From: an uncultured Gammaproteobacteria bacterium | Lineage (GTDB): Bacteria; Patescibacteriota; Microgenomatia; Daviesbacterales; UBA10151 | DNA: 64,000 nt | Direction: 5' to 3' | NCBI GenBank assembly: GCA_964500725.1 | Contig: CAZCNP010000004.1 | Span: forward strand, 12,139-76,138 | Shown here: positions 1 to 64,000 of the stretch, one piece after another | Numbering within the stretch: the first letter of the stretch is position 1 | Layout: each line of letters begins with the position of its first letter | Position numbers and translations under genes: made by a program | Notes under the pieces: generated by a model | The model's database searches: none | What the model saw: the letters and a program-made list of their open reading frames with translations, nothing else | Told to the model about the DNA's origin: nothing

Positions 1-642
1 GCCCTACTTTCTTTTCTAAAAATTAAATGGGATTTAAACTTGATAAATAATTTAGCCTATGAAGCAGAAAGAGTTTTCCATGGCAACCCCTCTGGTGGAG
101 ATAACTCAACTGTTGTTTTCGGAGGATTAATTTGGTTTAGAAAAGAAGATCCAAGTTTGAAATTAATTCAACCTTTGCAACTTACTATTCCCACCCAGTT
201 AGCTAAAAATTTTGTCTTAATCAACACAGGAACTCCAAAAGAAACTACTTTAGAAATGGTAACCTTAGTAAAAAATCTTTATAAAAAAAGACCAAATCTA
301 GTTGAAAAGTTCCTGACAAATCAGGAAAGCCTGGTAAGACAATTGTTAAATGTTATTAAAGAATGTAATGAGAAAGAATTTATTAAAATTATTAAAGCTG
401 GTGAACAGAATTTAGAAAGTATTGGTGTAGTTTCTCCTCTAGTTAAACCAATTATTAGAAAAATAGAACAAGCTGGTGGAGCTGCTAAAATCTGTGGGGC
501 TGGAGGCAAAACTGGCCCAACAGGAATACTACTTGCATACCATCAAGACAAAAGTAAATTAGAAAATATAGCCAAATCCTTTAACCTTTCCTTTTTCAGC
601 ACTGCTTTAGGAGTAGAAGGCATTGACAAAATGTACATTTAA
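1..642 (+). CDS. GHMP kinase family protein, C-terminal part (phosphomevalonate kinase-like); 5' end lies outside the window
   Basis: The reading frame is open back to position 1. The C-terminal glycine-rich motif KICGAGGKTGPTG is typical of GHMP kinases. The gene sits immediately upstream of mvk and mvaD. Confidence 0.5.
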   Translation, partial: ALLSFLKIKWDLNLINNLAYEAERVFHGNPSGGDNSTVVFGGLIWFRKEDPSLKLIQPLQLTIPTQLAKNFVLINTGTPKETTLEMVTLVKNLYKKRPNLVEKFLTNQESLVRQLLNVIKECNEKEFIKIIKAGEQNLESIGVVSPLVKPIIRKIEQAGGAAKICGAGGKTGPTGILLAYHQDKSKLENIAKSFNLSFFSTALGVEGIDKMYI

Positions 643-657
643 ATATACAATTAAAAT

Positions 658-921
658 ATGCTGTACATTACTACTACGGAGCTTAGAACTAAATCAAAAA
701 AACTAGTAGAAACTCTCAAGGAAGGTCGTTCTGTAAATTTAGTTCACAGGTCCAAGGTGGTGGGTGAAATTAAACCTAAAATTTATGATCCAAAACCATT
801 TAATGCAAAGAGGGTTTTAAAAATCATTGATAAGCTTAATCTTCCCAAGCTTACTCCCAGACAAATAGAAGCAAGATACAGGGCAGCTATGATGAAAAAA
901 CATGGCAAGAGTCTTTCTTGA
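658..921 (+). CDS. type II antitoxin (Phd/VapB-like)
   Basis: An 87-aa protein whose stop overlaps the start of the downstream PIN toxin. This is the typical antitoxin-toxin arrangement. Confidence 0.55.
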   Translation: MLYITTTELRTKSKKLVETLKEGRSVNLVHRSKVVGEIKPKIYDPKPFNAKRVLKIIDKLNLPKLTPRQIEARYRAAMMKKHGKSLS

Positions 922-1264
922 TACCAATTTTTATATTGATATAACTAAAAGAGCCAAGGAGAAATGGAGCTCTTTAGGGAAAAATTTACTGTTTATATCC
1001 CCTCTATCCACTCATATTCTATTTTATGCCCGCAAGCTAAAAGTTCCTGATCAAGAAATAAATGAACTTCAAGAAGAGTTTGGTATGGTACCCTTCACAA
1101 AATATATCCTTGAGAAAGCTTTAGAAGGTCCAACTAACGATTTAGAAGATAACATCCAGCTTCACTCTGCAGCAGAGGCTGATTGTGATGTCTTTTTAAC
1201 TGCTGATGCTAAACTGCTAAAAATGAGATTCTTTGGCAAGACTGAAATTAAATCTACCCTGTAA
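902..1264 (+). CDS. vapC: PIN-domain toxin VapC
   Basis: The N-terminus reads ARVFLDTNFYID with the conserved acidic residues, and TADAKLL near the C-terminus. The protein is 120 aa. Confidence 0.7.
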   Translation: MARVFLDTNFYIDITKRAKEKWSSLGKNLLFISPLSTHILFYARKLKVPDQEINELQEEFGMVPFTKYILEKALEGPTNDLEDNIQLHSAAEADCDVFLTADAKLLKMRFFGKTEIKSTL

Positions 1265-1316
1265 AATTTGTAATAATTTGCGCTAAAAGTTATAATTACC
1301 CTCAATGCCCAACTAA

Positions 1317-1703
1317 ATGAATAGGATTGAAGCTTCTGTAGAAAGATTCAAAAGCATCGCCAGGCTTACTGCAAACTCGCTAGTAGAGCCTCTGAGAAGT
1401 TCTGTTGTTTTATTTCATCTCGCTGGTTTAAAGACAGCTACTTATCCTTGGGTTCTACCAATTTCTGCCTCAGCAATTAGTTTTGCATTAACAAAGAATA
1501 CTACTCTATCTTTAGCACTTGGTGGTGGAGTATATATAGCAGAAGGCTTTGCTATAACAGCAGCAAATGAAGCTATCTTCAATAGAGCATCTTGTAAAAC
1601 TGTACAAATGAGGCAAGGAGCAAAAACAATAAGCCCCGAAGAACTGGCCAAACTTCTCACAGATGATAGCAAACCTAATAATGAAACTTATGAAGATCCA
1701 TAA
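1317..1703 (+). CDS. hypothetical protein
   Basis: A 128-aa ORF in the gap before mvk with no recognisable motif. Confidence 0.3.
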   Translation: MNRIEASVERFKSIARLTANSLVEPLRSSVVLFHLAGLKTATYPWVLPISASAISFALTKNTTLSLALGGGVYIAEGFAITAANEAIFNRASCKTVQMRQGAKTISPEELAKLLTDDSKPNNETYEDP

Positions 1704-1748
1704 AAGCATGTCTTTACAATTATTCAAAAGAAGGTAAAATCTTATAAG

Positions 1749-2738
1749 ATGAACAAGGTTACAGTTTCAGCACCAGGAAAATTAATGCTTTTGGGAGAAC
1801 ATGCTGTTGTGTATGGACAGCCATGCCTGGTAACTGCTGTGGGACAAAGAATGAAAGCAACAGTAGAGCTAACTGAGGAGGCTACTTTTCAGCTTGAAGC
1901 TCCTGATGTTAAAATTGAAGGCTACAGCAAGCCTATGTCCCAATTAGCCCAGGGTGATATTCCCAAAGGAGCAAAATTTGTAGAAATTGCTGTTAAAAAT
2001 TTTTCTGAAAAACACCCAATTGAAGGTGGTGTAAAGGTTAACACAGTCTCTGAATTTTCTTCTCAATTTGGATTTGGCTCCTCCTCTGCTTCTACTGTTT
2101 GTGTTATTAAAGCTCTCTCAGAAATTACTGGAGCAAATCTAGATAACAAATCAATTTTTGAATTGGCTTTTAAAACTGTGATAGATATTCAAGGCAAAGG
2201 CTCTGGATTTGATGTAGCTGCAGCTACATATGGAGGAACTCTATATTTTGTCATAGGAGGAAAAGTAATAGAACCTCTTCATATTGGCTCACTTCCCTTA
2301 ATTGTAGGTTATACAGGCATTAAATTTGATACTGTAGCTTTGATAAATGAAGTAGCCAAAAAGGCAGTAAAGTATCCTGAAGTTATAGATAATATTTATC
2401 AACAAATAGGAAGGTTGGTAGAAAAAGCTAAACAAACAGTATTGAACAAAGATTGGGCTACTTTAGGAGAGCTCATGGACTTTAACGAAGGTTACCTTGC
2501 TTCCCTAGGAGTAGAAAGTAATAAACTGGCTGCCATGATTTATGGAGCCAGAGAGGCTGGAGCTTATGGGAGTAAACTATCTGGAGCAGGTATTGGAGAT
2601 TGTATGATTTCCCTAGCTTCAGAAGATAGAACCCAAGCTGTTAAAGATGGAATAACTGCTGCCGATGGCCAAGTAATTGATATTGAAGCCAATGTAGAAG
2701 GAGTAAGAATCGAACATGGCGTCAAAGGAATGATTTAA
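1749..2738 (+). CDS. mvk: mevalonate kinase
   Basis: The N-terminal motif APGKLMLLGEHAVVYG is the mevalonate kinase signature. It also carries the GHMP motif GFGSSSAS and the C-terminal SKLSGAGIGDC. Confidence 0.85.
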   Translation: MNKVTVSAPGKLMLLGEHAVVYGQPCLVTAVGQRMKATVELTEEATFQLEAPDVKIEGYSKPMSQLAQGDIPKGAKFVEIAVKNFSEKHPIEGGVKVNTVSEFSSQFGFGSSSASTVCVIKALSEITGANLDNKSIFELAFKTVIDIQGKGSGFDVAAATYGGTLYFVIGGKVIEPLHIGSLPLIVGYTGIKFDTVALINEVAKKAVKYPEVIDNIYQQIGRLVEKAKQTVLNKDWATLGELMDFNEGYLASLGVESNKLAAMIYGAREAGAYGSKLSGAGIGDCMISLASEDRTQAVKDGITAADGQVIDIEANVEGVRIEHGVKGMI

Positions 2739-3154
2739 GGTAGCGTTTTGATGCCTACTTTTTTGAAATCTGAATCCAAACTGATAATGGAATCTATATT
2801 AAACCTTTTCATTAAAACTATAGTGGTAGCATCTGTTAGAGACAATTTATGCTCTGCGAACTTTTCTAAAGTTTCAAAAGCTTCAGCTTGAACCTGTTCA
2901 TCGACCCAAAGTTGGACTAAATTATTTTTTGCGATGCTATCTTTTATTAGATTGATAAACTGCTCTGTTATTTTGATATTAGTATCATAAATAAATCTGG
3001 TGACTGTTTCATCTATGACATCGTTTGAGGTACAAATTACTACACCATCTTTAATAAATCGTTTGATTAGGTTCTTAATATTTATATGTCTGGGTTGATC
3101 TGATCCTAAATATGAAATCCATGCTGAAGTATCCACAAAAATCTTACTGGCCAT
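2735..3154 (-). CDS. vapC: PIN-domain toxin VapC
   Basis: The N-terminus reads KIFVDTSAWISY and there is a C-terminal SLDSDF motif. The protein is 139 aa. Confidence 0.8.
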   Translation of the reverse strand: MASKIFVDTSAWISYLGSDQPRHINIKNLIKRFIKDGVVICTSNDVIDETVTRFIYDTNIKITEQFINLIKDSIAKNNLVQLWVDEQVQAEAFETLEKFAEHKLSLTDATTIVLMKRFNIDSIISLDSDFKKVGIKTLP

Positions 3155-3157
3155 GAG

Positions 3158-3409
3158 TTAATCTTTTAAATAAATTTCATCAATATTTTCAGCAATATTT
3201 TTACCAAACTTCGCGAAACCAGCCATCTTTAATAAAGGATTATTCTTAGCTCTGGTTTTGGCAAGCGCTTTAAGTAATTTAGAATATTGATCAGAGACTC
3301 TCTCTACAACATCCCTGATTATTTGTGAGCGGGACATACCAAGTTCTTTGGCCAAATCAGCCAGGGTGGAAACTGTATTGGGTTTTAAGTAAATCTGATA
3401 TCTTTGCAT
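3158..3409 (-). CDS. ribbon-helix-helix (CopG/VapB-type) antitoxin
   Basis: An 83-aa protein immediately upstream of the PIN gene on the same strand. The N-terminus YQIYLKPNTVSTLADLAKELGMSRSQIIRDVV looks like an RHH fold. Confidence 0.55.
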   Translation of the reverse strand: MQRYQIYLKPNTVSTLADLAKELGMSRSQIIRDVVERVSDQYSKLLKALAKTRAKNNPLLKMAGFAKFGKNIAENIDEIYLKD

Positions 3410-3473
3410 ATATACACCATATCATGAGTGGTGTATATTGTCAAGAGCCATAAGTTGAGCTATCATTGATCAC

Positions 3474-4454
3474 ATGAAAGCAACAGCCATTGGACCATCA
3501 GATATAGCACTAACCAAATACTGGGGCAGAAAAGATGAGGTCTTAAGACTACCTGAGAATGGTTCTATTTCCATGGTTTTAAGCAATCTTTTAACCACCA
3601 CCACAGTAGAGTTTTCCCCAGAATATAAAAAAGACCAAATTACTATAAATGGTGGAGGCTTGGAAGAGGGAGAAGCAGAAAGGGTTATTAAACATTTGGA
3701 CAGAATCAGAAAAATAGCCAAAATTGACTTAAAAGCTAAAGTAGTTTCCAAAAACAACTTTCCTATTGGCACAGGCCTGTCTTCTTCTGCTTCTGGCTTT
3801 GCTGCTTTAACTGTAGCTGCAAGCAGCGCAGCAGGTTTAAATTTATCAGAAAAAGAGTTATCAATTCTTTCTAGACAGGCCTCTGGATCCTCTTGTCGGC
3901 CTATTGCTGGGGGTTTTGTAGAGTGGCTGGATGGAAATACTTCCAATACTTCTTATGCCAAAACAATATTCCCTAAAAACTGGTGGAATATTGCAGATGT
4001 TGTAGCTGTTGTTTCTGAAGGCAGAAAAGAAGTACCTACTTCCACAGGTCATGCAAAAGCTCAATCCTCTCCTTTTCTAAAACTTAGGTTATCCAGAATG
4101 AAAGAAAAAAATAGATTAGTTAAAAAATATATTAAAGAAAGGGACTTTAAAGCTTTGGGAGAGTTAATAGAACAAGAAGCTTTAGAGCTGCATACCATCA
4201 TGCTAACCCAATACCCTCCTTTAATTTATTGGACTCCTGGAACTTTAACTATTATGAAATTAGTCTCACACTGGAGAGCAGAAGGAATTCCAGTTTACTT
4301 TACTATCAATACTGGTCAAAATATTCATCTTTTAACAGAGCAAAAAAATGTAGAAAAAGTTAAAGACAAACTTAAAAAGTTAGATTTTGTCAAAAATATT
4401 ATAGTAAATACTGCAGGCGAAGGAACCAGACTTTCTAAAGAACATTTATTTTAA
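3474..4454 (+). CDS. mvaD: diphosphomevalonate decarboxylase
   Basis: The motif IALTKYWGRKD matches the mevalonate decarboxylase consensus (IALIKYWGKRD-type). It carries the GHMP motif GLSSSASGFAAL and is 326 aa. Confidence 0.85.
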   Translation: MKATAIGPSDIALTKYWGRKDEVLRLPENGSISMVLSNLLTTTTVEFSPEYKKDQITINGGGLEEGEAERVIKHLDRIRKIAKIDLKAKVVSKNNFPIGTGLSSSASGFAALTVAASSAAGLNLSEKELSILSRQASGSSCRPIAGGFVEWLDGNTSNTSYAKTIFPKNWWNIADVVAVVSEGRKEVPTSTGHAKAQSSPFLKLRLSRMKEKNRLVKKYIKERDFKALGELIEQEALELHTIMLTQYPPLIYWTPGTLTIMKLVSHWRAEGIPVYFTINTGQNIHLLTEQKNVEKVKDKLKKLDFVKNIIVNTAGEGTRLSKEHLF

Positions 4455-4459
4455 GGTTA

Positions 4460-4700
4460 ATCTATAAAGCTATCAACACTAGGGAATCTTATCCTGCTTA
4501 GTAAACTTGCTCTTTCTATAGGGTCAGGCACATTTAAGAGGACAGGCTGCTGATCACCTGTCCTGGTAGAACGGAGAACACTAGCTCCTGAAACTACCTC
4601 CACTGTAGGCTCCTCACGGGATACTACCGCTTGGTCGTCACGAACTATCCTAAACTGTCCTTCACCTAGACTTTCTGTGCGTATTCCCATAGGTGTAAGA
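4460..4700. ncRNA. candidate structured non-coding RNA (unclassified); GC-rich island in a convergent intergenic gap
   Basis: GC content is locally much higher than the flanking sequence. There is an 8-bp hairpin aggacagg/cctgtcct plus several smaller hairpins. The 5' end (cactagggaat) and the 3' end (attcccatag) can pair into a closing helix. Confidence 0.3.
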
Positions 4701-4732
4701 AATGTACCTATATCAGGAATACTAAATTCCGC

Positions 4733-5254
4733 TTATCTTGTCAATAACTCAGCTGCTTCTCGTGCCCAAGGAGTATAATTTTGGGGGTTTTTGGCAATAT
4801 CTGCTAAAAAATCTCCTCTTTTTATCCATTTATACTCATAGCCTATATTTTGATCCAAATTAACTCCTCCATCATACTCACCAACTATAAGGTAACAGTG
4901 CTCATTCTCGCAAAGCTTCCCATATTGGGCAAAATAATTAAATACTCCCACTCTTTTTAAATTCTCAACTTTATCAATTTCCCATTCTTCTTGCAAGCAT
5001 CTTAAAGTTGCCTCTTCTATAGTCTCATCTGAACTATCAGACTTATGCAGAGGATGGGTAGCAGCTGTTAAATCCCAAATATTATCAAATATTTTATGTT
5101 TTCTTTTTTGCAGCAGCACTTCTCCTTTAGAATTATACAGAAGCGCAGCGATTGCCAGATGACGCTGACCTTTCCCTGTATGCCCTTTTTCTTTAAGAAT
5201 ATATTCTAAAAACTTTCCATTATCATCACAAGCTAAAATTATTTGTTTATTCAT
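4733..5254 (-). CDS. idi: probable isopentenyl-diphosphate delta-isomerase (type 1, Nudix family)
   Basis: A Nudix-box-like segment ETIEEATLRCLQEEWEI is present, with a conserved His/Cys/Glu pattern. The gene is next to the mevalonate genes. Confidence 0.55.
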   Translation of the reverse strand: MNKQIILACDDNGKFLEYILKEKGHTGKGQRHLAIAALLYNSKGEVLLQKRKHKIFDNIWDLTAATHPLHKSDSSDETIEEATLRCLQEEWEIDKVENLKRVGVFNYFAQYGKLCENEHCYLIVGEYDGGVNLDQNIGYEYKWIKRGDFLADIAKNPQNYTPWAREAAELLTR

Positions 5255-5267
5255 AAAAAATTTATTC

Positions 5268-6053
5268 TTAATGAGAAAATCCTAACAGCTGAAGAGATGT
5301 TACTGCCAGCCAAATTACCAAAACACCCAACAGCAGAAGTATCGTCTCAAGAAGCGCTACTGCTCTTTTATCTTCATTATGAATTTCTGGTATTAAATCT
5401 GATGCTGCTATATAGATAAAAAACCCAGCAGACAAAGATAGTAAAATAGGCAAAAACACCTCAATTGATTCTCCCACAAGATATGTAAGCAAAGCTCCAA
5501 CTAAGGCTGCCAGGGCACTTAAGAAATTTACCAGTAAAACTTTACTTCTTTTTATACCCCGATGAAGCAATATGCCAAAATCCCCTATTTCTTGAGGTAT
5601 TTCATGAGCTGCCACAGCCAAGGTGGTAACTATACCTAAAGGAATACTTACCAAAAAAGTGGCTGCAATTACTACTCCGTCAATAAAGTTATGCACACTA
5701 TCCCCTAAAATCACCAAAGGCACAATAGATTTGGCCTCTTTTTTTAATTCTGCAGAGGTATGACCATGATGGTGATGAAACCAGTGAATAAATCTTTCAA
5801 GTAAAAAGAAGGATAAAATGCCTATAAGCGTCCAGAGAAAAATATTAGTTCCTCCAAACTCCTCCGCATGTTCTTGCGCTTCGGGAAGCAAATCAAAAAA
5901 AGCTGTTCCAAGCAAAGCTCCAGCTGCAAACGAAGCAAGGTAATGAGATATTCTAATTGCCAGCTTTTCTCTTGCCAGCAATAGCACCCCTCCTACTAAA
6001 GCCACTACACTGCCAAGCAGGGTAAAAATTACAATATATGCCAAAACACTCAT
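5268..6053 (-). CDS. zupT: ZIP family zinc transporter
   Basis: A polytopic membrane protein with the ZIP motifs HNFIDG and HEIPQEIGDFG and a His-rich loop HHHHGH. Confidence 0.8.
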   Translation of the reverse strand: MSVLAYIVIFTLLGSVVALVGGVLLLAREKLAIRISHYLASFAAGALLGTAFFDLLPEAQEHAEEFGGTNIFLWTLIGILSFFLLERFIHWFHHHHGHTSAELKKEAKSIVPLVILGDSVHNFIDGVVIAATFLVSIPLGIVTTLAVAAHEIPQEIGDFGILLHRGIKRSKVLLVNFLSALAALVGALLTYLVGESIEVFLPILLSLSAGFFIYIAASDLIPEIHNEDKRAVALLETILLLLGVLVIWLAVTSLQLLGFSH

Positions 6054-6094
6054 TTCCCCATTCTAATTATAAATGAATTACTTGTCAAAGGAAA

Positions 6095-6847
6095 CTATTT
6101 TAAAAGAGGGTCTATAATTGCTTGAAAAGCAGAGTAAGGCTGAGCCCCAACTATAATTTGACCTGTGAAAGTACCCGAAGGATCAGATTTGCCAATGAAA
6201 AAAGATGGTGTCCCAGAAACTCCTGCTGTGCTACCATCAGAAGTATCCTTTTTAATCTCCTCTGCATATTTTGAAGAATCTGCGCAAGTTTTTAGAGTTG
6301 TTTGATTAATACCCTCCTCAGCAGCCAACTGGTAAACTTCGTCTTTGGTTAAACCATTTCCGTTAGATTTGGTTTTGGTAAATATGGCATCATGAAAGCT
6401 AAAGTAAGCGCTATCTCCCCCTTGTTCCCTGGCACAATTTGCTGCATTTGCTTCAAAAGTAGCCATGGGTTCATGAAAAGGCAAAGGATAATCCCTAAAA
6501 ACCATTTTAACTTTGCCTGTATCTATATAGTCTTTTTTCAACACAGGATAAACTTGATCAAAGTGTCTTTTACAAAAAGGGCACTCATAATCTGAAAATT
6601 CTACCAAAGTTACTGGAGCATCTTTATCTCCTATAACAGGGTCATCATCAACTGATATTTTAGCTGAGGTAGGTTGTGGGGCTTCCTGTTGAGGAAGGGC
6701 TGAAGCTGCAGGAACATTAGCTTGGGTACCTGCTGTCTTAGAACCTAATTTTATAATTCCTCCATGCATTAATATAGATACAGAAATTACAAAAGAACCT
6801 AGTAAAATTGCCACAGGGGTCGTTAAAAAGGAGCTTGATTTATCCAT
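6095..6847 (-). CDS. DsbA-family thiol:disulfide oxidoreductase (thioredoxin fold), membrane-anchored
   Basis: An N-terminal transmembrane segment is followed by the thioredoxin active site CPFC in the context EFSDYECPFCKR. Confidence 0.75.
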   Translation of the reverse strand: MDKSSSFLTTPVAILLGSFVISVSILMHGGIIKLGSKTAGTQANVPAASALPQQEAPQPTSAKISVDDDPVIGDKDAPVTLVEFSDYECPFCKRHFDQVYPVLKKDYIDTGKVKMVFRDYPLPFHEPMATFEANAANCAREQGGDSAYFSFHDAIFTKTKSNGNGLTKDEVYQLAAEEGINQTTLKTCADSSKYAEEIKKDTSDGSTAGVSGTPSFFIGKSDPSGTFTGQIIVGAQPYSAFQAIIDPLLK

Positions 6848-6917
6848 CGATATCTTAGTTTAAAAGAAGTAATATTTTATGTCAATGCACAGATACAAAT
6901 CTACGATTATTGTCTAT

Positions 6918-7181
6918 TTAGTCACTTAATCGTCTAGCAAGATCCTTAAAATCAATAATAGCGCCTTGCTGTTGTAATGATCCACCAAGTCTATCATCAC
7001 ATTTATTACATATAATTACTCCATCCGGACAAATCTCTTGAGCTTTTGTAGTATCGCGCAACACATCAACCACTTGTTCTGCAGTTAAAGACCTTTCTTG
7101 AACCACCTCACCTGCTAGTCCACTACTTTGACGACATACCCATGTGTGGGAAACTGGTGGTAAACATTTTTCTTTACCCAT
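6918..7181 (-). CDS. hypothetical small Cys-containing protein
   Basis: An 87-aa protein with five cysteines including CNKC. GC content is higher than in the surroundings. Confidence 0.3.
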   Translation of the reverse strand: MGKEKCLPPVSHTWVCRQSSGLAGEVVQERSLTAEQVVDVLRDTTKAQEICPDGVIICNKCDDRLGGSLQQQGAIIDFKDLARRLSD

Positions 7182-7217
7182 AAATATTGATATACTAAAT
7201 TATACTATAAAAGCGCT

Positions 7218-8042
7218 ATGGAAGCATCTTTGCAGTTACCAACTGAGCTTCGAGAAGCATTAACTTCTAGTCCAGTTTTGAGAATAGAAGCTAACGGTTA
7301 TAGAACAAGAGAAATTGTTCCTGTTAGAACCAATGACAAACTGGCTGATTGGCATTCTCTTAAAGGTGAAATTAACGTGGAAAAGGGTCCCCAGAGACAT
7401 TCAACTGATCCAAGTTTTGAAGTACTTTTTGACCCACTGACCCAACGATGGCTCAAGATAGCTCCTCCACATGCTCATCATTTTAATACCTATGTCCACA
7501 AACTCCAACTCAGCTCTCGTATCGGCCGTATTGCCTTGGATATCGCTGGTCTTCCAGATTTAGCAAATCAATTTGAAGATGCTAAAGTTGAAATTCGAGG
7601 AAGAGAAACATTTGGGTTTATATCACCTCATATTGGTCCTTCTTTAGAATATCTGCTTAAAACCTTAAAATCAGGCTCCTCAAAACCTACAGAAGCAAAA
7701 CAATTCTTGACGGCAGTCTATACTCAAGCTTTTTGGCAGGCACTCCGGCTTTATTTAGGTTATGGATTTTGGACTTATGATCCTAATCCAGGTAATATTC
7801 TTATTCGTAATGGTGATAATAAATTATTTATAGCTCCAATAGATTTTTCAAGTCCCGGGCAAGCTAAGGAAAATAAATTCAGCCAAGTGCCCATTATAGA
7901 CCGTAGGAGGCAATACCTACAAAAAAACCTCGATAACCTATACCACATTTTTAATAAGCAATGCGGTATAAATGGAATACCTTCCTTTAGTTACCCAGCC
8001 CAGCAGATAGGCGAGCTTATTGAAATTCAACTTTTATCTTAA
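7218..8042 (+). CDS. hypothetical protein with protein-kinase-like motifs
   Basis: The segment DPNPGNILI resembles a kinase catalytic loop, and a downstream IAPIDFSS resembles a DFG-like segment. GC content is higher than average. The assignment is weak. Confidence 0.4.
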   Translation: MEASLQLPTELREALTSSPVLRIEANGYRTREIVPVRTNDKLADWHSLKGEINVEKGPQRHSTDPSFEVLFDPLTQRWLKIAPPHAHHFNTYVHKLQLSSRIGRIALDIAGLPDLANQFEDAKVEIRGRETFGFISPHIGPSLEYLLKTLKSGSSKPTEAKQFLTAVYTQAFWQALRLYLGYGFWTYDPNPGNILIRNGDNKLFIAPIDFSSPGQAKENKFSQVPIIDRRRQYLQKNLDNLYHIFNKQCGINGIPSFSYPAQQIGELIEIQLLS

Positions 8043-8046
8043 ATTA

Positions 8047-8631
8047 TTAGTTAAACTGGTTCTGAGCTGACTCTATTCCCTGATCAAATAATATCTCTAT
8101 TACTTGTATTCCCTGTTTGATCATTTGTTTTACCTCAGATTTTTCCTTTGGTAAGAATTTCTCCAACACAAACTTTTCTGCAGAAAAAGAAATTCTTTTA
8201 TGTTCACCACTGTGAGATTTTTCATTACCTATCCCCAATCGCACCCTAATAAATTGGTCTGTTCCCAAAGAATTAATAATTGACTCCACCCCATGATGCC
8301 CTGCCCCACTGCCTCCTAACCTTACTTTAATCTTCCCTAAAGGTAAATCCAAATCATCATGAACAATTATTACATCCTCAGGAGGAATTTTATAGAAATT
8401 AACAATAGCAGCAACTGCAACTCCAGACTCATTCATATAAGTTTGAGGTCTTGCCAGAATTAAATCATTACCAACTTTTATCATCTCTGCCTTAAATTTA
8501 GCCTCAAAATCCCAATCTTCCAGATTATTTTTCCTTCTAAATTCCTCCAAAAGCTCAAATCCAAAATTATGCCTGGTATTTTTATACTTATCACCAGGAT
8601 TACCCAGCCCAACAATGAGAATCTTTTTCAT
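8047..8631 (-). CDS. pth: peptidyl-tRNA hydrolase
   Basis: The N-terminal motif LIVGLGNPGDKYKNTRHNFGF is the Pth signature. Confidence 0.9.
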   Translation of the reverse strand: MKKILIVGLGNPGDKYKNTRHNFGFELLEEFRRKNNLEDWDFEAKFKAEMIKVGNDLILARPQTYMNESGVAVAAIVNFYKIPPEDVIIVHDDLDLPLGKIKVRLGGSGAGHHGVESIINSLGTDQFIRVRLGIGNEKSHSGEHKRISFSAEKFVLEKFLPKEKSEVKQMIKQGIQVIEILFDQGIESAQNQFN

Positions 8632-8635
8632 TACT

Positions 8636-9415
8636 TCACGGGTTTAATACTTTCAAAATCTGATCATGTATCAAACCGTTAGAGGTTACAATTTCCAATC
8701 TCTTTTTTGACCAATCAATTTCCTCTCCTTTGCCATCAGTTACCCTGCCTCCAGCCTCGGTTATAATTACAGCACCTGCTATACAATCCCAAATATTGGT
8801 ATCTGTGGCAAACCCATCCAATACTCCATTTCCTACCAAAGCAAATATTAAAGCATCACCGCCTAAAGAAACCGGATAGCGAATCTTATTTAAAAACGGC
8901 ATGATATAAGTTTGAGTTTTTTTCATTCTTTTGGCCATATGGGCAAAATCAACTCCCAATACTGAATCTGATAAATCAGCAGTTTTGCTAACTGCTGTTT
9001 TTTTGCCATTTAAATAAGCTCCCTGCCCTTCAAAAGAATAATACAGATTATCCATTAAAGCCTGGTAAACTACTCCCAAGATAGGTTTTTCATCCTTTAA
9101 AAGGCCAATGGAAACTGAGAAAGTAGGCAACCCTACTGAAAAGACTATTGTTCCATCCAAAGGATCAATTACCCAGGTATATTCTGAACCATTCTGGGTT
9201 TCCCCTGCTTCTTCAGAAATAATATTATGTTTAGGAAAATTATCTTTTAAAGTTTTTAAGATTATTTTTTCTGCATCTAAATCAGCTTGGGTGGCAAAGT
9301 TGCTTTTTTCTCCTTTGACAAAATATTTATGTTTTTTCCCGTAATAGCCTAAGATAACTTGCCCAGCTTTTTTGGCTGCCTGCTTAGCAACTTCTAAAAG
9401 TTTTGACTCATCCAT
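8636..9415 (-). CDS. inositol monophosphatase family protein (SuhB-like)
   Basis: The motifs WVIDPLDGT and WDCIAGAVII are typical of the inositol monophosphatase family. Confidence 0.8.
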   Translation of the reverse strand: MDESKLLEVAKQAAKKAGQVILGYYGKKHKYFVKGEKSNFATQADLDAEKIILKTLKDNFPKHNIISEEAGETQNGSEYTWVIDPLDGTIVFSVGLPTFSVSIGLLKDEKPILGVVYQALMDNLYYSFEGQGAYLNGKKTAVSKTADLSDSVLGVDFAHMAKRMKKTQTYIMPFLNKIRYPVSLGGDALIFALVGNGVLDGFATDTNIWDCIAGAVIITEAGGRVTDGKGEEIDWSKKRLEIVTSNGLIHDQILKVLNP

Positions 9416-10073
9416 TTAGCAATTGTATCACCTCTTGATCTGTTACAGGCTCAAATTGATGGTAAAACTGACCTACAGCTTGGAAATATGCTGGTGCTTC
9501 CAATACCACTACCTGCTCAACCTCATCTTCAACTTTTTCTAAAGCGCTCTGACTTGCTATTGGCACAGCCAGTATGACTCTTGCCTGATGTCTTTTTAAG
9601 TATTCTATTGCAACTTGGGTTGTTGCTCCTGTGGCCATTCCATCATCTACTAAAATAATTGTTTTACCCCGAATATCTAGCAGCTTTTTACCTTGTCTAT
9701 ACAGCTTTTCTCTTCTGCTTATCTCTTGCCTTTCTTCCTCAATTTTTTCTTTTAAATCCTCTGCATCTAATTGCAGCGCTGAGAGTAGTTCCTCATCCCA
9801 AACTGCTTGTCCCTCAGAATCTAAAGCGCCTAATGCTAACTCAGGCTGTGTGGAAGCACCTATTTTCCTGGTGACAATAATATCCAAAGGTAGTTTGAGG
9901 ATTTTTGCTACCTCAGAGGCAACCACCACCCCACCTCTAGGAATCCCCAAGATAATATCAGCTTTAATAGCTTTTAATTTATTGGCCAGCAGCTTACCAG
10001 CAGACTGCCTATTTCTAAAAAGCTTCATTTCAGTCAAATAACCCCAACTGAGGCGCCTCTTTTTGTTCTTCAA
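9408..10073 (-). CDS. phosphoribosyltransferase (type I PRTase fold)
   Basis: The PRPP-binding motif ILVDDGMATGATT is present. Confidence 0.7.
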   Translation of the reverse strand: MKNKKRRLSWGYLTEMKLFRNRQSAGKLLANKLKAIKADIILGIPRGGVVVASEVAKILKLPLDIIVTRKIGASTQPELALGALDSEGQAVWDEELLSALQLDAEDLKEKIEEERQEISRREKLYRQGKKLLDIRGKTIILVDDGMATGATTQVAIEYLKRHQARVILAVPIASQSALEKVEDEVEQVVVLEAPAYFQAVGQFYHQFEPVTDQEVIQLLNG

Positions 10074-11328
10074 TCTTAGAACTGCCCTCAGCCCCCCAGA
10101 TTTTTACCACCCCATATACTCCATCATACCCTGGGTCAATTACCAAATCCCCTATTCTCACTTTACTAATTCCTTCTGCTATTTTATCCCCAGATACCTT
10201 GGCAATTTCCCTAATATCAACCTTTGTTAAAATCTTTATCTCGCTTCCTAAAATATTTGTTAACTTTTTATATTCATTTAAGACCTTTTGGGTTGTTGGA
10301 GCAGTTTGGTAAGCTTCTGCAATAATTTGTAAAAGCGGTACTAACATCCTATACCCTGCCTTCTGAGGAAAAGCTAAACTTTTGATAACCCCTTCCTTAT
10401 TTTCAATTTGTAAATCTTCATTTGACCTGCCAGCCAAAGCTTCTACCCTTTCCATTACCCCAACGGTTAATCCTCTGCCGCAAACAGGACACTTAGTTCC
10501 TTTGATTTTGGTATCTTCTGGCGAGTATTTCACATTACAACTTCTATGGCCAGTATAGTGATACTTACCCTCCTCTGGATAGAATTCGATAGTTCCAACT
10601 ATTTCCTGCTTTCTAATGGCCTGAAAGAGCCCTGAATACCCTAGGGAAACATCTTCTCCTATGACTGTTGATTCCCTACCCAAATTGGGCAAAGAATGAG
10701 CGTCTGAACAGGAAATAACTGACCTGCTGTCAAGCTCTTTTATCCTCCAATTCATTGCAGGGTCCGAGCTTAAACCAGTTTCTACTGCATAAATATAGGG
10801 AGTTAAATCCTCAAAAGCATCCTGTAAACTATCATATCCAGATTGGGAACCAAAAATCCCAAACCAGGGAGTCCAAGCATGCGAACAAATAAATAAAGCT
10901 TGCTCATCTATCTCTAAACACATCCGCAGTAAATCTTTAGAGGAAATCCCAACAATTGGCCTACCATCTGATGAAAGATTAGCCCGTTTGGCAAGAAGAG
11001 CTTGCTGCAGCTTAGCAGCAGATTCAAATGAAGGAAGAAATATTAAATTATGAACTCTTCTTACTGCCCCTTTATGGGAATAAATAGAAGAAACCTCTAC
11101 TGTTAAGACAAACTTAACATCTGAGGAATTATGAGTGAGAAATCCAGATCCATCTTCTTTTAACTGGCTTTTAAGTTCAGCAAACCATAAAGGGTGCAAA
11201 AAATCACCTGTGCCTAAAACATCAATTCCTTTTAGTTTGGCCCACTGCACCAAATTAGGCACATTTAATTGTTGGGAGCAGGCCCTACTAAACCTGGAAT
11301 GGATATGTAAATCTGCAATATATGCCAT
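10030..11328 (-). CDS. PHP-domain nuclease, EndoQ-like (TIGR00375-type)
   Basis: The N-terminal PHP motif ADLHIHSRFSRACS is followed by VLGTGDFLHPLW. There is an internal zinc-finger-like CPVCG. The protein is 432 aa. Confidence 0.6.
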   Translation of the reverse strand: MAYIADLHIHSRFSRACSQQLNVPNLVQWAKLKGIDVLGTGDFLHPLWFAELKSQLKEDGSGFLTHNSSDVKFVLTVEVSSIYSHKGAVRRVHNLIFLPSFESAAKLQQALLAKRANLSSDGRPIVGISSKDLLRMCLEIDEQALFICSHAWTPWFGIFGSQSGYDSLQDAFEDLTPYIYAVETGLSSDPAMNWRIKELDSRSVISCSDAHSLPNLGRESTVIGEDVSLGYSGLFQAIRKQEIVGTIEFYPEEGKYHYTGHRSCNVKYSPEDTKIKGTKCPVCGRGLTVGVMERVEALAGRSNEDLQIENKEGVIKSLAFPQKAGYRMLVPLLQIIAEAYQTAPTTQKVLNEYKKLTNILGSEIKILTKVDIREIAKVSGDKIAEGISKVRIGDLVIDPGYDGVYGVVKIWGAEGSSKIEEQKEAPQLGLFD

Positions 11329-11371
11329 GGCGCTATTTTAACATGTTTACAAAGTGTGTTAGTATTTTTAT

Positions 11372-11596
11372 ATGAGTGATGGAACTCCCAAAGAACCAGA
11401 TATAGCTGACCACGAAGGCACACTGTCCAAAGCATTCGGAAAGGGGTGGATGAACCAGTACAAGACAGACTATCGAGAGTTGAGTAAAAATCCTTCTGCA
11501 ACTGCTCCAGCAGCAAACACCAGTGAAAAACCAGCTCAACCTGCTCCCAAACAGCCCTTTTGGAAAAAAATTATTCCCTCCCGTTCCTCTGCCTAG
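11372..11596 (+). CDS. hypothetical small protein
   Basis: A 74-aa low-complexity ORF in a GC-richer stretch. Confidence 0.25.
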   Translation: MSDGTPKEPDIADHEGTLSKAFGKGWMNQYKTDYRELSKNPSATAPAANTSEKPAQPAPKQPFWKKIIPSRSSA

Positions 11597-13330
11597 TTAT
11601 TTTTTACCCTGAGTCTGATACATCTCTATTAGCTCTTTTACAGAAGTTGCATCTTCAACTTTTTTATCCTCTCCCCTAAATTTAACTAGCCTGGGAAATC
11701 TTAAAGCATAGCCTGGTTCTGTGCCTTGCTTGCCAGCAGTATGAACTGGAGATCTGGTAATCTCATCAGCCAACACTTCAATCACAATTTCTGGGCTAAT
11801 CCAAACAGATGGGATTAAAATAGAATTAACCCTGGCTGGTTTTTGATCTACTTTAATCTTGTCTGCTCTTTTGTGAATTTCCCTCCATTCCTCATCTGTT
11901 AAACCAGTGCCAATTTTAGAAACTGTCACAAACTCATCTTTATTTTTGTCATATACCCCTACCAGTAGCGCTCCTGCCCCAAATTCAACCCTCTTTCCTC
12001 TGCCAAAAATATACCCCAAAATCACACAATCAATAGTATCTTTTAACTCACCTGCAGAATGCCTTTTTAATTTTACCCAGTTAAAATTTCTGGCTCCTGC
12101 TTCATATTTAGAATCAGGGCGTTTGACTACCAATCCTTCTAAACCCTTAGAAATAGCATCATCTAACATTGTTTGCAGTTTGTCTGCCTTATCTATCATC
12201 TCTCCCCTCTCTACTAGCAAAGTGTCTCCACTTCCAACAGTCTTTTCTAAAATTTCTAACCTGTCTTTAAGCTCTAAATCAATTAAAGATTTACCATCTT
12301 TATATAAAATATCAAAACAAAAAGCCTTTAAAGGAATTTTTTTGGCCATCTCATCAATTTCATATTTTCTTCTTCTTTGAGTAGTTTCCTGGAAGGGCAA
12401 AAATTCATCTGAGGTTGGGTTAAAACCAATTGCCTCAGAGTCTAAAATAGCTGTTTTTGCCTTAATTTGTTTTTTAGCCCCTTCCACTATTTCAGGAAAC
12501 ATTGGAGTAGTCTCTTCTAAGTTTCTGGAAAAAAGTCTGACATTAGCTCCATCTTTGTGCACCTGAACGCGAAATCCATCTAACTTCCGTTGAGCATTTA
12601 CCACTCCTAGCTTCTCAATAACTTTTTCAGTAGTAGGCAATCTTTCAGCCAGCTGTGATCTAATTGGCCTGCCTACTGTTACATCTAATTTCTCAATTCC
12701 TTCCAGTCCCTTACTCCATAAAGTTTCTCCAATTAACCCCAAATCAGAAGTTTTATTATATGCCCCCTCAAGTAATTTCCTTTTGCTTTTATCTCCTAAT
12801 TTAAGCTTGGCAAAAGCATCCAAAATAGTTGGATCACCAATCCCAAGTCTTGATACTCCCAAAGGAATTCTCACTAAGTGCTTGGCTCCTACTGATTCCA
12901 CTTTTGAAAGCAACTCAGACAGTGTGGAAACCTTTTTTTCAACAGTCCCTTCCCCTGTCATCTTGGCAATATTTCTCAATGTTTCAAATACTTCATTTAC
13001 TGATAAATCACTTTTACTTTTTCCCTTGGATTTTTTACTTAATCTTAAGGCTACCAGCCCAAGATCACCTACCATACCATACTCTTTTAACACTTCTTCC
13101 CTGTCAATTTCATAAGCTCTAGCAATTGAAGCAGCCACCAACTTTTCACTCATCCCAATTTCTAAAGGTTCAAAAAAAGGCCCAACTCTGCCTTGAATCA
13201 AGTAAGAAACATGTCCAATCTCATTAAATTCCACTTGGGAGAAAAGCTCAGTTAAAATATCAATTAAGGCAAGCCTTGAGGAGGTTTCTTCCAGATGTTC
13301 AAAATACTGGGAAAGCTTAGAAAACAGCAT
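11597..13330 (-). CDS. lig: ATP-dependent DNA ligase
   Basis: The adenylation motif I KLDGFR appears in the context QRKLDGFRVQVHKDGANVRLFSRNLEE. The protein is 577 aa. Confidence 0.85.
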   Translation of the reverse strand: MLFSKLSQYFEHLEETSSRLALIDILTELFSQVEFNEIGHVSYLIQGRVGPFFEPLEIGMSEKLVAASIARAYEIDREEVLKEYGMVGDLGLVALRLSKKSKGKSKSDLSVNEVFETLRNIAKMTGEGTVEKKVSTLSELLSKVESVGAKHLVRIPLGVSRLGIGDPTILDAFAKLKLGDKSKRKLLEGAYNKTSDLGLIGETLWSKGLEGIEKLDVTVGRPIRSQLAERLPTTEKVIEKLGVVNAQRKLDGFRVQVHKDGANVRLFSRNLEETTPMFPEIVEGAKKQIKAKTAILDSEAIGFNPTSDEFLPFQETTQRRRKYEIDEMAKKIPLKAFCFDILYKDGKSLIDLELKDRLEILEKTVGSGDTLLVERGEMIDKADKLQTMLDDAISKGLEGLVVKRPDSKYEAGARNFNWVKLKRHSAGELKDTIDCVILGYIFGRGKRVEFGAGALLVGVYDKNKDEFVTVSKIGTGLTDEEWREIHKRADKIKVDQKPARVNSILIPSVWISPEIVIEVLADEITRSPVHTAGKQGTEPGYALRFPRLVKFRGEDKKVEDATSVKELIEMYQTQGKK

Positions 13331-13376
13331 AGATGGATTGTAATAAATCCTCTCGGTATTGTAAAATACCTACCCC

Positions 13377-13901
13377 ATGAGTTATCCTGAAATAATGCCA
13401 AACCTTTCTCCTGAGCAATCACCAATGCCAGAACAAAAAAACCCAAGAGAAACAGAATTAGAAGATCAATTACTGGCTATGTTCTATGATCTTATGGGAC
13501 CAAAAAGTCGTAATAAACCAGGTGCAATGGATATAATCCGCAGAAAGATACACCCATTTATAGCAGAACAAATCAGAAAAGAGAATGAATTAAAAACAGC
13601 AGCTACAGCAACTGGTCAAGCAGCTTTAACATCCATTACTGAAGAGTTAAGAGCACCTTTATCCCATTTTGTAGCATTTGCAGAGTTTGTACACTATGAT
13701 CCCAAAAAAGCAGTAAAGGTTGCAGAAGAATTTATTGGCGATGCGACAAAAAAATCTCTAAAAATAGTTGAAAGGTATGAGGAAGCTATAGCCTCAGGCG
13801 ATATTCGCCCTTCACCTCATGCTTTCCAACCTGGCACTACTGTTTTATCAGTTCATCCCTATTCCCAAGCTCAGGTAGATAAATCTGGCAATCCTACTTA
13901 A
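13377..13901 (+). CDS. hypothetical protein
   Basis: A 174-aa ORF with coding-like composition and no recognisable motif. Confidence 0.35.
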   Translation: MSYPEIMPNLSPEQSPMPEQKNPRETELEDQLLAMFYDLMGPKSRNKPGAMDIIRRKIHPFIAEQIRKENELKTAATATGQAALTSITEELRAPLSHFVAFAEFVHYDPKKAVKVAEEFIGDATKKSLKIVERYEEAIASGDIRPSPHAFQPGTTVLSVHPYSQAQVDKSGNPT

Positions 13902-15009
13902 GAACATATGCTGCCTTTTTAGTGCCACCACTCTTTTTCACCAAACCTTTTTGCCTTAAAAATTTTAGCTCCCTTAAAACTGTATCATCTGAATAATCTG
14001 GAAAGATTTTTCTAAACTCTTTATTTGATAAAGATTTATGCCTGTGAATGTATTCCATAATCATCATTTGTCTTTCGTTTAACATTAGCTGCTCGCCTAA
14101 TTTATCTTTAATTCTGGCATCTACAGAGATTCTTTGAACTTTTTCCTTAACCCTGCTTAATTCTATAGCCACCCCTTCTGTAAAATACTCCAGCCAGGGA
14201 GTTAAATCACGCTCATGAGTATCTAGCACCAGCTGGTTTGAAACAGCTTGTAGAGTCAAGTAATAATCCATTGGGTTTTCATCAAAGTATTCCTCAAACG
14301 AAAAGAATTTTCTGATATCATATCTATCTAAAAATAAAATTAATGTAGCCACAGCTCTGGCTACTCTACCATTTCCATCTACAAAAGGATGAATTCTAGC
14401 TAGTTCATAATGGATAATCCCAGCTTTGATAATTGGGTGAATTTGCTTCCCTTCATCTGAATTGATCCAATTAACTAAATCCTCTACCAAATATGGCACC
14501 TCTACTGCAGGAGGAGGTGTGTATGAAACCTGGCCAGTTTTGGTATTTTTAATTACCACCTGTCTTAACCTAAATTGCCCACAAGATTGTTCTGGCAAAA
14601 TCTTATCTGTGGTGAGTTTGTGCATTTCCAAAACGGTTTCTATAGTAAAACTGTAAGCACCTGATCCGCCAACCGCTGGACCAATTTGGGTTTGGACAGC
14701 ATCTATAAACTTTAAAACATTTCTGTAATTGATAACTTCCTGAACATCCCTGTCTCTGGCTATTACTTCCTGACCATCCAATACATCTTTAACTTCTTCA
14801 GGAGTTAAAGGGTTCCCCTCTAAATGAGTGCCATGATGGATAGTTCTTTCGATTGCTTCTTTTCTAAATTTAGCTTCCCAAGCAGGCACCAAAGGAGCAT
14901 TCATAATAATTTCTCTGGCAGCCTCAACTACACCAATGTCTTTTAATATTTTGTTAGTGATTGTATATTTGGGGACGAACATACCCTTATCTTCCCATAT
15001 TTCCCGCAA
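13894..15009 (-). CDS. Fic family protein (probable AMPylase) with a C-terminal winged-helix domain
   Basis: The canonical Fic motif HPFVDGNGRVARA is present. A candidate inhibitory-helix segment GTHLEGN lies upstream in the same protein, which would make it class II-like. Confidence 0.85.
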   Translation of the reverse strand: MREIWEDKGMFVPKYTITNKILKDIGVVEAAREIIMNAPLVPAWEAKFRKEAIERTIHHGTHLEGNPLTPEEVKDVLDGQEVIARDRDVQEVINYRNVLKFIDAVQTQIGPAVGGSGAYSFTIETVLEMHKLTTDKILPEQSCGQFRLRQVVIKNTKTGQVSYTPPPAVEVPYLVEDLVNWINSDEGKQIHPIIKAGIIHYELARIHPFVDGNGRVARAVATLILFLDRYDIRKFFSFEEYFDENPMDYYLTLQAVSNQLVLDTHERDLTPWLEYFTEGVAIELSRVKEKVQRISVDARIKDKLGEQLMLNERQMMIMEYIHRHKSLSNKEFRKIFPDYSDDTVLRELKFLRQKGLVKKSGGTKKAAYVLK

Positions 15010-15035
15010 AAAATCTAATATGGTAGTATTTTTGT

Positions 15036-15245
15036 ATGGAGTTTGTCCCAGAGCTTAATGATAAACAACTTGATAGAATTTCCGAATTCCTTTCTAACTT
15101 TTCACTTCTGGTAATTGCTACTCTAATCCTACCCAACATTTTCGGCCTCAATAAACCCAATATAAATGATCTAATATCAGGAATTTTGTTGACAATATTA
15201 ACCTTAACAATTAGTATGATAATACTAAGGAAAAATTATGAGTGA
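15036..15245 (+). CDS. hypothetical small membrane protein
   Basis: A 69-aa hydrophobic protein. Confidence 0.3.
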   Translation: MEFVPELNDKQLDRISEFLSNFSLLVIATLILPNIFGLNKPNINDLISGILLTILTLTISMIILRKNYE

Positions 15246-15314
15246 CTTGCAGACTTTTTATTTAATTGCAGCAATCGGGGTTTTGGCAATCTCCATTCTA
15301 GTTGCTCCCACTCT

Positions 15315-15587
15315 TTGGAAACGCTCAAAAAAGAAAAGAAAGTAGCGAAGCAAAAAGGCCTAGCTCCAGTATTAATAGTTCTGATCCTAGCAAGTCTCAT
15401 ACTGCTCATCCCTATACCCTATTACCAGAATAACGTGTTATGCCTACCAGGAGTTAATTGTCCAAAAGAAGGATGGTATTTTGGTGATCCTTTGTATAAA
15501 AAGATATATGCTTACTTTTATTCTATAAACAAACCAGGACCTACCGAATCTCTTATTGAAACCACCACACCACCTGTTAATCCTTAG
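15315..15587 (+). CDS. hypothetical small membrane protein
   Basis: A 90-aa protein with an N-terminal transmembrane segment. Confidence 0.3.
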   Translation: METLKKEKKVAKQKGLAPVLIVLILASLILLIPIPYYQNNVLCLPGVNCPKEGWYFGDPLYKKIYAYFYSINKPGPTESLIETTTPPVNP

Positions 15588-15825
15588 AAAACTTTTTCCA
15601 CTTTTAAATTCCTCCCCTAATCTAATTTATATTATTGGTATTGATACAAAATATGTTAAGTGGCGAAATTCAATGTAAACAAAAAATATTGATAATTTTG
15701 TCTCAGAAAACTCAATGAATCGAGACTAAACCAAATAACAAAATTATCACTAAGTGAGCAAGTTTCTACCGTGCGAACGCTTTTTTGCGACCAAACGAGC
15801 CACATTACTATTGCGGCCAAAAGTA

Positions 15826-18800
15826 TCAAGAAGAAACATATTCATCCCAGCTTTTGATTTGTAGATCTTCCATCTTTTTGGAAGCTAATGCTGAAGCTAA
15901 AAGTTCTGCTGCTTGTAAATTGGTAATAAGTGGTATACCTAAATCAACACAATTTCTTCTGATAATATACCCTTCTGTTTCCCCCATAGCTTGCTTTCCT
16001 TCAGATATATTTATTACCAAATCTATTCCCTCCTTTAAAAGATCCAAAACTGAAGGATGTTGATCTTCAAAAATCTTATAGATTCTGTTATTTTTAACAC
16101 CATTTTCAGTTAAAAACTTTGAGGTATGCTCTGTGGCATATATCTTTAACCCTAGACTTGCTAACACCTTAGCAGAAGCTAGCAAATCTAGCTTGTTTTT
16201 ATCTCCTCCAATTGATAAAAGAACCGAATTTTTAGGCATTTTAAAACCTGTTGCCAAAATTGCCTTCAAATACCCTTCTTGTAAATCATCCCCAAAACAA
16301 GCAACTTCTCCCGTGGAAGACATCTCTACCCTAAGCCTTGGATCTGCTCCTTTGATTCTACTAAAAGAAAACTGGGGTGCTTTTACACCTACATAATCTA
16401 AATCTATGGTTTTAAAATCACCTTTTATCTCTTCTCCTAACATAACCCTGGTTGCTAGCTCTACAAAATTATAGCCTGTGACTTTGGAGACAAATGGAAA
16501 AGAACGAGATGCTCTCAAATTCAGCTCTATCACCATGATTTTATTATCTTTGGCTAAAAACTGAATATTAAATGGGCCATTAATTTCTAAGGCTTTTAAA
16601 ATTTTTCTGGTAGCATTTTTCACTCTTCTAACAGTCTCCAGATATAATCTTTGAGGAGGCAGAACAATGGTTGCATCCCCTGAATGCACACCAGCATTTT
16701 CTACATGTTCAGAAATGGCATAAATTAACAAATCCCCTTTTACCCCTACTCCATCAACCTCAATTTCTTTAGCACCCTCTACGAATTTAGATATCACCAC
16801 AGGATGTTCGGTAGATATATCTGAAGCGCTTTTGAGAAACTTTTTCAACTCAGTAGCAGCATAGGCCACATTCATAGCAGATCCTGATAAAACATATGAG
16901 GGTCTAATTAGCACTGGATAGCCTATTTTTTTGGCAAAGGAAGCTGCATCCTCAACACTTTTTAGGCTTTGCCAGGCTGCTTGATCTATTCCTAATTTAT
17001 CCAAAAGCTTGGAGAACTTATCCCTATCTTCTGCCTGATCAATACTCTGAGCAGAGGTGCCTAGGATTTTATAGCCTGTCTGAAAACACTTCATAGCCAA
17101 ATTATTTGGCACTTGTCCGCCAAAACCTAAAACCAAACTAGCATCTTTTTCTATATCATAAATATCACTAACCCTCTCGTAGGTTAGCTGCTCAAAGTAT
17201 AGCTTATCTGCGCTATCATAATCTGTAGAAACTGTTTCAGGATTACAGTTGATAATAATGGTTTCTAGACCCTTAGAACGCAATGTTTGCGCACAAGTCA
17301 CAGAACACCAGTCAAATTCTACGGATGAACCAATTCTGTAAGGTCCAGAGCCTAAAACAATAGCCTTGTTAGTAGGCTCTTGCTTTTGCTCGCTTACCTC
17401 TGATTTATCTCCATGATAAGTTAAATACAAATAATTAGTTTTTGCTGGATATTCTCCTGCTAAAGTATCAATATGTTTTACCTGAGGAACTATTCCATGC
17501 TTTTTCCGATAATCTCTTATTTCCTGCTCACTTTTTTTGAACTTTCTGGCTATTACTTTATCTGAAAATCCCAACTTCTTTGCTTCCAGAATGGTTTTAT
17601 AGATGTTGGCTTTTAGCTGTTGGCTTTTAGCTGCTAATGGCAAATGGCCAATAGCCAGTAGCTCCCTCTCAAACTCGACCATCTCCTTAATTTGGTGTAA
17701 AAACCATGGATCAATACCTGTTGCTTCATAGATACTATCTACTGACTCCCCTTTTTCAAACCTTTTGGCTATTGCAAACAGTCTCTCTGTGGTAGGCAGC
17801 AGTTTAGTATCATCTACCTCATTTTCCAGCAGTCCATCCTGCCCAGTCTCCAACATTCTAATTGCTTTTTGCAAAACCTCAGGAAAACTTCTGCCTATTG
17901 CCATAACTTCTCCTACACTTTTCATTTCAGAACCTATTTGCTGTCTGGCTCCCACAAATTTTTGCAAATCCCATCTGGGAATTTTTACCACGATATAATC
18001 CAAACTTGGTTCAAAAAATGCAGAAGTCGATAAAGTCACACTGTTTTTTAACTCAGTTAGGTTGTAACCTAAACCAATTTTGGCAGCAATATAAGCCAGT
18101 GGATACCCGGTAGCTTTTGAGGCCAAAGCAGAAGAACGAGATAGCCTGGCATTAACTTCAATCACTCTATAGTCATTATTTGCAGGATTTAGGGCAAATT
18201 GAATATTACACTCTCCTATAATCCCTAGATGTTCAATTACTTGTAGGGAAAGTTTTCGCAAATAATAATACTGATAACTATTCAAGGTCTGTGAAGGCGC
18301 AACTACAATGCTTTCTCCTGTATGAATCCCCAGAGGATCAAAATTTTCCATGTTACAAACAGTAATTTTATTGCCTTGATTGTCCCTGACAACTTCATAT
18401 TCTATTTCTTTCCAATGCTTTAGATACTCCTCAACAGCAATTTGTGGGGCTTGTTTTAAAGCCAGTGCTACCATTTTGACAAATTCATCTTTACTATTTG
18501 CCACCCCAGACCCTAATCCCCCTAAAGAAAACCCTGATCTGATCAAAAGCGGATACCCCAGCTCCTCAGCAATCTTTAAAGCTTCATCAAGCGTGCGGGC
18601 AAATCCACCTTTTGGAACTTTAACCCTGATATTGCCAAGTTCGCGGGCAAACAGCTCTCTATCTTCGGTAATTTGGATACTTTTTACAGAAGAGCCTAAC
18701 ACTTTAATATTCCATTTTTTAAATACACCCATCTTATCCAAAGCCAACCCGCAATTTAGAGCAGTTTGCCCTCCAAAACCTAGGAAAATTCCATCTGGTT

Positions 18801-19035
18801 TTTCTTTCTCAATTACTTTTTGCACAAAATATGGGGTGACAGGCAGGAAATAAATTTTCTTTGCAAGCTCTTTTGAGGTTTGAATGGTGGCAATATTTGG
18901 GTTTATCAAAACTGCATCTATCCCTTCTTCTCTTAAGGCTTTCAGAGCTTGCGAACCAGAATAATCAAACTCACCTGCCTCGCCAATTTTTAATGCCCCA
19001 GAACCTAAAACAAGTACTTTTTTTAGCTTAATCAT
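15826..19035 (-). CDS. carB: carbamoyl-phosphate synthase large subunit
   Basis: A 1069-aa protein with two ATP-grasp halves. The N-terminus VLVLGSGALKIGEAGEFDYSGSQA matches CarB. Confidence 0.95.
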   Translation of the reverse strand: MIKLKKVLVLGSGALKIGEAGEFDYSGSQALKALREEGIDAVLINPNIATIQTSKELAKKIYFLPVTPYFVQKVIEKEKPDGIFLGFGGQTALNCGLALDKMGVFKKWNIKVLGSSVKSIQITEDRELFARELGNIRVKVPKGGFARTLDEALKIAEELGYPLLIRSGFSLGGLGSGVANSKDEFVKMVALALKQAPQIAVEEYLKHWKEIEYEVVRDNQGNKITVCNMENFDPLGIHTGESIVVAPSQTLNSYQYYYLRKLSLQVIEHLGIIGECNIQFALNPANNDYRVIEVNARLSRSSALASKATGYPLAYIAAKIGLGYNLTELKNSVTLSTSAFFEPSLDYIVVKIPRWDLQKFVGARQQIGSEMKSVGEVMAIGRSFPEVLQKAIRMLETGQDGLLENEVDDTKLLPTTERLFAIAKRFEKGESVDSIYEATGIDPWFLHQIKEMVEFERELLAIGHLPLAAKSQQLKANIYKTILEAKKLGFSDKVIARKFKKSEQEIRDYRKKHGIVPQVKHIDTLAGEYPAKTNYLYLTYHGDKSEVSEQKQEPTNKAIVLGSGPYRIGSSVEFDWCSVTCAQTLRSKGLETIIINCNPETVSTDYDSADKLYFEQLTYERVSDIYDIEKDASLVLGFGGQVPNNLAMKCFQTGYKILGTSAQSIDQAEDRDKFSKLLDKLGIDQAAWQSLKSVEDAASFAKKIGYPVLIRPSYVLSGSAMNVAYAATELKKFLKSASDISTEHPVVISKFVEGAKEIEVDGVGVKGDLLIYAISEHVENAGVHSGDATIVLPPQRLYLETVRRVKNATRKILKALEINGPFNIQFLAKDNKIMVIELNLRASRSFPFVSKVTGYNFVELATRVMLGEEIKGDFKTIDLDYVGVKAPQFSFSRIKGADPRLRVEMSSTGEVACFGDDLQEGYLKAILATGFKMPKNSVLLSIGGDKNKLDLLASAKVLASLGLKIYATEHTSKFLTENGVKNNRIYKIFEDQHPSVLDLLKEGIDLVINISEGKQAMGETEGYIIRRNCVDLGIPLITNLQAAELLASALASKKMEDLQIKSWDEYVSS

Positions 19036-20099
19036 AAGTTTTCCAAAAATTCATCAAATAAATATCCTGCATCAACTGGACCTGGGGAGGCTTCCGGGTG
19101 AAACTGAACTGCCATAAATGGCTTATTTTTATGTCTAATCCCCTCGTTTGTGCCATCATTTAGGTTAACAAACCACTCAATCCAATCTGCGCTTAAAGAA
19201 GTTGTATCAACTGCAAAACCATGATTTTGACTGGTTATGATAGCTTTTTTGCTAATTTGATCCTTTACTGGCTGATTATGACCCCTGTGACCAAATTTTA
19301 ATTTAAAAGTTTTCCCCCCAGCTGCCAAAGCAATAATTTGACTGCCTAAACAAATGCCAAAAGTGGGGATATTTTTATCTAGAAGTTTTTTAACATTTTC
19401 AATAGTTTTTTTAGCTTGCATTGGATCACCTGGACCATTTGAAACCATTACTCCATCAAACTTTAACCCCTCAGCTATAGGATCACAATCCCAAGGCACA
19501 ATTATAACCTGCACTCCCCTTTTAGTCAGGCTTCTGACAATATTTCCTTTAGTTCCACAATCTATTAAGATAATATTTTTCTTGCCGCTGCCAACAACTT
19601 CAATCTTCTCAACACTTACATTAGGCAAAACATTTTCCTTATTAGGATCATATTGAAGACGAGAATTGAATTGTCCATTTTCAATTTTCAATTTTCCATT
19701 TATTTCCATTCTTCCTAACATCACCCCATGGTCTCTTAGTTTAATAGTTAAAGCCCTGGTATCAATACCTTGCAAAGCAGGGATTTTTTCTTCTCTAAGC
19801 CAATCGCCTAAAGTTTTTTGGCTTTCAAAATGTGATAGGTTTTCAATATAATTTTGGACAATCAAACCCTTAACACGAATTTTGTTTGATTCCCAAAAAT
19901 CTTTTACTGGCACTCCATAATTTCCTTGTAAAGGATAAGTTAGAACTAAAATCTGCCCAAAATACGAAGGATCTGTCAATGATTCGGGGTAACCTACCAT
20001 TCCGGTGTTAAAAACTACCTCGCCTGAGGTGGAACCCTCAAACCCAAAACTTTGTCCTAAAAAAACTGTCCCATCGGACAGAATTAATCTACCCTGCAT
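19032..20099 (-). CDS. carA: carbamoyl-phosphate synthase small subunit (glutamine amidotransferase)
   Basis: The class I GATase triad context GICLGSQ is present, with a CarA-like N-terminal domain. The gene is translationally coupled to carB. Confidence 0.95.
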   Translation of the reverse strand: MQGRLILSDGTVFLGQSFGFEGSTSGEVVFNTGMVGYPESLTDPSYFGQILVLTYPLQGNYGVPVKDFWESNKIRVKGLIVQNYIENLSHFESQKTLGDWLREEKIPALQGIDTRALTIKLRDHGVMLGRMEINGKLKIENGQFNSRLQYDPNKENVLPNVSVEKIEVVGSGKKNIILIDCGTKGNIVRSLTKRGVQVIIVPWDCDPIAEGLKFDGVMVSNGPGDPMQAKKTIENVKKLLDKNIPTFGICLGSQIIALAAGGKTFKLKFGHRGHNQPVKDQISKKAIITSQNHGFAVDTTSLSADWIEWFVNLNDGTNEGIRHKNKPFMAVQFHPEASPGPVDAGYLFDEFLENL

Positions 20100-20115
20100 A
20101 TTTTTCTCCTGACTG

Positions 20116-21051
20116 CTATTTCAATCTTCCCAAAACTAAAGACAATAATGCTTCTCTTATATATAAACCATTCCTGGCTTGCTTAAAATAAATTGCGTTT
20201 GGATGCTCATCAAGGGATGAGTCAATTTCATTAATCCTGGGTAAAGGATGCATAAGTTTTAATCCTTTATCTAAGTATTTCTTAAAAGAAGCATCTAAAA
20301 TGAATTCATCTTTAACTTTTTTATATTCCTTTAAATCTTTAAACCTTTCTATTTGCACCCTGGTTTGATAAAGAAAATCAGCGTCCAAATCTTTTGGCAA
20401 ACGGTCATATTCTTCATACACCACTCCTCTTTCATCTAACACTTTGGTAAACTCCTCTGGCATTTTTAAGCTTTGGTGGGAGATAAAAATTTGTTTGACT
20501 TTAAAATGGGATAAAGCCACAGAAAGGGCATGAACAGTTCTGCCATATTTCAAATCACCCATAAAAGCTACTATAATTCCATCTAACTTGCCACCCTCTT
20601 TCATCATGGTGTAAAGATCAAGCATTGTTTGGGTAGGGTGTTGATTTGGGCCATCCCCAGCATTAATAACTGGAATTTGGGCTACTTCTGCTGCCTTCTT
20701 TGCTGAAAATGACTCCGGGTGTCTAATGATTAAAACATCAGCATAAGCATCCATAATCCTGATAGTATCGGAGAAGGTCTCACCTTTATGAATACTGGTT
20801 GACTCCGGATCATTAAAGCCTATTATGCCCATGCCTATTTTCTGAGCAGCAGATCTGAAAGATTGTTCTGTTCTGGTGGAAGGCTCAAAAAATAACACTG
20901 CTGCGATTTTACCCTGGGCAATGGTGTAGTTAGATCTATCACTTTTAACATATTGGGGATCAAATTTTTTGGCAGTTTTTAAAACATGAAGCAATTCTTC
21001 TTTGGAAAAATCACTTATATCTATAATGTCTCTGCCTTTAAAGCTTTTCAT
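20116..21051 (-). CDS. pyrB: aspartate carbamoyltransferase catalytic subunit
   Basis: The carbamoyl-phosphate binding motif STRTE/Q and the HPLP motif are both present. The protein is 311 aa. Confidence 0.9.
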   Translation of the reverse strand: MKSFKGRDIIDISDFSKEELLHVLKTAKKFDPQYVKSDRSNYTIAQGKIAAVLFFEPSTRTEQSFRSAAQKIGMGIIGFNDPESTSIHKGETFSDTIRIMDAYADVLIIRHPESFSAKKAAEVAQIPVINAGDGPNQHPTQTMLDLYTMMKEGGKLDGIIVAFMGDLKYGRTVHALSVALSHFKVKQIFISHQSLKMPEEFTKVLDERGVVYEEYDRLPKDLDADFLYQTRVQIERFKDLKEYKKVKDEFILDASFKKYLDKGLKLMHPLPRINEIDSSLDEHPNAIYFKQARNGLYIREALLSLVLGRLK

Positions 21052-21060
21052 AAAACCTTT

Positions 21061-21090
21061 AAAAAACCGCCCATTAGGCGGTCACTTTTT
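21061..21090. terminator. bidirectional rho-independent terminator or attenuator hairpin immediately upstream of pyrB
   Basis: A 6-bp GC-rich stem accgcc/ggcggt with a 5-nt loop is flanked by A6 on one side and T5 on the other. It lies about 15 nt upstream of the pyrB start codon. Confidence 0.5.
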
Positions 21091-21203
21091 ATCTATTAAA
21101 TTGTATATTTACAATGCATTTCACCATAACAATTTTCTAAATCTCCTGCTAGTTTAGTGCTAAAACCTCAATCTGTCAATATCTGCCTGATATTTAAGAA
21201 GAG

Positions 21204-21935
21204 CTATAACTCTTGATCAGGATCAGCTTTAAATTCCATCATACCCTGAACTTCTCCTCTGAGTACCTCAATATTACTCCTATAGAGCTCTTTCTTAGTC
21301 AATACAAATTCTGTTTTATCATCCCATAAATCAGGACCCTCTGTAATAAATCTATATCTTTCTTCTGGTAATTCTCTTCCTAATAATACCCAACCAAAAT
21401 CAAAGATAAATAGTTTATTGGCTCCATCAGGCTTTAGAATAAAACCCACTGAGTCTACTGATAATTTTATACCCTTGTCTGTTGCCTGCTTGCTTAAAAA
21501 TCCAATATCTTGAGGATCTGCAGGATCAAAATAGTGATTAAAGTCAGTTTCAGCCAATATCTTTCTCCAATTATCATTTAACACTGCATATCCTGATTCC
21601 ATAAAAAGATTCTTTTTACCCTCAGTTAGGTCAGTCATTAATATCCCCAGCATACCACTTGCATCTCTGCTCATCCTAAAAGTTGCAGGAACAGGTAATC
21701 CTGCCTCTTTTGCTGCCTGATGTCTCTCAACTAGAATTCCTGCTGTCTGGGGCAGATCTAAAACCTTATGGATTAAGTGAACCTTCCGTCTTCGTTCTCC
21801 TCTGGCTAGGGATACGTCTACATCAAAAATTTTACCCTCTGTACTACCTGGTCGTTCTCCAAGTTGCACAAGCTCCACTTTTGTTGGTCTGTAATCACCT
21901 CCTTTAATAACTTCAGTCTCTTTACGTTGATCCAT
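21204..21935 (-). CDS. hypothetical protein (possible kinase-like fold, DFG-like segment)
   Basis: A 243-aa protein with higher-than-local GC. The segment KLFIFDFGWVL is DFG-like. It lies in the accessory insert between pyrB and pyrC. Confidence 0.45.
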   Translation of the reverse strand: MDQRKETEVIKGGDYRPTKVELVQLGERPGSTEGKIFDVDVSLARGERRRKVHLIHKVLDLPQTAGILVERHQAAKEAGLPVPATFRMSRDASGMLGILMTDLTEGKKNLFMESGYAVLNDNWRKILAETDFNHYFDPADPQDIGFLSKQATDKGIKLSVDSVGFILKPDGANKLFIFDFGWVLLGRELPEERYRFITEGPDLWDDKTEFVLTKKELYRSNIEVLRGEVQGMMEFKADPDQEL

Positions 21936-21980
21936 AGTTATTCAGCACCATAAACTTCCCCAGGCAAGACTGTAATAAAC

Positions 21981-22244
21981 TTACGGTGATAATATACCCT
22001 TTTTAATATACTGTTTAATTAAAGACTGGTAGGGTATATTGATTTCATTAGCCTTCTCTTTAATCCTATTTAAAAGATATTCTGGGATCCTAATTGAAAT
22101 AGACCTAGTAGTTGGTTTTAAATTAGGAAAACTAACCCTTTCAAAATCAGAAGGTTCAAAATATTCAGAGAGATCTAATTTCCACCAGAACTCCCGTTCT
22201 TCATCCTCATTCTTAAATTTTGGTATCTTAAGCTGTTTCTTCAT
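21981..22244 (-). CDS. brnA: BrnA-type antitoxin
   Basis: The segment EDEEREFWWKLDLSEYFE and a C-terminal RHH-like region match the BrnA family. The gene is adjacent to a BrnT-like ORF. Confidence 0.65.
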   Translation of the reverse strand: MKKQLKIPKFKNEDEEREFWWKLDLSEYFEPSDFERVSFPNLKPTTRSISIRIPEYLLNRIKEKANEINIPYQSLIKQYIKKGILSP

Positions 22245-22422
22245 AATTCAACACCTCCTTTTTGTTAATATCTCTTACTGAAATTATCCTAATTTTCTTT
22301 CTTCTATAGGTAAACACTATGTAAAGTAATCTACCCTTCTTAGTCTTACCTAATATAATAAATCTTTCTTCATCTTTAGAATGAAATACGTCTTTATAGA
22401 TAACTTTTAAACAGACGCACAC
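22228..22422 (-). CDS. brnT: BrnT-like (DUF497) toxin, apparently N-terminally truncated (GTG start)
   Basis: The segment DEERFIILGKTKKGRLLYIVFTYRRKKIRIISVRDINKKE matches the conserved C-terminal two-thirds of BrnT. An in-frame stop lies immediately upstream of the start. Confidence 0.55.
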   Translation of the reverse strand: MCVCLKVIYKDVFHSKDEERFIILGKTKKGRLLYIVFTYRRKKIRIISVRDINKKEVLNYEETA

Positions 22423-22666
22423 ATCCCCTTGTTACTACAGACAAACCAGAATGGTTTTTTCTTGGATAAGGTCTAAAATACTCACCAAATATCCTGTTTA
22501 AATCCGTATTTTTTATATAATCTAAACTATACACTCTACTATTTCTGTCTTCGAGAAAATCCCAAAGAGATATTGGATCTGTTGGTAATTCCAAATACCC
22601 ATCACGCTGTGGAATATCAGGAAATAAAAATTCTCTCTGGGGTGTAATATCGGGTGACGTATTCAT
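22394..22666 (-). CDS. hypothetical protein
   Basis: A 90-aa ORF overlapping the start of the BrnT-like gene in another frame. It has no clear motif. Confidence 0.25.
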   Translation of the reverse strand: MNTSPDITPQREFLFPDIPQRDGYLELPTDPISLWDFLEDRNSRVYSLDYIKNTDLNRIFGEYFRPYPRKNHSGLSVVTRGCVRLFKSYL

Positions 22667-22670
22667 ATCC

Positions 22671-23015
22671 CTAAGTATATTCCTGAATTATTTTTTCAAT
22701 CTGTTGCTTGAGTACTGGTAAATCTTCTTTAATTGTCTTCCAAAGTATATCTAAATCAACTCCAAAATATTCATGTATTATCTTATTCCTCATACTAACC
22801 ATCTTGCCCCAGGGGATATCAGAGTATTTTTCTGCAGCTTCTTCAGGTATATTTCTGGCAGCCTCGCCCAGAATTTCTAGATTTCTTACAACAGCATCTA
22901 TTGTTTTCCAATCATTCTCCAAATCATTTAAAGAGAAATCTTTTGTGTAATCTTCAATTCTTAAAATAGAAGTTAGAATATCCTGTAGATAAAGAGTCAG
23001 CTCTCTTTTAGACAT
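22671..23015 (-). CDS. hepT: HepT (DUF86) RNase toxin
   Basis: The R(x4)HxY motif appears as RNKIIHEY. The protein is 114 aa and lies downstream of an MntA-type nucleotidyltransferase gene. Confidence 0.8.
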   Translation of the reverse strand: MSKRELTLYLQDILTSILRIEDYTKDFSLNDLENDWKTIDAVVRNLEILGEAARNIPEEAAEKYSDIPWGKMVSMRNKIIHEYFGVDLDILWKTIKEDLPVLKQQIEKIIQEYT

Positions 23016-23298
23016 AAATTACTTCTTGTAGGATTTCATTCTTAATGGCTGGTTTTAATGCCTTTTTGGTAACTAAATCAACTTTTTTACCAATTAATTT
23101 ACCTAAAAATTCTTCCAGTTCAATAAATTTAAAAAATCCTAAGGGTTTTGAGAATTCAACTAAAATATCAACATCACTTCCTTTTTTCTCTTCTCCTCTG
23201 CTGACAGAACCAAAGACGCCAATACTTTCTACACCATATTTGTTCCTTAAGGTGCTCATATTTTTATCAATTATGCTTGTAATTTGTTTTATCTGCAT
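23008..23298 (-). CDS. mntA: MntA-type nucleotidyltransferase antitoxin
   Basis: The minimal nucleotidyltransferase motif GSVSRGEEKKGSDVDILV is present. The likely start is the internal MQIKQ, because the longer ORF would overlap the pyrC start. Confidence 0.8.
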   Translation of the reverse strand: MQIKQITSIIDKNMSTLRNKYGVESIGVFGSVSRGEEKKGSDVDILVEFSKPLGFFKFIELEEFLGKLIGKKVDLVTKKALKPAIKNEILQEVIYV

Positions 23299-23305
23299 AG
23301 AAATA

Positions 23306-24373
23306 TTATACCACCACTTTCCCATATGGACCAAAGATATTTTGGCCATCGAAGGCAAGTTGACCTCTTAATACCACCTTTTTTATCCTTCCAGCCACTT
23401 CCATTCCAGCAAACGGCGTCCAGCCACATTTTGTTTGCAAATTCTTATCAGTAATTGTATATTTTTCTTCTAAATCTACTTCCACAAAAGTCTCAGGCTG
23501 CTCCTCTATCTTAAAAATCTTTTTCTGGTTTGTTGAAGTCAATTCTATCAGTCTTTCAATAGTTAGTTTTCCTTCATTTACTGCAGTTAACATTAAAGGC
23601 AAAGTTGTTTCCAAACCTGGTACTCCATAGATGGGTTTATCTGAATTTAATTTTTCCTCTTTAGTATGAGGAGCATGATCTGAGGCAATAATATCCACTA
23701 CTCCATCTGTAATTGCCTCCCACAAAGCATCTTGGTCTTGCCTGCTTGCCAGAGGCGGCCTCATCATGCCAAATGGACCCAGTTTTTTAACATCTTCCTC
23801 AGTTAAAAATAGATGATGAGCTGCTACTTCACAACTTACTTGTAATCCATCTTTTCTAGCTTGTTTAATAAGTTCAATTTCTTGCGCCAAAGACACATGG
23901 CAAACATGCAGTGTATTACCAAATTTTCTGGCTAAATTTATGGCTTTTTGCAAAGTATCCCCTTCTGCATGAACCATAAGTGGTTTATCCTTAGGCCAAT
24001 TTTTAAATACTTCATCCAAAACACTATCATTTTCCATCAGTAAATCTCCAGTAGTTGGATTCATATAAACTTTAAGTCCAAAAACTTTGTCTTTTACCTG
24101 ATTAAAAAACCCAATACTTTTGAGACTTGCTCCAAAATGGAATCCTACATCAGCATAAATTCTGCCTTTGGCTAAATCTTTCTTTTGCTGTAAAGTCTCT
24201 GGAGAAATGGTGGCAATAGGATTGTTGGGCATGTCCAAAACGCTAGTTATCCCCCCTGCAATAGCTGCTTTTGTTCCTGTCTCAAAGTCCTCTTTTTGAG
24301 TTGCTCCAGGCTCTCTTAAGTGAACATGAACATCAACAAGTCCTGGTAATTTAATAAGTTGCATTAACCACAT
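23306..24373 (-). CDS. pyrC: dihydroorotase
   Basis: The metal-binding motif VDVHVHLREPG is present, followed by the typical DMPN and AHHLFL regions. Confidence 0.9.
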   Translation of the reverse strand: MWLMQLIKLPGLVDVHVHLREPGATQKEDFETGTKAAIAGGITSVLDMPNNPIATISPETLQQKKDLAKGRIYADVGFHFGASLKSIGFFNQVKDKVFGLKVYMNPTTGDLLMENDSVLDEVFKNWPKDKPLMVHAEGDTLQKAINLARKFGNTLHVCHVSLAQEIELIKQARKDGLQVSCEVAAHHLFLTEEDVKKLGPFGMMRPPLASRQDQDALWEAITDGVVDIIASDHAPHTKEEKLNSDKPIYGVPGLETTLPLMLTAVNEGKLTIERLIELTSTNQKKIFKIEEQPETFVEVDLEEKYTITDKNLQTKCGWTPFAGMEVAGRIKKVVLRGQLAFDGQNIFGPYGKVVV

Positions 24374-24410
24374 TCTAACAAATGAGATAAGTTTTTGTTA
24401 GAATAAAAAC

Positions 24411-24680
24411 ATGACTAAAAAGAAAAACAGTAAAGGTCTTTTGCTTTATAGAGAATTTATTACTCAACTGGTAACTTTATCTACCTCAGCCTTTGGTTTA
24501 GCAGCAGCTTTGGCCTGGAATGAAACAATCCAGCAAGTAGTCAAAGATTTTGTCGAGCCTTCCTTACCAGGTTCAGGAATCTTATCAAGACTTATTTATG
24601 CTCTACTAGTTACCCTGCTGGCTGTGCTGGTTACTTTCCAACTCTCCCGCCTTGCCCAAAGATGGGGTATTAAAAAATAG
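24411..24680 (+). CDS. hypothetical small membrane protein
   Basis: An 89-aa protein with two predicted transmembrane helices. Confidence 0.35.
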   Translation: MTKKKNSKGLLLYREFITQLVTLSTSAFGLAAALAWNETIQQVVKDFVEPSLPGSGILSRLIYALLVTLLAVLVTFQLSRLAQRWGIKK

Positions 24681-24902
24681 TTATCTTAAAGCTCTCATAA
24701 AATCTTCCAGACTAATGTTGGCTTTTTTAATTTGAGCTTTTAAAAGAAATTGGGCTACTTCTTTATGAAGTGGAATGGACAAAGAAGGAGCATTTTGTTT
24801 TTGCAAAATAGCATGATCTCCAGAAGTATGAACATGAATATAGCCAAACTTTAAGAATGCTTTGACAGCATTTTTCCCAGAAATATTTGCGAGTTTAGGC
24901 AT
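24681..24902 (-). CDS. hicA: HicA-family mRNA interferase toxin
   Basis: A 73-aa protein with the context FGYIHVHTSGDHAIL, which is HicA/YcfA-like. It lies downstream of a HicB-like gene. Confidence 0.65.
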   Translation of the reverse strand: MPKLANISGKNAVKAFLKFGYIHVHTSGDHAILQKQNAPSLSIPLHKEVAQFLLKAQIKKANISLEDFMRALR

Positions 24903-25137
24903 TGAATACAGGAACTAAAGTATCTATAGATCTTTTAGCAAACTCTGAACCCTTTTCTTTTTTCAAATTCATTGCTTCCATATAGGCTCTAATTGCTTTT
25001 TCAACATTTTCTAATGCTTCTTTCTTAGTTTTCCCTTGAGACATACAACCATATAAATTCACCACATCAGCTACATAGCCTTTATATGTTTTATCATAAG
25101 TTAATTTAATTAAGAAGTCTAGTTTATCCTTTTGCAT
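24895..25137 (-). CDS. hicB: HicB-family antitoxin
   Basis: An 80-aa protein overlapping hicA by 8 nt. Its profile matches the HicB/UPF0150 fold. Confidence 0.6.
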   Translation of the reverse strand: MQKDKLDFLIKLTYDKTYKGYVADVVNLYGCMSQGKTKKEALENVEKAIRAYMEAMNLKKEKGSEFAKRSIDTLVPVFNA

Positions 25138-25144
25138 AACCTAA

Positions 25145-26194
25145 TTATACCACGATCTTTCCGTCCTCTACCTTTAAAATTCTGGAAGAATCTAAAAATT
25201 CTTGAGGAATATGTTCCAGTTCTACTGTAGCAATAATTGTCTGTTGCTTGCTAACTACATCTACTACATGTGCTCTATGAGAAGCATCCAGCTCAGAAAA
25301 AACATCATCCAAAAGCAGTATGGGTCGGGTGCCTAAAATTTTGGCCATATATTCAAGCTGGGCTAGCTTAAATGCTAATGTGGCTGTTCTTTGTTCACCA
25401 CGGGAGCCAAAATGGGCTAAATTACGCTCATCTTGTAGAATTTCAAAATCATCTCTATGCGGTCCAATTAAAGTAGCAGCTGCAACTATTTCCCTCCCGT
25501 TTGTTTCTATTAAATTTTCAACAGTAACCTCGGAAGGAATAAACTTAAAACTAAATCTGCCTAAGGGTTTTTCTAAAGCAGCAATAAACCCAAAAAATTC
25601 TTTTCTTTTGGCAGCAATTATTCTTCCTTGTTCTACTAATCCATCTGTCCAATAGGTTAGCTCATCCTTCCTGCTTATCCCCTCTCGGATTCTTTTTAAT
25701 ACCCTATTTCTAGCTGTTAAAAATTGTTCATAAATTGTTAAAGCCTTTTTATACGCTGAATCAATCTGGGCTAAACTTAAATCTAAATGCCACCTTCTAA
25801 GAGAGGGTGATCCAGTTACCATGTTAATATCCGAAGGATAAAAAATAACTGCCGGCAAATTACCAATAAAATCAACCACTCTTCTTGCTATTCCATTGAC
25901 CAACACCTTTTTCTTAAAACTAACTTCTTTAGTTGGCCTATTAATAATCACCATCAGCTGTGTATTGTTTTCCAAAACCCCCTCTACCCTGGCAAACTCC
26001 TCATTTCTTTTTATTAGCTCCTCTTCTATATCAGCGCGTAAAGATTTAGTGGTAGAAAGAAGATAAACAGCCTCCAATAAATTAGACTTACCAACAGCAT
26101 TATCACCTATTAAAATAGTTGGTCGGCTATCAAAGGTAAATTCTAAATTAGAATAGTTGCGGAAATTCGTTAAATTTAGCTTTTTGAGAAACAT
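25145..26194 (-). CDS. recF: DNA replication and repair protein RecF
   Basis: The Walker A region reads GDNAVGKSNLLEAVYLL. The protein has an SMC-like architecture and is 349 aa. Confidence 0.85.
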   Translation of the reverse strand: MFLKKLNLTNFRNYSNLEFTFDSRPTILIGDNAVGKSNLLEAVYLLSTTKSLRADIEEELIKRNEEFARVEGVLENNTQLMVIINRPTKEVSFKKKVLVNGIARRVVDFIGNLPAVIFYPSDINMVTGSPSLRRWHLDLSLAQIDSAYKKALTIYEQFLTARNRVLKRIREGISRKDELTYWTDGLVEQGRIIAAKRKEFFGFIAALEKPLGRFSFKFIPSEVTVENLIETNGREIVAAATLIGPHRDDFEILQDERNLAHFGSRGEQRTATLAFKLAQLEYMAKILGTRPILLLDDVFSELDASHRAHVVDVVSKQQTIIATVELEHIPQEFLDSSRILKVEDGKIVV

Positions 26195-26208
26195 ACCACC
26201 GAAGTATA

Positions 26209-27576
26209 CTACTTCCCTTCCCAGTGCCCCAAGCCTAGAAACTCTCTAACTCTGTAGGATAGATTTTCTTTTTTGAAAAATAAACTAGGCTTTAAACCAA
26301 ATAGGCCCAAACAGATAATAATTACCCCTAAACTTATAAATATCGGGGCAGTACCAAAAATATCAGCCAAGATGCCTGCCAGTAAAACAGGAACCAAAGC
26401 CAGTCCTGACATTGCCACACCTAAAACCGAAAATACTTTGCCTCTGTCTTCTTCAGGTGTATTTTCCTGCAGAACTGTTTGCGAGGGAACTAAAATAGAA
26501 ACCATGGCAATCCCCAACAAAAATGAGCCTACCACCAGTATTTTTGAAAGAGGAGGCTGATAGAAAAAAGGCAAAGGTTTGGGATGAGAAAAATAACGAA
26601 TAGCAGGAGAAATAAGAGGCGCAACTCCCATTAGGAAAAAAAGCAACCCTCCCAAGAGAATTCCTCTGGCAACCAATCTTCTCCTTATAAAACTAGCGCC
26701 AAATTTACCTAAGAGTATTCCTCCTATCACGATACCTATCCCAAGAGGCACCACTAACACATATGAGGCATCTGTGGCTTTAATTTGCAAAGCTTTTTCC
26801 AAAAATCCAGGCATCAGTACTGCCAAAATCCCCACTACCATTTGCACTCCCCCTAAGATCATTATTGATGTCAGCACTGGCAACTTTCCCCTAATTAACC
26901 TAATTGTTTCAGTAATTTCAAAAAGGCCAATCCTTTTAATCTCAGAGTATCTTTTTCTGCTCAAAGCTGCGATCAGCTGTTTCCCTTGCTGATCCGGGGT
27001 AGATTTGATAGAAGGAAAAGTCAAGGAAAGTAAAAAAGCCACAAAAAGGATAACTCCTCCTAGTACAAAAATCGTATTAATCCCTAGATTGCTGATTAAT
27101 GGTCCAGCCAAACCAAACCCCAGTAAAAAACAAGTATAAAGAGTGGCTGAAAAGATTGAATTAGCAGTTATTAACTGATGCTTTTTAACCACAATAGGTA
27201 TTGCTGAAGCCTCAGCAGGGGTATAAAATTGAGCCAAAGTGTTAATTAAAAAAGTTACCACCAAAATTGCCGGCAGACTTCCTTTTAAATAAATTAAACT
27301 AAACAGCAACAAACATAGGAAAAAATTGACCATTCTGATTATTTTGCGGCGATCTGTAACATCTACTAGTACCCCGCTAAATAGACCAAGGACAACTGCC
27401 GGAAGGTAGATGGCAAAAAGCAAGGCAGAAACAGCTGTATTTGAGTCTGTTAGTTTAAAAACCCAAATAATTAAAGCAAAATTTAAGGCATTATATGAAA
27501 GCTGAACTAAAATCTGGTTAACCCATAAATTTAAAAATCCCCGGTTTGCAAATACCGAGGTAAGTGTGTTTTTCAC
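26209..27576 (-). CDS. MFS transporter
   Basis: A 455-aa protein with about 12 predicted transmembrane helices. The D-R/K-x-G-R-R/K-like loop appears as VDVTDRRKII. Confidence 0.75.
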   Translation of the reverse strand: MKNTLTSVFANRGFLNLWVNQILVQLSYNALNFALIIWVFKLTDSNTAVSALLFAIYLPAVVLGLFSGVLVDVTDRRKIIRMVNFFLCLLLFSLIYLKGSLPAILVVTFLINTLAQFYTPAEASAIPIVVKKHQLITANSIFSATLYTCFLLGFGLAGPLISNLGINTIFVLGGVILFVAFLLSLTFPSIKSTPDQQGKQLIAALSRKRYSEIKRIGLFEITETIRLIRGKLPVLTSIMILGGVQMVVGILAVLMPGFLEKALQIKATDASYVLVVPLGIGIVIGGILLGKFGASFIRRRLVARGILLGGLLFFLMGVAPLISPAIRYFSHPKPLPFFYQPPLSKILVVGSFLLGIAMVSILVPSQTVLQENTPEEDRGKVFSVLGVAMSGLALVPVLLAGILADIFGTAPIFISLGVIIICLGLFGLKPSLFFKKENLSYRVREFLGLGHWEGK

Positions 27577-27588
27577 TATATAATTATA

Positions 27589-28458
27589 CTAGCTCTGACA
27601 ACTCGGACAAAAGTATGCGCCCCTTCCGCCCAACATGGTTTTCTTAATTTCTGTGCCGCATACCTTACATTTATGCTTATCTCTGCCATAAACAAAAGCA
27701 TAATCTAAAAAGTAACCTTTATGGCCTTCTGGATCCACAAAATGAGCTCGAGTTGATCCACCTCTTGCTATTCCTTCTTTTAAAGATTTTATTATTCCCT
27801 CAAAAAGAGCTTTAAACTGCTTATCTTGCAAATCTTTTACTTTGGTCCTGGGATCAATTTTGGCATTAAAGCATGCTTCATTTGCATAAATATTACCTAC
27901 CCCTGCTACCACTGATTGATCCATAATAGCTACTTTAACTGGCTGAGATTTATGTTTTAAGAGATTTGCTTTAAGAGTTTCCCAGGAAAACCCCTTCTCC
28001 AAAGGTTCTGGCCCTAATTTTTCCAACAAATTTTCAATTATCAATTTTCCATTTTCAATTACTTTAATCCAGCCAAACTTTCTCTGGTCATTAAAATATA
28101 GGTGCGACCCATCAGAAAAAGAAAATATTACCCTGGTATGAGTATTTGGCATTGCATCAACCATGTCAGGTGTAGGATGTCCTCCAATAAACCTTTCCCC
28201 TTTACCCTTCCTGCTTTCTCCTTTCCAGATTAGTTGTCCACTCATTTTTAGATGAAATAATAGAACTTTATCATCACTTACTTCTATGCCTAAAATCTTT
28301 GCCCTTCTCCATATATTGAGTATCTTTTGTCTCTCTACTTCATTAGGATTTCCTAGGAAAAATTTTTTGGATAAAATTTGGATTTTCTGGATTTTTGTAC
28401 CAATAATCCTCTTTTGCAAACCTAGCTTAATTATTTCAACCTCAGGAAGCTCTGGCAT
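27589..28458 (-). CDS. mutM: formamidopyrimidine-DNA glycosylase (Fpg/MutM family)
   Basis: The N-terminus reads MPELPEVE. The C-terminal zinc finger is CKVCGTEIKKTMLGGRGAYFCPSCQ. Confidence 0.85.
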   Translation of the reverse strand: MPELPEVEIIKLGLQKRIIGTKIQKIQILSKKFFLGNPNEVERQKILNIWRRAKILGIEVSDDKVLLFHLKMSGQLIWKGESRKGKGERFIGGHPTPDMVDAMPNTHTRVIFSFSDGSHLYFNDQRKFGWIKVIENGKLIIENLLEKLGPEPLEKGFSWETLKANLLKHKSQPVKVAIMDQSVVAGVGNIYANEACFNAKIDPRTKVKDLQDKQFKALFEGIIKSLKEGIARGGSTRAHFVDPEGHKGYFLDYAFVYGRDKHKCKVCGTEIKKTMLGGRGAYFCPSCQS

Positions 28459-28463
28459 CTTTT

Positions 28464-28811
28464 CTACTCCACTGGAACAACTTCTAACCCATTTTTACTG
28501 AATTTTAATACATTACTTCTGATTAATTTCTGTTTAAGATCCTTAAGGAAGAATTCAATTAGAAGATTAACCTTTAACGTGGGTATTTTAGGGAATGAAA
28601 AAATGACTACCTGTAAATTTTTAGGCTGATTTTTCAAAAAATCTTTATCAAAAGAGAGAACTATTCTTTTCTCTTTTAAAGCCATGCCTGCAACAGTTTT
28701 ATCAGATGACCCTTGAAGATTTTGCTGCTGAATAGTTTTAACAGAAAATCCAAGCTTTCTAATCTTAGTTACCAGAGGCTTGGGGAAATCTTCATCAGCG
28801 AGAAATTTCAT
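28464..28811 (-). CDS. DUF5615-like PIN-like putative toxin
   Basis: An N-terminal MKFLADEDF is characteristic of the family. The gene is paired with a DUF433-like gene directly upstream. Confidence 0.5.
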   Translation of the reverse strand: MKFLADEDFPKPLVTKIRKLGFSVKTIQQQNLQGSSDKTVAGMALKEKRIVLSFDKDFLKNQPKNLQVVIFSFPKIPTLKVNLLIEFFLKDLKQKLIRSNVLKFSKNGLEVVPVE

Positions 28812-29061
28812 GAGTATACAAAGTTATAGGAGATATATCTTCGCTCGCAGGTCTTGATTTTTGTGCCACTAATTTTTTGGCATAAGCTACAGCAGCATGT
28901 ATTTGCTCAGGAGCTAAATGAGGGTAATCTGCTAAAATCTCCTTTTCGCTCATTCCAGCGGACATTCTATCCAATATCAACTCAACAGAGATTCGCGTAC
29001 CTGCAACGATAGGTTTACCGCCTAAAATTTTTGGATCAGAGATAATCTGTGGTTTCCTCAT
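28795..29061 (-). CDS. DUF433-like putative antitoxin
   Basis: An 88-aa protein with DUF433-like PQIISDPKILGGKPIVAGTRISV, overlapping the downstream partner gene. Confidence 0.55.
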   Translation of the reverse strand: MRKPQIISDPKILGGKPIVAGTRISVELILDRMSAGMSEKEILADYPHLAPEQIHAAVAYAKKLVAQKSRPASEDISPITLYTHEISR

Positions 29062-29067
29062 AACTAT

Positions 29068-30078
29068 TTAATTATACCATCTATGGGAACGTTCTGGAGA
29101 CCGTGCTTCTGAAACTTTTTTGGCTCTTTCCAGGAAGGCTTTTTGGGCTGCTTCTTTGTTTTCCTGCTTACCTGCCCAAACTTTTAAGGCTTCATCTTGT
29201 AAGGCTCTGCCATAAGAATAGCTTAACTGCCAAGGACTACCGGGGATTGAGTTAATTTCTTTTAAGGTTTCTGTAGCCTCATCTGGAGTTTGACCACCAG
29301 ATAAAAAGACAATTCCAGGCACTTCTTTTGGTACTGCCTCTAAGAAAGTTTCTACTGTAGCTTGAGCTATTTCTTTACTGCTTGCTTGAGTAGGATTTTC
29401 TTTACCAGAAATGACCATGTTGGGTTTTAAGATCATTCCCTCTAAAACAACCTTGTGAAGCTTTAATCTTTCAAATACTGCTTTTAAGACTTTTGCTGTC
29501 GCTTCTTTACACTGTTCTAAACTATGCCCCCCATCCATTAACACTTCTGGTTCAACAATAGGCACTATATCCTGTTCCTGACAAAGAGCCGCATACCTGG
29601 CTAAACTTTCAGCATTAGCCTCTATACAAGTATCTGTTGGTATCCCCTCTCCAATGGTAATTACAGCCCTCCATTTGGCAAATTTTGCCCCCATCTCTTT
29701 ATATTCTATTAATCTATCTCTTAGATTATCCAGTCCTTCAGTAATTTTTTCTTCTTCAAAATTAGCCAACCTCCAGGCTCCTTTATCTACTTTTATTCCT
29801 GGGAGTATTCCTTTGCTTTGCAGATATTCTGGCACAGACTTACCATCAATTGATTGCCTGATAGTTTCATCATATAAAATTACCCCAGAAATATATTCTT
29901 CTATCCCAGGGGTCGCAAAAAGCATTCCTCTATATTTTAAGTTAGTTTCAGGAGTTGAAGTTACACCAATTTTGTCAAATCTTTTTTGAACAGTTTTAGA
30001 AGACTCATCAGCAGCCAGTATGCCTTTTCCAGGCGCAACCATAGCTTGGGCTGTTTGTTTTAACGAATTAATATTCAT
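29068..30078 (-). CDS. fba: fructose-bisphosphate aldolase, class I
   Basis: The class I aldolase signatures GKGILAADESS and KPNMV are present. Confidence 0.85.
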   Translation of the reverse strand: MNINSLKQTAQAMVAPGKGILAADESSKTVQKRFDKIGVTSTPETNLKYRGMLFATPGIEEYISGVILYDETIRQSIDGKSVPEYLQSKGILPGIKVDKGAWRLANFEEEKITEGLDNLRDRLIEYKEMGAKFAKWRAVITIGEGIPTDTCIEANAESLARYAALCQEQDIVPIVEPEVLMDGGHSLEQCKEATAKVLKAVFERLKLHKVVLEGMILKPNMVISGKENPTQASSKEIAQATVETFLEAVPKEVPGIVFLSGGQTPDEATETLKEINSIPGSPWQLSYSYGRALQDEALKVWAGKQENKEAAQKAFLERAKKVSEARSPERSHRWYN

Positions 30079-30082
30079 AAAT

Positions 30083-31036
30083 CTATCTGTGTAATTGCTG
30101 CTCTATCTTTACACCATCTGTTGAAACTGTCAAGGTAGTATGGGGGAGCAGATCAAACCATCTATTATCCCCTGTAATAGCAGATATTGATACAAAACAA
30201 TCTTGCTTTTTACCAGGAACCAAATCATTATTCGTCCATCTTTTTGCATTGATTTTCTTGTCAGGAGACCAGGCTTTTCCCTCTCCAACAGCGTCCAGGG
30301 CTTTGGCTGCTACTGCAGCCATTACTCCTTCTTCAAAACCTCCAATACCTACCACTAAATGAATGCCTTTTTTATGTTTTGCAGGGCTCATACAAGATAA
30401 AATAGAAGGCAAAAAATCCCCAGCTTTAAGCAGGATTAAATTGACTCCAAACTTTTGGGCAGCATTTATTAAATGCGCATTTCTATCCCGATCCATCATT
30501 ACTACATTTATTTCTGATGGTTTAACTTTGAAAGTACCCACTACTTCCGCTAGATTCTCCTCCAAAGGCTTGTCAATCGAAATTTTACCGGCAAGCTCTG
30601 GCGGACCAAACAATTTATCCATATAATCTGTATCAGGAGGGGTTGGCATTAAACCCTTATGTGATCCTACGGCTATAACGGAAACTGCTCCGGAAATATT
30701 AAGCTTGGCAGCTTTTGATCCTTCCACCACATCATTGACCATATCTAATCTCAAATTCCCGCTGCCAAATACTCCTTCTAAAGTCGGCAATGCTTCACCA
30801 TATTGATGTATATGTTTTCTGCCTTCAGAACCCACTACCTCTAAAACAAAAGGAACATCAGTTAAGGCGGTTCGCATTGCATCTACTCCGGCTTGATCGA
30901 TTAACTTTTCTCTTATCTTTGATTCTTCTTCTGTTAAAAGATCTTCCGAGGTAAAACCCTTTTCTTTGATAAGTCTCCAGACGGATAGAGCAGTCAATTG
31001 GGTAGCGCGGGTTATATAATCTCTTACTTTTTGCAT
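30083..31036 (-). CDS. glpX: probable fructose-1,6-bisphosphatase class II (GlpX-like)
   Basis: A 317-aa protein with GlpX-like length and profile. It sits next to fba. The assignment is moderate. Confidence 0.5.
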   Translation of the reverse strand: MQKVRDYITRATQLTALSVWRLIKEKGFTSEDLLTEEESKIREKLIDQAGVDAMRTALTDVPFVLEVVGSEGRKHIHQYGEALPTLEGVFGSGNLRLDMVNDVVEGSKAAKLNISGAVSVIAVGSHKGLMPTPPDTDYMDKLFGPPELAGKISIDKPLEENLAEVVGTFKVKPSEINVVMMDRDRNAHLINAAQKFGVNLILLKAGDFLPSILSCMSPAKHKKGIHLVVGIGGFEEGVMAAVAAKALDAVGEGKAWSPDKKINAKRWTNNDLVPGKKQDCFVSISAITGDNRWFDLLPHTTLTVSTDGVKIEQQLHR

Positions 31037-31058
31037 AAAGCCCTGAATCTAGGAAGCG

Positions 31059-31445
31059 CTAATTAGCAATAGCTGCAACAGGATCTGTTATATAAACAAA
31101 CTGACCATTCTTTTCTGCAATCAAAACAAAATAATATCTTTTATCGCTTCTTAAATAATCTACTGTAAAGGTATTAGTAGTATTAGCAACAGCTGGCAGA
31201 TTTAAAGCTCCCCATTTATATTCCCCTGGTTTAGGTCCATAAAGCAGAGCAAACTTGTCAGCGCTGCCATCGTTATAATATTTCAAGTTAATTTTTCTTA
31301 TCCTCCAGCTGGCCTCAGCTTTAAATTTATATTTACCAACTGGACCTCCTGTGATATTGGCTGCTGCATAAATTGGACTAATCAGTAAGATAAGGGTGGA
31401 AACTAAAAGAGTAAAACAAAATACTGCTTTTATTTTTAACTTCAT
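31059..31445 (-). CDS. hypothetical secreted protein
   Basis: An N-terminal signal peptide ending in AAA is present. The protein is 128 aa. Confidence 0.4.
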   Translation of the reverse strand: MKLKIKAVFCFTLLVSTLILLISPIYAAANITGGPVGKYKFKAEASWRIRKINLKYYNDGSADKFALLYGPKPGEYKWGALNLPAVANTTNTFTVDYLRSDKRYYFVLIAEKNGQFVYITDPVAAIAN

Positions 31446-31482
31446 ATATTCACACTAACATCCTAATTTAGGCATGTCAATA

Positions 31483-32535
31483 TTAGGATAGTTTAACTAC
31501 AAAGCTACTTTCCACCGCAGCACCTTTTTCAGTTGAACAAGCTGTTACTAATCTTAAACTTCCCTCTCTTAATTTACCTCCTAAATAAGGTTGCGCCTCT
31601 CCGTTGGTTGCCAAAACCTCTGTCAACCACTGATCTATTCTTAAAGTAGAACCAAATTCAACAGGCCCAATAAACTTTAAGTCTGCGCTTTGTATATCTA
31701 TATGGGTTCCTCTCTCTGCTAAACCTTCTAGCCTGGTAGTCAAGCTACCTAAGTCTATCAAACTACTTAAAACCCCTGGCGCTATTGAATCACCAAAACG
31801 AGTAAGTCTCCCATATCTCTCGTCTGAATCTTTTCTTTGTAACCCTCTATAAATTATTACTTTCCCAGTTTGATCATATTGAATATCCCCCTCTTCGTTT
31901 CTTGCTACCCAAGCATTTTTATCATGCAATGCTTGTTGATCGTCACTTACTTGGAATGTACGTTCACTTCTTGCTTGGGTTATTTCAAATCCATAGGCTG
32001 GGAATTCTTGAAGGATATTGCTTGGCCTTCGCACTACCCTGGCTGAAGCTATTTGTAAACGTGTGGGAAACGGATCAATTACCAATAAAGCCTCTCCGCT
32101 TGCAATACATTCTCCTTGATAACTTGCTTGGGTGGTAAAAGTTGCCTTTCCTAAAGTTTGACCTGTTTCATCTGGCACCACCATAGAGGCTGTATTTATA
32201 AAGCTTACTGCTCCATTGATATCGTGTACAGATCTAGCTAATCTAATACCATACTTTCCAAAAATAACTGTTGAATTACCTCCAGTTAATTGTGTTAATT
32301 CAGCAAAATCAGCAGAACTTGCATCCATCAAGGCCCATACTTTTGCTATTTCTATGGCGTTACGACGAGCTACCGAACTGATCTGAGACAATCTCTGCCC
32401 AGCTAAGGAAATTGATTGACGAGCTTTTCTATCAGTAACTTGGTGTATACTAACGAACCTATCACCTGTGTGTATACCTGCAACAGCAGAGAGATCTGAG
32501 CTATCACCTTTTACTTCTCTAAGTATTGTGGACAT
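31483..32535 (-). CDS. hypothetical protein (compositionally atypical)
   Basis: A 350-aa ORF with higher GC and different amino-acid usage from its neighbours. No motif was recognised. Confidence 0.5.
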   Translation of the reverse strand: MSTILREVKGDSSDLSAVAGIHTGDRFVSIHQVTDRKARQSISLAGQRLSQISSVARRNAIEIAKVWALMDASSADFAELTQLTGGNSTVIFGKYGIRLARSVHDINGAVSFINTASMVVPDETGQTLGKATFTTQASYQGECIASGEALLVIDPFPTRLQIASARVVRRPSNILQEFPAYGFEITQARSERTFQVSDDQQALHDKNAWVARNEEGDIQYDQTGKVIIYRGLQRKDSDERYGRLTRFGDSIAPGVLSSLIDLGSLTTRLEGLAERGTHIDIQSADLKFIGPVEFGSTLRIDQWLTEVLATNGEAQPYLGGKLREGSLRLVTACSTEKGAAVESSFVVKLS

Positions 32536-32655
32536 TTTTTATTAAGCAGTCCAATTAAAACTAAAATAACCTATTTAAAATGTATATATCTTTACTTTAC
32601 TCTTGTCAATAGATCTTTATCTGCAAACTCTACATTTATACTTTATAATAAAAAT

Positions 32656-33849
32656 ATGACAGAGTTTTCTCCCCAACAAGCAGTCGGGGAACTGTTACAA
32701 AATCAAACATCCCGTAATCGAACTACTGTTGAAGCTGTTAAACAACAAATTATTGACCAAAAAATTGGCCTAGCAAATGCCCAACAACAAATAGTAGGAA
32801 TTATAGCCATAGATCCTGATGCAGATTTACCAACCCTTCAATTGCACACCCAACAACTACTGGCTCCTCATAATCCCTCACAAGAACAAAAAGACTTTGC
32901 CAACGCCGTTTTAACAACTTATCATGATATCCATTCAAAAATTAAAATCCTTCGCCAAGAATACCCTGCAGACCAAGAATTAGTTAAAGCTTTGTTTGGT
33001 TTTATACCGAAAGGGACTACCCAAGCAATACAAGATCCTATTTCTTTTTATATTCGCTTTGCTAGTCTTGATGACTTTGTCAGAGCCTACAGAGGAAATC
33101 CTACGGAAGAACTCAGAGGCTATGATTATGATAAAGCAAAAGCAGTCCAGGCTTTTACGTGCGAACGATTAGGTCAACAAAAAGAATTGGAAGGGTTTGT
33201 AATGATTGAAAACGCCGGCTTTTTTGGGATTCGAAGGAGATTTGATCCTCATACTAATGAACGTTATCAACACGAACATCAACATGTTGTAGATTTCCTT
33301 TTTGAGAAAGCTACAGCAGAACCCATTCCTTGGGGTTCAACCAGAGGACTAGAAAGATATCGCAGATCTATGGAGATGCATAAACGGTTTGAATTAGATT
33401 TTCGATATGCTAAAACAGCAGAGGAACGCAAGGATATCATATTAAAGTTTGCTAGAGCGAAGAGAAAGACCTTAACTGACGCTAATTTTAAAAAGGAGCT
33501 ATTAGCCTTTACACAAGAAGGGACTTCTGTAGGCCATATCTCCAGAATGATGTTTCTACCTGCTTTCCTTAGTGGCTACAAAAGATTTCTTAATGAAGAT
33601 AGACAGTTTTTAAGAGACCTTATACCAGCAATCATTGGTTCTCAATATCAAGAATTAGGCGCACAAATAACTAAACAGGTCTATGATAAGGAATTTATGA
33701 TTATCCTAAAACAAGCATTAGATAGTATAAAATTGCTACGGCAATTATCTTTTACTGATAACCAAATAACTTCAATACTGATGCATGAAGATATGGATAA
33801 ATGGTATAAAACAACAACCAGAATACAAAAAGCCAGGCAAAATAGATAA
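32656..33849 (+). CDS. hypothetical protein (compositionally atypical, Q/R-rich)
   Basis: A 397-aa ORF transcribed divergently from the previous gene. No motif was recognised. Confidence 0.5.
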   Translation: MTEFSPQQAVGELLQNQTSRNRTTVEAVKQQIIDQKIGLANAQQQIVGIIAIDPDADLPTLQLHTQQLLAPHNPSQEQKDFANAVLTTYHDIHSKIKILRQEYPADQELVKALFGFIPKGTTQAIQDPISFYIRFASLDDFVRAYRGNPTEELRGYDYDKAKAVQAFTCERLGQQKELEGFVMIENAGFFGIRRRFDPHTNERYQHEHQHVVDFLFEKATAEPIPWGSTRGLERYRRSMEMHKRFELDFRYAKTAEERKDIILKFARAKRKTLTDANFKKELLAFTQEGTSVGHISRMMFLPAFLSGYKRFLNEDRQFLRDLIPAIIGSQYQELGAQITKQVYDKEFMIILKQALDSIKLLRQLSFTDNQITSILMHEDMDKWYKTTTRIQKARQNR

Positions 33850-33854
33850 AATCT

Positions 33855-34988
33855 TTATGGCTTAAGGTTTTCCTCTACTAATTCCAAAATTTCTTTTTTA
33901 AATCTTTCTTTAGAAAACTTTTCTGCATTTTTTCTGCAAACTTGGGGATCAAACTTTAGGCTTTCAAATTCATGCAAAGCTTTTATTAAGCTTCCTGTAT
34001 TAACCATCCCTGGACCACCATATAACAACCCAGTCTTTTTATCTTCCACTGTTTCTAAAAATCCACCAGATGAGGGAGCAATTACTGGAGTTCCTGCAGC
34101 CTGGGCTTCTATAGAGGTAATCCCAAAATCTTCATCTTCAGCAGCTACTATTAAAGCTTTCGCATTCTGCAGTAAAGTTACCCTTTCCTCATCAGACACC
34201 CAACCTAGAAAGTTCGTAGTTCGTAGTTTGTAGTTGGTAGATAGTTGCTTCAAATTTTCCATCTCCGGGCCGGTGCCTACTACTTTCAAGGGTAAACCTA
34301 ATCTACCGCAAGCTTCAACTACTACATCCGCCCCTTTTCCTCTAACCAATCTACTTAGTACTAAAAAGTAATTTTCCTTCCCCCTTTCCCCTTTATTCTT
34401 TACCCTAAATTCAGACAGATCAACAGGAGGATATATCACTACACTATCTCTTCTGTAAAACTTTTTAATCCTTTTTTGAATATTGTTAGAATTAGCCACT
34501 AATATATCTGGTCTTTGGGAAACTTCAAAATCATAAATTCTTAGAAAATGATTAGCCAACTCCCCTAAGACTCTAGTAACAGGGTTTTTCTTATAGTTAA
34601 AAGAGGTGACATAACCATATAAAAATCTAGGAGGGGTATGAATGTAGCTAATATGTAAAGTTTCTGGTTTGGTTATAACTGCCTTTGCTAGATAGGCTGC
34701 AGAGGAGGAAGAAATCACCAAATCAAACTCTCCCAAATCAAAGCTTTCAAACATCATGGGAGCAAACAACCTAAAAGGAGATAATAATTTATTTGCAAAA
34801 GGGAATTTCTGAAACCAGGAAGTCCTAATATCCCAACTTTTAAATCTTTTGCCATTCTCACCTAAACTCTCAGGGTTATAATAGGCAGTAAAAATGGGAG
34901 CTTCAGGGAAAATATCATGCAGAGCTTCCAATACCCTCTCAGCTCCCCCATATTCCCTTAAATAATCATGTGCCAACGCTACTTTCAT
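33855..34988 (-). CDS. glycosyltransferase family 4 (GT-B fold)
   Basis: The C-terminal GT4 signature EDFGITSIEAQAAGTPVIA is present. The gene carries an in-frame heptamer-repeat insertion at 34211-34247. Confidence 0.8.
   Translation of the reverse strand: MKVALAHDYLREYGGAERVLEALHDIFPEAPIFTAYYNPESLGENGKRFKSWDIRTSWFQKFPFANKLLSPFRLFAPMMFESFDLGEFDLVISSSSAAYLAKAVITKPETLHISYIHTPPRFLYGYVTSFNYKKNPVTRVLGELANHFLRIYDFEVSQRPDILVANSNNIQKRIKKFYRRDSVVIYPPVDLSEFRVKNKGERGKENYFLVLSRLVRGKGADVVVEACGRLGLPLKVVGTGPEMENLKQLSTNYKLRTTNFLGWVSDEERVTLLQNAKALIVAAEDEDFGITSIEAQAAGTPVIAPSSGGFLETVEDKKTGLLYGGPGMVNTGSLIKALHEFESLKFDPQVCRKNAEKFSKERFKKEILELVEENLKP
34211..34247. repeat. tandem heptamer repeat (AGTTNGT)x5 inside the GT4 gene, in frame
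   Basis: The sequence is agttcgt agttcgt agtttgt agttggt agatagt. It shares an identical 23-mer with the trpS gene (48757-48779). Confidence 0.8.
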
Positions 34989-34992
34989 AATT

Positions 34993-35060
34993 AGTGGCTA
35001 GTCGCTAGAGTCTAGAATCAAGCTTGAATTTATTTTCCTAGACTCTTAACTCTAGTCACT
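34993..35060. repeat. short palindromic repeat element (MITE/REP-like), intergenic copy
   Basis: The 5' arm agtggctagtcgctagagtctag and the 3' arm ctagactcttaactctagtcact are imperfect inverted repeats. The 20-mer agtggctagtcgctagagtc is identical to 37723-37742 inside polA. Confidence 0.7.
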
Positions 35061-35863
35061 TAACCCTCCTTTACTGCTTCAATTAATTGCTCAAAACTTA
35101 ATCTAGTTGGTTTGCTATCTGGAGCAGAAGATGAACCACAAATTACCATGTGGTGTGATTGGTGTAGAAACCATGAAGCCTCGGAATCTAACTCTTTTAC
35201 CCTTGTATAAATAGCTTCTATATCTTTATTTGGAGCAAAAAATTGAACTGAGGTATATTTTGGATCATACATTAAATAAAGATCCCCACCCTGCTCCCTG
35301 CAAAATTCCCTATCTACTGTTTCAGAAGAAACTGCAAAAGACTTACCAAATTTGGATTCAAACTCAACCCTTTTTTCCCAATCAATAATTGACTGTTCTC
35401 TCTTTTTCAAAACTTCCAAAATTCTATTTAAGATCTCCTCTCCTAACTCTACCGACTTTAAAGAAGACTCACTAGAATTATCTTTAGTTCTGATAAATGA
35501 TTGAATACTAAACTCATCAAATTGAGAATCTGGAGCTTTTCCTGTATCAATCAATTTATTCCACTCCACCAATTTTTCTAAAGCCTTTTGGGCAATCCCT
35601 TCAGGAATATAGCCTTCTTGTTTTAAATACTCATAAACCAAAGATCCAGCACAGGTTAGCAAACCTTCTTTATGTTCATCAAATTTACCTCCCCCAGTTC
35701 CTAAAAATATTTTGTCTTCATTTTCCTCTTTAGCTGCCAGGTCACGTGATGCAGAAACAAATTCTATTTTTGCCTCTTTAAAATCAGGATGATATTTTTT
35801 AAAAAGCCAAATAGCAGCAATATCATCCAGGTGAGGGTTAATATGTGTAACTAAGGTTTTCAT
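35060..35863 (-). CDS. hypothetical protein (weak DHH-phosphoesterase-like N-terminal motif)
   Basis: The N-terminus THINPHLDDIAAIW resembles DHH motif I. The assignment is not confident. Confidence 0.3.
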   Translation of the reverse strand: MKTLVTHINPHLDDIAAIWLFKKYHPDFKEAKIEFVSASRDLAAKEENEDKIFLGTGGGKFDEHKEGLLTCAGSLVYEYLKQEGYIPEGIAQKALEKLVEWNKLIDTGKAPDSQFDEFSIQSFIRTKDNSSESSLKSVELGEEILNRILEVLKKREQSIIDWEKRVEFESKFGKSFAVSSETVDREFCREQGGDLYLMYDPKYTSVQFFAPNKDIEAIYTRVKELDSEASWFLHQSHHMVICGSSSAPDSKPTRLSFEQLIEAVKEG

Positions 35864-35894
35864 ATATGTATAATGATACTATCTTAATTTTACC

Positions 35895-36827
35895 ATGCTC
35901 ATACTCAAAAAGCTTATTCTTGCCCCTTTTTTTGCAATTATTTTTGCTCTCTTAATTTATCAGCTTACCAGCTTATTAAAGTCTTACGATTTTGTTTTTT
36001 CTTTATCTTTAAACACTTTTACTAGTCTACTGATTCTGTCTGCTTTAATTTGTCTTTCAAGTTTTTTATTTATTCTATTTGCATCTTTATCGCAAGATTT
36101 AAAAATCACCCTACCGGCTACTTTACTCTTTGCTTTGATACCTTTAATCTTTTTGGATATATCTTTGGCATTAGTTTTGGTTGTGGCAATTTTTGTAAGT
36201 TTACTGCTCGCTAGTTTAAATTTAGCTACTAGTTTGAAAAGTTATTTAACCTTCCAGGCTGGAGATTTACTTGGACCTGCTATTAGACATTTATCAGGCT
36301 TTTTGATTTTATCTTTTTGTATAGTTTATTTTTTATCCTCCAGCAAATTAGTTAGTCAAAATGGATTTCAGATCCCCGATTCTTTAATTGATACTGCCTT
36401 AAAATTTAGTATGCCTGCAATCCCCAATAATCAACTTGATCAAGTACAAACAAGCCTTCCTCAAATCACCCCAGAACAACTAGATCTTTTAAAACAAAAC
36501 CCCGATTTACTAAGACAATCTGGTTTGGATCCTAAAATCCTGGATAGTTTAAGCAACCCACAAAAAAATACTCAATCACCAGCAAATTTAACCAATGACC
36601 TGATTAAACAAACAGTCAAGGATCAGATACAAGGCTTTTTAAAACCCTATCTAAGCTTTATTCCTGCAATTTTAGCAGTCCTGCTTTTTTTAACACTTCA
36701 ATCATTTACTTCTATTATCAATCTTCTAATCTATCCACTTCTCTCAGGAACATTTTATATTTTAGAAAAGTCAGGATTTATCAGGTATGAAACAGAACAA
36801 AGACCAGTCAAAAAAATGGTAGTTTAA
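35895..36827 (+). CDS. hypothetical polytopic membrane protein
   Basis: A 310-aa protein with several transmembrane helices and a Q/P-rich loop. Confidence 0.45.
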   Translation: MLILKKLILAPFFAIIFALLIYQLTSLLKSYDFVFSLSLNTFTSLLILSALICLSSFLFILFASLSQDLKITLPATLLFALIPLIFLDISLALVLVVAIFVSLLLASLNLATSLKSYLTFQAGDLLGPAIRHLSGFLILSFCIVYFLSSSKLVSQNGFQIPDSLIDTALKFSMPAIPNNQLDQVQTSLPQITPEQLDLLKQNPDLLRQSGLDPKILDSLSNPQKNTQSPANLTNDLIKQTVKDQIQGFLKPYLSFIPAILAVLLFLTLQSFTSIINLLIYPLLSGTFYILEKSGFIRYETEQRPVKKMVV

Positions 36828-37270
36828 CCGAACTTTCTAACTAACCTTTTTTTAAACACTGTCTCAAAATCATTATCAAAAGTAGCAAAATATTTAATTT
36901 GATTTTCTCTCATCATAAATAGATGATAAGCATCCCTGGCCCTAAGCTGATATTTTTCCATTAATTTTAGTACTTTTGTTTGTTTTTTAAGCTCAAGTGT
37001 AGAGTGAACTAAATTGATATTCTTAAGTTTCTTAATTTTGCCAAAACCTTTTTTCAAATCCTGTAATGCCTCCTTTTTAGGAAATTGAGAAAATCTTAAA
37101 GCATTATGGAAATATTCATCTAATACTAGCGCGGAAATAAATAATGCCCAATTCTGCAGTAAAAGACTAGATATTAATTCTACCGTCTTTTCGTGAAGCT
37201 CCGCAGACGGATTGGTAAAGTATAATAAAATATTAGTGTCAAGATAGCATTTTTTCATATCTCTCTTCAT
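36824..37270 (-). CDS. vapC: PIN-domain toxin VapC
   Basis: The N-terminus reads CYLDTNILLYF and a C-terminal FATFDNDF motif is present. Confidence 0.8.
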   Translation of the reverse strand: MKRDMKKCYLDTNILLYFTNPSAELHEKTVELISSLLLQNWALFISALVLDEYFHNALRFSQFPKKEALQDLKKGFGKIKKLKNINLVHSTLELKKQTKVLKLMEKYQLRARDAYHLFMMRENQIKYFATFDNDFETVFKKRLVRKFG

Positions 37271-37517
37271 ACCTTCTATCCAGCTCTTCCTTAATTTCTT
37301 CAGGGGTCAGATTTGATTTCAATCTAAGACCTACTGCCAAACTTCTAACAAATTTTCTAATTTCCTCTTCCCTATTTTTTTTCTTTCGTTTCAATATAAT
37401 ATTTCCCTGCTTTGCTTCAATTTTCATTTTTTGCCCAGGTTTAATCCCTAACTCCTTGGGTAAAGTTACCACAATAGAAGAACCAAGTTGAAAAGCTGTC
37501 ACTTCATCTTTTATCAT
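37239..37517 (-). CDS. AbrB/MazE-type (SpoVT/AbrB fold) antitoxin
   Basis: A 92-aa protein overlapping the downstream PIN gene. The N-terminus EVTAFQLGSSIVVTLPKELGIKPGQ is a swapped-hairpin-like segment. Confidence 0.6.
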   Translation of the reverse strand: MIKDEVTAFQLGSSIVVTLPKELGIKPGQKMKIEAKQGNIILKRKKKNREEEIRKFVRSLAVGLRLKSNLTPEEIKEELDRRYEERYEKMLS

Positions 37518-37550
37518 ATATATAATATTATCATTTTGATATATATCAAG

Positions 37551-39731
37551 TCAAATTGTAAGTGGCTTCATTTCTCCCCAATTAGGACCAATCTTGAGAT
37601 CAACTATTACTGGCACAGAAAGTTTTAGAGCATTTTCCATTTTATCTTTAACCATTTTGGCAGTCTCTTCTACAGATTTAGGATCACATTCAAATAACAG
37701 CTCATCATGAACCTGGAGGATCATCTGACAGGAGTGGCTAGTCGCTAGAGTCGAGAGTCTAGGAGGGGTATTTTCTTGACTCTTGACTCTAGACTCTAGA
37801 CTCTTATCTATTTCCACCATGGCTTTTTTGATCATGTCAGCGCTCGTCCCTTGAATGGGCATATTGACTGCTGCCCTTTCCCCTGCTGCTTTTAAGCTTC
37901 TATTGCCTACCTTTAGTTCTGGAATATATCTTCTTCTGCCCCAGAGAGTTTCTACATAGCCTTTTTCATATCCAAAAGCTAAAGTTTCCTGCATCCATTC
38001 CCTAACTTTGGGAAACTTTAAAAAATACTCAGCAATATATTCTCTGGCCATTTCATAGCTAATACCCAACTGTCTAGATAAAGCATGTGGGCCCTGTCCA
38101 TATAAAGTAGCAAAATTGATTGTTTTTCCTATCATTCTTTGCTGTCTTGTTACCTCATCTATTGGTACATTAAAAATATTGGCAGCAGTTGCAGCATGCA
38201 CATCCAACTCCTGCTCAAAGGCCTTTTTCAAACCTGGATCATCTGCCAAATGTGCCATAATCCTCAGCTCGATTTGGGAATAATCAGCTGCCAGCAAAAT
38301 TTTACCTTTGGGAGCTATAAAAGCTTTTCTAATTTCTCCTCCCATCTCACCTTTAATAGGGATGTTCTGCATGTTCGGATCTTTAGAAGAGAGCCTGCCT
38401 GTGGCTGCCCCTTCTACATTAAAGGTAGAATGGATTCTTCCTTTTTCGTCTGTATACTTTGGCAAAGCATCAATATAGGTGGAAACCAGCTTGAATAGCT
38501 GTCTGTATTCTAAAAGCAAAGGTATTACAGGATGAGCAGCAGATAGTTCATGCAGAGTAGCTTCATCTGTAGAACGGCCTGTTTTAGTCTTTCTTACTAC
38601 TGTTAAATTTAACTCATCAAAAAGTATCTCTGATAACTGCTTTGGACTGTTTATATTAAACTGATGTCCTACTTTTGAGTAAATATCTTGTTCTAAATCA
38701 ACTAATTTATCCTTTAGCTGCTTGCCAAACTTATTTAAAAACTTAAGGTCTATCAATACTCCAGCAGCAGACATTTTTTGCAAAACTTGTTCTACCTGCT
38801 TATCTAATTTAGCTGTCGCTGACAACTCCTCTTTGACAGCAGGCGTTTGATGTGTAAGAGCTGTTCCGCCAGGAATCCTTTCTATTAAGCTTTTAAATTC
38901 TAGCTCCTCAAATAATTTAATAACTTCCTGCTTGTCAAAATCATGCACTATACATTTTTCTAAATCCAAGCTTATAGGGGCTTTTAGATCTAAAGTCGCT
39001 AATTTTTTGCTAAGGGTTGCAGACTCTGCCCCTTCTGCCAATAGAGTCTGCGTTCTTTGGGGCAAAGTCTGTAGATTTTCTGCCTTATAAATTTCCTCTA
39101 CAGTCCCAAATTGGTGTATTAACTTGGTGGCTGTCACCTCTCCAATCCCATTTACCCCAGGAATATTATCTGAAGCATCTCCTGCTAAGCCTTTGTAATC
39201 CACCAGTTGCTTAGGAAAAAAGCCATACTTGGCAACAAATTCTTCTACTCCATACAAACCTACATCGTTAATAGTTTTTTTAGGCATAAATACCTTAATT
39301 TTTTTATCTATAAGCTGCATAATATCCCTATCACCTGTTACTACCACAATCTCTAAATTTTTATCTTTGTCTGCTTGAATAGCTAGTGTGCCAATTAAAT
39401 CATCTGCCTCAAAGCCTGCCAGGCTAAATTCGGGGATATTAAAGGCTTTGACTACTTCATGAACTCTTTTGTATTGGTTGAATAATCCATCATCTGCAGG
39501 ACCTCTAGTGGCTTTATATTGAGTATATGCCTGATGTCTGAAAGTAGGCCCTTTTTCATCCCAGGCAATGGCAATATATTCTGGATGCAGGTCTGAAACT
39601 ACCCGCAAAAGCATGGAAGAAAATCCATAAACAGCATTAACTAACTCCCCTGTTGAGGTAGTAAAAGGAGGTGTAGCATGATATGCCCTGTGAAGCAGGG
39701 CATTTCCATCAACCAAAACCAGTCTTTGCAT
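37551..39731 (-). CDS. polA: DNA polymerase I (5'-3' exonuclease plus polymerase domains)
   Basis: The N-terminus reads LVLVDGNALLHRAYHA. Motif C reads QVHDELLFE. The protein is 726 aa and carries an in-frame repeat-element insertion just before motif C. Confidence 0.95.
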   Translation of the reverse strand: MQRLVLVDGNALLHRAYHATPPFTTSTGELVNAVYGFSSMLLRVVSDLHPEYIAIAWDEKGPTFRHQAYTQYKATRGPADDGLFNQYKRVHEVVKAFNIPEFSLAGFEADDLIGTLAIQADKDKNLEIVVVTGDRDIMQLIDKKIKVFMPKKTINDVGLYGVEEFVAKYGFFPKQLVDYKGLAGDASDNIPGVNGIGEVTATKLIHQFGTVEEIYKAENLQTLPQRTQTLLAEGAESATLSKKLATLDLKAPISLDLEKCIVHDFDKQEVIKLFEELEFKSLIERIPGGTALTHQTPAVKEELSATAKLDKQVEQVLQKMSAAGVLIDLKFLNKFGKQLKDKLVDLEQDIYSKVGHQFNINSPKQLSEILFDELNLTVVRKTKTGRSTDEATLHELSAAHPVIPLLLEYRQLFKLVSTYIDALPKYTDEKGRIHSTFNVEGAATGRLSSKDPNMQNIPIKGEMGGEIRKAFIAPKGKILLAADYSQIELRIMAHLADDPGLKKAFEQELDVHAATAANIFNVPIDEVTRQQRMIGKTINFATLYGQGPHALSRQLGISYEMAREYIAEYFLKFPKVREWMQETLAFGYEKGYVETLWGRRRYIPELKVGNRSLKAAGERAAVNMPIQGTSADMIKKAMVEIDKSLESRVKSQENTPPRLSTLATSHSCQMILQVHDELLFECDPKSVEETAKMVKDKMENALKLSVPVIVDLKIGPNWGEMKPLTI
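37723..37796. repeat. short palindromic repeat element, intragenic in-frame copy within polA
   Basis: The 20-mer matches 34993-35012 exactly. Palindromic arms are built from ctagactc/gagtctag units. The element encodes an extra segment, roughly RVKSQENTPPRLSTLATSHS, in the PolA protein. Confidence 0.7.
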
Positions 39732-39748
39732 GAGGAAATTCTAACATA

Positions 39749-40753
39749 TTATCTAAATAGAGTTTTGGTATATTCTAAGTATTCAGGATAACCATTTTGA
39801 GCCATGTAAAACCACCACTCCACTCCCCAAAGATAGATAGAATCAAAACCAGTTTTTTGGGCGTACAAAACATTACCTTGTAAATCTTTTGCGCTAAATA
39901 ACCTGACTTGCTCATCCAAAGAAGTATCCAAAACCCCTATATTTGTCCAAGGCTCAGCCTGCAACTCAGAGATAAAAATCTTTTGATTGTTTGGAGCAAA
40001 GAGTTTCTTAACTAAGTTTGCTTTTGCTGGATACATCCACACCGGCAAAGGATATGTTATATACAAATTAAATAGCGAGCTGTATGAGCGCCTATATAGG
40101 GATATGCCTAAGATATCAGACAATTTCATTGGGTCTATCCAATCACTCCATTCTCCACTGTCTGTTGTAACTACTGGTCTACTATCCAGCTTTTTTACTA
40201 GATTAATTTCCTCTTGTAAGAATTTTATATCCGGGGTATCACAATTTTCACCAAACCAATAAGCAAATGGCTCATTTTCCACTTGCCAGGCTGAAATTAC
40301 ATCACTAGTTTTATATTTTTCTACTACAGCTTTTATAAACTCTAATACTTTTTGCTGCCTTTGGGTAATAGTTAAATCTTTTGCCCAGGTAGGAATATGA
40401 CACTCTGGCCAGCGAGGCTGTCTGCTGCCTAATACTAAAACTGCTTTCGCCTCTCTTTTACCAGCCTCCTTTATCAAAAAATCTGTCTCTGAAAAATCAT
40501 ATTGGGCTTTTTGGAATTCTATAGTGTCCCAATAACTGGTTAATCTTAAATTCCTCACCTTTAGATCATCCAAAATCTGAGTATAAACTTTTTGCCAATC
40601 CAAGTTTAAATACTTTGCATATCTAGGAGAAAAAGTCACCCCATATTCCACTTTTTGTGAGGAAGAGTATAACTGCTCATAGACTCTCCCTGAAATAAAT
40701 ATACTTACAAGAATAAATAGTGCTACTAGCGCGGAAAAAAAGATTATGCGCAT
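39749..40753 (-). CDS. putative glycoside hydrolase (TIM-barrel, GH5-like)
   Basis: An N-terminal signal or anchor is present. The catalytic-acid context WQVENEP is typical of clan GH-A. Confidence 0.5.
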   Translation of the reverse strand: MRIIFFSALVALFILVSIFISGRVYEQLYSSSQKVEYGVTFSPRYAKYLNLDWQKVYTQILDDLKVRNLRLTSYWDTIEFQKAQYDFSETDFLIKEAGKREAKAVLVLGSRQPRWPECHIPTWAKDLTITQRQQKVLEFIKAVVEKYKTSDVISAWQVENEPFAYWFGENCDTPDIKFLQEEINLVKKLDSRPVVTTDSGEWSDWIDPMKLSDILGISLYRRSYSSLFNLYITYPLPVWMYPAKANLVKKLFAPNNQKIFISELQAEPWTNIGVLDTSLDEQVRLFSAKDLQGNVLYAQKTGFDSIYLWGVEWWFYMAQNGYPEYLEYTKTLFR

Positions 40754-40774
40754 ACACTACTATCATAACTTGTT

Positions 40775-41560
40775 TTGGGAAAGATTGAAAATCTTAGTAT
40801 AATATTACTCATGCAGGCTAAAAAATTAAAAATAGCTTCAATAATCGTTACCTACAACCGTGTTAAAGAGGCTAAAGCCCAAATGGATATAATACGGGAG
40901 CTTTGGCAACCCCGTTTTGAAAGTATTGATATTTATCATGAGTTCAATGGCAGAAGAAATTGGTATAGAGAAAAGTATAAGGAGGATTTTTTACACTATC
41001 ATAAGAAGATGGCACATTTTTTTGGAGCAGGCTATATGTTAAACCAAGGAATACACCATGTTTTAACCTCATCTAAAAAATATGACTATATTATAGTCAC
41101 ATCAGCAGATACCTGGTTTTATGATCCGATCAAATTGAAGAGAATGATATTAACCTGCCATAAGAAAAAGATTCAACTTACTACATCTTTATGGATGGGC
41201 ATAGTCCTGGGAACAGAATTTTTTATCATTACCCCTGAACTGGCGAAAAAAGTTTTTCCCATCAAATTTATTCACACTATCAACAAATATCAATTTATCA
41301 ACTGGGTCCGTCCAGGCAAAATAGCTTTATTTGAAACCCTCTTTACATTACGAGTAATGAGGGTTTTAAAAAATCCGAATAAGATTTATTTAATACCTGG
41401 CCGTAGAACAGTTTGGCCAAGGAATAGATATTGGTCTGCTAATTTTTACGCCTCACATCACGATCGAGCTCAAAGGAAAAAAGATATCTTACCGCAAATC
41501 CACAATGTTCTAGGAAGCAGAATTGAGAAGATGCCAAGCCTCATTAGGTTCCTAGCCTAA
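40775..41560 (+). CDS. hypothetical protein, possible GT-A glycosyltransferase
   Basis: The segment ASIIVTYNR resembles the GT2 N-terminal motif. The start is probably the internal MQAKK. Confidence 0.35.
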   Translation: MGKIENLSIILLMQAKKLKIASIIVTYNRVKEAKAQMDIIRELWQPRFESIDIYHEFNGRRNWYREKYKEDFLHYHKKMAHFFGAGYMLNQGIHHVLTSSKKYDYIIVTSADTWFYDPIKLKRMILTCHKKKIQLTTSLWMGIVLGTEFFIITPELAKKVFPIKFIHTINKYQFINWVRPGKIALFETLFTLRVMRVLKNPNKIYLIPGRRTVWPRNRYWSANFYASHHDRAQRKKDILPQIHNVLGSRIEKMPSLIRFLA

Positions 41561-41569
41561 AACCGAGCT

Positions 41570-42328
41570 TTAGCGCTTGGGTTTGGTAAAATGCCCAAAT
41601 TCATATTCAACTCGGCTTCTTCTAAAACCATGCACTAGTAAATTAAACCCAAACATAATCATCTTTAAAGCATATTTTCTCCTGCCTTCTTGCTCAATTC
41701 GTCTAGTAGAAGTATACAATTTAACGCTTTTCAGAAAAAGCAACTCACCGCCAATACTGACAATTTTATTAACTATATGCGAATCCTCGCCCACCGCAAT
41801 CTCTTCATCAAAGCCACCGACTTTATTAAAAATTGCGCGTTTTATATATAAATTTCTGGCAGTAATAACAGGAAAAAAATATTTGGAAGCTCGAAAGAGT
41901 AAATCTTCAGTTGTAAAATAAATTGAATCTTTCCAATGTTTGGTATCAGGCAAATTGGAGGCTGCAGCCACATCAGGTTTTCTTGTTAATACCTCATTAA
42001 AATATTTTTCCAGAGCATTTTTTTCTCTTAACTCCATATCCGCATCAAGAAATAACAGATGAGGAGAGATAGTTTTTTTGACTCCGAAATTGCGCTGTCT
42101 GGCAACGGTATATTTAGAAATCCGGAAATACTGCAAACTTGGCATATTCATTTGCCTTTTTTTAATTTCAGCAATAGTTTTATCTTTTGAATATGCATCC
42201 ACCACCACCAGTTGCTGAGGTATAACTGTCTGACTGGCAATAGAATCAAGCAGCCTGCCTATAAAACGTTCCTCATTTAAAGCAGGAATAATTACGGCAA
42301 GATCAATTATGGTTTTAGAATAAGACAT
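41570..42328 (-). CDS. glycosyltransferase family 2
   Basis: The GT2 signatures VIIPALNEE, DADME (DxD) and a later ED motif are present. Confidence 0.8.
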   Translation of the reverse strand: MSYSKTIIDLAVIIPALNEERFIGRLLDSIASQTVIPQQLVVVDAYSKDKTIAEIKKRQMNMPSLQYFRISKYTVARQRNFGVKKTISPHLLFLDADMELREKNALEKYFNEVLTRKPDVAAASNLPDTKHWKDSIYFTTEDLLFRASKYFFPVITARNLYIKRAIFNKVGGFDEEIAVGEDSHIVNKIVSIGGELLFLKSVKLYTSTRRIEQEGRRKYALKMIMFGFNLLVHGFRRSRVEYEFGHFTKPKR

Positions 42329-42984
42329 TTTTGGACTCTTTCCGAAAGCACAGTTTTTTCCACTTCATTTAAAGCCGAGGACGAAGCTTCTTTAGCTAAA
42401 AAAGCACAGCTTTGCAATTGATATTTGCTAATCTTATCAGTCAAATGTGGTTTACTCAACTCAGTTAATTTATCAATTAGCTCTTTGTTCCATAAAGAAA
42501 CCCTGTTGACAGTAGATCTAATAGCCATTCTAGCCCGTTTATCTGAAACCTGATTGTAGATTGATTGCAACACACTCATTTGCTCATTTATTCTCCCTGT
42601 TACCTTCTCTATAGCTACCTCGTCTCTGATATTAATCATGCCTTTTAACTCTTGCAGGTGAAATAAATAGCGAATAAGAGTTGGTTCAATCAAATCCTGA
42701 CGAGCTTCAACTAAGCTTTTTGCCTCTCTTATTCTACGTGTGGCAAATTCCATTTGTCTGTAAGCTTTAATTTGACCGTTTCCAGCAAATTGCAGTTCAA
42801 ATATTTCCCTGACTGATTTTAAAAAATATAAAGGTGAAGCTGGAGTAATCTTTGACTCACCAATTGAATCAACTTGGGCATAAGCTGGAGTAATGTAAAA
42901 TGTAAAATGTAAAATGTAAAATGTAAAAAGCAGTAAAACCAATCTAATTGTAAATTGTACATTGTAAATTGTAAATTTTCTCAT
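42307..42984 (-). CDS. secreted hypothetical protein (DUF5667-like)
   Basis: A signal peptide is present. The motif SPLYFLKSVRE is typical of a family common in Patescibacteria. The 5' end of the gene contains heptamer tandem repeats. Confidence 0.4.
   Translation of the reverse strand: MRKFTIYNVQFTIRLVLLLFTFYILHFTFYITPAYAQVDSIGESKITPASPLYFLKSVREIFELQFAGNGQIKAYRQMEFATRRIREAKSLVEARQDLIEPTLIRYLFHLQELKGMINIRDEVAIEKVTGRINEQMSVLQSIYNQVSDKRARMAIRSTVNRVSLWNKELIDKLTELSKPHLTDKISKYQLQSCAFLAKEASSSALNEVEKTVLSERVQKCLILKP
42893..42977. repeat. heptamer tandem arrays (ATGTAAA)x5 and (ATTGTAA)x4
   Basis: The sequence runs aatgtaaaatgtaaaatgtaaaatgtaaaatgtaaaa ... attgtaaattgtacattgtaaattgtaaatt. It overlaps the signal-peptide codons of the 42307..42984 gene and lies downstream of the ABC exporter gene. 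Confidence 0.85.
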
Positions 42985-42994
42985 TACCCCTATT

Positions 42995-44779
42995 CTATCC
43001 TTTTAGTTCGTTTTGGGCAACAATTTTGGCATAAACCCCCTGTTTTGCAAGTAATTGGGCATGTGTCCCATGTTCAACTATTTTACCCTTCTCCATCACC
43101 AATATTTGGTCTGCGTTTTTTACAGTCGAGAGTCTATGAGCAATAATAACTTTGGTAAAAGAACGCTCTACTGATAGATCTTTTAAAGCTTGCTGAATCA
43201 GGCTTTCAGAATGTATATCTAAATGAGAAGTAGGTTCATCCATAATTAATATTTTTGGCTGAGGAAACAAAGACCTGGCTATTGCCAACCTTTGTCTTTG
43301 CCCACCTGATAATTTAACTCCCCTTTCCCCTATTTGAGTTTGATACCCTTGAGGAAGTTCAGCAATAAATTCATCTGCATATGCTAGCCTTGCAGCCTGA
43401 AAAACCTTTTGCTTAACATCAGAAAACTCTACTTTGCCTGCTCCATAAGAAATGATTTCCCAAACTTTTCTGTTTTGGACTGGAGAATCCTGAAAAACTA
43501 CTGAAGTTTGGCCTCTGTAACAATCTAGCTCTAAATCTTTTAAATTATATTTACCGTCAATAACTATTTGGCCCACTTGAGGGTCATAATACCTGCTTAA
43601 AAGTTTGGCGATGGTGGTTTTCCCAGAACCAGATTTACCCACCAAAGCTGTAAAAGAACCTGCAGGAATAGTAAAGCTGACATTTTTTAGGACTCCTTTT
43701 TTCTTATATGCAAAAGTTACATGTTTAAAACTGATTCTCCCTGCAATATCTACTGTAAGCGCACCGGGACTATTAACAATACTGGGCTTTTGAGACAGCA
43801 AGGAGATTACCCTATCCACTGGCTCAGAGGCATCAATCGCTCTTTCATAAATCCAGCCCAATTGAAAAATATTGGAATAGGCTCTTTCAGTTAAAGAAAT
43901 TAAAAACACCAAGCTTCCTACAGTTATTAATCCCAACCTAATTTCATAAATACCTACTATCAAAAGCACGGCATACATAAATTCTATGCTCAAACTCCTT
44001 AAAAACCCATTGATCATATGCAACCTAAACTCTTTTACGGAAAAAGCTTTAATCTCGTCCCAAATTGAGGAGAAGGTTTTGGCCTCCCTGTCTTCTTGAG
44101 CAAAAGCTTTTACTACTGTAATATTTGTCAGCGTATCCCCTATCTCACCTGAGGAGGTTTCATAAGCATTATGACGCGCCTCCCTAAATTTATGAGTAGT
44201 TTGATAAGTCTTGAACATATTTATAATGAAAGGGATTAAAGAAAGAGTAAAAATAATTCCAAAAATCCAGTTAACAAAAATCATCAACACTCCACTAACA
44301 ATAAGTTGGATTACCACAGGTTGAAAACTCCAACCATAGGTGGCTAAAAGATCAATTAATTTATCCCTTCCTTTGTTAACAATATTGATTTTATTACCAG
44401 TATTTTCTCTTTCATGGTAATCCAAAGAAAGCTGCAACATCTTATTAAAAGTTTGCCTGGAGACATATTGCTCAGACTTCCATAGAAGCCTTACCAAAAC
44501 AATATCTATTAAGTAATCAATGATCAAAGATAAAATCCTGATTCCTATTAAGCCTCCAATTACCAAAGCTGCTGATTTAAAAGTTAAAAGACCTTTGGTA
44601 GAAATTAACAGATCCAGTATTTTTCCAAAAAGGTATGGGGCTATCATCCTGACTATTTGGAAAATTACAGTTATGAAGACAATAGAATAGAAATCCCTAC
44701 GAAAGGGCTTCATCAAAAGCCATATTTTTTGTAATACATTCATTCTCTTTGATCGTAACATATCTTCCTCTCTTACCAT
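42995..44779 (-). CDS. ABC transporter, fused permease/ATP-binding protein (exporter type)
   Basis: A 6-TM N-terminal domain is followed by the Walker A GKSGSGKTT, the ABC signature LSGGQRQRLAIARSL and the Walker B ILIMDEPTS. Confidence 0.9.
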   Translation of the reverse strand: MVREEDMLRSKRMNVLQKIWLLMKPFRRDFYSIVFITVIFQIVRMIAPYLFGKILDLLISTKGLLTFKSAALVIGGLIGIRILSLIIDYLIDIVLVRLLWKSEQYVSRQTFNKMLQLSLDYHERENTGNKINIVNKGRDKLIDLLATYGWSFQPVVIQLIVSGVLMIFVNWIFGIIFTLSLIPFIINMFKTYQTTHKFREARHNAYETSSGEIGDTLTNITVVKAFAQEDREAKTFSSIWDEIKAFSVKEFRLHMINGFLRSLSIEFMYAVLLIVGIYEIRLGLITVGSLVFLISLTERAYSNIFQLGWIYERAIDASEPVDRVISLLSQKPSIVNSPGALTVDIAGRISFKHVTFAYKKKGVLKNVSFTIPAGSFTALVGKSGSGKTTIAKLLSRYYDPQVGQIVIDGKYNLKDLELDCYRGQTSVVFQDSPVQNRKVWEIISYGAGKVEFSDVKQKVFQAARLAYADEFIAELPQGYQTQIGERGVKLSGGQRQRLAIARSLFPQPKILIMDEPTSHLDIHSESLIQQALKDLSVERSFTKVIIAHRLSTVKNADQILVMEKGKIVEHGTHAQLLAKQGVYAKIVAQNELKG

Positions 44780-44780
44780 T

Positions 44781-44812
44781 AAAAAACCAGCCTGCTTAAG
44801 CTGGTTTCCATA
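44781..44812 (-). terminator. hairpin plus U-tract (minus-strand terminator/attenuator) just upstream of the ABC exporter start
   Basis: The stem accagc/gctggt (aaaccagcctgcttaagctggttt) is followed on the minus strand by TTTTTT. Confidence 0.4.
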
Positions 44813-44814
44813 AT

Positions 44815-44846
44815 TTTAAATTGTAAATTATAAATTTTAAATTTCT
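44815..44846. repeat. TGTAAAT-like heptamer repeat tract
   Basis: The tract ttttaaattgtaaattataaattttaaattt is related to the array at 42947-42977. It sits on the other side of the ABC exporter gene. Confidence 0.6.
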
Positions 44847-45111
44847 TCCATTTTTAGTTTAAAAGTTATGGAAATTCCCCTCGCTTGAAGAGAAAAACCA
44901 GCGAAAATATTTAACTTAGGTACGTGTATTGCCATATACAGGTTGATTTCCAACTTTGGTTTGAGGGAAACTGGCCAAGAAGGAGTTTAAACCTTTTGAG
45001 TACAAATTGTCAACTTTTGCTACAATCAAACTAATGGCCATAATTTACACTAAGCATGCAAACGAAATGTTAGTTGTTAGGGACATCAATAAAAAGTAAA
45101 ATACAATAACT

Positions 45112-45345
45112 ATGAAAATCTCTTATGATAAAAAAATAGATGCCATGTATATTTACCTGACCTCTAACAAAAAGCGGATTACTGAAACTAAAGAGTTAGA
45201 TGATGGTTGGATTGCTGACTATGCTGGTGAAGAACTAGTAGGGATCGAAATTCTTGATGCCTCTAAAGTTTTAGGATCAAAATTGGGGCTGAAATCAACT
45301 AATAAGTCAAATTATACTGCAGCTATCCCCCACAAAATCCGCTAA
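45112..45345 (+). CDS. DUF2283-like small protein
   Basis: The N-terminus KISYDKKIDAMYIYL matches the YDxexDalYI pattern. Confidence 0.55.
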   Translation: MKISYDKKIDAMYIYLTSNKKRITETKELDDGWIADYAGEELVGIEILDASKVLGSKLGLKSTNKSNYTAAIPHKIR

Positions 45346-45364
45346 AAAGCATTGTATGATTTAT

Positions 45365-45589
45365 TTAGAAATGCAACCCTGGCATTATGCCATTTCTTTC
45401 AATATCTTCAGTATTTTCTGCTGCTGTTCTAGATTGCGCTAACATTGCTGCATAATCCTTTTTCTCTGATCTGGCTAAAATAGCTGCCAATGGCACAGAT
45501 AGAATTAAAGCGCCTACTGCAGCTATACCTATTCTGGGTAAAAGCGGTCCGAGGGCTTGCCTATTAGAAGAAGCATCTACTGAAAACAC
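45365..45589 (-). CDS. hypothetical small protein
   Basis: A 74-aa ORF that may be spurious. Confidence 0.2.
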   Translation of the reverse strand: MFSVDASSNRQALGPLLPRIGIAAVGALILSVPLAAILARSEKKDYAAMLAQSRTAAENTEDIERNGIMPGLHF

Positions 45590-45718
45590 AAATTCATATA
45601 AACCAAGGATTGTAGCAATCTTCTAAACTTAGATTTAACTTCTTAAATAACTCAACGCTGCAAAGATCATTTCAGATTGTTTTTTACTGGTGATAGTAGC
45701 TATTTTATTCATGCAAGG

Positions 45719-47563
45719 CTACTTCTTTTTTCCTACTATTTTTTCAAACTCATCAGATTCCAGGGTCTCTTTCTCTAGAAGTTGCTTGGCAACAGCATCA
45801 AGCTTTGTTTTATATTTTCTGAGTAAAGCTTGGGCTTGAGAATAACCCGCATCCATAATCTTTTTTATCTCTGCATCTACTGCGTCATGCATTTTTGGAG
45901 ACATCTCTCCTCCCTCATCCATCCCTCTCCATATCCCAAACATTGGCCTTGGGTTTATACTAAGAGGGCCTAAAGAGGACATTCCATATTGAGTTACCAT
46001 TGCTCTGGCAATATTGGTCGCAACTTCGATATCAGAAGCTGCTCCGGTAGAAATATCTTTAAATATTAAGTTTTCAGCTGCCTGCCCACCTAAGGCAGCA
46101 GTAATTTGCTCCACCAAACGGGATTTGCTTTCGTTTGACCTATCCTCTGTGGGAGGGAATAATGTGTGTCCCCCAGACATACCTCTGGAAACAATAGAAA
46201 TACGGTGGACTGGATCAACATTTTTCAAAAAGTGGCCAACAACAGCATGCCCTGCCTCATGGTAAGCTGCCAATTTTCTATCACGCTCAGACTGCATCCT
46301 CTTTCTTTGTGGACCTAATTTTTCCTTTGTTGCAGCTTCTTCCAAATCTTTATTATCTATGGCAGTTTTACCTTCCCTGGCTGCTAAAATTGCTGCCTCA
46401 TTTAGCATATTAGCCAAATCTGCTCCGGAAAACCCTACAGTTCTTCTGGCTAGTTTTTCAGTTGAAACTTCTTTGGTAAAAGGTTTACCCTTCATATGCA
46501 GTTCAATAATGGCTTTTCTTTCCTGCAAATCAGGCAAAGACAGCATCACTCGCCTGTCAAAACGCCCTGGCCTTATCAACGCTGCATCTAGCAAATCTGG
46601 CCTATTCGTAGCAGCAATAATAATCACCCGATCATTAGGAGTAAACCCGTCCATTTCCACTAAAATCTGATTTAAGGTTTGCTCTCTTTCATCATGTCCT
46701 CCAGAAATTCCCATACCTCTTTGTCTACCAATTGATTCAATCTCATCCACAAAAATAATAGCTGGGGCTGCCTTTTTGGCCTGGGCAAACATATCCCTAA
46801 CCCTAGCTGCTCCAACTCCAACTAACATTTCCATAAACTCTGACCCTGCTATAGAGAAAAATGGCACTCCAGCCTCCCCTGCTATTGCGCGCGCCAATAA
46901 AGTCTTTCCAACACCCGCCGGACCAACTAAAAGCACTCCTCTTGGGATTCTGGCTCCTAAAGCCTTAAATTTATCTGGGGTTTTAAGAAATTCCACTATC
47001 TCAGAAAGCTCTTTTTTGGCTTCTTCTGCTCCTGCTACATCTGTAAACTTGATTTGTGGCTGGTCTTTAGTAAACAACCTGGCTCTGCTTTGGGCAAAGG
47101 AAAAAATACCCTGGGCTCCTTCCCTGGCATTCCTAAAAAGCAAAAACATCAGTCCCACCAGTATCAAAATTGGCAAAACTGCTGATAAAATCCCAATCCA
47201 AGCCTGCTGTAAAGACAGGTCTTTCACTTCAATAGTCACAGTTTTGGGATCTACCCCTGAGGATTCCAATATTTTATAAATTGATTCTCCAGCTTCTTTA
47301 CGAGATATAAGCTTTTGATCAGAACCTTTTACCTCAGCTGTAATTTTATCCCCTTCTAAAGAGATCTTTTGGACTTTTCCTTCTTTGACATCAGAAACTA
47401 TTTGAGAAATAGGAACTTCATTGCTTAAAGAGGTGGAAGGACTCCCTGAAACTTGGTAGAAGAAAATCAAGGCAGCCACAGCAATTAGGATATAAACAAT
47501 CAAGCCCTTAAAAATGGAAAAGAATTTTTTATTTAGGTTAATTTTCCTCTTGCCATTTGCCAT
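45719..47563 (-). CDS. ftsH: ATP-dependent zinc metalloprotease FtsH
   Basis: A transmembrane N-terminus is followed by the AAA Walker [24 protein letters not shown], an SRH region and the zinc motif HEAGHAVV. Confidence 0.95.
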
Positions 47564-47603
47564 AATACCGGCAATTTTAGCACACTGGAGGTTAAATCGC
47601 TAG

Positions 47604-47924
47604 CTACCGGATTTTTGATCCTGGAGGAACTTTTTGGGATGGTTTTAGGAAAATAGGTTTGTTGTTATCTGCGCACAAAATCATCCCTTGAGACTCTAAA
47701 CCCATCATCATCCTTGGTTCTAAATTAGCTACCACAACCGCTTGTTTGCCTTTCAAATCTTCGCTCTTATACCATTGTTTTATGCCTGCCAGAATCTGTC
47801 TAGGTTGTTCTTCCCCTAAATCCACCTTTAGTTTAATTAGTTTCTCAGATCCTTCTATATCCTCTGCCTCCAGAACAGTACCAACTTTTAATTCAACCTT
47901 GGCAAAGTCTTCTATTGCAATCAT
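47604..47924 (-). CDS. tRNA-binding domain protein (CsaA / EMAP-II-like)
   Basis: The segment FAKVELKVGTVLEAE is typical of the OB-fold tRNA-binding domain. Confidence 0.7.
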   Translation of the reverse strand: MIAIEDFAKVELKVGTVLEAEDIEGSEKLIKLKVDLGEEQPRQILAGIKQWYKSEDLKGKQAVVVANLEPRMMMGLESQGMILCADNNKPIFLKPSQKVPPGSKIR

Positions 47925-48274
47925 AGTTGCTCCAACCCTAATACTAATTTCACTGCTTCTTCCACTTCTTGCAGCTTACTTTTGGAGATCTGCCCAATCT
48001 TTTTAATTAAACGATCCTGATCAATACTTCTAATAAGTACTGGCACTAAAACAGAGTGCTCATCAAAACCTCTTGGTTTGCCTAAATCTATGATCTCGGA
48101 AGTATAAGAAACAGGCACTATTGAACTACTCGGTATAACAATTACATGATATGTACCTTGATTAACGCTGTTATCCGAAATTATTAGAGCAGGTCGTTTT
48201 TTATGAATTTCCCTACCAAATGCAGGCTCTAAATTAACTACCCAAAATTCCCCTCTTGTAATTAGTTTGGCCAT
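47921..48274 (-). CDS. mazF: MazF/PemK-family endoribonuclease toxin
   Basis: The segment RGEFWVVNLEPAFGREIHKKRPALIIS is MazF/PemK-like. Confidence 0.8.
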   Translation of the reverse strand: MAKLITRGEFWVVNLEPAFGREIHKKRPALIISDNSVNQGTYHVIVIPSSSIVPVSYTSEIIDLGKPRGFDEHSVLVPVLIRSIDQDRLIKKIGQISKSKLQEVEEAVKLVLGLEQL

Positions 48275-48492
48275 CCTTCAATCTCAGTAGCTTTCCACTC
48301 TTCAGCAATTTTTTTATAAAAGTCTCTATTAATTTTTAAACTTTTAATAAGCTCTTTTTTAAGATTTCTCTTGGGTAACTTTTCTCTAACAGCATTTGCT
48401 ATAAACTTGCTTCTTTTTTTAGCAGGAATAGCCCTTTTCAGGTCTCTAGCCAATTCATATGGTAAAGTAATATTTAATCTTTGAGCTTGCAT
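48262..48492 (-). CDS. antitoxin (RHH/MazE-like) of the MazF pair
   Basis: A 76-aa protein whose N-terminus NITLPYELARDLKRAIP looks RHH-like. It overlaps the mazF start. Confidence 0.5.
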   Translation of the reverse strand: MQAQRLNITLPYELARDLKRAIPAKKRSKFIANAVREKLPKRNLKKELIKSLKINRDFYKKIAEEWKATEIEGWPN

Positions 48493-48528
48493 AATTCACC
48501 CTCCTTAATACACACTAATTATACACAC

Positions 48529-49524
48529 TTATTTAAAGTAGTCAAGTTTCATGGCCTTTTTAACTTCAGCCAAAGTCTTTTGGGCTTCTGCCCGGGCTTT
48601 GTCAGTTCCCTCTTTTAATATCTTTTCTACCAATTCTGGCTGGGTTTCATATTCAGCTCTCTTTTTTCTAATTGGATCCAAGAAATTATTTAAAACTTGG
48701 ACTAGATATTTTTTTACCTCAATATCCCCTACTTGGCCCCTTGAGTAAAGTAGTTTGTAGTTCGTAGTTTGTAGTTGGTCGCTCTCAGACCCAAAAGCAT
48801 CAAGATATATAAAAACAGGGTTTCCCTCTACATGTCCTGGGTCTGTAGCTTTTATTCTAGTAGGGTCTGTATACATACTCATCACTTTTTTTTCTACTTC
48901 CTCAGTTGAATCAGTTAAAAAAATGGCATTATTTAAAGATTTTCCCATTTTAGCTTGGCCATCTATACCTGGTAAAGTTGGCACCTCCCCTATCAAAGGT
49001 TCAGGGATAGGAAAAACTTCTCCATAAGTGCTATTAAACTTAATGGCAATATCCCTAGCATATTCCACATGAGCTTTTTGGTCTTTTCCTACAGGCACTA
49101 GATTAGCCCGAGGAAGCAAAATATCTGCAGCCATTAAAACTGGGTAATAAAATAAACCCACAGTATCTTCAGACCCTTGGTCTAATTTTTCCTTTAAAGC
49201 AGGCTGCCTGGCAATCAAAGCTCTAGGGGTTAAAACACTTAAAAAATAAGCCAGCTCTAACACTTCTGGAACTTGGGATTGGATAAAAAAGGTAACTTTA
49301 TTAGGATCTAACCCCACAGATAAATACCCTAACATCAATCCTTTAATATTTTCTTCCAGCTGATCTGCTTTATTAAAATGAGTAGTCAGAGCATGGAGAT
49401 CTACCAAGGGTATAAACATTTCATACTCATCTTGCAGTTTAACCCTATTTTTTAAAGAACCAATGTAATTACCCAGATGAAAACTATCATTGGTAGGCCT
49501 ATCCCCTGTTAAAATCCGTTTCAT
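48529..49524 (-). CDS. trpS: tryptophan--tRNA ligase
   Basis: A class I HIGH-like signature TGDRPTNDSFHLGNYIG is present, with the KMGKS-like KMGKSLNNA. It contains an in-frame heptamer-repeat insertion. Confidence 0.95.
   Translation of the reverse strand: MKRILTGDRPTNDSFHLGNYIGSLKNRVKLQDEYEMFIPLVDLHALTTHFNKADQLEENIKGLMLGYLSVGLDPNKVTFFIQSQVPEVLELAYFLSVLTPRALIARQPALKEKLDQGSEDTVGLFYYPVLMAADILLPRANLVPVGKDQKAHVEYARDIAIKFNSTYGEVFPIPEPLIGEVPTLPGIDGQAKMGKSLNNAIFLTDSTEEVEKKVMSMYTDPTRIKATDPGHVEGNPVFIYLDAFGSESDQLQTTNYKLLYSRGQVGDIEVKKYLVQVLNNFLDPIRKKRAEYETQPELVEKILKEGTDKARAEAQKTLAEVKKAMKLDYFK
48749..48780. repeat. tandem heptamer repeat (AGTTNGT)x4 inside trpS, in frame
   Basis: The sequence is agtagtttgtagttcgtagtttgtagttggtc. 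A 23-mer is identical to GT4 gene positions 34216-34238. It encodes the segment ...QLQTTNYKLLYS.... Confidence 0.8.
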
Positions 49525-49970
49525 GATTTATTTCCTTTTACCATATCTTCTTTAATTAGCTCTTCGGCAAGCTTCAACCCTTGTTTGGTATAAAAACCAT
49601 CATAGGTAAATACACCATCAGCTTTAATTTTTTTAGCAACAACTGCTACTGAACAATCAATTAGCGTATTTTTCTTGCTTCCCTTAGGATTAAATAGCGC
49701 AGCTGAGTTCTTTAAAATACCCTCATCAACAATATGAACTAACAATTGGTCATTTTTAATCATCTCAATAAGCTGAGTAGTTACCGCAGGTGACGGTAAC
49801 ACACGTTGAAATAGTGATATTATTTCAAAAAGTACTGAAGTGGGATAAATAAGCTTAAAACTTTGGGCAATTAATTGCTCAAATGTCCTGGTTGCTTTAG
49901 GATTTAGTGGATCGTTAGGATTATATAAAGCAAAAATAGCATCTGAGTCAACTACCACAGCTTTAACCAT
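49521..49970 (-). CDS. PIN-domain toxin (VapC-like)
   Basis: The N-terminal acidic-residue context VVVDSDAIFAL is followed by a second conserved D context. It lies downstream of a Phd-type antitoxin gene. Confidence 0.65.
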   Translation of the reverse strand: MVKAVVVDSDAIFALYNPNDPLNPKATRTFEQLIAQSFKLIYPTSVLFEIISLFQRVLPSPAVTTQLIEMIKNDQLLVHIVDEGILKNSAALFNPKGSKKNTLIDCSVAVVAKKIKADGVFTYDGFYTKQGLKLAEELIKEDMVKGNKS

Positions 49971-50238
49971 ATAATATACTGTCTGCCCTTTCGCGCAAAT
50001 CAGATGGTAAACTTTTCAACTGCTCTCTGCTGTCACTTGCTAATTTAAGCATATCTAAAGAAGCCTGCAAAGCCTTAGTTTGCTTCAGTTTCTCTAAATC
50101 CTCGAGGCTAATAATTGCGGCTTGAGGCTTATTGTTAGTAGTTAAAACTACTGCATGTTTTTTGGTCTTAACAGCTTCAATGATAGATTTATAAGACTTC
50201 TGCAGATTTCTGGCTGGCATAGTATGGGTATTTAACAT
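49963..50238 (-). CDS. Phd/YefM-type antitoxin
   Basis: A 91-aa protein with a Phd-like N-terminus. It overlaps the downstream PIN gene. Confidence 0.6.
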   Translation of the reverse strand: MLNTHTMPARNLQKSYKSIIEAVKTKKHAVVLTTNNKPQAAIISLEDLEKLKQTKALQASLDMLKLASDSREQLKSLPSDLRERADSILYG

Positions 50239-50265
50239 AGTAACATGCTACCAAATATGATATCA

Positions 50266-50295
50266 TTTGTCAATATCAATAAGCAATATCATTCA
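50266..50295. promoter_or_regulatory. putative promoter/operator of the Phd-PIN operon (copy 1)
   Basis: The sequence tttgtcaatatcaataagcaatatcattca contains the direct repeat CAATATCA twice. It is 29/30 identical to 50999-51028, upstream of the second Phd-PIN operon. Confidence 0.5.
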
Positions 50296-50326
50296 TTTGT
50301 AAGCCTATCCCCTGTAAGAATTCTTT

Positions 50327-50710
50327 TCACGCTAATTTTAACCCTTGTATCCTTTTAAAATGATTCATATTCCTAGTTAGTAATGTTAGATTATTTTCCA
50401 GAGCAACTGAGGCAATCAAAAGGTCAAAATCTTCCAGTCGTTTCCCATCCTTTTCCAACTCAGCTTTGATTTTACCAAATTCTATCATAATCTCATCATT
50501 TAGATTTAACATACCAAGATTAAGTATATTCAAAGTATATTTTAACAGTTCATAGGATTTTGTTGGATTATCTGATTTATAAACACCATATAATAATTCC
50601 CCCAAAGTAATAATACTAATTGCTGCTCCTTTTTCTAGGATATCTTTATCAAGGAATTTTTTCTTTCTTAAATGATCAACTAGAATATCTGTATCAAGTA
50701 AGTATTTCAT
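50327..50710 (-). CDS. vapC: PIN-domain toxin VapC
   Basis: The N-terminus reads KYLLDTDILVDHL and a C-terminal LLTRNMNHF motif is present. Confidence 0.8.
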   Translation of the reverse strand: MKYLLDTDILVDHLRKKKFLDKDILEKGAAISIITLGELLYGVYKSDNPTKSYELLKYTLNILNLGMLNLNDEIMIEFGKIKAELEKDGKRLEDFDLLIASVALENNLTLLTRNMNHFKRIQGLKLA

Positions 50711-50968
50711 CTACAAAAGAGGTGGGATCTTTCTCCTACGGGAATGACGGAACTTGGTAACATCAGGAAAATCAGGTAAAATCCCAAAAGTGGCATCAAG
50801 CGCCTTTTTAATATCCATTTTACCCGTCTTTGGCTTTTTAACAGGCACAATCTCGGCAATAGGTTTACCATGTTTTTCTATTATAGTGACTGTTTCATTA
50901 TAGTAGACTGAATTTAACACTGCAGAAAGTTTATTTTTCAGTTCAGTAGCGGAAATTGTGTTAATCAT
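50711..50968 (-). CDS. Phd/YefM-type antitoxin
   Basis: An 85-aa protein that directly abuts the PIN gene. The N-terminus ISATELKNKLSAVL is Phd-like. Confidence 0.6.
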   Translation of the reverse strand: MINTISATELKNKLSAVLNSVYYNETVTIIEKHGKPIAEIVPVKKPKTGKMDIKKALDATFGILPDFPDVTKFRHSRRRKIPPLL

Positions 50969-50998
50969 AATATATACATTTTAGCCAAAATGGCCATT

Positions 50999-51028
50999 TT
51001 TGTCAATATCAGTAAGCAATATCATTCA
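50999..51028. promoter_or_regulatory. putative promoter/operator of the Phd-PIN operon (copy 2)
   Basis: The sequence tttgtcaatatcagtaagcaatatcattca is a near-identical copy of 50266-50295. Confidence 0.5.
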
Positions 51029-51098
51029 GAACCAATATAATAGCTAAAAGATATCGCCTGGGGATAAAAATACGAGGTTTCAATACTCTCTTAAATTA

Positions 51099-51584
51099 TC
51101 AGATTACACTGTCAATTTTTATACCTATGTTAGGCGGAGTTTCAGGACAGGCTAGCCTACAGGGTAAACCTAATCTTCTTCCTATTTCGGTTTTTATTTC
51201 TTGAAGGCGTATATTAAAAAAGCTGCCAGCGAAGATCACTTCCCGATCTCGCTCCTCCCTGCTTATAGGAGAAACTGCGCATTCTTGTAGGACCACTCCA
51301 CCGCCGATAACATGGCTCGGTGTAAGAGCTTCAACCTCTCTCACAGGGTATGTATTAGCTTCGAACTGTCCTGTCTCTGGATTAATATCTAAGGCTTGAA
51401 AAAAATCACCCTCTTGTGAGACTACTAGGGTCGACCGTACGCCAGCAAGCCTACCAGCTAAGAATTGATAAACTCTAAAGGGCCTCCCTGAATCTATACC
51501 CTGTCTTAACATTACTGACTCGAGCTCTTGTCTATTCAGAACTTGAGTTACCCTAGGTCTTTCATTTACTAATCTATCTACCAT
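51099..51584 (-). CDS. hypothetical protein in a GC-rich islet
   Basis: A 161-aa ORF with markedly higher GC than the surroundings. No motif was recognised. Confidence 0.4.
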   Translation of the reverse strand: MVDRLVNERPRVTQVLNRQELESVMLRQGIDSGRPFRVYQFLAGRLAGVRSTLVVSQEGDFFQALDINPETGQFEANTYPVREVEALTPSHVIGGGVVLQECAVSPISREERDREVIFAGSFFNIRLQEIKTEIGRRLGLPCRLACPETPPNIGIKIDSVI

Positions 51585-51861
51585 AATATTCTCCTTAAAT
51601 TGTCATTTAGACAACTTAACCCACAAAAAAACCGCTCCTATTTTTGAAGCGGCTTGAGTAGAAAAATTCCTTTTTTCAAGGTTTTCCTCATTCAAACCAC
51701 TCTTCAGTAATGAAGAGGTGCCTAAGTAATTTAAAGCTGTAAACAAATATATTCATATTTACTTTAACAATAATCATATCGTTAAAAGCTTATCAATACT
51801 AATATTATGCTATAGGTTCTACCCAAAGTCAAGTGGTTGTGGTATATTTAGGCCTCAAATT

Positions 51862-52866
51862 ATGCTGGCTGTTTTAAAAGAAAAAAAAGCTCCTGGTGTA
51901 ACAATTACTGATGTACCTATTCCTGAGCCCCAAAAAGATGAAGTGCTGGTTAAAATTATCTATGCTTCAATTTGTGGAACAGATATAGGGATCTATGACT
52001 GGATTCCTTGGGCTGCAGCCCATATTAAGCCTCCAACCATAATTGGCCATGAAATAGTAGGAAAAGTCGTTCAAGTAAATAGCAACACCAAAACAGACCT
52101 TAAAGCAGGAGACCTTGTTTCTTCAGAAACTCATATTTTTTGTTTAAATTGTTATCAATGTATGATTAAAAACTATCATATCTGCGAGAATATGAACCTG
52201 TTTGGCATTGGCAGGGAGGGTGGTTTTGCCCAATATGCCACTATCCCCTTGCGAACTACCTGGAAAAATGATCCCAAAATCCCAGTTGAGTTTATGAGTG
52301 TACAAGAGCCTTTAGGCAATGCTGTTCATTGTGTTACCAAAGCAGGAGTAAAGAACAAAAAAGTCTTAGTAATGGGTTTAGGACCAGTTGGACTTTGCGC
52401 TGGAGCAGTTAGCAAAGCTATGGGAGCCAAAGAGGTAGTTGGAATAAATGATGAGCCTTACAGAAGAAAAATTGCCAAGAAAATGGGTTTTGACAGAATT
52501 TTAGGCAAGCTGCCAGAAAAAGAGTATGGTAGTTTTGATGTAGTTTTGGAAATGAGTGGCAATAGATTAGGTATAGATGTGGCCTTTGATGCAGCCAGAA
52601 TTGGGGGTAAATTTGTGGCCTTTGGGATCCCTAAAGAATCAGTCACTATTGATTGGGGCAAATATATGATCAACAAAGAGCTAACTATTTTATCTGTATT
52701 TGGCAGAAGGCTGTGGGAAACTTGGAGACAAACCAGCCAACTTTTAAAGTCAAATAAAATAAATCTTGCTCCCCTAATTACCCACAAATTTGCTTTAAAA
52801 GATTTTGAAAAAGCTATGGCCCTTATGAAAAGTAGAAGGTGTGGTAAAATCCTGCTCAAACCGTAG
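51862..52866 (+). CDS. tdh: L-threonine 3-dehydrogenase (zinc-dependent MDR family)
   Basis: The zinc site CGTD appears as [13 protein letters not shown], with GHE further on. It is followed by kbl, the classic tdh-kbl pairing. Confidence 0.8.
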
Positions 52867-52868
52867 TT

Positions 52869-54056
52869 ATGACAGATTTCTATAAAAATCTAACAAACTC
52901 ACTGTCTAATAAAAAGCCTTTTGTAATCTCTTCAGGAGAAGGAGCGTATTTGACTATTGATGGTAAAAAAAGGCTGAATTTTTGTTCTAGTCACTACTTA
53001 GGTTTGGCTGTAGCAAACAGAATCAAAAAAGCCATTGTAAAAGCAGTAGATAAATATGGGGTAGGTACTGGCTACCGGACATTGGCAGGCAACCATATTT
53101 TGCACCTGCAACTAGAAGAGGCTTTGGCTAAATTCAAAAAAGCAGAAGCAGCAATTATTTTAACAGGAGGTTATATGGCCAACTGCGCTGCCATCCAAAC
53201 TATCATAGGCAAAGAAGATATTGTGATCTCTGATGAGTTAAATCATGCCTCCATTATTGATGCTGTAAGACTTTCCCAGGTTAAAAATAAGCTGATTTAT
53301 AAGCATAAAGATACGGGTGAGCTGGAAGAGAGACTCAAAGAAGCCATCAAACTACAAAAAACCCTTAAAGGAAATGGTGAAAAACCAGTGATTTTAATTG
53401 TGACTGATGGAGTTTTTTCGATGGATGGAGATTTAGCTCCCCTGCCAGAAATTGTGAAACTGGCTAAAAAATACCAAGCTTTAACCATGGTTGATGATGC
53501 GCACGGTGAAGGAGTTTTAGGCAAAGGCGGCAGGGGCATTGTTGATCACTATAGCCTGCATGGCCAAGTAGATATTGAAGTAGGCACTCTGTCTAAAGCA
53601 TTTAGTGTCATGGGTGGGTTTATTACTGGCCAAAAGGTATTGATTGATTATTATAAACAAAAAGCCAGGCAATTTTTATTCTCCAATGCTTTAACAATTC
53701 CGGATACTGCTGCTATTTTAGAAGGAGTGAAAATTTTATCAGCTTCAGATAAACTGGTTAAAACTTTATGGAGTAACACAAATTATCTAAAATCAGAGTT
53801 TAAAAAATTAGGCTTTGATATAGGAGAATCTCTTACTCCGATTACCCCAGTTATGCTGCCAAATGAAGATATTGCAAAAGAGTTTAGCTTAAAACTTTTT
53901 AATTTAGGAGTGCTAGCTACCCCTATTGTTTTCCCAATGGTAGCCAAAGATAAAGCCAGAATCAGAGTTATCCCTTCAGCAGCTCACACCAAATTAGATA
54001 TGGAATTTGGTATTAAGGCGTTTGAAAAAGTCGGCAAAGCTTTAAAAGTAATTTAA
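52869..54056 (+). CDS. kbl: 2-amino-3-ketobutyrate CoA ligase (glycine C-acetyltransferase)
   Basis: Conserved blocks read [37 protein letters not shown] and the PLP-lysine region GTLSKAF. These run in parallel with known Kbl proteins. Confidence 0.85.
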
Positions 54057-55342
54057 ATCTTTTTTCTAAACTGCTCGTAGCTTGTTAAAACTGGAGTATG
54101 TTCTGAAGTTTGATATTCCTGCTTAACTAAAATCTTGGTATCATCTTTTATGTCTTGATGCAACACTACCCCAGGGCCTACTAAAGAATTTGATCCCACT
54201 CTAACGCCTGGCATAGTGGAAGCATTTACTCCAATCCTGGCTCCCCTGCCAGCTATTAAGCCTAATTTATTCCTGCCTGTATCAATTTTTTGTTCAGCAA
54301 CTTTTATTGTTTGGTTATCTAACCTTAAATTTGCCAGCACAGCTCCGGAGCCCATCCCAAAATCCCCTTCTATAACCGAATCACCAATATAGTTGGTGTG
54401 AAACCAGCAATTTGCTCCAATATAGCTCCTAGTAATATCAGAGTTAAAACCAGTTACACAGCCTGCTTCTAAATCAACTTCTCTGATCATTGAGTTATTG
54501 CCCACAATACAATTTTTTCCAATATATGCAGGCCCTTTTATAGCTGCTCCTTCAAAAACCTTTGCCCCCTCCTCTATGATTACTTTACCCTCTATAATAG
54601 CTTTACTGGACACCTTAGCCCCTGGGGATATTTCTTGCTCAACCTGGGATAAAAAGTAAGTTGTAATATCTAAAATATGCCAGGGATATTTTAGAGGAAG
54701 CCATACCCCGCTATACTTGGCAAATCTGACTTTCAACCCATCTTGAATCATTTGATCCAAGGCCACCTCATACACATCATCTTTGCTGCTTTTAGCTTTT
54801 TGTAAATAATTTATAAGCTGTTGGCCATCTTTAAAGTAGTCAACCACTAATTTAACTAAATCTGAGGGCTCATTTCCTTCCCCTGGCTTTTCTACTATAC
54901 CCTCTACCCTATCCCCTAAACCCTTTTTTATATACCCTCCGGGAAAATACTTTTTAACTTGTAATCCTGTCAGGACTATATCTGCCTCTTGAACATTTAC
55001 AACTCCCTCAAATATTTTAGGCTCTATGACATCTTCCGCATTTATTATTACAAGTTCTCCGTCTAGCAAATCTTTGGCAGACAGTATTGCATCAGACATA
55101 CCTGTAGGCTCATTTTGCAGTCTAATCTGAAACTTCAGATTCAAGCTTTGAGCAATCTCGGCAATTGCCCCTTTGCTGCTTTCTTTGGTCACAATAATAA
55201 ATTGGTCAAAATTAGCTATTTGAGAGAGATGTTTTAAGTTGTGGTAAATCAGAGGTTGTCCTAAAAATGGCAGCAGGTATTTTTCTTCAACAATAGGCCA
55301 CATTCTCTTACCCTCCCCTGCTGCCAAAACCAAAATTTGCAT
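54053..55342 (-). CDS. sugar-phosphate nucleotidyltransferase with a C-terminal left-handed beta-helix (GlmU-like two-domain protein)
   Basis: The N-terminal NTP-transferase motif [13 protein letters not shown] is present. The C-terminal half has hexapeptide repeats. Confidence 0.7.
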
Positions 55343-55365
55343 ATAAATATTATATCAGGACTAAA

Positions 55366-57693
55366 TTATTTATTCTTTAGCTGACTGATTAAATATTCCC
55401 TAAATCCAGAGGGTCTGGAAAAAGCTATAACCTCTTTTATTCCTTTTTCTTTAGCGTACAAGAGGGCTTGTTCAATTAAAAGAATACTTGGTCTTTGGGT
55501 ATTGGAACGGATGATTTTGACGTTTTCTAAGCCTGGATATTTCATTAACACATTGTAACCCATGGAAGACTGATCCTGATCTCTGCCACCCTCTAATATC
55601 TTCCATACTATCGCCCCAGGCAGACCTCCCTTACTCTGACGATGAAAGTTTAAAACATGATCTAAATCTGAATTAACATACCATTCAATCTTTTCTTTAG
55701 CCAGCTGCGCTAACTTTTCTTTATCAATCCCATTAGTTTGCAGGTTTTGCTGCTCACCCTTTTTAGACAATCTAACAGAAATAGCCACACAAACCAGAGC
55801 ATCCCCATTTGGATCATTATTTTGTAAAGTACCACCATCTGTGGCTTGTTCCCAACTGGTTAAAGACTCCGCAATTTGGCTTTTTAGCCTGATACAAGAC
55901 AATGTTCCTACCAACCCTAATTTTTCTTCAAACACCCCTAGCAAAACTCCATTTTCAGCCCTACTGGCAAATTCAGATAAAGGAGCTTTCAAAGGAGCAA
56001 AACGCTCATTATTAATCTCTGTTGCAGTTTTTAAAATCTCAGTTTCTGTAGACAAAATCTGTCTAACAAAGTAGCGCTTCTCTTCCTGGCCTTCTTTTAA
56101 TAGCTTATCCACCTTTTTTTTAGTCTCAAACCTTTGGATTTTACCTGTAGAAGTCTTTGGTAAACTCTCAAAAACAAATACTTTTTTTGGCACCTCATAG
56201 GCAGAAATTCCTGTTATCTTACCCTCTTGTCCAGCCTCAATAATTTGTTTTACTAGAACTTGTCCATCAATTCCTTTTTTAGGAACAATTGCAGCACCTA
56301 CTTCCTCCCCCATTCTTACATCTTCAATCCCCACTACTGCCACCTCATCAATCCCAGGAAAATTTTTAAGCAAACTATCCTCAATTGCAGAGGGAGACAA
56401 ATTTACCCCACCCTTGATAATGATTTCTTTTATTCTACCAATCAAAAAGAAATACTTTTTTCCATCAATTATTTTAAAATATCCTAAATCCCCAGAATGA
56501 AACCAGCCTTTTTTAAATGCTTTGGCAGTTTCTTCAGGATTGTTTAAATAACCATCGGCCAAAACAGGACCGCTCATGCACACTTCTCCATGTTCCCCTT
56601 CCTTCTTTTCATTGTTATCTTGATCCATTACAGCTATTTCATCATTGGCAAGATGCACACCGATAGTATTTATCTTAACCATTTTTTGATAATCCTTTTC
56701 AGGCAAATCAACAGGCACACCAGCCACTCTTAAGGCAGTCTCTGTTTGACCATAGCCTTGAACTACCCTAATACCAAATGTTTTATAAAACCTTAAAGTT
56801 TCCTCAGGCAAAACTGGAGCTGAACCAATACAAATTCTTTTAAAAGAAGTTACATCCAGTTTTTCTGCTTTAAACTCATCATAGCGGGTTAATAAATCGT
56901 GTAAGATAGTAGGCACAATACTAGTATTGGTGGCCTTGTACTTTGCTGCTATCTGCCAAAATTTAGAAGCTGAGTAACGGGAATTTAGAATAATAGTCCC
57001 TCCTGCCAATAGTGTGGCCAAACAGAATTCAGTGGAGTTGATATGATGCAGAGGCAGCACAATATTAAACCTAGTATTCACATCCATCCTTTGCCAATCA
57101 ACAATACCTAAAGCATTTAAAAGACAAGCTTTAGTTGATAAAAGCACCCCTTTAGGCATGGCTGTTGTTCCTGAAGTATATAAAACAACATAATGAGTAT
57201 CTAAAGATTGATTATAATGATCTTCTGTAGTTTCTACAGGTAATAATTTCTCAAATTCTGCAAAATCAGACCAAGAAAAAATCTTAATAGGATAAATTTT
57301 TTCTATTTCTACCAGTTCTGCCTGCTTGTTGTCTTCTTCTAATTTAATAAAAAGGGCTTTAGAGCTTGTGTCCTTAAGTTTGAATACTTTTCTTTCTAAG
57401 GTATCTCTTTTTGAGTCCAAAGGCACAGTAGTTGCCCCAATTAAGGCACCAGCTAGTTCAAATAACAATACTTCTGGGGTATTGTTCATCAAAATTGCAT
57501 ACCTATCTCCTTTTTTAATACCTAAATTAGTTAAAAATGAAGCGGTTTGGGCTACCAATTTATATAATTTTTTATAGGAAATTATTTGCTCTTTATCAGA
57601 ATCAACAGAAGCAGCAATTATTGCCTGCTTGTCTGCAAACCTTTGAGCATGATTTTCCAGAAGTTGTCCAATTGATTGCAAATCATTTTGCAT
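55366..57693 (-). CDS. AMP-dependent synthetase/ligase (ANL superfamily) fused to a ~250-aa C-terminal domain (possibly GNAT-like acyltransferase)
   Basis: The AMP-binding motif YTSGTTAMPKGV and further ANL core motifs are present. A C-terminal extension of about 250 aa ends ...ILLIEQALLYAKEKGIKEVIAFSRP. Confidence 0.75.
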   Translation of the reverse strand: MQNDLQSIGQLLENHAQRFADKQAIIAASVDSDKEQIISYKKLYKLVAQTASFLTNLGIKKGDRYAILMNNTPEVLLFELAGALIGATTVPLDSKRDTLERKVFKLKDTSSKALFIKLEEDNKQAELVEIEKIYPIKIFSWSDFAEFEKLLPVETTEDHYNQSLDTHYVVLYTSGTTAMPKGVLLSTKACLLNALGIVDWQRMDVNTRFNIVLPLHHINSTEFCLATLLAGGTIILNSRYSASKFWQIAAKYKATNTSIVPTILHDLLTRYDEFKAEKLDVTSFKRICIGSAPVLPEETLRFYKTFGIRVVQGYGQTETALRVAGVPVDLPEKDYQKMVKINTIGVHLANDEIAVMDQDNNEKKEGEHGEVCMSGPVLADGYLNNPEETAKAFKKGWFHSGDLGYFKIIDGKKYFFLIGRIKEIIIKGGVNLSPSAIEDSLLKNFPGIDEVAVVGIEDVRMGEEVGAAIVPKKGIDGQVLVKQIIEAGQEGKITGISAYEVPKKVFVFESLPKTSTGKIQRFETKKKVDKLLKEGQEEKRYFVRQILSTETEILKTATEINNERFAPLKAPLSEFASRAENGVLLGVFEEKLGLVGTLSCIRLKSQIAESLTSWEQATDGGTLQNNDPNGDALVCVAISVRLSKKGEQQNLQTNGIDKEKLAQLAKEKIEWYVNSDLDHVLNFHRQSKGGLPGAIVWKILEGGRDQDQSSMGYNVLMKYPGLENVKIIRSNTQRPSILLIEQALLYAKEKGIKEVIAFSRPSGFREYLISQLKNK

Positions 57694-57699
57694 ATTAAG

Positions 57700-57772
57700 T
57701 ACCAGGGGTGGGGTGCGCGCCCACGACCGCCGGGATATGAATCCGGTGCTCTACTAGCTGAGCTACCCTGGC
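57700..57772 (-). tRNA. tRNA(CAU) (elongator Met-like) with a non-canonical T-loop
   Basis: A 73-nt cloverleaf forms on the minus strand. The acceptor is GCCAGGG/CCCTGGT, the D-arm GCTC-AGCTAGTA-GAGC and the anticodon arm CCGGA-TTCATAT-CCCGG. The T-arm is GTGGG-CGCGCAC-CCCAC, which lacks T54, psi55 and A58, and the D-loop has A18 instead of G18. Confidence 0.5.
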
Positions 57773-57838
57773 ATAAATCCTGAATAAGGGAATTTTATCA
57801 TATTGACTACCTATAACCCACTGGTTTACTGTTAAACT

Positions 57839-59212
57839 ATGACTTCTAATAAAATCCTGGAAACAGTAGTCAGCGCTCCAGCAATTATGCTGGATAAAAC
57901 AATTGACACTTCCAAACAAATTACACAAACCTTCAATTCCCACAAACACTTTGGCCAGGCCAAACAATATTGGAAAAGCCTTGGTCCAGGCTTAACAACT
58001 GGCGCAGCAGATGATGATCCTTCTGGCATTACTACCTATTCTCAGGTAGGAGCAGCTTACGGCTTTAACTTTTTATGGCTGGCTCCGTATTCTTTTCCTT
58101 TAATGGCAGTAATCCAGGAAATGTGTGCTAGGATTGGACTTGTCACTGGTCGGGGCCTGGCAGCAAATATCAGACAAAACTACCCTAGGTGGGTTTTGTA
58201 TATTGCTACCCTTTTACTCTTTGTTGCCAATACATTAAATATTGGCGCAGATTTAGGAGCAATGGCCAAAGCAACCCAGCTGCTACTGCCTCAAGCTAGC
58301 TTCACCACTCTAATTTTAGGCTTTACTATCATCAGCTTAGCTCTGCAAATATTTACCACATATGAAAAATATGCCAAGTACTTAAAATGGTTAGCCTTAA
58401 TCCTTTTATCCTATGTTTTTTCTGCCCTTACTATCAATATAAACTGGGTAGAGGTGCTGCAAAAATCTATCATTCCTACCATTGTTATATCTAAAGATCA
58501 AATATTTTTAATCACTGCTGTTTTAGGAACCACTATTTCACCTTATTTATTTTTCTGGCAAACTTCACAGGAAGTTGAAGAACAAATTTTAGATGGCAAG
58601 ACTACCCTAAAACTTCGTCAGGCTGAAACAACCCGCCAGGAAGTTAAAAATATGAGAACAGATGTCTGGTCAGGGATGTTTTTATCAAATTTAGTCATGT
58701 TTTTTATCATTGCAGCTGCAGCAGCCACTTTAAACACCCATGGGATAACCAATATTACCAATGCTGCTCAAGCAGCAGAGGCTTTAAGACCAATAGCTGG
58801 AGAAAAAACTTATCTGCTTTTTGCCTTAGGAGTTATTGGAACAGGCATGTTGGCAGTTCCCATCTTGGCAGGATCTGCCTCTTATGCTCTATCTGAATGT
58901 ATGGGCTGGAAATTTGGGCTGTATAGAAAGCTACGCGAGGCTAATGCTTTTTATGGCGTAATTATTATCTCCACCGGTATCGGACTGCTTATTAACCTAC
59001 TGGGATTTGATACCATCAAGGCATTAATCTATTCTGCTGTGTTAAACGGCCTAATGGCTCCTGTAATTTTAACTTTAATAGTATTACTAAGCAGTAATTC
59101 TAAAATTATGGATAAATGGGTGAATGGAAGAATTACTAATATTCTTGGCTGGGCAGTTGTGGCTTTGATGAGCTTGGCAGGCATAGCAACGATTGTTTCA
59201 CTACTTACATAA
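57839..59212 (+). CDS. mntH: NRAMP-family divalent metal transporter (MntH-like)
   Basis: The NRAMP signature LGPGLTTGAADDDPSGITTYSQVGA is present, and there are about 11 transmembrane helices. Confidence 0.85.
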   Translation: MTSNKILETVVSAPAIMLDKTIDTSKQITQTFNSHKHFGQAKQYWKSLGPGLTTGAADDDPSGITTYSQVGAAYGFNFLWLAPYSFPLMAVIQEMCARIGLVTGRGLAANIRQNYPRWVLYIATLLLFVANTLNIGADLGAMAKATQLLLPQASFTTLILGFTIISLALQIFTTYEKYAKYLKWLALILLSYVFSALTININWVEVLQKSIIPTIVISKDQIFLITAVLGTTISPYLFFWQTSQEVEEQILDGKTTLKLRQAETTRQEVKNMRTDVWSGMFLSNLVMFFIIAAAAATLNTHGITNITNAAQAAEALRPIAGEKTYLLFALGVIGTGMLAVPILAGSASYALSECMGWKFGLYRKLREANAFYGVIIISTGIGLLINLLGFDTIKALIYSAVLNGLMAPVILTLIVLLSSNSKIMDKWVNGRITNILGWAVVALMSLAGIATIVSLLT

Positions 59213-59437
59213 GTTAAGCTTCTCTTTTTTACTCCAACTTTTGATTTCAGCCTCTCTTTTTAAAGCCTCTGGATGAGTAATTATTTTTTCCTGATACACA
59301 ATTCTAAGCGGTGGATGAGATCTGGTGTATCTGCCACCCTTCCCTTTTTTATGTTCGTTAAATCTTTTTTGAAGATTATTAGTAATTCCTGTATATAAAC
59401 TTCCATCTTGGCAGAGCAAAATATATACAACCCACAT
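59201..59437 (-). CDS. GIY-YIG nuclease family protein
   Basis: The segment VVYILLCQDGSLYTGITNNLQKRFNEHKKGKGGRYT is the GIY-YIG motif with the conserved Arg, Glu and Asn. The protein is 78 aa. Confidence 0.8.
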   Translation of the reverse strand: MWVVYILLCQDGSLYTGITNNLQKRFNEHKKGKGGRYTRSHPPLRIVYQEKIITHPEALKREAEIKSWSKKEKLNLCK

Positions 59438-59463
59438 TTAGTAATTATATGTTACAATATGCA

Positions 59464-59535
59464 CGCGGGGAAGTGTAACGGCTGCACACAAGGCTCATAA
59501 TCTTGAGGCAGTAGGTTCAACTCCTACCCCCGCAA
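59464..59535 (+). tRNA. tRNA-Met (CAU), initiator-like (C1xA72 mismatch)
   Basis: A 72-nt cloverleaf with acceptor CGCGGGG...CCCCGCA and A73, the same ends as bacterial tRNA-fMet. The anticodon loop is CTCATAA and the T-loop TTCAACT. Confidence 0.75.
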
Positions 59536-59548
59536 CACAATTTAGTCC

Positions 59549-59842
59549 TTGAAAAGTCCTGAAATTGGTGCTATACTAGCTTCAATGATTACTCAACAAA
59601 CTCAGATAAAAATAAATCTTCCTCTAGCTCTTAAAGAATTTTTGGAGAGCAAAGCCAACAAATTTGGCATGCCTTTAGCAGGTTATATCAAACATTTAAT
59701 GTTAAAAGATGTAGAAGAAATGGAATATCCTGTATTTGAAGCATCTGATAGAACTATCCGAAAAGCCAAGGAGGCTTTAAAGAATAAAGATAAGTCCATA
59801 CTAGTGGAAGATATTGATGGATTTTTCAAAAATCTAAAATAA
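59549..59842 (+). CDS. antitoxin of a RelE/ParE-type pair (RHH-like)
   Basis: Its stop overlaps the start of the downstream RelE/ParE-like toxin gene. The true start is likely the internal MITQQT. Confidence 0.45.
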   Translation: MKSPEIGAILASMITQQTQIKINLPLALKEFLESKANKFGMPLAGYIKHLMLKDVEEMEYPVFEASDRTIRKAKEALKNKDKSILVEDIDGFFKNLK

Positions 59843-60114
59843 TGCAAATCCGGCTGGACGGAAAGCTTCAAAAAGAACTTGAAGTCCTAAGTAAAAAAGA
59901 TCTAAAGCTTTTTAAGAAAGTTCAGAAACAACTAAATCTTTTTGCTGACAATCCCAAACATAAATCGCTTCGTGTTCATAAACTTTCAGGAGAACTCGAG
60001 AATATGCGAAGTATTTCTATTACTAAAAGTATAAGAATGAGTTATTTACAAAACGGTAATGAAGCTTACTTTTTTGATATTGGAACTCATGATGAAGTTT
60101 ATAGAAAAAAATAG
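59842..60114 (+). CDS. RelE/ParE-family toxin
   Basis: A 90-aa protein with C-terminal ...YFFDIGTHDEVYRK, a typical RelE/ParE ending. Confidence 0.65.
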   Translation: MQIRLDGKLQKELEVLSKKDLKLFKKVQKQLNLFADNPKHKSLRVHKLSGELENMRSISITKSIRMSYLQNGNEAYFFDIGTHDEVYRKK

Positions 60115-60115
60115 G

Positions 60116-60466
60116 TTATTTGAAGAATAGTTTTAACCAGCCTAACCAGTTTGGCAGTCTGATTTGAGCAGAAGAACTAACTCCTAAGATCGTTTTTAAT
60201 TTTTCCTCAGGAATAACTACTACAGTCTCCCCTTTTTTGGCAAATCCTAATTTATTTCTCACCTCTTGCTCAATAAATTCAGGAGATTGTATTAAAGAAA
60301 GCTCTTTTTTTAACTGCCGGTTTTTGATCTCCAGCTTGTAAACTACCTCTGCAGCTTGAGACAGCCTCTCCCCTGACTTGGCTGTCTCAACAGCTTGAGT
60401 AATTAAGTTATACCCTATTATTAAACTTACTAAAATTATCAATCCTAAACTGATCTTTTTGATCAT
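60116..60466 (-). CDS. septum-formation initiator family protein (FtsB/DivIC-like)
   Basis: An N-terminal transmembrane helix is followed by a coiled coil LEIKNRQLKKELSLIQSPEFIEQEVR. Confidence 0.5.
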   Translation of the reverse strand: MIKKISLGLIILVSLIIGYNLITQAVETAKSGERLSQAAEVVYKLEIKNRQLKKELSLIQSPEFIEQEVRNKLGFAKKGETVVVIPEEKLKTILGVSSSAQIRLPNWLGWLKLFFK

Positions 60467-60484
60467 AATTTTAAAAATTGTGTA

Positions 60485-61384
60485 TTGACATCTATAACCT
60501 ATAACATTATAATATGTATTATGATTACTCTACGCGATGCACACCAGCAATTCATTGGACACCTTAAAGGCAAATCCAGAGCCTCAGCTACTATCTTAGC
60601 TTATGGCAAAGACATTGATCAACTGGTAAGCTATTTACAAGACTTGGGCAAAACAGATCCAAAAAGTGTAACAACTGAGGATTTAGTAGCTTTTATGCAA
60701 AAGTTGAGCAAAGAAGACTACACCCCAAAATCAATCTCTAGAAAAACTAACTCTACTAAAACCTTCTTCAAATATTTAAAAACATCAAACATTATTGATG
60801 CTGACCCAGCCACTAACTTAGAACACCCAAAATTTGAAAATAAACCCCCTAGGATTTTAACCAAATTAGAATACCGCAGTCTGCGCGATGCAGCCAGAGC
60901 AGATACTAGAATGATAGCAGTTATAGAATTGCTTTTACAAACTGGCATTAGAATTGGAGAACTTGCCAAACTCAGGGTTGAGGATATTGATTTGGAAAAC
61001 CTCACACTTCATGTTCCCCTATTTGAAGACACCAGAGAAAGAACTATCCCATTAAATAAATCAGCAGCTGAAGCCATTAAAAATTACCTTCCCAAAAGAG
61101 CAAAAACTCCAAATCATGCCCTTTTTGTCACCAAAACTGGCAGACCTTTACTTATTAGAAATATCAGAACTGCCATTGATAGATACTTTAGGGTAGCTGG
61201 TATTAAAGGAGCTAAAGTTAATGATTTAAGACACACTTGGGTAGCTTTTCAATTACAAGCAGGTGTTCCTATGACTATGGTTTCAAAACTTGCAGGTCAC
61301 AAAAGACTCTCCACCACTGAAAAATACCTTCAATTTATCCAGGGACAAACAGTTGAAGGTAAAGTCAAATTAGAAGAGCTTTAA
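60485..61384 (+). CDS. tyrosine recombinase (XerC/XerD-like, phage-integrase family)
   Basis: The catalytic region reads LRHTWVAFQLQAGVPMTMVSKLAGHKRLSTTEKYLQ, with R, H..R and Y. An N-terminal SAM-like domain is present. Confidence 0.85.
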   Translation: MTSITYNIIICIMITLRDAHQQFIGHLKGKSRASATILAYGKDIDQLVSYLQDLGKTDPKSVTTEDLVAFMQKLSKEDYTPKSISRKTNSTKTFFKYLKTSNIIDADPATNLEHPKFENKPPRILTKLEYRSLRDAARADTRMIAVIELLLQTGIRIGELAKLRVEDIDLENLTLHVPLFEDTRERTIPLNKSAAEAIKNYLPKRAKTPNHALFVTKTGRPLLIRNIRTAIDRYFRVAGIKGAKVNDLRHTWVAFQLQAGVPMTMVSKLAGHKRLSTTEKYLQFIQGQTVEGKVKLEEL

Positions 61385-61681
61385 ATTCTTGCCAGCAGCC
61401 TTTAGCGATATTCCTATTAGGTACATTATATATAGCAGAATAAGGCTTAATCCAAAAGTCATTATAGATACTATTAGATACTGAGTCATCTCATTATGTT
61501 GATAAAAACCAGCTGCTGTTCCTATCCAAACACTAATCATAAATGGAAACAGAGGAATAAATGCTAACCATAAAATAAGGTCTGAAGAGATTATCCATAA
61601 CAGAAAAAATAGGATAAAACAAAAAAGAGTCCATAATCCAGCTAGTAAGAGAAGTATACGGAACGAGAGAGGTTTATTCAT
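61370..61681 (-). CDS. hypothetical membrane protein
   Basis: A 103-aa protein with three predicted transmembrane helices. Confidence 0.4.
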   Translation of the reverse strand: MNKPLSFRILLLLAGLWTLFCFILFFLLWIISSDLILWLAFIPLFPFMISVWIGTAAGFYQHNEMTQYLIVSIMTFGLSLILLYIMYLIGISLKAAGKNLKLF

Positions 61682-61700
61682 ATGCGGTCAGACCTGGATT

Positions 61701-61774
61701 TGGTAGGCCCGGAAGGAATCGAACCCTCGTCTTGACTGTATAAGAATCAGGTATTACCATTATACGACGGGCCT
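61701..61774 (-). tRNA. tRNA-Ile (UAU)
   Basis: A 74-nt cloverleaf with encoded CCA. The acceptor is AGGCCCG/CGGGCCT with A73, the D-arm GTAT-AATGGTA-ATAC, the anticodon arm TGATT-CTTATAC-AGTCA (anticodon TAT) and the T-arm GAGGG-TTCGATT-CCTTC. Confidence 0.6.
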
Positions 61775-61805
61775 GCCGCTAATTGTACCAAAGATTCCAG
61801 AAAAA

Positions 61806-63983
61806 CTACAACTGGGCTCTTGAGGCTACCTCTGCTTCTACTTGGGTCACATCTTTGCCAAACTTTAACCTAGATAACTCTCTGATTGCCTGGCCTATTT
61901 GAGGATTTAACATTGCTTGCCATTTTTTCATATCTTTGGTGGTATCCAGTGAAAATGGCACCACTGGTTCACCATGAACAATAGTTTTAATATAAGCATG
62001 AGGAGATTCTATATTTACCAAATCAGCCTCAGTAAAAGTGGGGGAAAATTCATGCTGCAGGTAATTGGCATCAGTAACTCCCACTCTAAAGCCAATTACT
62101 GTACCCACATTACCAAAAACAGCATTTTTTAAATCCTCCCCAATTTGGCCAATAAATTGGTTAGCCACAGTTAAATTAAGTCTATATTTTCTAGCCTCAG
62201 ATAAAATATCTGCAAAAGTATCTGTGGCAAAATTTTGGAACTCGTCAACATACAAATAAAAATCTCTTCTTTTTTCCATATCCATATCCGATCGGGACAT
62301 GGCTGCTTGCAAAATTTTGGGGACCAAAATTAATCCCAGGAAGTTGGAATTTTCCTCCCCTATTCTTCCCTTTGATAAATTCATAATCAAAATTTTACCC
62401 TCATCCATAACTTGTCTTAAGTTAAAAGCAGACTTTGATTGACCAATAATATTTCTCATCATCCTATTGGTAACAAAACGGCCAAACTTGGAAACTGTGT
62501 AGTCCAACACTTCTGATTTATGAAAATCTGTAGTTTGGGCAATTTGATCTGTCCAATAACGCCTAACCACTGGATCAGAAACTTTTGGCAGCAATTCTCT
62601 GACAAAATTAGCATCAGTCATCAGCCTAACCACTTCAACAAAAGTAGCTCCAGGGCTGCTCATTGCAGTCAACATCGCATTTCTGACCCCATGCTCAAAA
62701 CGGGGACCAATAATACCTGTTTTATTAGGATCAAACAGCTTATACATCAAACCAATAATAGAGGCTACCACAAAATGTTTTTGCTCCTCAGTGTAGGATT
62801 CAAGCATGTTTAAACCAAAAGGCCTACTCATATCTGAAGGGTCAAAATAAATAACATCTTCAGATCTGTGGGAAGGAATAAGCTGCAGCAACTCCTCTGC
62901 TGCATCCCCATGTGGGTCAATAAAACACAATCCTTTTCCTGCTAAAATATCCTGCAGCATTAAACTTTTCAAAAGCTCTGATTTACCAGTTCCTGTTCTA
63001 CCAATAATATACATATGCCTGCGCCTATCATCCTCTGATAAATAGACAGGTCTTTCAACACCTCGAAAAACTGATTTACCTAAATAAAGACCAGAGGTAG
63101 GAATTTTTTCCGGGGCTGGAGCCCTTTTGGAAGAAAGCCAGCTGATATAGGGTGTTTCTACGGACTTATTTGGAAGATGCAAAATCGAAGCAAGCTCATC
63201 TGCTGTTAAAACCGAAACCTTACTATACCTTGGCATATATCGGTAAATAAAATCAGTTAAAAATCCCTTTTCAGAATAAACCTTTGCCCCAGAGAAAGAA
63301 TTGTAGGGACCGCTAAATTGTTCAAAAGCTGCTTTGATATTAGTAAGATGCGCCTTGGCAGATTCAGCTGAAGTGCTTGAAGTCACAATCCTGATACTAG
63401 TTTCAAAGCCTGCCTTAGAGAGTTTTCCTTCCACTGCTTCGAGCTGTTTTGCATCTGGTGGGGCTTTAGGATTTTTCTCATCTCCTGGGTCTTTTTCTTT
63501 TTTCAGCCACTTTTTACCAATATCTTTCCAAGTGCTATCAGCTGGAGAAATCATCATCTGAATAGCTGCGCCTTCGTTTACCTGCATTTTGGCCAAAGCT
63601 GAGGTAACAGCAGAAAGAGGGTCTGTAGGCAAGTCTCTAAAAGTTTTAATTGGAAAATGATCAGCGCCTTTTAACTTTAGTTGGGCATAAGCTGTTTCTC
63701 CTACTTCAGAAAAAATATTATATTCAGGAACTTCTTTAATTTCTGCATCAGGGTATGCTCCATGAATTTGTTTTTCTACTAAATCTTGATGCGCTCTATG
63801 ACAGGATATAAAAAACCTTATAGACTCATGCAAGGCCACAATCTCAAAAGATAAATGGGGCTGTGGAGTAAACATAGACAACATCCCCCCAGATTTTCTT
63901 AAGGAGGCAAAGGTGGCAAAAAGTTGTTCAGCAGCATCAATTTTGATTTCATTTCCGCGCGGGACTTTTATCTGCAGAAGCAC
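61806..63983 (-). CDS. HerA/FtsK-like P-loop ATPase (DUF87-type; T4SS coupling-protein/VirD4-like family)
   Basis: The Walker A region MYIIGRTGTGKSELLKSL is followed by CFIDPHGD and the Walker B FYLYVDEFQNF. An N-terminal domain of about 330 aa precedes them. Confidence 0.5.
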   Translation of the reverse strand: MLLQIKVPRGNEIKIDAAEQLFATFASLRKSGGMLSMFTPQPHLSFEIVALHESIRFFISCHRAHQDLVEKQIHGAYPDAEIKEVPEYNIFSEVGETAYAQLKLKGADHFPIKTFRDLPTDPLSAVTSALAKMQVNEGAAIQMMISPADSTWKDIGKKWLKKEKDPGDEKNPKAPPDAKQLEAVEGKLSKAGFETSIRIVTSSTSAESAKAHLTNIKAAFEQFSGPYNSFSGAKVYSEKGFLTDFIYRYMPRYSKVSVLTADELASILHLPNKSVETPYISWLSSKRAPAPEKIPTSGLYLGKSVFRGVERPVYLSEDDRRRHMYIIGRTGTGKSELLKSLMLQDILAGKGLCFIDPHGDAAEELLQLIPSHRSEDVIYFDPSDMSRPFGLNMLESYTEEQKHFVVASIIGLMYKLFDPNKTGIIGPRFEHGVRNAMLTAMSSPGATFVEVVRLMTDANFVRELLPKVSDPVVRRYWTDQIAQTTDFHKSEVLDYTVSKFGRFVTNRMMRNIIGQSKSAFNLRQVMDEGKILIMNLSKGRIGEENSNFLGLILVPKILQAAMSRSDMDMEKRRDFYLYVDEFQNFATDTFADILSEARKYRLNLTVANQFIGQIGEDLKNAVFGNVGTVIGFRVGVTDANYLQHEFSPTFTEADLVNIESPHAYIKTIVHGEPVVPFSLDTTKDMKKWQAMLNPQIGQAIRELSRLKFGKDVTQVEAEVASRAQL

Positions 63984-64000
63984 AAACTGTAGAGATTCTT

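Follow-up and report, generated by a model that had tools for sequence, protein, structure and literature searches.

A probable elongator tRNA-Met gene with a rewired elbow in Candidatus Daviesbacteria

Analysis of a 64-kb stretch of an ordinary CPR chromosome of Candidatus Daviesbacteria (the window) leads us to conclude that it probably contains a working elongator tRNA-Met gene in which A18/G55 and C54/C58 replace G18/Psi55 and T54/A58. The assignment to Daviesbacteria follows the name under which a 100% identical match to a neighboring protein is recorded. From sequence comparison, we infer that the rewired tRNA would be expressed, receive methionine and take part in translation on the ribosome. 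Cytoplasmic elongator tRNAs, to our knowledge, have G18, U54 (T), U55 (Psi) and A58 universally or almost so, and the most widespread tRNA modifications act on these four nucleotides. The joint change of these four supposedly universal corner nucleotides suggests that bacteria have a second way to build the tRNA elbow.

Results

The gene is encoded on the minus strand (Table 1), and its RNA sense reads GCCAGGG UA GCUC AGCUAGUA GAGC A CCGGA UUCAUAU CCCGG CGGUC GUGGG CGCGCAC CCCAC CCCUGGU A (the linear index equals the standard tRNA numbering, and the window coordinate is 57773 − position). Rfam RF00005 matched it over the full length of the model (positions 1–71 of 71) with 51.1 bits (gathering threshold 29; E = 5e-8 for the whole window). 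ARAGORN did not call the gene with default settings, and in a sensitive mode, at 95% of its thresholds (-ps95), called it as tRNA-Met(cat) with the same cloverleaf as Rfam. The 73-nt cloverleaf with a CAU anticodon, a 5-nt variable loop and a 5-bp T-stem given in a preliminary description of this DNA was thus borne out by the sequence and by both programs. The stem lengths of 7/4/5/5 bp equal those of canonical elongator tRNA-Met, and the core tertiary positions U8, A14, G15–C48 and G53–C61 are present. No high-scoring canonical call arose: the Rfam score is 15–22 bits below those of canonical orthologs, lowered because positions 18, 54, 55 and 58 are A, C, G and C, and still above threshold. 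The minimum-free-energy fold of the single sequence did not return the cloverleaf (z = –1.6) and was uninformative.

Table 1. Coordinates of the rewired tRNA(CAU) gene, its parts and neighboring features in the window.
Feature	Position	Strand	Evidence or remarks
tRNA(CAU) gene, 73 nt, without encoded CCA	57700..57772	–	Rfam RF00005; ARAGORN -ps95; compensatory pair changes
T-arm	57708..57724	–	Stem G49–C65, U50–A64, G51–C63, G52–C62, G53–C61; same stem in canonical L006
T-loop C54 G55 C56 G57 C58 A59 C60	57713..57719	–	Without U54, U55, A58; C56 and purine 57 kept
Anticodon CAU	57737..57739	–	Loop U32 U33 C34 A35 U36 A37 U38; stem closed by A31·C39 (57742/57734)
D-loop A14 G15 C16 U17 A18 G19 U20 A21	57752..57759	–	A18 (57755) for near-universal G18; G19 (57754) kept
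Extended –10-like box TATGATAAAAT	57792..57802	–	Ends 20 nt upstream of the mature 5′ end; probable tRNA promoter
Initiator-type tRNA(CAU)	59464..59535	+	C1×A72 mismatch, G12–C23, normal T-loop UUCAACU
Tyrosine-recombinase gene	60485..61384		Near the rewired tRNA
tRNA-Ile(UAU)	61704..61774	–	Normal T-loop UUCGAUU
TraG/VirD4-like gene	61806..63983		Near the rewired tRNA

Two features absent from the preliminary description are a G1·U72 wobble and the A31·C39 mismatch, both of which also occur in the closest canonical ortholog (L006). G1·U72 is common to the other canonical orthologs too, and the 31–39 mismatch is a family trait (10 of 13 aligned sequences, L006 included). Assembly error was ruled out, as three sequencing runs, each assembled independently, agree on the 17-mer of the T-arm, and two other species (L024 and L030) have the entire 73-nt gene in identical form in their genomes. 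A chance cloverleaf is ruled out by the Rfam E-value and the homologs.

From the consensus elbow, G18 G19/U54 U55 C56 R57 A58, the rewired tRNA keeps just G19, C56 and R57. Reading of the minus strand confirmed the T-loop CGCGCAC, lacking T54, Psi55 and A58, and the A18 that had been noted earlier. The high GC content of the T-arm, also noted then as a peculiarity, is not specific to this gene, the canonical ortholog having the same T-stem. The kept set (C56, G19, R57 and G53–C61, with variable 59–60) mirrors the canonical T-loop architecture (PMC4810234, PMC7912444). In the elbow that we envisage, the outer G19–C56 Watson–Crick pair and the intercalating purine 57 would be retained, the inner pair G18/Psi55 would be swapped for A18/G55, and the reverse-Hoogsteen pair that closes the loop, T54/A58, for C54/C58. 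The pairing of A18 with G55 and of C54 with C58 in space is proposed on the basis of covariation and the general geometry of T-loops. Since G19–C56 and purine 57 are kept, the flat face used for stacking by RNase P, the ribosome and other partners would still be present. With C54 G55 … C58 in place of U54 U55 … A58, the tRNA offers no substrate to the enzymes that form m5U54, Psi55 and m1A58; its target bases gone, it cannot receive these modifications (or Gm18) and must fold without them.

The same elbow with an identical T-loop is present in eight other GTDB species representatives (L012, L018, L022, L024, L030, L033, L038 and L039), which together with the window make up the class-1 loci. 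T-loops of related type, CGCGCAA and CGCACUC, occur in other CPR lineages, and inspection of the three loops revealed no conserved alternative Watson–Crick pairing within them. The T-loops of the other tRNAs of class-1 loci start with the canonical UUC in all but one case (UCC), indicating that the elbow change is specific to tRNA(CAU) and not part of a genome-wide drift.

Positions 18 and 55 change together. Among 74 distinct family members, 10 have (A,G), 64 have (G,U) and none is mixed (Fisher p = 1.4e-12); the earlier remark that both partners of the tertiary pairs are changed therefore holds, A18 co-varying perfectly with G55. Across 194 distinct tRNAs of all kinds, a set from genome and metagenome scans aimed at non-U54 loops in CAU tRNAs, so that its frequencies are biased and other isoacceptors thinly sampled, 14 are (A,G), with G19–C56 and R57 retained, and G55 never occurs with G18 (p = 1.7e-19). 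Two tRNAs of this set combine A18 with U55, so A18 is not strictly dependent on G55. Because the sequences are related, the meaningful count is five separate tRNA lineages with A18/G55: the Daviesbacteria Met; a Met lineage placed on the Parcubacteria side of the CPR (L123/L132); L090/L129; the initiator-like L126/L134/L156/L157; and an Arg-CCG on L072.

The identity of the tRNA was assessed by position and by determinants. A canonical tRNA(CAU) scoring 66–73 bits lies 3–6 nt upstream of the same AMP-binding gene in the relatives L004, L006, L007 and L008; the rewired gene, after which an AMP-binding (adenylate-forming) ORF begins at a distance of 6 nt and an NTP-transferase/hexapeptide gene comes next, occupies the same position and is thus orthologous to an elongator-type tRNA(CAU), as the comparison with orthologs in close relatives that the preliminary description had called for bears out. 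Its C3–G70, A4–U69, G5–C68 and C11–G24 match the elongator-Met profile of Silva et al. 2006 (PMC1635315) and not the Ile2 or fMet profiles. By the criteria of the same study it classifies as an elongator tRNA-Met, with CAU, A73 and C3–G70 and without the Ile2-type C4–G69/C5–G68 (PMC1635315). In place of the initiator features (C1×A72, G12–C23 with A11–U24, and R29G30G31/Y39C40Y41) it has G1·U72, C11–G24, U12–A23 and A31·C39. The window also contains a separate initiator-type gene with a normal T-loop, which shows that the rewired gene does not encode the initiator and that its genome makes use of canonical T-loops as well.

Since the CAU anticodon alone cannot separate Met from Ile2, the tRNA could instead be a tRNA-Ile2 that reads AUA by means of a lysidine or related base made from C34, and the elbow could in principle serve as a recognition mark that sets it apart from tRNA-Met. 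We regard this as unlikely, although it is the best of the alternatives. The acceptor marks of Ile2 (G3/A3 or C70/U70, or C4–G69 with C5–G68) are absent; C3–G70 is present and the Ile2-typical C4–G69 and C5–G68 are missing (criteria of PMC1635315), and the acceptor type (G1·U72, A73) recurs in the canonical orthologs at this position. An AUA-reading tRNA-Ile(UAU) gene lies 4 kb away, making a lysidine-type tRNA-Ile2 unnecessary. Such a gene accompanies tRNA(CAU) in many CPR loci, where the cluster of Ile-UAU, initiator and elongator CAU recurs near the CAU tRNA as a trio or a pair. In other bacteria, tilS is often located beside ftsH; as a weak point, no tilS was found among the scanned ORFs of the window, including those beside ftsH.

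Altered D- and T-loops are also known from tRNAs that work outside the ribosome. The non-proteinogenic tRNA-Gly of Staphylococcus, which has a role in peptidoglycan synthesis, departs from the T- and D-loop consensus, has T-stem pairs that weaken EF-Tu binding, and is encoded in extra copies beside normal tRNA-Gly. With its own altered loops, an AMP-binding ORF 6 nt downstream and an NTP-transferase/hexapeptide gene next to it, the rewired tRNA might likewise be a specialised, non-ribosomal tRNA, perhaps serving the adjacent adenylate-forming and sugar-nucleotide transferase genes. This is improbable. The AMP-binding gene was matched in none of the eight other class-1 loci, yet adjoins the canonical alleles (L004, L006–L008), so that its pairing with the tRNA is not specific, and we rejected a functional link between the two. 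The T-stem, which sets EF-Tu affinity, is the same as in the canonical ortholog, and the G19–C56 platform used by the ribosome is retained. Whereas the staphylococcal copies accompany a normal tRNA, here the normal copy appears to be replaced at its locus. Neither the 64-kb window nor the 8-kb class-1 loci yielded a second elongator-type tRNA(CAU).

Conservation of the rewired gene was examined against its surroundings. The eight other class-1 loci share parts of the gene neighborhood of the window (Nramp, NTP-transferase, Xer, DivIC and TraG-like genes), and their neighbor proteins are 42–92% identical to those of the window. Within each allele type the class-1 tRNAs are 96–100% identical; most 60-nt flanks are ~45–70% identical, near the level of unrelated AT-rich DNA. 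The sole difference between the tRNA of L033 and that of the window is a compensatory change of C28–G42 to A28–U42. Between the canonical L006 tRNA and the class-1 allele of L012, 7 of 74 positions are different, comprising G18A, U54C, U55G, A58C and U59A plus one compensatory stem pair; the L006 tRNA is 88–91% identical to the class-1 alleles of the GGCAGGG type and 74% identical to the allele of the window. Across 13 related sequences, 10 of the 24 cloverleaf pairs are changed on both sides, paired cells make up 89% of the alignment vs. 38–44% in slid controls, and none of 500 shuffles reached the observed score. At the level of sequence comparison, purifying selection on the rewired tRNA(CAU) gene, with co-varying stems, is evident.

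A box of the TGnTAnAAT type lies 8–19 nt upstream of the mature 5′ end in eight of the nine class-1 loci (the window, L024, L033, L012, L018, L022, L038, and L030, where it reads TGATACAAT), the rest of the flanks being unalignable. In L039, no such box was found within the 30 nt upstream that were inspected. A strict two-hexamer sigma-70 scan gave no promoter for the tRNA(CAU), the –10-like box being visible only by locus comparison; its conservation makes it the probable promoter of the rewired tRNA.

The two forms are patchily distributed: L004, whose neighbor proteins are 89% identical to those of the window, has a canonical tRNA, whereas L038 (86–92%) and L033 (56–87%) have the rewired one. 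This could mean that the two forms are interchangeable or that constraint on the elbow is relaxed. Alternatively, the gene might be a decaying former tRNA-Met that has lost its consensus loops and fallen out of use while a canonical copy elsewhere does the work, as its rejection by ARAGORN at default settings, its reduced Rfam score, the G1·U72 wobble and the A31·C39 mismatch might suggest. We give such decay very little credence, and rejected it on conservation, compensatory changes and the upstream box. Nine species whose flanking DNA has diverged to background retain the same loop, their stems are altered by compensatory pairs only, and the –10-like box is conserved in all but one of these loci. 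The five elbow changes are identical each time, and positions 18 and 55 change in concert in five separate tRNA lineages. The closest canonical ortholog, too, has both the wobble and the mismatch, and in relatives the canonical elongator gene sits at exactly this place. Of the three readings offered in the preliminary description, comparison thus supports a functional elongator tRNA-Met and argues against both a pseudo-tRNA and an element with a non-translational role.

Integrases often target the 3′ halves of tRNA genes, and the tyrosine-recombinase and TraG/VirD4-like genes nearby, together with the variable presence of the AMP-binding gene right at the 3′ end of the tRNA, might suggest that an integrated mobile element supplied the 3′ part, the odd T-loop then being foreign DNA and no evolved feature; this is the least credible explanation, and origin as a remnant or product of integration was rejected, because the window holds no second copy of the tRNA 3′ part (up to 3 mismatches allowed), relatives with canonical tRNAs (L004) show the recombinase/DivIC/TraG-like cluster in conserved chromosomal synteny, an integrating element would leave untouched the 5′ half, where the co-varying A18 is found, and elbow type is uncorrelated with the presence of the AMP-binding gene. 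A phage origin was likewise rejected, the T-arm having no match in viral contigs.

Discussion

The elongator tRNA-Met that we propose would not differ from an ordinary elongator tRNA in its secondary structure, core tertiary positions, T-stem, anticodon loop or discriminator. With canonical elongator tRNA-Met (L006 and L004) it shares CAU flanked by U33 and A37, A73, C3–G70, G1·U72, the 5-nt variable loop, U8, A14, G15–C48, G53–C61, G19–C56, purine 57 and its genomic position; the canonical form differs in having G18 and U54 U55 … A58 where the rewired tRNA has A18 and C54 G55 … C58.

Departures from the elbow consensus are known in several other tRNAs. In eukaryotic initiator tRNA and tRNA-Ala with an A54/A58 T-loop, which are natural cytoplasmic tRNAs, the loop-closing 54/58 pair is replaced by another non-Watson–Crick pair and the L-shape is kept (PMC7912444, PMC7566577). 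These tRNAs keep U55/Psi55 and G18, have A54/A58 rather than C54/C58, and show no 18/55 swap. tRNA-Pyl and metazoan mitochondrial tRNAs are functional without the G18G19 and T-Psi-C consensus (PMC7609411). They have shortened D-loops and/or have lost the D-/T-loop interaction or G19–C56, and need adapted partners, whereas the rewired tRNA keeps its loop sizes, G19–C56 and R57 and exchanges the inner contacts alone. In the same tRNA family as the rewired gene, many bacterial tRNA(CAU) genes have "swapped" A54/U58 T-loops (AUCGUNN), among them CPR members with the same T-stem (L009, L010, L017, L029, L031, L040 and L042). In this class only the 54/58 pair is exchanged, U55 and G18G19 being kept. 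No published description of an A18/G55 elbow was found in the searchable literature.

A bolder and rather doubtful extension is that the A18/G55 (+C54/C58) elbow, rather than being tolerated drift, may represent a structural module of its own on which selection can act, favored by an arms race over the single elongator tRNA-Met or by a tie to the L1 stalk. Such a module would retain the outer G19–C56 face for the ribosome and RNase P, and would remove every base that is flipped or cut by TruB, TrmA/TrmFO, TrmI, T-loop-cleaving toxins and phage nucleases. Canonical and rewired alleles would then be exchanged at a single locus among closely related Daviesbacteria, and several CPR tRNA lineages would have arrived at the same elbow. 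Microgenomates ribosomes have an altered L1-stalk region (PMC9297842), to which the rewired elbow may alternatively be tied.

Because a common tRNA finder misses such genes by default, some CPR genomes will appear to lack elongator tRNA-Met. Close relatives with one or the other form, canonical or rewired, provide a natural test of the extent to which the translation machinery reads the elbow. For enzymology, the rewired tRNA is a natural tRNA obliged to fold without T54, Psi55 or m1A58. For structural biology, it is a specific alternative to the usual tRNA elbow, and to the T-loop motif generally, that can be put to the test. It would be an apparently essential bacterial tRNA in which all four nucleotides are replaced at once, with natural covariation indicating the contacts that replace the canonical ones.

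The tRNA(CAU) gene and its orthologs

The 73-nt minus-strand gene at 57700-57772, in RNA letters GCCAGGG UA GCUC AGCUAGUA GAGC A CCGGA UUCAUAU CCCGG CGGUC GUGGG CGCGCAC CCCAC CCCUGGU A, is a member of the tRNA family, matching the Rfam general tRNA covariance model over its full length with a score of 51.1 bits against a threshold of 29 (window-wide E = 5e-8). ARAGORN did not call it at default settings; the sensitive check recommended in the preliminary description, run at 95% thresholds, called tRNA-Met(cat) with the identical cloverleaf. The CAU anticodon, 5-nt variable loop, T-loop C54 G55 C56 G57 C58 A59 C60 and D-loop A18 (with G19) first reported there are all present in the sequence. 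We refer to A18, C54, G55 and C58, in place of G18, T54, Psi55 and A58, as the rewired elbow. Two more pairs depart from the norm, G1.U72 as a wobble and A31.C39 as a mismatch. CCA is not encoded in the gene, so its addition is needed. The T-arm 17-mer is identical across three independently assembled sequencing runs, which rules out an assembly artefact.

The proposed comparison with orthologous tRNAs used relatives' contigs chosen by homologs (69-73% identity) of the adenylate-forming enzyme, a 775-aa AMP-binding ORF adjoining the tRNA 3' end. All four contigs carry a tRNA(CAU) 3-6 nt upstream of this ORF, with a canonical or near-canonical elbow. Three of these tRNAs (L004, L007, L008; 66-73 bits) read GGCAGCG...GCUGG UUCGAUU CCAGC..., with UCCGAUU in L008. 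The closest, L006 (67 bits), reads GGCAGGG UA GCUC AGUUGGUUA GAGC G UGGCA CUCAUAA CGCCA AGGUC GUGGG UUCGAUC CCCAC CCCUGCU A, and has the T-stem, A31.C39 mismatch and G1.U72 in common with the window tRNA. The same place and these common features make the window gene positionally orthologous to an ordinary elongator-type tRNA(CAU). A group I intron (71.5 bits) was also found at the edge of L008, a Daviesbacteria-related contig.

Silva et al. (2006) found C3-G70 to be typical of Met/fMet genes, G3/A3 or C70/U70 to mark Ile2, C4-G69 and C5-G68 to be frequent in Ile2, and A11-U24 and G12-C23 to mark initiators (PMC1635315). The window tRNA, with C3-G70, A4-U69, G5-C68 and C11-G24, thus matches the elongator-Met profile. 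At a distance of 4 kb there is a tRNA-Ile(UAU), which needs no lysidine to read AUA and accompanies an initiator and an elongator-type CAU tRNA in many CPR loci. From the profile and this neighbor we read the gene as a probable elongator tRNA-Met, an assignment less certain than its membership of the tRNA family. A lysidine-dependent tRNA-Ile2 is unlikely in view of the three acceptor pairs and the nearby tRNA-Ile(UAU), whose wide distribution suggests lysidine-free reading of AUA in these lineages.

Organism and gene neighborhood

The adenylate-forming enzyme is 100% identical to a protein named by NCBI as Candidatus Daviesbacteria, and its nearest homologs belong to Daviesbacteria, Gottesmanbacteria and further Microgenomates. 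At 35-41% G+C, the window contains ordinary chromosomal genes, among them those for kinases of the mevalonate pathway, peptidyl-tRNA hydrolase, carbamoyl-phosphate synthase, DNA polymerase I, FtsH and a tRNA synthetase of class I. Its initiator-type tRNA has U11-A24, not A11-U24, and A29-U41/G30-C40/G31.U39, not three G-C pairs. The conserved CPR cluster runs TraG/VirD4-like ATPase, tRNA-Ile(UAU), Xer-type recombinase, DivIC, initiator tRNA, (Nramp), elongator tRNA(CAU); because of this conservation, the recombinase and TraG-like genes are chromosomal synteny rather than a mobile element.

Among species, the presence or absence of the adenylate-forming gene switches exactly at the tRNA 3' end. 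Its ATG lies only 3-6 nt past that end in five loci, too short a gap to hold a ribosome-binding site, which suggests that tRNA and mRNA are transcribed together and that 3' tRNA processing would leave a leaderless mRNA for the enzyme.

A specialised, non-ribosomal role for the tRNA is very improbable: the adenylate-forming gene is unmatched in 8/8 other rewired loci (L012, L018, L022, L024, L030, L033, L038, L039) and adjoins canonical alleles too, the T-stem is unchanged, and a second elongator-type gene was not found nearby.

Conservation of the rewired elbow

A scan of one genome per GTDB species for the family T-stem and 3' acceptor with any non-U at 54 gave 35 matches, 21 of them tRNA(CAU) genes, mostly in CPR-labelled genomes. 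The exact loop CGCGCAC occurs in eight species, with two backbones. L024, L030 and L033 have the window's GCCAGGG..UUCAUAU.., and the others (L012, L018, L022, L038, L039) have GGCAGGG..CUCAUAA... All eight keep parts of the window neighborhood (Nramp, NTP-transferase, Xer-type recombinase, DivIC, TraG-like ATPase), with neighbor proteins 42-92% identical to those of the window. Close relatives alternate: L004 is canonical (neighbors 89% identical to the window's), L038 (86-92%) and L033 (56-87%) are rewired.

Within each CGCGCAC backbone the tRNAs are 96-100% identical, and most 60-nt flanks show 45-70% identity in forced global alignments, about the level of unrelated AT-rich DNA. The sole difference between L033 and the window tRNA is the compensated change C28-G42 to A28-U42. 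A TGnTAnAAT-type extended -10-like box stands in the otherwise unalignable upstream flank of 8/9 loci with this loop, the window included. When 13 relatives, rewired and canonical, are aligned, 10/24 pairs show changes on both sides, and 89% of cells are paired, vs 38-44% with partners slid. Conservation and covariation point to a gene selected for its folded RNA; with the upstream box, they leave very little credence to a decayed pseudogene. That the gene arose by element integration deserves almost none, since the window showed no repeated 3' tRNA fragment and viral contigs gave no match, the recombinase cluster keeps its chromosomal synteny in relatives, and A18, which co-varies, sits in the tRNA 5' half.

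Five scan matches came from MAGs labelled Gammaproteobacteria (L024, CAYQAW010000015.1; L030, CAYICZ010000011.1; L010; L042) or Pseudomonadales (L041), at 36-47% G+C, several of them with CPR-type tRNA(CAU). Two of the eight CGCGCAC species are so labelled yet plainly Daviesbacteria-like. Some have the Daviesbacteria/Microgenomates neighborhood: the NTP-transferases of L024 and L030 are 64-75% identical to the window's, and L010 carries the Xer/DivIC/TraG-like cluster. L042 gave no protein match. Several of these labels look wrong.

Covariation of nucleotides 18 and 55

Every CGCGCAC gene has A-G at 18-19 (D-loops AGCUAGUA, AGUUAGUUA, AGUCAGUUA, AGCUAGUCA, AGCUAGUUA), and U55 family members have G-G. 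A metagenome scan for the family 5' two-thirds followed by non-U54 gave at least 120 loci; among the matches listed, two further backbones follow the rewired logic, with loop CGCGCAA and D-loop AGUAGUA (L090, L129) or loop CGCACUC and D-loop AGUCAGUA or AGUUAGUA (L123, L132). The named homologs of the L132 neighbor genes come from CPR phyla of the Parcubacteria type, an indirect taxon assignment by which the rewired elbow is not confined to Microgenomates.

Among the matches listed, 74 distinct well-formed family members have (A,G) at 18 and 55 in ten cases, (G,U) in 64 and a mixed pair in none; C54 and C58 occur in the same ten. ARAGORN found 194 distinct tRNAs over all 1.16 Mb of fetched loci, and among the matches listed G55 occurs in 14, with A18 in 14/14 and G18 in none. 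The Fisher p values (1.7e-19 for the 194 tRNAs, 1.4e-12 for the 74 family members) are inflated by relatedness, and both large scans are biased to non-U54 CAU tRNAs. The robust form of the result is that A18 and G55 occur together in five separate tRNA lineages. Three are elongator-Met (Daviesbacteria; L123/L132; L090/L129). The fourth comprises initiator-like tRNAs with U54 G55 C56 A57 A58 and D-loop AGUAGUA (L126, L134, L156, L157), whose T-loops (UGCAAUU, UGCAACU or UGCAAAU) keep U54 and A58. The fifth is a tRNA-Arg(CCG) of L072 with G54 G55 C56 G57 G58 (T-loop GGCGGAU, D-loop AGUCAGACA). Since G55 is seen with U/A, C/C or G/G at 54/58, the 18/55 and 54/58 exchanges are separable. L108 has a backbone close to L123/L132 with C54 alone (CUCAAUC), G18 and U55, and looks like an intermediate.

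C56 is invariant in all rewired loops, 57 is a purine (G or A) and 59-60 vary; G19, G53-C61, U8, A14 and G15-C48 are unchanged. Normal T-loops show the same conservation pattern.

Other unusual tRNAs in the fetched loci

L072 (1513 nt, 62% G+C) carries a dense array of six Rfam tRNA matches plus the tRNA-Arg(CCG) in ~0.7 kb, several with A54 T-loops, possibly of phage or actinobacterial origin. A54 T-loops are common in low- and high-G+C bacterial tRNA(CAU) of genomes and metagenomes alike, in scans whose bias to non-U54 makes frequencies not meaningful. Position 58 in them is U (AUCGUNN, AUCAUGC; 54/58 swapped) or A (AUCGAGN), and every one keeps U55 and G18G19; among the matches listed from these biased scans they occur in 8/99 non-CAU tRNAs (Thr, Ile-GAU, Asp, Lys, Asn). 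C55 (UCCGACU, UCCGAUU, UCCGAUC) with G18G19, a further minor deviation from U55, occurs in initiator-type, elongator Met and Thr(GGU) genes; the L033 initiator, with a G7.A66 mismatch, reaches only 40 bits.

In L126, identically in L156, and in L157, a complete tRNA(CAU) is nested inside another. In the outer tRNA the acceptor, D and anticodon arms are normal and the T-stem has 5 bp, but in place of the T-loop stands a long helix, of 15 bp in L126, bearing a whole canonical second tRNA (72.6 and 69.8 bits). Folding of the 180-nt L126 region gives a perfect double cloverleaf (-80.2 kcal/mol, z = -6.0). With two unrelated sequence versions, the arrangement is not a one-off; a split tRNA, an intron-like arrangement or an inserted tRNA-carrying element are possible. 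In L055 and L068 the tRNA(CAU) 5' two-thirds ends within the T-stem and is followed by an ORF starting MASIYKRNGKWRVEIRK, which could be a candidate integrase at the boundary of an element inserted in tRNA-Met.

Coordinates of the features in the window and in fetched loci
Feature	Locus	Position	Strand	Source
tRNA(CAU), rewired elbow	window	57700-57772	-	
Extended -10-like box	window	57792-57802		
Initiator-type tRNA(CAU), C1xA72, normal T-loop	window	59464-59535	+	tRNA search
tRNA-Ile(UAU), normal T-loop	window	61704-61774	-	tRNA search
Protein genes listed with the conserved CPR cluster	window	60116-60466, 60485-61384, 61806-63983		
tRNA 3' end/ATG junction	window	57693-57700		
tRNA 3' end/ATG junction	L004	9997-10001		
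tRNA 3' end/ATG junction	L006	74-81		
tRNA 3' end/ATG junction	L007	3788-3792		
tRNA 3' end/ATG junction	L008	5247-5251		
Group I intron	L008	37-234	-	Rfam RF00028
Initiator-like A18/G55 tRNA	L126	802-872	-	
Initiator-like A18/G55 tRNA	L156	4036-4106	-	
Initiator-like A18/G55 tRNA	L134	323-393	-	
Initiator-like A18/G55 tRNA	L157	1717-1788	-	
tRNA-Arg(CCG), A18/G55	L072	753-826	-	ARAGORN
Nested pair, outer start	L126	773 of reverse complement	-	
Nested pair, inner tRNA	L126	647-717	-	
Nested pair, inner tRNA	L157	1387-1458	-	
A54 tRNA	L009	612-686		
A54 tRNA	L010	3207-3281		
A54 tRNA	L017	2191-2265		
A54 tRNAs	L044-L163			
A54 tRNA, Ile-GAU	L072	1385-1456		
C55 tRNA	L033	4318-4389	+	
C55 tRNA	L008	5176-5247	+	
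C55 tRNA	L020	5319-5388	-	
C55 tRNA	L045	189-260		
C55 tRNA	L060	3724-3795		
Broken tRNA(CAU), start	L055	74 of reverse complement	-	pattern match
Broken tRNA(CAU), start	L068	77 of reverse complement	-	pattern match

Proposed elbow architecture

At the elongator locus stands a conserved, correctly folded-looking tRNA(CAU) with coordinated replacement of G18, U54, U55 and A58 and retention of G19-C56, R57 and the T-stem. With this replacement, no m5U54, Psi55, m1A58 or Gm18 is possible. Staphylococcal cell-wall tRNA-Gly departs from the elbow consensus. Documented departures also include the eukaryotic initiator (A54, A60) and eukaryotic tRNA-Ala (A54/A58) (PMC7912444, PMC7566577), as well as tRNA-Pyl, tRNA-Sec and metazoan mitochondrial tRNAs (PMC7912444, PMC7566577, PMC7609411). 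Unlike all these classes, the window tRNA combines normal-sized D- and T-loops and retained G19-C56 with A18/G55 and C54/C58, a combination in a bacterial cytoplasmic elongator that is absent from the known classes listed. A 2021 review describes U54 as universally conserved except in the eukaryotic initiator (PMC7912444). No published description of an A18/G55 plus C54/C58 elbow was found in the literature searchable in full text, which is no proof of novelty. What sets this tRNA-family member apart is the tertiary design of its elbow.

In the canonical elbow, A58, G18, R57, G19 and C56 form one stack, G18-Psi55 is joined by a single hydrogen bond, and it is the distal G19-C56 face that the A-site finger, uL5, the L1 stalk, RNase P and T-boxes recognize (PMC4810234; PMC7912444). 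The contacts proposed here take their geometry from established T-loop anatomy. A18 would still intercalate between R57 and residue 58 and could contact G55, e.g. through A N6-H to G O6, replacing G18 N1/N2-H to Psi55 O4; where the canonical elbow has the reverse-Hoogsteen T54/A58, a weak trans C54/C58 pair would cap the T-stem. The outer platform would be unchanged, so that the ribosome, RNase P and the CCA-adding enzyme could still dock. EF-Tu affinity should also be unchanged, because the T-stem equals that of the canonical ortholog.

The alternation of canonical and rewired elbows among close relatives fits near-neutral interchangeability; it also fits diversifying selection, e.g. by a nuclease directed at the T-loop that the rewired form would evade. 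In Microgenomates the L1-stalk region is altered (helix 78 lost, unusual uL1, no bL9) (PMC9297842), which may relax one constraint on the elbow.

Follow-up and report, generated by a model that had tools for sequence, protein, structure and literature searches.

The DNA analysed (the window) is a stretch of 64,000 nt that ends in a short group of genes in which a tyrosine recombinase, a tRNA-Ile and a P-loop ATPase lie close together. Over 13,480 nt its sequence is the same as that of the NCBI contig JACQIW010000017.1 (GCA_016198315.1, Ca. Daviesbacteria), and the best homologues of the ATPase are also Ca. Daviesbacteria proteins (76-93% identity). In total, 83 kb of genome sequence were available. 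The features of the locus are as follows.

60116..60466, - strand: divIC/ftsB-like septum-formation gene, 116 aa (Pfam DivIC, E 8.4e-11)
60485..60513, + strand: sigma-70 promoter of the recombinase gene, TTGACA-17-TATAAT (12/12 match)
60521..61384, + strand: Xer-type tyrosine recombinase, 287 aa, SAM-like N-domain and catalytic domain (Pfam; gene call of the source record)
61370..61681, - strand: orphan hydrophobic ORF of 103 aa, probably not a gene (ORF; uncalled in the source record)
61385..61700, no strand: hypervariable spacer from the Xer stop to tRNA-Ile (comparison with related loci)
61701..61774, - strand: tRNA-Ile(UAU), anticodon tat (ARAGORN; Rfam tRNA, 58.7 bits)
61806..63983, - strand: P-loop ATPase ORF, the part within the window (Pfam/NCBIfam profiles)
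61806..63092, - strand: C-terminal motor of the ATPase, a T4CP/TrwB-like RecA-type NTPase with helical insert (HMM, PDB sequence matches, Foldseek)
62229..62261, - strand: Walker B of the ATPase, FYLYVDEFQNF (sequence)
62979..63002, - strand: Walker A of the ATPase, GRTGTGKS (sequence)
63114..63983, - strand: N-terminal cytoplasmic domain of the ATPase, Pfam DUF8128 (AlphaFold2 and Foldseek; PF26449 record)
63984..64000, - strand: ATPase gene, in-frame run to the window edge (open frame; source contig)

Past position 64,000 the source contig carries a 105-aa ORF followed by genes for an S24/S26 peptidase, Ni-SOD, a TrxB-like protein, PAP2, a CTP-transferase and a Crp-like regulator, and these genes recur in the loci of relatives. 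The first-pass annotation, made from the window, had suggested that a DNA-handling system might continue beyond its edge. The ATPase gene does run on into the contig, but a direct reading of the sequence past the edge showed housekeeping genes, the Ni-SOD operon and the small ORF, and none of the relaxase, VirB4 or nuclease partners that were looked for.

The Xer-type recombinase and divIC

The tyrosine-recombinase ORF noted earlier at 60485..61384 (+) is present and matches the Phage_integrase profile. Its start is the ATG at 60521 (287 aa), as given by the orthologues and by the gene call in the source record. The TTG at 60485 was rejected as a start, being part of the -35 hexamer of the sigma-70 promoter, and a promoter of the same type (TTGACA-18-TACAAT) can be read at the equivalent position in the intergenic sequence of another locus (L003). 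Both domains of the protein score over the Pfam cut-offs (Phage_integrase 107.8 bits vs. 27.1, Phage_int_SAM_1 50.6 bits vs. 22.3). The best NCBIfam models are XerA_Arch (162.9, cut-off 220), XerD (156.9, cut-off 329.6) and XerC (156.9, cut-off 335), each under its cut-off, and the best PDB profile matches are XerA 5hxy (E 2.9e-38), XerD 1a0p (E 1.6e-34) and XerA 4a8e (E 1.3e-28). With these archaeal XerA proteins and E. coli XerD the recombinase shares the two-domain layout, the length, both Arg, the last His and the Tyr nucleophile; unlike them it falls under every NCBIfam Xer equivalog cut-off, and neither a dif site nor an FtsK partner was identified.

The catalytic region had been described as RHRY, which holds for both Arg, the last His and the Tyr (R144, R237, H260 and Y269, all invariant) but not for the first His. 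This residue of the HxxR motif is an Asn (N234) that is invariant in all 21 orthologues. The beta-hairpin Lys, K172 in XerD, is also absent, and the position is variable among the orthologues (R, P, G, N, E). Instead of the complete R-K-H-R-H/W-Y signature the order is R, no Lys, Asn, R, H, Y; the active site is non-canonical, with two canonical catalytic residues missing.

The divIC gene is transcribed divergently from the recombinase gene, and this adjacency is kept in at least 13 related loci. A dif-consensus scan matched just the xer promoter and start codon, which is at chance level (16 of 100 shuffles matched), and the intergenic regions beside xer contain promoters and no dif. The recombinase is the Xer-type enzyme of this lineage and, judged by family resemblance and by the divIC neighbour, would resolve chromosome dimers at division.

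The ATPase and its family

The ORF first described as a 725-aa ATPase exists but is incomplete, since the frame is open to the window edge (ESLQFVLLQIK...) and the full gene in the source contig encodes 782 aa from a start at the equivalent of ~64154. The 57 residues beyond the edge include a single TM helix. Almost every CPR locus has a small ORF directly against the start of the ATPase gene; here it is the basic 105-aa ORF beyond the window. At the other end, a gap of 31 nt separates the ATPase stop from the downstream tRNA-Ile(UAU), which ARAGORN and Rfam confirm and which is encoded on the same strand. The nucleotide-binding motifs are all intact, and GRTGTGKS, IDPHGD and YVDEFQNF were confirmed in the ORF together with a conserved ARKY...NQ..GQ motif.

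The initial assignment to a HerA/TraD/VirD4-type family was borne out by profile searches. Pfam DUF87 scores over its cut-off, and the T4CP models give weak to moderate matches, each under its cut-off (SXT_TraD, E 5.8e-16, 58/366 bits; TrwB_AAD_bind, 19.8/20.5; TraG-D_C, 20/22). FtsK_SpoIIIE reaches 18.8 bits, also under cut-off, and the VirB4 profile TIGR00929 gives 14.5 bits (E 0.0078) against a cut-off of 643. In a profile search of PDB sequences TrwB and DotL were the closest solved relatives and no VirB4 chain was found. Precomputed PF26449 (DUF8128) and PF01935 matches are recorded for the exact gene product and for all of its 120 closest homologues, and PF10412, PF02534 and PF12696 for more distant family members. 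NCBI names close homologues 'type IV secretory system conjugative DNA transfer family protein' or 'T4SS DNA-binding domain-containing protein'. The family of the ATPase (DUF8128 plus DUF87) is conserved across Patescibacteria and very large, with 6,112 clusters at 50% identity (E<=1e-30).

Full-length homologues with 24-30% identity are also found on Bacillus, Streptomyces, haloarchaeal and Sulfolobus plasmids. One of them, a DUF87 ATPase (WEZ26732.1) of the pLS20-like Bacillus subtilis plasmid CP120602, is 25% identical over both N-domain and motor (E 4e-43), so this two-domain architecture also occurs in monoderm plasmid systems. It differs from the chromosomal protein in being plasmid-borne and 913 aa long with a C-terminal extension. 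Its conjugation operon encodes TcpD/TcpE-family proteins, a VirB6-like CD3337-family protein and a separate VirB4-like ORF, and the ATPase homologue is therefore the coupling-protein equivalent in that system.

Predicted structure of the ATPase

Models were predicted for the full-length protein (pLDDT 85.5) and, by AlphaFold2, for the N-domain (pLDDT 94.9). The models show one N-terminal TM helix, a helical insert at residues 455-570 and, between membrane anchor and motor, a predicted N-domain of 290 residues. When the N-domain was compared with PDB by Foldseek, TrwK/VirB4 chains were the only strong matches (E 6e-8 to 2e-6, probability 1.0, query-normalised TM 0.47-0.55), and TrwK was also the top match of the full-length model with ~880 columns aligned. 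The motor aligns with TrwB over ~415-450 columns (target-normalised TM 0.57-0.63), and HerA is matched with E ~5e-12. By hhalign, the Walker A region alone aligns with a plasmid VirB4. The models thus give the N-domain the fold of the VirB4 N-domain, a resemblance that is structural only.

TrwB of R388 (1e9r, 1e9s, 1gki) is the nearest protein of solved structure to the ATPase by sequence, together with DotL, and by fold of the motor. At 16-18% identity it shares Walker A, (I/V)DP(H/N)GD, the DE of Walker B and RK...Q..Q. Unlike the ATPase, TrwB is anchored by two TM helices that no large domain separates from the motor, and its gene shares a conjugative plasmid with those for a relaxase and a T4SS; the classical T4CP anchor layout is not seen in our protein, where one TM helix and a large N-domain precede the motor. 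TrwK/VirB4 of R388 (7o42, 8rtd) has the same layout of N-domain and motor, although this likeness has no support at the sequence level and the VirB3, VirB6 and VirB8 neighbours are absent at the ATPase. With HerA (4d2i, 9x1m) the ATPase has in common the DUF87 central domain, which is superfamily-wide, but it has no HAS barrel, the top fold matches of its N-domain being VirB4, and no NurA/Mre11/Rad50 neighbour, and the T4CP models outscore HerA.

Conservation of the gene order

The order ATPase, tRNA-Ile(tat), Xer, DivIC was found in ~21 of 82 loci, which span Davies-, Levy-, Woese- (complete genome CP055307), Collier-, Shapiro- and Dojkabacteria. The Xer identity declines in step with that of the ATPase, from 93/90% down to 48% for the ATPase and ~40% for Xer, and tRNA-Ile is at or near the equivalent position in 32 places (the window and 31 related loci). 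The ATPase itself is a conserved core gene, 76-93% identical across more than 100 Daviesbacteria clusters and with its synteny kept across Microgenomatia. GC is 0.35-0.40 throughout the block, matching the remainder of the window, with no shift in composition. The region thereby reads as an ordinary block of the chromosome, passed on by vertical descent, in Candidatus Daviesbacteria (Microgenomatia, CPR/Patescibacteria).

Proposed role of the ATPase

Taken together, it is likely that the locus is a conserved Daviesbacteria chromosomal block of three unrelated transcription units, with a coupling-protein-type membrane ATPase that would act for a chromosomal T4SS. The first unit is made up of the divergent divIC and xer genes, the second of the hypervariable spacer, and the third of an operon convergent to xer with the small basic ORF, the 782-aa ATPase and tRNA-Ile(UAU). 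The ATPase may form a membrane-anchored hexameric ring that, on the cytoplasmic side of the membrane, recruits or pumps a macromolecule (DNA or protein) at the expense of ATP, with the small upstream protein as a putative adaptor. A role as membrane translocase or substrate receptor is most likely, and the ring would probably be the receptor or motor for the T4SS of monoderm type whose genes lie elsewhere in the chromosome of most Patescibacteria. This coupling we can only infer, because no T4SS gene lies within 10 kb of the ATPase, here or in 84 related loci; nor is the linkage of classical T4CPs to a relaxase seen over the same distance in these loci.

The lack of linkage agrees with published data, as just 148 of 5,713 Patescibacteria T4CP homologues are near virB4 (Quinonero-Coronel et al. 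2025, PMC12102498). Other findings of the same paper speak against a T4SS role: VirD4-like T4CP homologues occur in 2,918 of 3,035 Patescibacteria genomes (96%), compared with VirB4 in 2,417 (80%), and in Southlakia epibionticum one t4cp was dispensable for epibiotic growth while the T4SS was essential. Its authors allow for exaptation to a different function. The scores under the cut-offs of all T4CP models and the non-classical architecture, with a VirB4-like N-domain and one TM helix, also count against the coupling-protein reading. The published homologues resemble the window ATPase in being chromosomal, almost always far from virB4 and near-universal in the phylum that they share with it, and the ATPase family most likely falls within that set. 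The DUF8128 N-domain, the VirB4-like fold, the small upstream ORF and the Xer/DivIC/tRNA-Ile synteny in Microgenomatia do not appear in the passages of that account consulted.

Xer is the commonest neighbour of the ATPase (the 21 of 82 loci above) and comes with DivIC, which raises the alternative that the ATPase is an FtsK surrogate, that is a septal DNA pump that clears and aligns chromosomes and activates the atypical Xer at division in Microgenomatia. The FtsK/HerA superfamily includes the T4CPs (review PMC12857230), the Xer is nearest to XerA, which acts independently of FtsK, and its active site is altered, and in other CPR classes the ATPase has the DNA-replication neighbours DnaX and GyrB, identified by reading translations and not by family search. 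Neither the window nor ~1.4 Mb of related loci yielded an FtsK homologue, but samples of ~2% per genome make this absence uninformative, and the Patescibacterium TM7x has an annotated ftsK (PMC10768705). Moreover, ATPase and Xer are convergent and not co-transcribed, with a tRNA and a variable spacer between them, their linkage is confined to one class, and the motor is T4CP-like with the sub-cut-off FtsK_SpoIIIE score given above. We consider a septal pump unlikely.

It is also quite unlikely that the ATPase is a stand-alone motor for DNA import or export, similar to archaeal Ced or to DNA-release T4SS variants, by which auxotrophic cells would acquire nucleotides or DNA independently of a T4SS. 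The wider distribution of T4CP homologues than of VirB4 in Patescibacteria (PMC12102498) and the full-length homologues on archaeal plasmids would fit such a motor, as would weak NCBIfam matches to CedB (E 1.7e-7) and CedD. The Ced matches are however far under cut-off and mostly cover the Walker A region, no channel-forming partner is encoded nearby, and competence in Saccharibacteria relies on ComEC and type IV pili (PMC12857230).

The first-pass annotation proposed that recombinase, tRNA-Ile and ATPase form the edge of an element integrated at the tRNA (ICE, island, or a conjugation or defence module) that continues beyond 64,000. An integrase-family gene does adjoin the tRNA 3' end with a conjugation-type ATPase close by, the spacer between them is variable and holds TA modules in relatives, and full-length ATPase homologues occur on conjugative plasmids. 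Against this, the order and orientation of the block are kept class-wide while its proteins diverge together, Xer pairs with divIC and not with element genes, and the genes past the window are of the housekeeping kind, relaxase and VirB4 being absent. The att repeats expected from the tRNA 3' end were not found either, as no second copy of its 3' 18-45 nt, mismatches allowed, is present in the window or in the 31 related loci. Patchy presence and atypical composition, traits of genomic islands and ICEs, were likewise not observed. The synteny kept across Microgenomatia, the missing att-like copy and the even composition therefore refute the integrated-element reading, to which we give very little probability; the ATPase beside the recombinase is conserved synteny and not an integration or conjugation module. 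Finally, an anti-phage defence role of HerA type or MADS mad8 type is exceedingly improbable. The matches that suggest it (PADLOC mad8, E 4.6e-17, and weak HerA matches, besides DUF87, the HerA central domain, over its Pfam cut-off) go no further than the NTPase core common to these proteins, and the N-domain lacks the HAS barrel. TA modules do occur in the neighbourhood, but defence partners such as a nuclease, a methylase or Sir2 are present neither here nor in 84 loci, and the near-universal, single-locus, syntenic family in conserved housekeeping context differs from patchy defence islands.

The variable spacer

In the window, the only content of the spacer between Xer and tRNA is the 103-aa hydrophobic ORF, earlier taken for a small membrane protein. 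The ORF exists, but it is uncalled as a gene in the source record and has no protein homologue in the 84 related loci, where nucleotide matches extend over just 31-37 nt, at chance level. It is probably not a gene. Relatives carry TA modules, a sigma70_r4 gene or other orphan ORFs at this position, or nothing at all, and small cargo such as toxin-antitoxin modules is gained and lost at the spacer.

A conserved chromosomal block around tRNA-Ile

The recombinase and ATPase genes beside tRNA-Ile had been read as the possible edge of an integrated element, a reading refuted by conserved synteny, flat GC content and the lack of a tRNA 3' duplication. Our results show that the neighbourhood is a conserved housekeeping block, neither a mobile nor an integrative module, and since the earlier reading is wrong the locus has no importance as an integrative/conjugative module. 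The features concerned are:

60116..60466, minus strand: divIC
60521..61384, plus strand: tyrosine recombinase (Xer), 287 aa
61385..61700: hypervariable spacer between the Xer stop and tRNA-Ile
61701..61774, minus strand: tRNA-Ile(UAU)
61806 to past the window edge, minus strand: P-loop ATPase
62229..62261: ATPase Walker B motif, FYLYVDEFQNF
62979..63002: ATPase Walker A motif, GRTGTGKS (an IDPHGD motif is also present)
64158..64475 (window-equivalent; 13638..13955 in L087, the locus on the matching contig), same strand as the ATPase: 105-aa ORF

All ORFs, the tRNA and the motifs named in the first-pass annotation were found in the sequence, and several boundaries were revised with the help of contig JACQIW010000017.1 (GCA_016198315.1; 83,370 bp), whose retrieved locus matches the window without a difference over 13,480 nt. 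The ATPase is indeed a P-loop ATPase with the motifs described, but its reported length of 725 aa was a truncation, because the frame is open up to the window's last base; in the matching contig the gene encodes 782 aa and ends at the equivalent of 64154. For the recombinase, the TTG at 60485 taken as its start belongs to the −35 hexamer in a perfect promoter, TTGACA-17-TATAAT, and the true start is the ATG at 60521, which orthologues and the source record also use. The supposed small membrane protein, a hydrophobic ORF of 103 aa, is uncalled in the source record and had no homologue among the related loci.

A search for relaxase, VirB4 or nuclease partners past position 64,000 had been advised. 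Up to the contig end neither these nor any other transfer or defence gene was found; the 105-aa ORF, 3 nt upstream of the ATPase start, is followed by genes for an S24/S26 peptidase, Ni-superoxide dismutase, a thioredoxin-reductase-like protein, PAP2, a cytidylyltransferase and a Crp-type regulator. The same genes are found on contigs of two close relatives, and the remainder of the window holds housekeeping genes (PolA, CarB, FtsH, aminoacyl-tRNA synthetase, ATP-dependent ligase, Nramp and others).

Scanning one genome per species with a family profile recovered 80 loci across Patescibacteria. In about 21 of 82 loci the genes are ordered as ATPase, tRNA-Ile(tat), convergent Xer and DivIC divergent from Xer; these loci come from Davies-, Levy-, Woese- (including the complete genome CP055307), Collier-, Shapiro- and Dojkabacteria. 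ATPase and Xer identities drop in step, from 93/90% to 48% for the ATPase and about 40% for Xer, and this parallel divergence is what core genes passed on vertically show. The nearest relatives of the ATPase are Candidatus Daviesbacteria proteins of 780-782 aa (76-93% identity). Repeats matching the tRNA 3' end, as expected of att sites, were absent from the window and from the 31 related loci with tRNA-Ile: 18-45-nt tRNA 3' probes in these 32 places, the tRNA 3' half with ≤3 mismatches and a repeat search within 50-64 kb all gave nothing. There was no GC shift over the ATPase/Xer region and no paralogue within the window.

The only variable part of the block is the spacer, which differs between closely related genomes (61385..61700 in the window; 12438..13531 in L003, 12428..13104 in L006 and 12608..12970 in L001, three of the related loci). 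Here it holds an orphan ORF; its counterparts in relatives contain toxin-antitoxin genes of the VapBC or YafQ type, a sigma70_r4 gene or a different orphan ORF, or are no more than 20 nt long. In this respect it looks like an insertion hotspot for small cargo without att repeats.

A UAU anticodon in tRNA-Ile is uncommon among bacteria. Across Microgenomatia this tRNA lies just downstream of the ATPase or beside xer, at 61701..61774 here and in 31 related loci (for example L001 12540..12611 and L019 12263..12337).

An atypical Xer recombinase

The recombinase matched Pfam Phage_integrase (107.8 bits) with a SAM-like N-domain. Among NCBIfam models it was matched best by XerA, XerD and XerC, none of which reached its curated cut-off. 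The protein is closest to archaeal XerA and to XerD, and the gene lies head-to-head with divIC. Both observations fit a chromosome-dimer resolvase, the putative role of the protein.

Active-site residues were assigned from alignments of 21 and of 17 orthologues (the latter A4, L003-L046) and a profile alignment to XerA and XerD. The RHRY signature noted earlier holds in that R144, R237, H260 and Y269 are invariant, but the site as a whole is non-canonical: the Microgenomatia clade has an invariant Asn (VNDLR) where HxxR has its first His, and the hairpin Lys position (XerD K172) is unconserved, the beta-hairpin here reading ...EDTRERTIPL. Judged from these residues, the enzyme may be catalytically atypical, and the two canonical catalytic residues lost in the clade give recombinase biochemistry a small lead of its own. 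A scan with the Firmicutes/E. coli dif consensus found no dif site beside xer or in the window; its single match, no better than chance, falls on the xer −10 box and start codon. In 13 loci the region between xer and divIC contained promoters only and no dif.

As a database observation, chain 14 of PDB 9i5v (401 residues) carries the label 'Ribosome-associated translation inhibitor RaiA', yet Xer recombinases align with it along its length (E 3.6e-29); probably the label is wrong or the chain is a fusion.

The ATPase belongs to a widespread Patescibacteria family

In HMM searches the proposed HerA/TraD/VirD4-type assignment was upheld for DUF87, the sole model above cut-off, whereas models of the type IV coupling protein (T4CP) type were weaker; the weaker matches were SXT_TraD (E 5.8e-16), TrwB_AAD_bind, TraG-D_C, FtsK_SpoIIIE, CedB and VirB4. 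Precomputed Pfam domains of the homologues are DUF8128 (PF26449) and DUF87, with TrwB_AAD_bind, T4SS-DNA_transf and TraG-D_C in more distant members. The family comprises 6,112 clusters (50% identity, E≤1e-30), or 15,444 at E≤1e-10. Walker A, DPxG, Walker B and RK...Q..Q are invariant, and by these residues the nucleotide-binding site is intact. The protein is under strong purifying selection and near-universal in distribution.

No literature was found under the name DUF8128. A 2025 survey reports VirD4-like T4CP homologues for 2,918 of 3,035 Patescibacteria genomes, 5,713 in all, of which only 148 lie near virB4, and VirB4 in 2,417 genomes (PMC12102498). The DUF8128 + DUF87 family most likely belongs to this set. 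The ATPase is a member of a known, published and functionally uncharacterised Patescibacteria family, and the residual interest lies there, the family being among the most widely conserved Patescibacteria proteins annotated without a role.

In the full-length AlphaFold2 model (pLDDT 85.5) one long membrane helix at the N-terminus precedes an alpha/beta N-domain (~56-345) and a RecA-type motor, which carries a helical insert (~455-570). The ATPase is membrane-anchored with the bulk of the protein cytoplasmic, and its motor resembles the T4CP type: among solved proteins, the coupling proteins TrwB and DotL are nearest in sequence, and the TrwB fold matches the model with TM ~0.6, normalised to TrwB length. 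TrwK/VirB4 chains were the top full-length fold matches, with both domains aligned. When the N-domain was modelled alone (pLDDT 94.9), its only fold match was the VirB4/TrwK N-domain (E 6e-8 to 2e-6, probability 1.0, TM ~0.5), followed by unrelated oxidases at E≥2e-4. VirB4 profiles gave no scoring match to the ATPase, and homology of the N-domain to VirB4 is unsupported by sequence, because hhalign of the family profile against the N-terminus of one plasmid VirB4 aligned the Walker A region alone. The predicted likeness to VirB4 is therefore structural only.

Plasmid tblastn detected full-length relatives (24-30% identity, residues ~54-735) on Bacillus, Streptomyces, haloarchaeal and Sulfolobus plasmids. 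The homologue on a pLS20-like B. subtilis plasmid (25% identity, E 4e-43) lies inside a conjugation operon that also encodes TcpD/TcpE-family proteins and a CD3337-family protein resembling VirB6; a VirB4-like ORF, distinct from the homologue, belongs to it too and spans the record origin. There, the ATPase homologue is a second, coupling-type ATPase.

Neighbours of the ATPase across Patescibacteria

In nearly all loci the ATPase start directly adjoins a small ORF of the same strand (rank −1 ORFs in loci L005-L084), whose sequence is kept only within lineages. Microgenomatia, including the 105-aa ORF here, have a basic RWL-type C-terminal helix; Parcubacteria-type loci have IPGVNKFFLEQEAKIKTDKI and Saccharibacteria-type loci LIEKEWV...DPY...ADY.KKRY. 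The product is a candidate obligate partner of the ATPase. Pfam gave no families for these ORFs or for other conserved neighbours. DnaX, CysRS, GyrB and ribonucleotide reductase, replication- or housekeeping-like by translation, are also frequent, and genes of type IV secretion systems (T4SS) were never among the neighbours in the loci examined.

In Parcubacteria-type loci (L052 13275..13910 and 15 others) a conserved ~210-aa protein of unknown family comes after the ATPase, and next a DnaX-like gene (by translation only), a recurrent four-gene arrangement.

Possible function of the ATPase

We infer that the ATPase would form a hexamer tethered to the membrane and act as a translocase or substrate receptor, the small upstream protein being its putative adaptor, and that the system it serves is most probably the chromosomal monoderm-type T4SS of Patescibacteria. 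In these bacteria the T4SS is indispensable to epibiotic life. According to the survey, one t4cp of Southlakia epibionticum is non-essential for epibiotic growth, so that exaptation is possible (PMC12102498).

Less well supported are three rivals: an FtsK-like Xer partner, a Ced-like DNA motor working on its own, and an ATPase for defence. In a further proposal, which we regard as very unlikely, the DUF8128-type ATPase would be no classical T4CP and no VirB4 either, but a VirB4/VirD4 intermediate and a stand-alone membrane DNA pump, functionally tied to Xer and DivIC in Microgenomatia and replacing FtsK at the septum for chromosome clearing and resolving in these ultra-small cells. The atypical neighbouring Xer, with Asn for His and no hairpin Lys, speaks for it. 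The E. coli FtsK motor gave no tblastn match to the window or any of the loci, a sample too small to imply absence, and the literature on FtsK in these lineages yielded only an ftsK annotation in TM7x (PMC10768705). Anti-phage defence was rejected because of the gene context, the PADLOC mad8 and HerA matches reflecting a shared NTPase core only.

The VirB4-fold N-domain, the small upstream ORF, the full-length relatives in conjugation operons of monoderm and archaeal plasmids, and the xer/divIC adjacency throughout one class offer handles for work in the few cultivable Saccharibacteria. The VirB4-like N-domain, the small ORF, the xer/divIC linkage and the atypical Xer site are modest leads, not discoveries.

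Other features of the window

A toxin-antitoxin module at 59549..60114 consists of a YafQ/RelE-type toxin (59842..60114) and an upstream antitoxin, and is missing or replaced at the same position in relatives. The TTG at 59549, listed as the antitoxin's start, is the −35 box of a TTGAAA-17-TGnTATACT promoter; the source record starts the antitoxin at 59585. Two tRNAs with CAU anticodons lie near tRNA-Ile, at 59464..59536 and 57700..57772. The latter (minus strand; Rfam 51.1 bits), a third tRNA missed by ARAGORN, has its CAU anticodon apparent by eye and an unusual G+C-rich T-loop, GTGGG-CGCGCAC-CCCAC.

At 55366..57693 (minus strand) a 775-aa protein combines an AMP-binding (acyl-CoA synthetase-like) N-terminal part with a long uncharacterised C-terminal extension. 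Finally, a 53-nt direct repeat (77% identity) occurs at 50243..50295 and 50976..51028, its copies 733 nt apart and ending in TTGTCAATATCA(A/G)TAAGCAATATCATTCA, and these may be duplicated regulatory regions.

Follow-up and report, generated by a model that had tools for sequence, protein, structure and literature searches.

A tRNA-Ile gene with a DNA-encoded UAU anticodon at a conserved chromosomal locus of Daviesbacteria, and its bearing on AUA decoding

Introduction

How is the isoleucine codon AUA read in a bacterium whose minor tRNA-Ile gene has the anticodon UAU written in its DNA? Bacterial AUA decoding is the textbook case of dependence on one essential modification enzyme, TilS, which is near-universal, and the few species that depart from it have been regarded as curiosities. 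Nine species without tilS were found to carry a TAT gene, and 371 unique TAT tDNAs of unknown origin had been counted in metagenomes by 2013 (PMC3575796). The tRNA-Ile3(UAU) forms a class of its own in tRNAscan-SE 2.0, with 17 surveyed bacterial genomes (PMC8450103), TAT tRNA-Ile genes are held for 19 species in tRNADB-CE (PMC4013482), and a 2026 preprint speaks of UAU as "rare cases" (10.64898/2026.02.03.703510). In a literature search that combined CPR/Patescibacteria with lysidine or TilS, no paper linking a UAU tRNA-Ile to the CPR was found.

The gene described here was noticed in a sequence-only reading of a 64,000-nt stretch of DNA, hereafter the window. Exact protein matches lead from the window to contig JACQIW010000017.1 (83,370 bp) of the MAG GCA_016198315.1, which is entered as a Candidatus Daviesbacteria bacterium (CPR/Patescibacteria, Microgenomates). 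Its structure, its conservation across Daviesbacteria, the origin of U34 and the case for and against TilS in this lineage are considered in turn.

Structure of the tRNA-Ile(UAU) Gene

The gene was called by ARAGORN as a tRNA-Ile(tat) at exactly 61701-61774 of the minus strand, and the Rfam model RF00005 matches 61704-61774(-) over its full length with 58.7 bits, the gathering threshold being 29; for a search of the 64-kb window this corresponds to E 4e-10. The features of the gene are as follows.

61701..61774, minus strand: tRNA-Ile(UAU) gene, 74 nt including the 3' CCA (ARAGORN, Rfam RF00005, synteny and covariation)
61738..61744, minus strand: anticodon loop C32-U33-U34-A35-U36-A37-C38 (sequence and Rfam alignment)
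61740-61742, minus strand: anticodon UAU (ARAGORN and Rfam)
61701..61703, minus strand: DNA-encoded CCA end, with the discriminator A73 at 61704 (sequence)

In the RNA sense the gene reads AGGCCCGUCGUAUAAUGGUAAUACCUGAUUCUUAUACAGUCAAGACGAGGGUUCGAUUCCUUCCGGGCCUACCA. The coordinates, the loop CTTATAC and the UAU anticodon given by the sequence-only reading are correct, ARAGORN and Rfam agreeing on them, and the minus strand, which that reading left unstated, can be added. The encoded CCA that it had noticed is present in the sequence, and the well-formed cloverleaf that it described is borne out by the RF00005 score together with compensatory changes across orthologues.

The stems of the molecule comprise 7 bp (acceptor), 4 bp (D) and 5 bp (anticodon), and the variable loop has 4 nt. 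The D loop is short (7 nt, AAUGGUA), and the T arm is canonical (GAGGG-UUCGAUU-CCUUC). Because the minimum free energy fold of the single sequence is not the cloverleaf (z = -1.4), the structural support comes from the covariance model and from the comparison of orthologues, only a minority of which encode the CCA. No promoter or terminator consensus was found in the sequence adjoining the gene.

A Conserved Locus in Daviesbacteria

The tRNA gene lies between two protein genes that served as anchors of synteny.

61806..64000, minus strand, running past the window end: ATPase resembling type IV secretion system (T4SS) coupling proteins (DUF8128/DUF87; Pfam), 782 aa in full
60521..61384, plus strand: Xer-type tyrosine recombinase, convergent with the tRNA gene (Pfam Phage_integrase, 6.7e-31)

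The ATPase gene, annotated at source as a 'type IV secretory system conjugative DNA transfer family protein', ends with its stop codon 31 nt upstream of the tRNA gene. A hydrophobic ORF of 103 aa (61370-61681, minus strand) starts 19 nt downstream of the tRNA; it is probably spurious, since Pfam gives no match, the NCBI annotation omits it and the syntenic loci contain no homologue.

Related genes were collected by two scans. The genome scan, in which each GTDB species was represented by one genome and the pattern consisted of the anticodon loop and the T loop, returned 14 loci; in 12 of them the sequence flanking the tRNA, left and right, matches the window at 68-80% DNA identity. The records of these 12 bear the names Daviesbacteria, 'Patescibacteria group' or 'uncultured Gammaproteobacteria'. 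In the metagenome scan the pattern prescribed the T loop and the 3' strand of the acceptor stem but allowed any base at position 34, and it returned at least 80 loci; the 80 matches listed comprise 64 with UAU, 10 with CAU and 6 with GAU. Synteny was then established by tblastn with the neighbouring proteins of the window. A UAU tRNA occupies the same slot in the 12 genome loci and in at least 45 metagenome loci (at least 57 in total), in the order T4SS-coupling-like ATPase, tRNA, Xer-type recombinase, DivIC and, usually, tRNA-fMet. Identity of the ATPase ranges from 70.5 to 91.2%, and some of the syntenic contigs, of 0.74 Mb (JAQUSJ010000001.1, 743,708 bp) and 1.02 Mb (Ga0209514_10000005, 1,023,025 bp), are main chromosomes. 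U34 is found at every syntenic locus, even though position 34 was open in the metagenome pattern, and none of the CAU and GAU matches listed is syntenic with the window.

Judged from these loci, the UAU gene is fixed throughout the Daviesbacteria clade, at one chromosomal spot. In a search for homologues of the ATPase, the matches listed, at least 120, are all at least 73% identical and include no sister lineage. On first reading the gene had been called rare and likened to known ones. The likeness stands, as it resembles the genes of Mycoplasma mobile, Bifidobacterium and Neorickettsia (PMC3575796, PMC8450103). The rarity holds for cultured and complete genomes (the nine species without tilS, and 17-19 genomes with TAT) but not for Daviesbacteria, with at least 57 syntenic loci, nor for metagenomes, with 64 of the 80 matches listed. 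What is added here is one CPR lineage in which the gene is universal, its locus fixed and its natural variation rich; the mechanism itself is not new.

Eight TPA 'binchicken' MAGs (L004-L006 and L010-L014) titled 'uncultured Gammaproteobacteria bacterium' are syntenic with the window at 70-80% DNA identity, and the label 'Gammaproteobacteria' of these MAGs is evidently wrong.

Covariation Among Orthologues

The covariation set comprised at least 36 distinct tRNA sequences from the syntenic loci. The 36 distinct orthologues compared show no change in the acceptor stem, in the UAU anticodon or in the rest of loop positions 32-37, and most of them have C38. Their D arm and anticodon stem vary widely between sub-lineages. 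Despite this variation, standard pairs fill 99.7% of the 756 cells of the cloverleaf in the 36 sequences. Changes on both sides were found at 11 of the 21 pairs, including all four pairs of the D stem and all five of the anticodon stem. None of 500 shuffles reached the observed pairing, and no slid register came close to it. The pairs of the D stem and the anticodon stem were unconstrained by the search patterns; the T loop and the 3' acceptor strand were fixed by them, and conservation there is partly by construction. Covariation of this kind beneath an invariant anticodon points to a functional tRNA under purifying selection. On this comparative evidence a pseudogene or a chance match is excluded.

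The tRNA Body and the Probable Origin of U34

The acceptor stem begins with the pairs A1-U72, G2-C71, G3-C70, C4-G69 and C5-G68, and the molecule has A73 and A37. Together with A73 this stem resembles that of E. coli tRNA-Ile, and it contains C4-G69/C5-G68, the pairs used by E. coli TilS. The Ile identity elements of E. coli are A73, C4-G69, an A37/A38-type loop, U12-A23 and C29-G41. At the last two places the window copy has A12-U23 and A29-U41 instead; U12-A23 is found in other orthologues.

Two kinds of tRNA gene that came up with the same search pattern, Ile2-type CAU (loop CUCAUAA) and Ile(GAU), have the identical acceptor stem and likewise a short D loop and a variable loop of 4 nt. When 250 distinct tRNAs were compared with the anticodon masked, the closest ones other than UAU all proved to be Ile(GAU) or Ile2-type CAU. 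This ranking is partly circular, because its top members were chosen by the search pattern.

A natural exchange at position 34 can be seen outside the locus. Some contigs of high GC content (52-67%) carry tandem arrays of 10-22 tRNA genes, among them four arrays with the order Ile(GAU), Lys(UUU), X, Lys(CUU), Thr(CGU).

L095, 3988-4381: X is a CAU tRNA
L042, 8753-9199: X is a UAU tRNA
L057, 1003-1319: X is a UAU tRNA
L070, 1624-2024: X is a UAU tRNA

The first array is collinear with the other three at 83-86% nucleotide identity, and the tRNA in the slot is otherwise near-identical. Therefore, a switch between C34 and U34 in an Ile2-type gene does occur naturally. UAU tRNAs are also found in phage-like tRNA arrays. 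A low-GC CAU tRNA that has 24 nt in common with the UAU genes of Daviesbacteria (L053/L063/L094) lies on phage-like soil contigs, outside Daviesbacteria.

Since its body matches tRNA-Ile2(CAU)-type genes, the gene of Daviesbacteria most likely arose by a C34-to-U34 transition in an ancestral Ile2 gene and would have been fixed before the radiation of the clade.

AUA Codon Usage and Genomic Setting

The window uses the standard genetic code. Of its 1471 Ile codons, 422 (29%) are AUA, which gives this codon an overall frequency of 22.9 per 1000. These measurements agree with the earlier remark that the gene fits an AT-rich, AUA-heavy genome. Such use of AUA is expected at 36% GC and by itself is silent on the route by which the codon is decoded. 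The window is densely coded and of uniform GC content, and its genes are those of an ordinary chromosome: mevalonate-pathway genes, Pth, CarAB, ATCase, dihydroorotase, an ATP-dependent DNA ligase, RecF, Fpg, PolA, a class I aldolase, FtsH, TrpRS and many toxin-antitoxin pairs. The mevalonate-pathway cluster stands at the left end (40-5254) and consists of GHMP kinases, diphosphomevalonate decarboxylase and a NUDIX/IPP-isomerase-like gene, with PIN-type toxin genes interspersed.

TilS and IleRS

The window, the 5.7 kb that adjoin it on the right and some 0.6 Mb of related loci contain neither a PP-loop motif nor a tblastn match to TilS; the queries were the TilS proteins of PDB entries 1WY5, 3A2K and 1NI5, and they returned noise only (E >= 0.7). 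The ileS gene is likewise absent from the window, from the roughly 70 kb of the contig and from the related loci examined.

In many bacteria tilS adjoins hpt and ftsH. The window, like relatives whose FtsH is as little as 78% identical, has TrpRS, a tRNA-binding-domain protein and ftsH in that order, and no tilS stands beside ftsH. An unannotated ORF of 468 aa near ftsH was considered as a TilS and rejected, as it encodes no PP-loop protein. The cluster of TrpRS, tRNA-binding-domain protein and ftsH is conserved in the window (47604-49524, minus strand), L019 and L020, the second member being a stand-alone PF01588 protein of 106 aa. The FtsH of the window (45719-47563) has 614 aa; five other FtsH proteins of Daviesbacteria (P0022, P0044, P0077, P0095 and P0099) have about 1040-1070 aa and are interrupted by inteins, with intein/LAGLIDADG domains (PF14890, PF14528).

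TilS-like PP-loop proteins are encoded by 41 contigs of IMG/VR (L101-L141), many of the proteins being truncated, at about 200 aa, and many of the contigs phage-sized. One contig (L101, encoding P0241), of up to 570 kb and 36% GC, carries the cellular genes PurN, TyrRS and cation efflux; it probably belongs to a cell with a small genome and was filed among the viruses by mistake. A protein search seeded with P0241, the most CPR-like TilS of the set, led to a small clade and then to Bacteroidota and Halanaerobium; from this seed no CPR sequence was reached.

The sequence-only reading took the gene to imply that TilS is not needed. The gene does not establish this by itself, as UAU tRNAs stand alongside tilS in L. 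plantarum and L. casei (PMC3575796) and alongside an Ile2-like CAU gene in locus L016. On balance we lean slightly towards a loss of TilS in Daviesbacteria. This estimate is based on genome reduction, on the long-term fixation of UAU and on the lack of an Ile2-like gene in the regions covered.

Other CAU tRNAs Near the Gene

Two further tRNA genes of the window, both less than 4 kb from the UAU gene, bear on the presence of an Ile2.

59464..59536, plus strand: initiator-type tRNA(CAU) with a C1xA72 mismatch (ARAGORN; Rfam 52.8 bits, the 1-72 pair flagged as non-standard)
57700..57772, minus strand: elongator-Met-like tRNA(CAU) (Rfam 51.1 bits; missed by ARAGORN)

Orthologues of the initiator occur in the syntenic loci. 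The elongator-Met-like tRNA is not Ile2-like, having A4-U69 and G5-C68. The CAU tRNAs of the related loci are either initiators or elongator-Met-like types beginning GGCAGCG... or GCCAGGG..., both of the latter with A4-U69/G5-C68. No Ile2-like CAU tRNA, that is, one with an Ile-type acceptor, was found in the roughly 70 kb of the contig or in the at least 57 syntenic loci, which cover a few kb per genome. There is also none among the listed matches of the position-34-free scan that can be assigned to Daviesbacteria. The set of tRNAs near the gene, seen over a few kb per genome, thus fits a complement of fMet, Met and Ile(UAU) that would do without Ile2.

Both neighbours have peculiarities of their own. 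The elongator-Met-like tRNA (AGCUAGUA) has the T loop CGCGCAC, not UUCRANY, and a D loop without G18. This T loop is kept in four genomes (the window, L011 825-900, L051 ~6018 and L061 ~4990) with a compensatory change in the T stem; L027 has the same tRNA but with a canonical T loop. In bacterial initiators, three consecutive G-C pairs in the anticodon stem are canonical and A11-U24 is usual. The initiator of the window (59464-59536, plus strand) has the anticodon stem CAAGG/UCUUG and U11-A24, and the D arm is more canonical in the relatives L004, L041 and L045. In another relative among the Daviesbacteria (L013, 1181-1440), a group I intron (Rfam 73 bits) interrupts the initiator tRNA within its anticodon loop (..GGCUCA / intron / UAAUCUG..). 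A group I intron is also known in cyanobacterial tRNA-fMet genes, and that of L013 is similar.

Proposed Explanation and Its Rivals

The explanation proposed is a functional, vertically inherited chromosomal minor tRNA-Ile gene, its UAU anticodon encoded in DNA, which would read AUA; as a reading of the comparative data we consider it very probable. The transcript would be processed, with CCA added post-transcriptionally in most relatives, would be charged by IleRS and would read AUA through a U34-A pair. It may further be the main or only decoder of AUA, in which case lysidine and TilS would be dispensable in the clade, a step for which we put the chances a little above even. The misreading of AUG would then be limited by IleRS and/or the ribosome, or by a modification of U34, as in Mycoplasma mobile.

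Two other explanations deny that this is a core tRNA-Ile gene. The gene might be non-functional or misassigned: a pseudogene, a tRNA-like fold arisen by chance, or a tRNA whose true identity is different, such as a mutated Met or Lys tRNA with its anticodon wrongly called. The short D loop, the pairs A12-U23 and A29-U41 that depart from E. coli tRNA-Ile, and the single-sequence fold other than a cloverleaf could be read in this way. The 58.7 bits over the full-length model, the identical placement of the anticodon by ARAGORN and Infernal, the acceptor stem and A73 common to Ile(GAU) and Ile2-type genes, and the strong covariation around an invariant anticodon loop all speak against it. The full-length score, the covariation and the invariant loop refute the pseudogene, and we regard this whole explanation as the least credible of those considered. 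Alternatively, the tRNA might be the att site or the cargo of an integrative/conjugative element, given that a Phage_integrase-family recombinase (60521-61384) and a TraG/TrwB-like ATPase (61806-64000) flank it and that UAU tRNAs occur in phage-like arrays. Yet at least 57 loci keep the gene order, with proteins 70-91% identical, and core genes adjoin it to the left and to the right (DivIC, tRNA-fMet, NTP transferase / signal peptidase, SodN and a thioredoxin-reductase-like gene), no direct repeat of the tRNA 3' end is present within 9 kb, the scan found no viral contig with the tRNA (0 matches), and the GC content is uniform. The conserved synteny, the missing repeat, the uniform GC and the empty viral scan largely refute an att site or an ICE, and an origin as a mobile-element feature is very unlikely.

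A more serious rival accepts the tRNA as functional and makes it redundant: TilS and a tRNA-Ile2(CAU) would be encoded elsewhere in the genome, and AUA would be read by both LAU and UAU anticodons. Coexistence of this kind has a parallel in a Phycisphaerales MAG (JBIKJV010000341.1; L016 5047-5240), where an unrelated tRNA-Ile(UAU) lies 45 nt from an Ile2-like CAU tRNA. The latter looks much like E. coli tRNA-Ile2, and the pair suggests that both AUA decoders coexist in this planctomycete. In addition, L. plantarum and L. casei have a TAT gene alongside tilS, and such a state has been called an 'intermediate stage' (Taniguchi et al. 2013, PMC3575796). The stretch inspected, about 70 kb, is part of a genome of roughly 0.7-1.1 Mb, which leaves room for both genes. 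Redundancy is, however, less expected in a reduced CPR genome and in a clade where UAU is fixed across deep divergence, and tilS is missing beside ftsH, where it commonly stands. The at least 57 loci and the listed matches assignable to the clade hold no Ile2-like CAU gene. We hold redundancy to be a real possibility, though one that falls somewhat short of even chances.

The strongest form of the proposal goes further: the whole Daviesbacteria clade, with its dozens of species-level lineages, may have abandoned lysidine and TilS and may read its frequent AUA codons (about 23 per 1000) solely with the U34 tRNA-Ile. To this we give no better and no worse than an even chance. Were it true, either a lineage-wide adaptation of IleRS and the ribosome or a new modification of U34 would be needed to stop AUG from being read as Ile, and no other natural bacterial clade that decodes AUA independently of TilS would come near Daviesbacteria in size.

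As far as the UAU tRNA itself is concerned, what counts as an exception elsewhere is general in one whole lineage of the CPR that has been well sampled. With at least 36 natural variants and near-complete genomes, the questions raised by M. mobile become testable by comparative genomics: how IleRS accepts U34, how misreading of AUG is avoided, and in which order tilS and tRNA-Ile2 were lost. For annotation and estimates of completeness, it should be borne in mind that a Daviesbacteria genome without Ile2(CAU), and possibly one without the TilS marker, may still be complete.

Comparison With Known Systems

The closest likeness is to the tRNA-Ile2(UAU) of M. mobile (Taniguchi et al. 2013, PMC3575796). 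Both genes have T34-A35-T36, an Ile2-like body, A37 and A73, both stand in AT-rich, reduced genomes that use AUA freely, and the lysidine-free reading of AUA in M. mobile is presumed for Daviesbacteria as well. While M. mobile is a single species, Daviesbacteria are a whole, deeply diverged clade of another phylum (CPR/Patescibacteria), and their loop is usually CUUAUAC, with C38. The absence of tilS, an IleRS adaptation of the Arg865 type (the position of W905 in E. coli), an unmodified U34 and the rejection of AUG by the ribosome have been demonstrated for M. mobile. An IleRS2 of eukaryotic type would be another form of adaptation to U34.

With the canonical tRNA-Ile2(CAU)/TilS system, the gene has in common its role as an AUA-specific minor Ile tRNA, its body type and the acceptor AGGCCCG/CGGGCCU-A73. 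It differs in having T34, not C34, in the window and in all syntenic orthologues listed; therefore, it is no substrate for TilS, and no switch of identity from Met to Ile is needed.

That a U34 tRNA-Ile decodes AUA is known from the TAT genes of L. plantarum and L. casei, which also have tilS (PMC3575796), and from the GAU-to-UAU suppressor of B. subtilis without tilS (PMC3919564). The suppressor was derived in the laboratory from tRNA-Ile1(GAU), whereas the gene of Daviesbacteria, with its Ile2-type body, is fixed and ancient. The tRNA-Ile(UAU) of Nanoarchaeum equitans and of Korarchaeum, which are without TiaS (PMC8450103, PMC3919564), belongs to another domain and to the loss of another enzyme (TiaS/agmatidine), and there a UAU gene stands in for CAU together with its C34-modifying enzyme in ultra-small or reduced lineages, a solution to which that of Daviesbacteria would be convergent.
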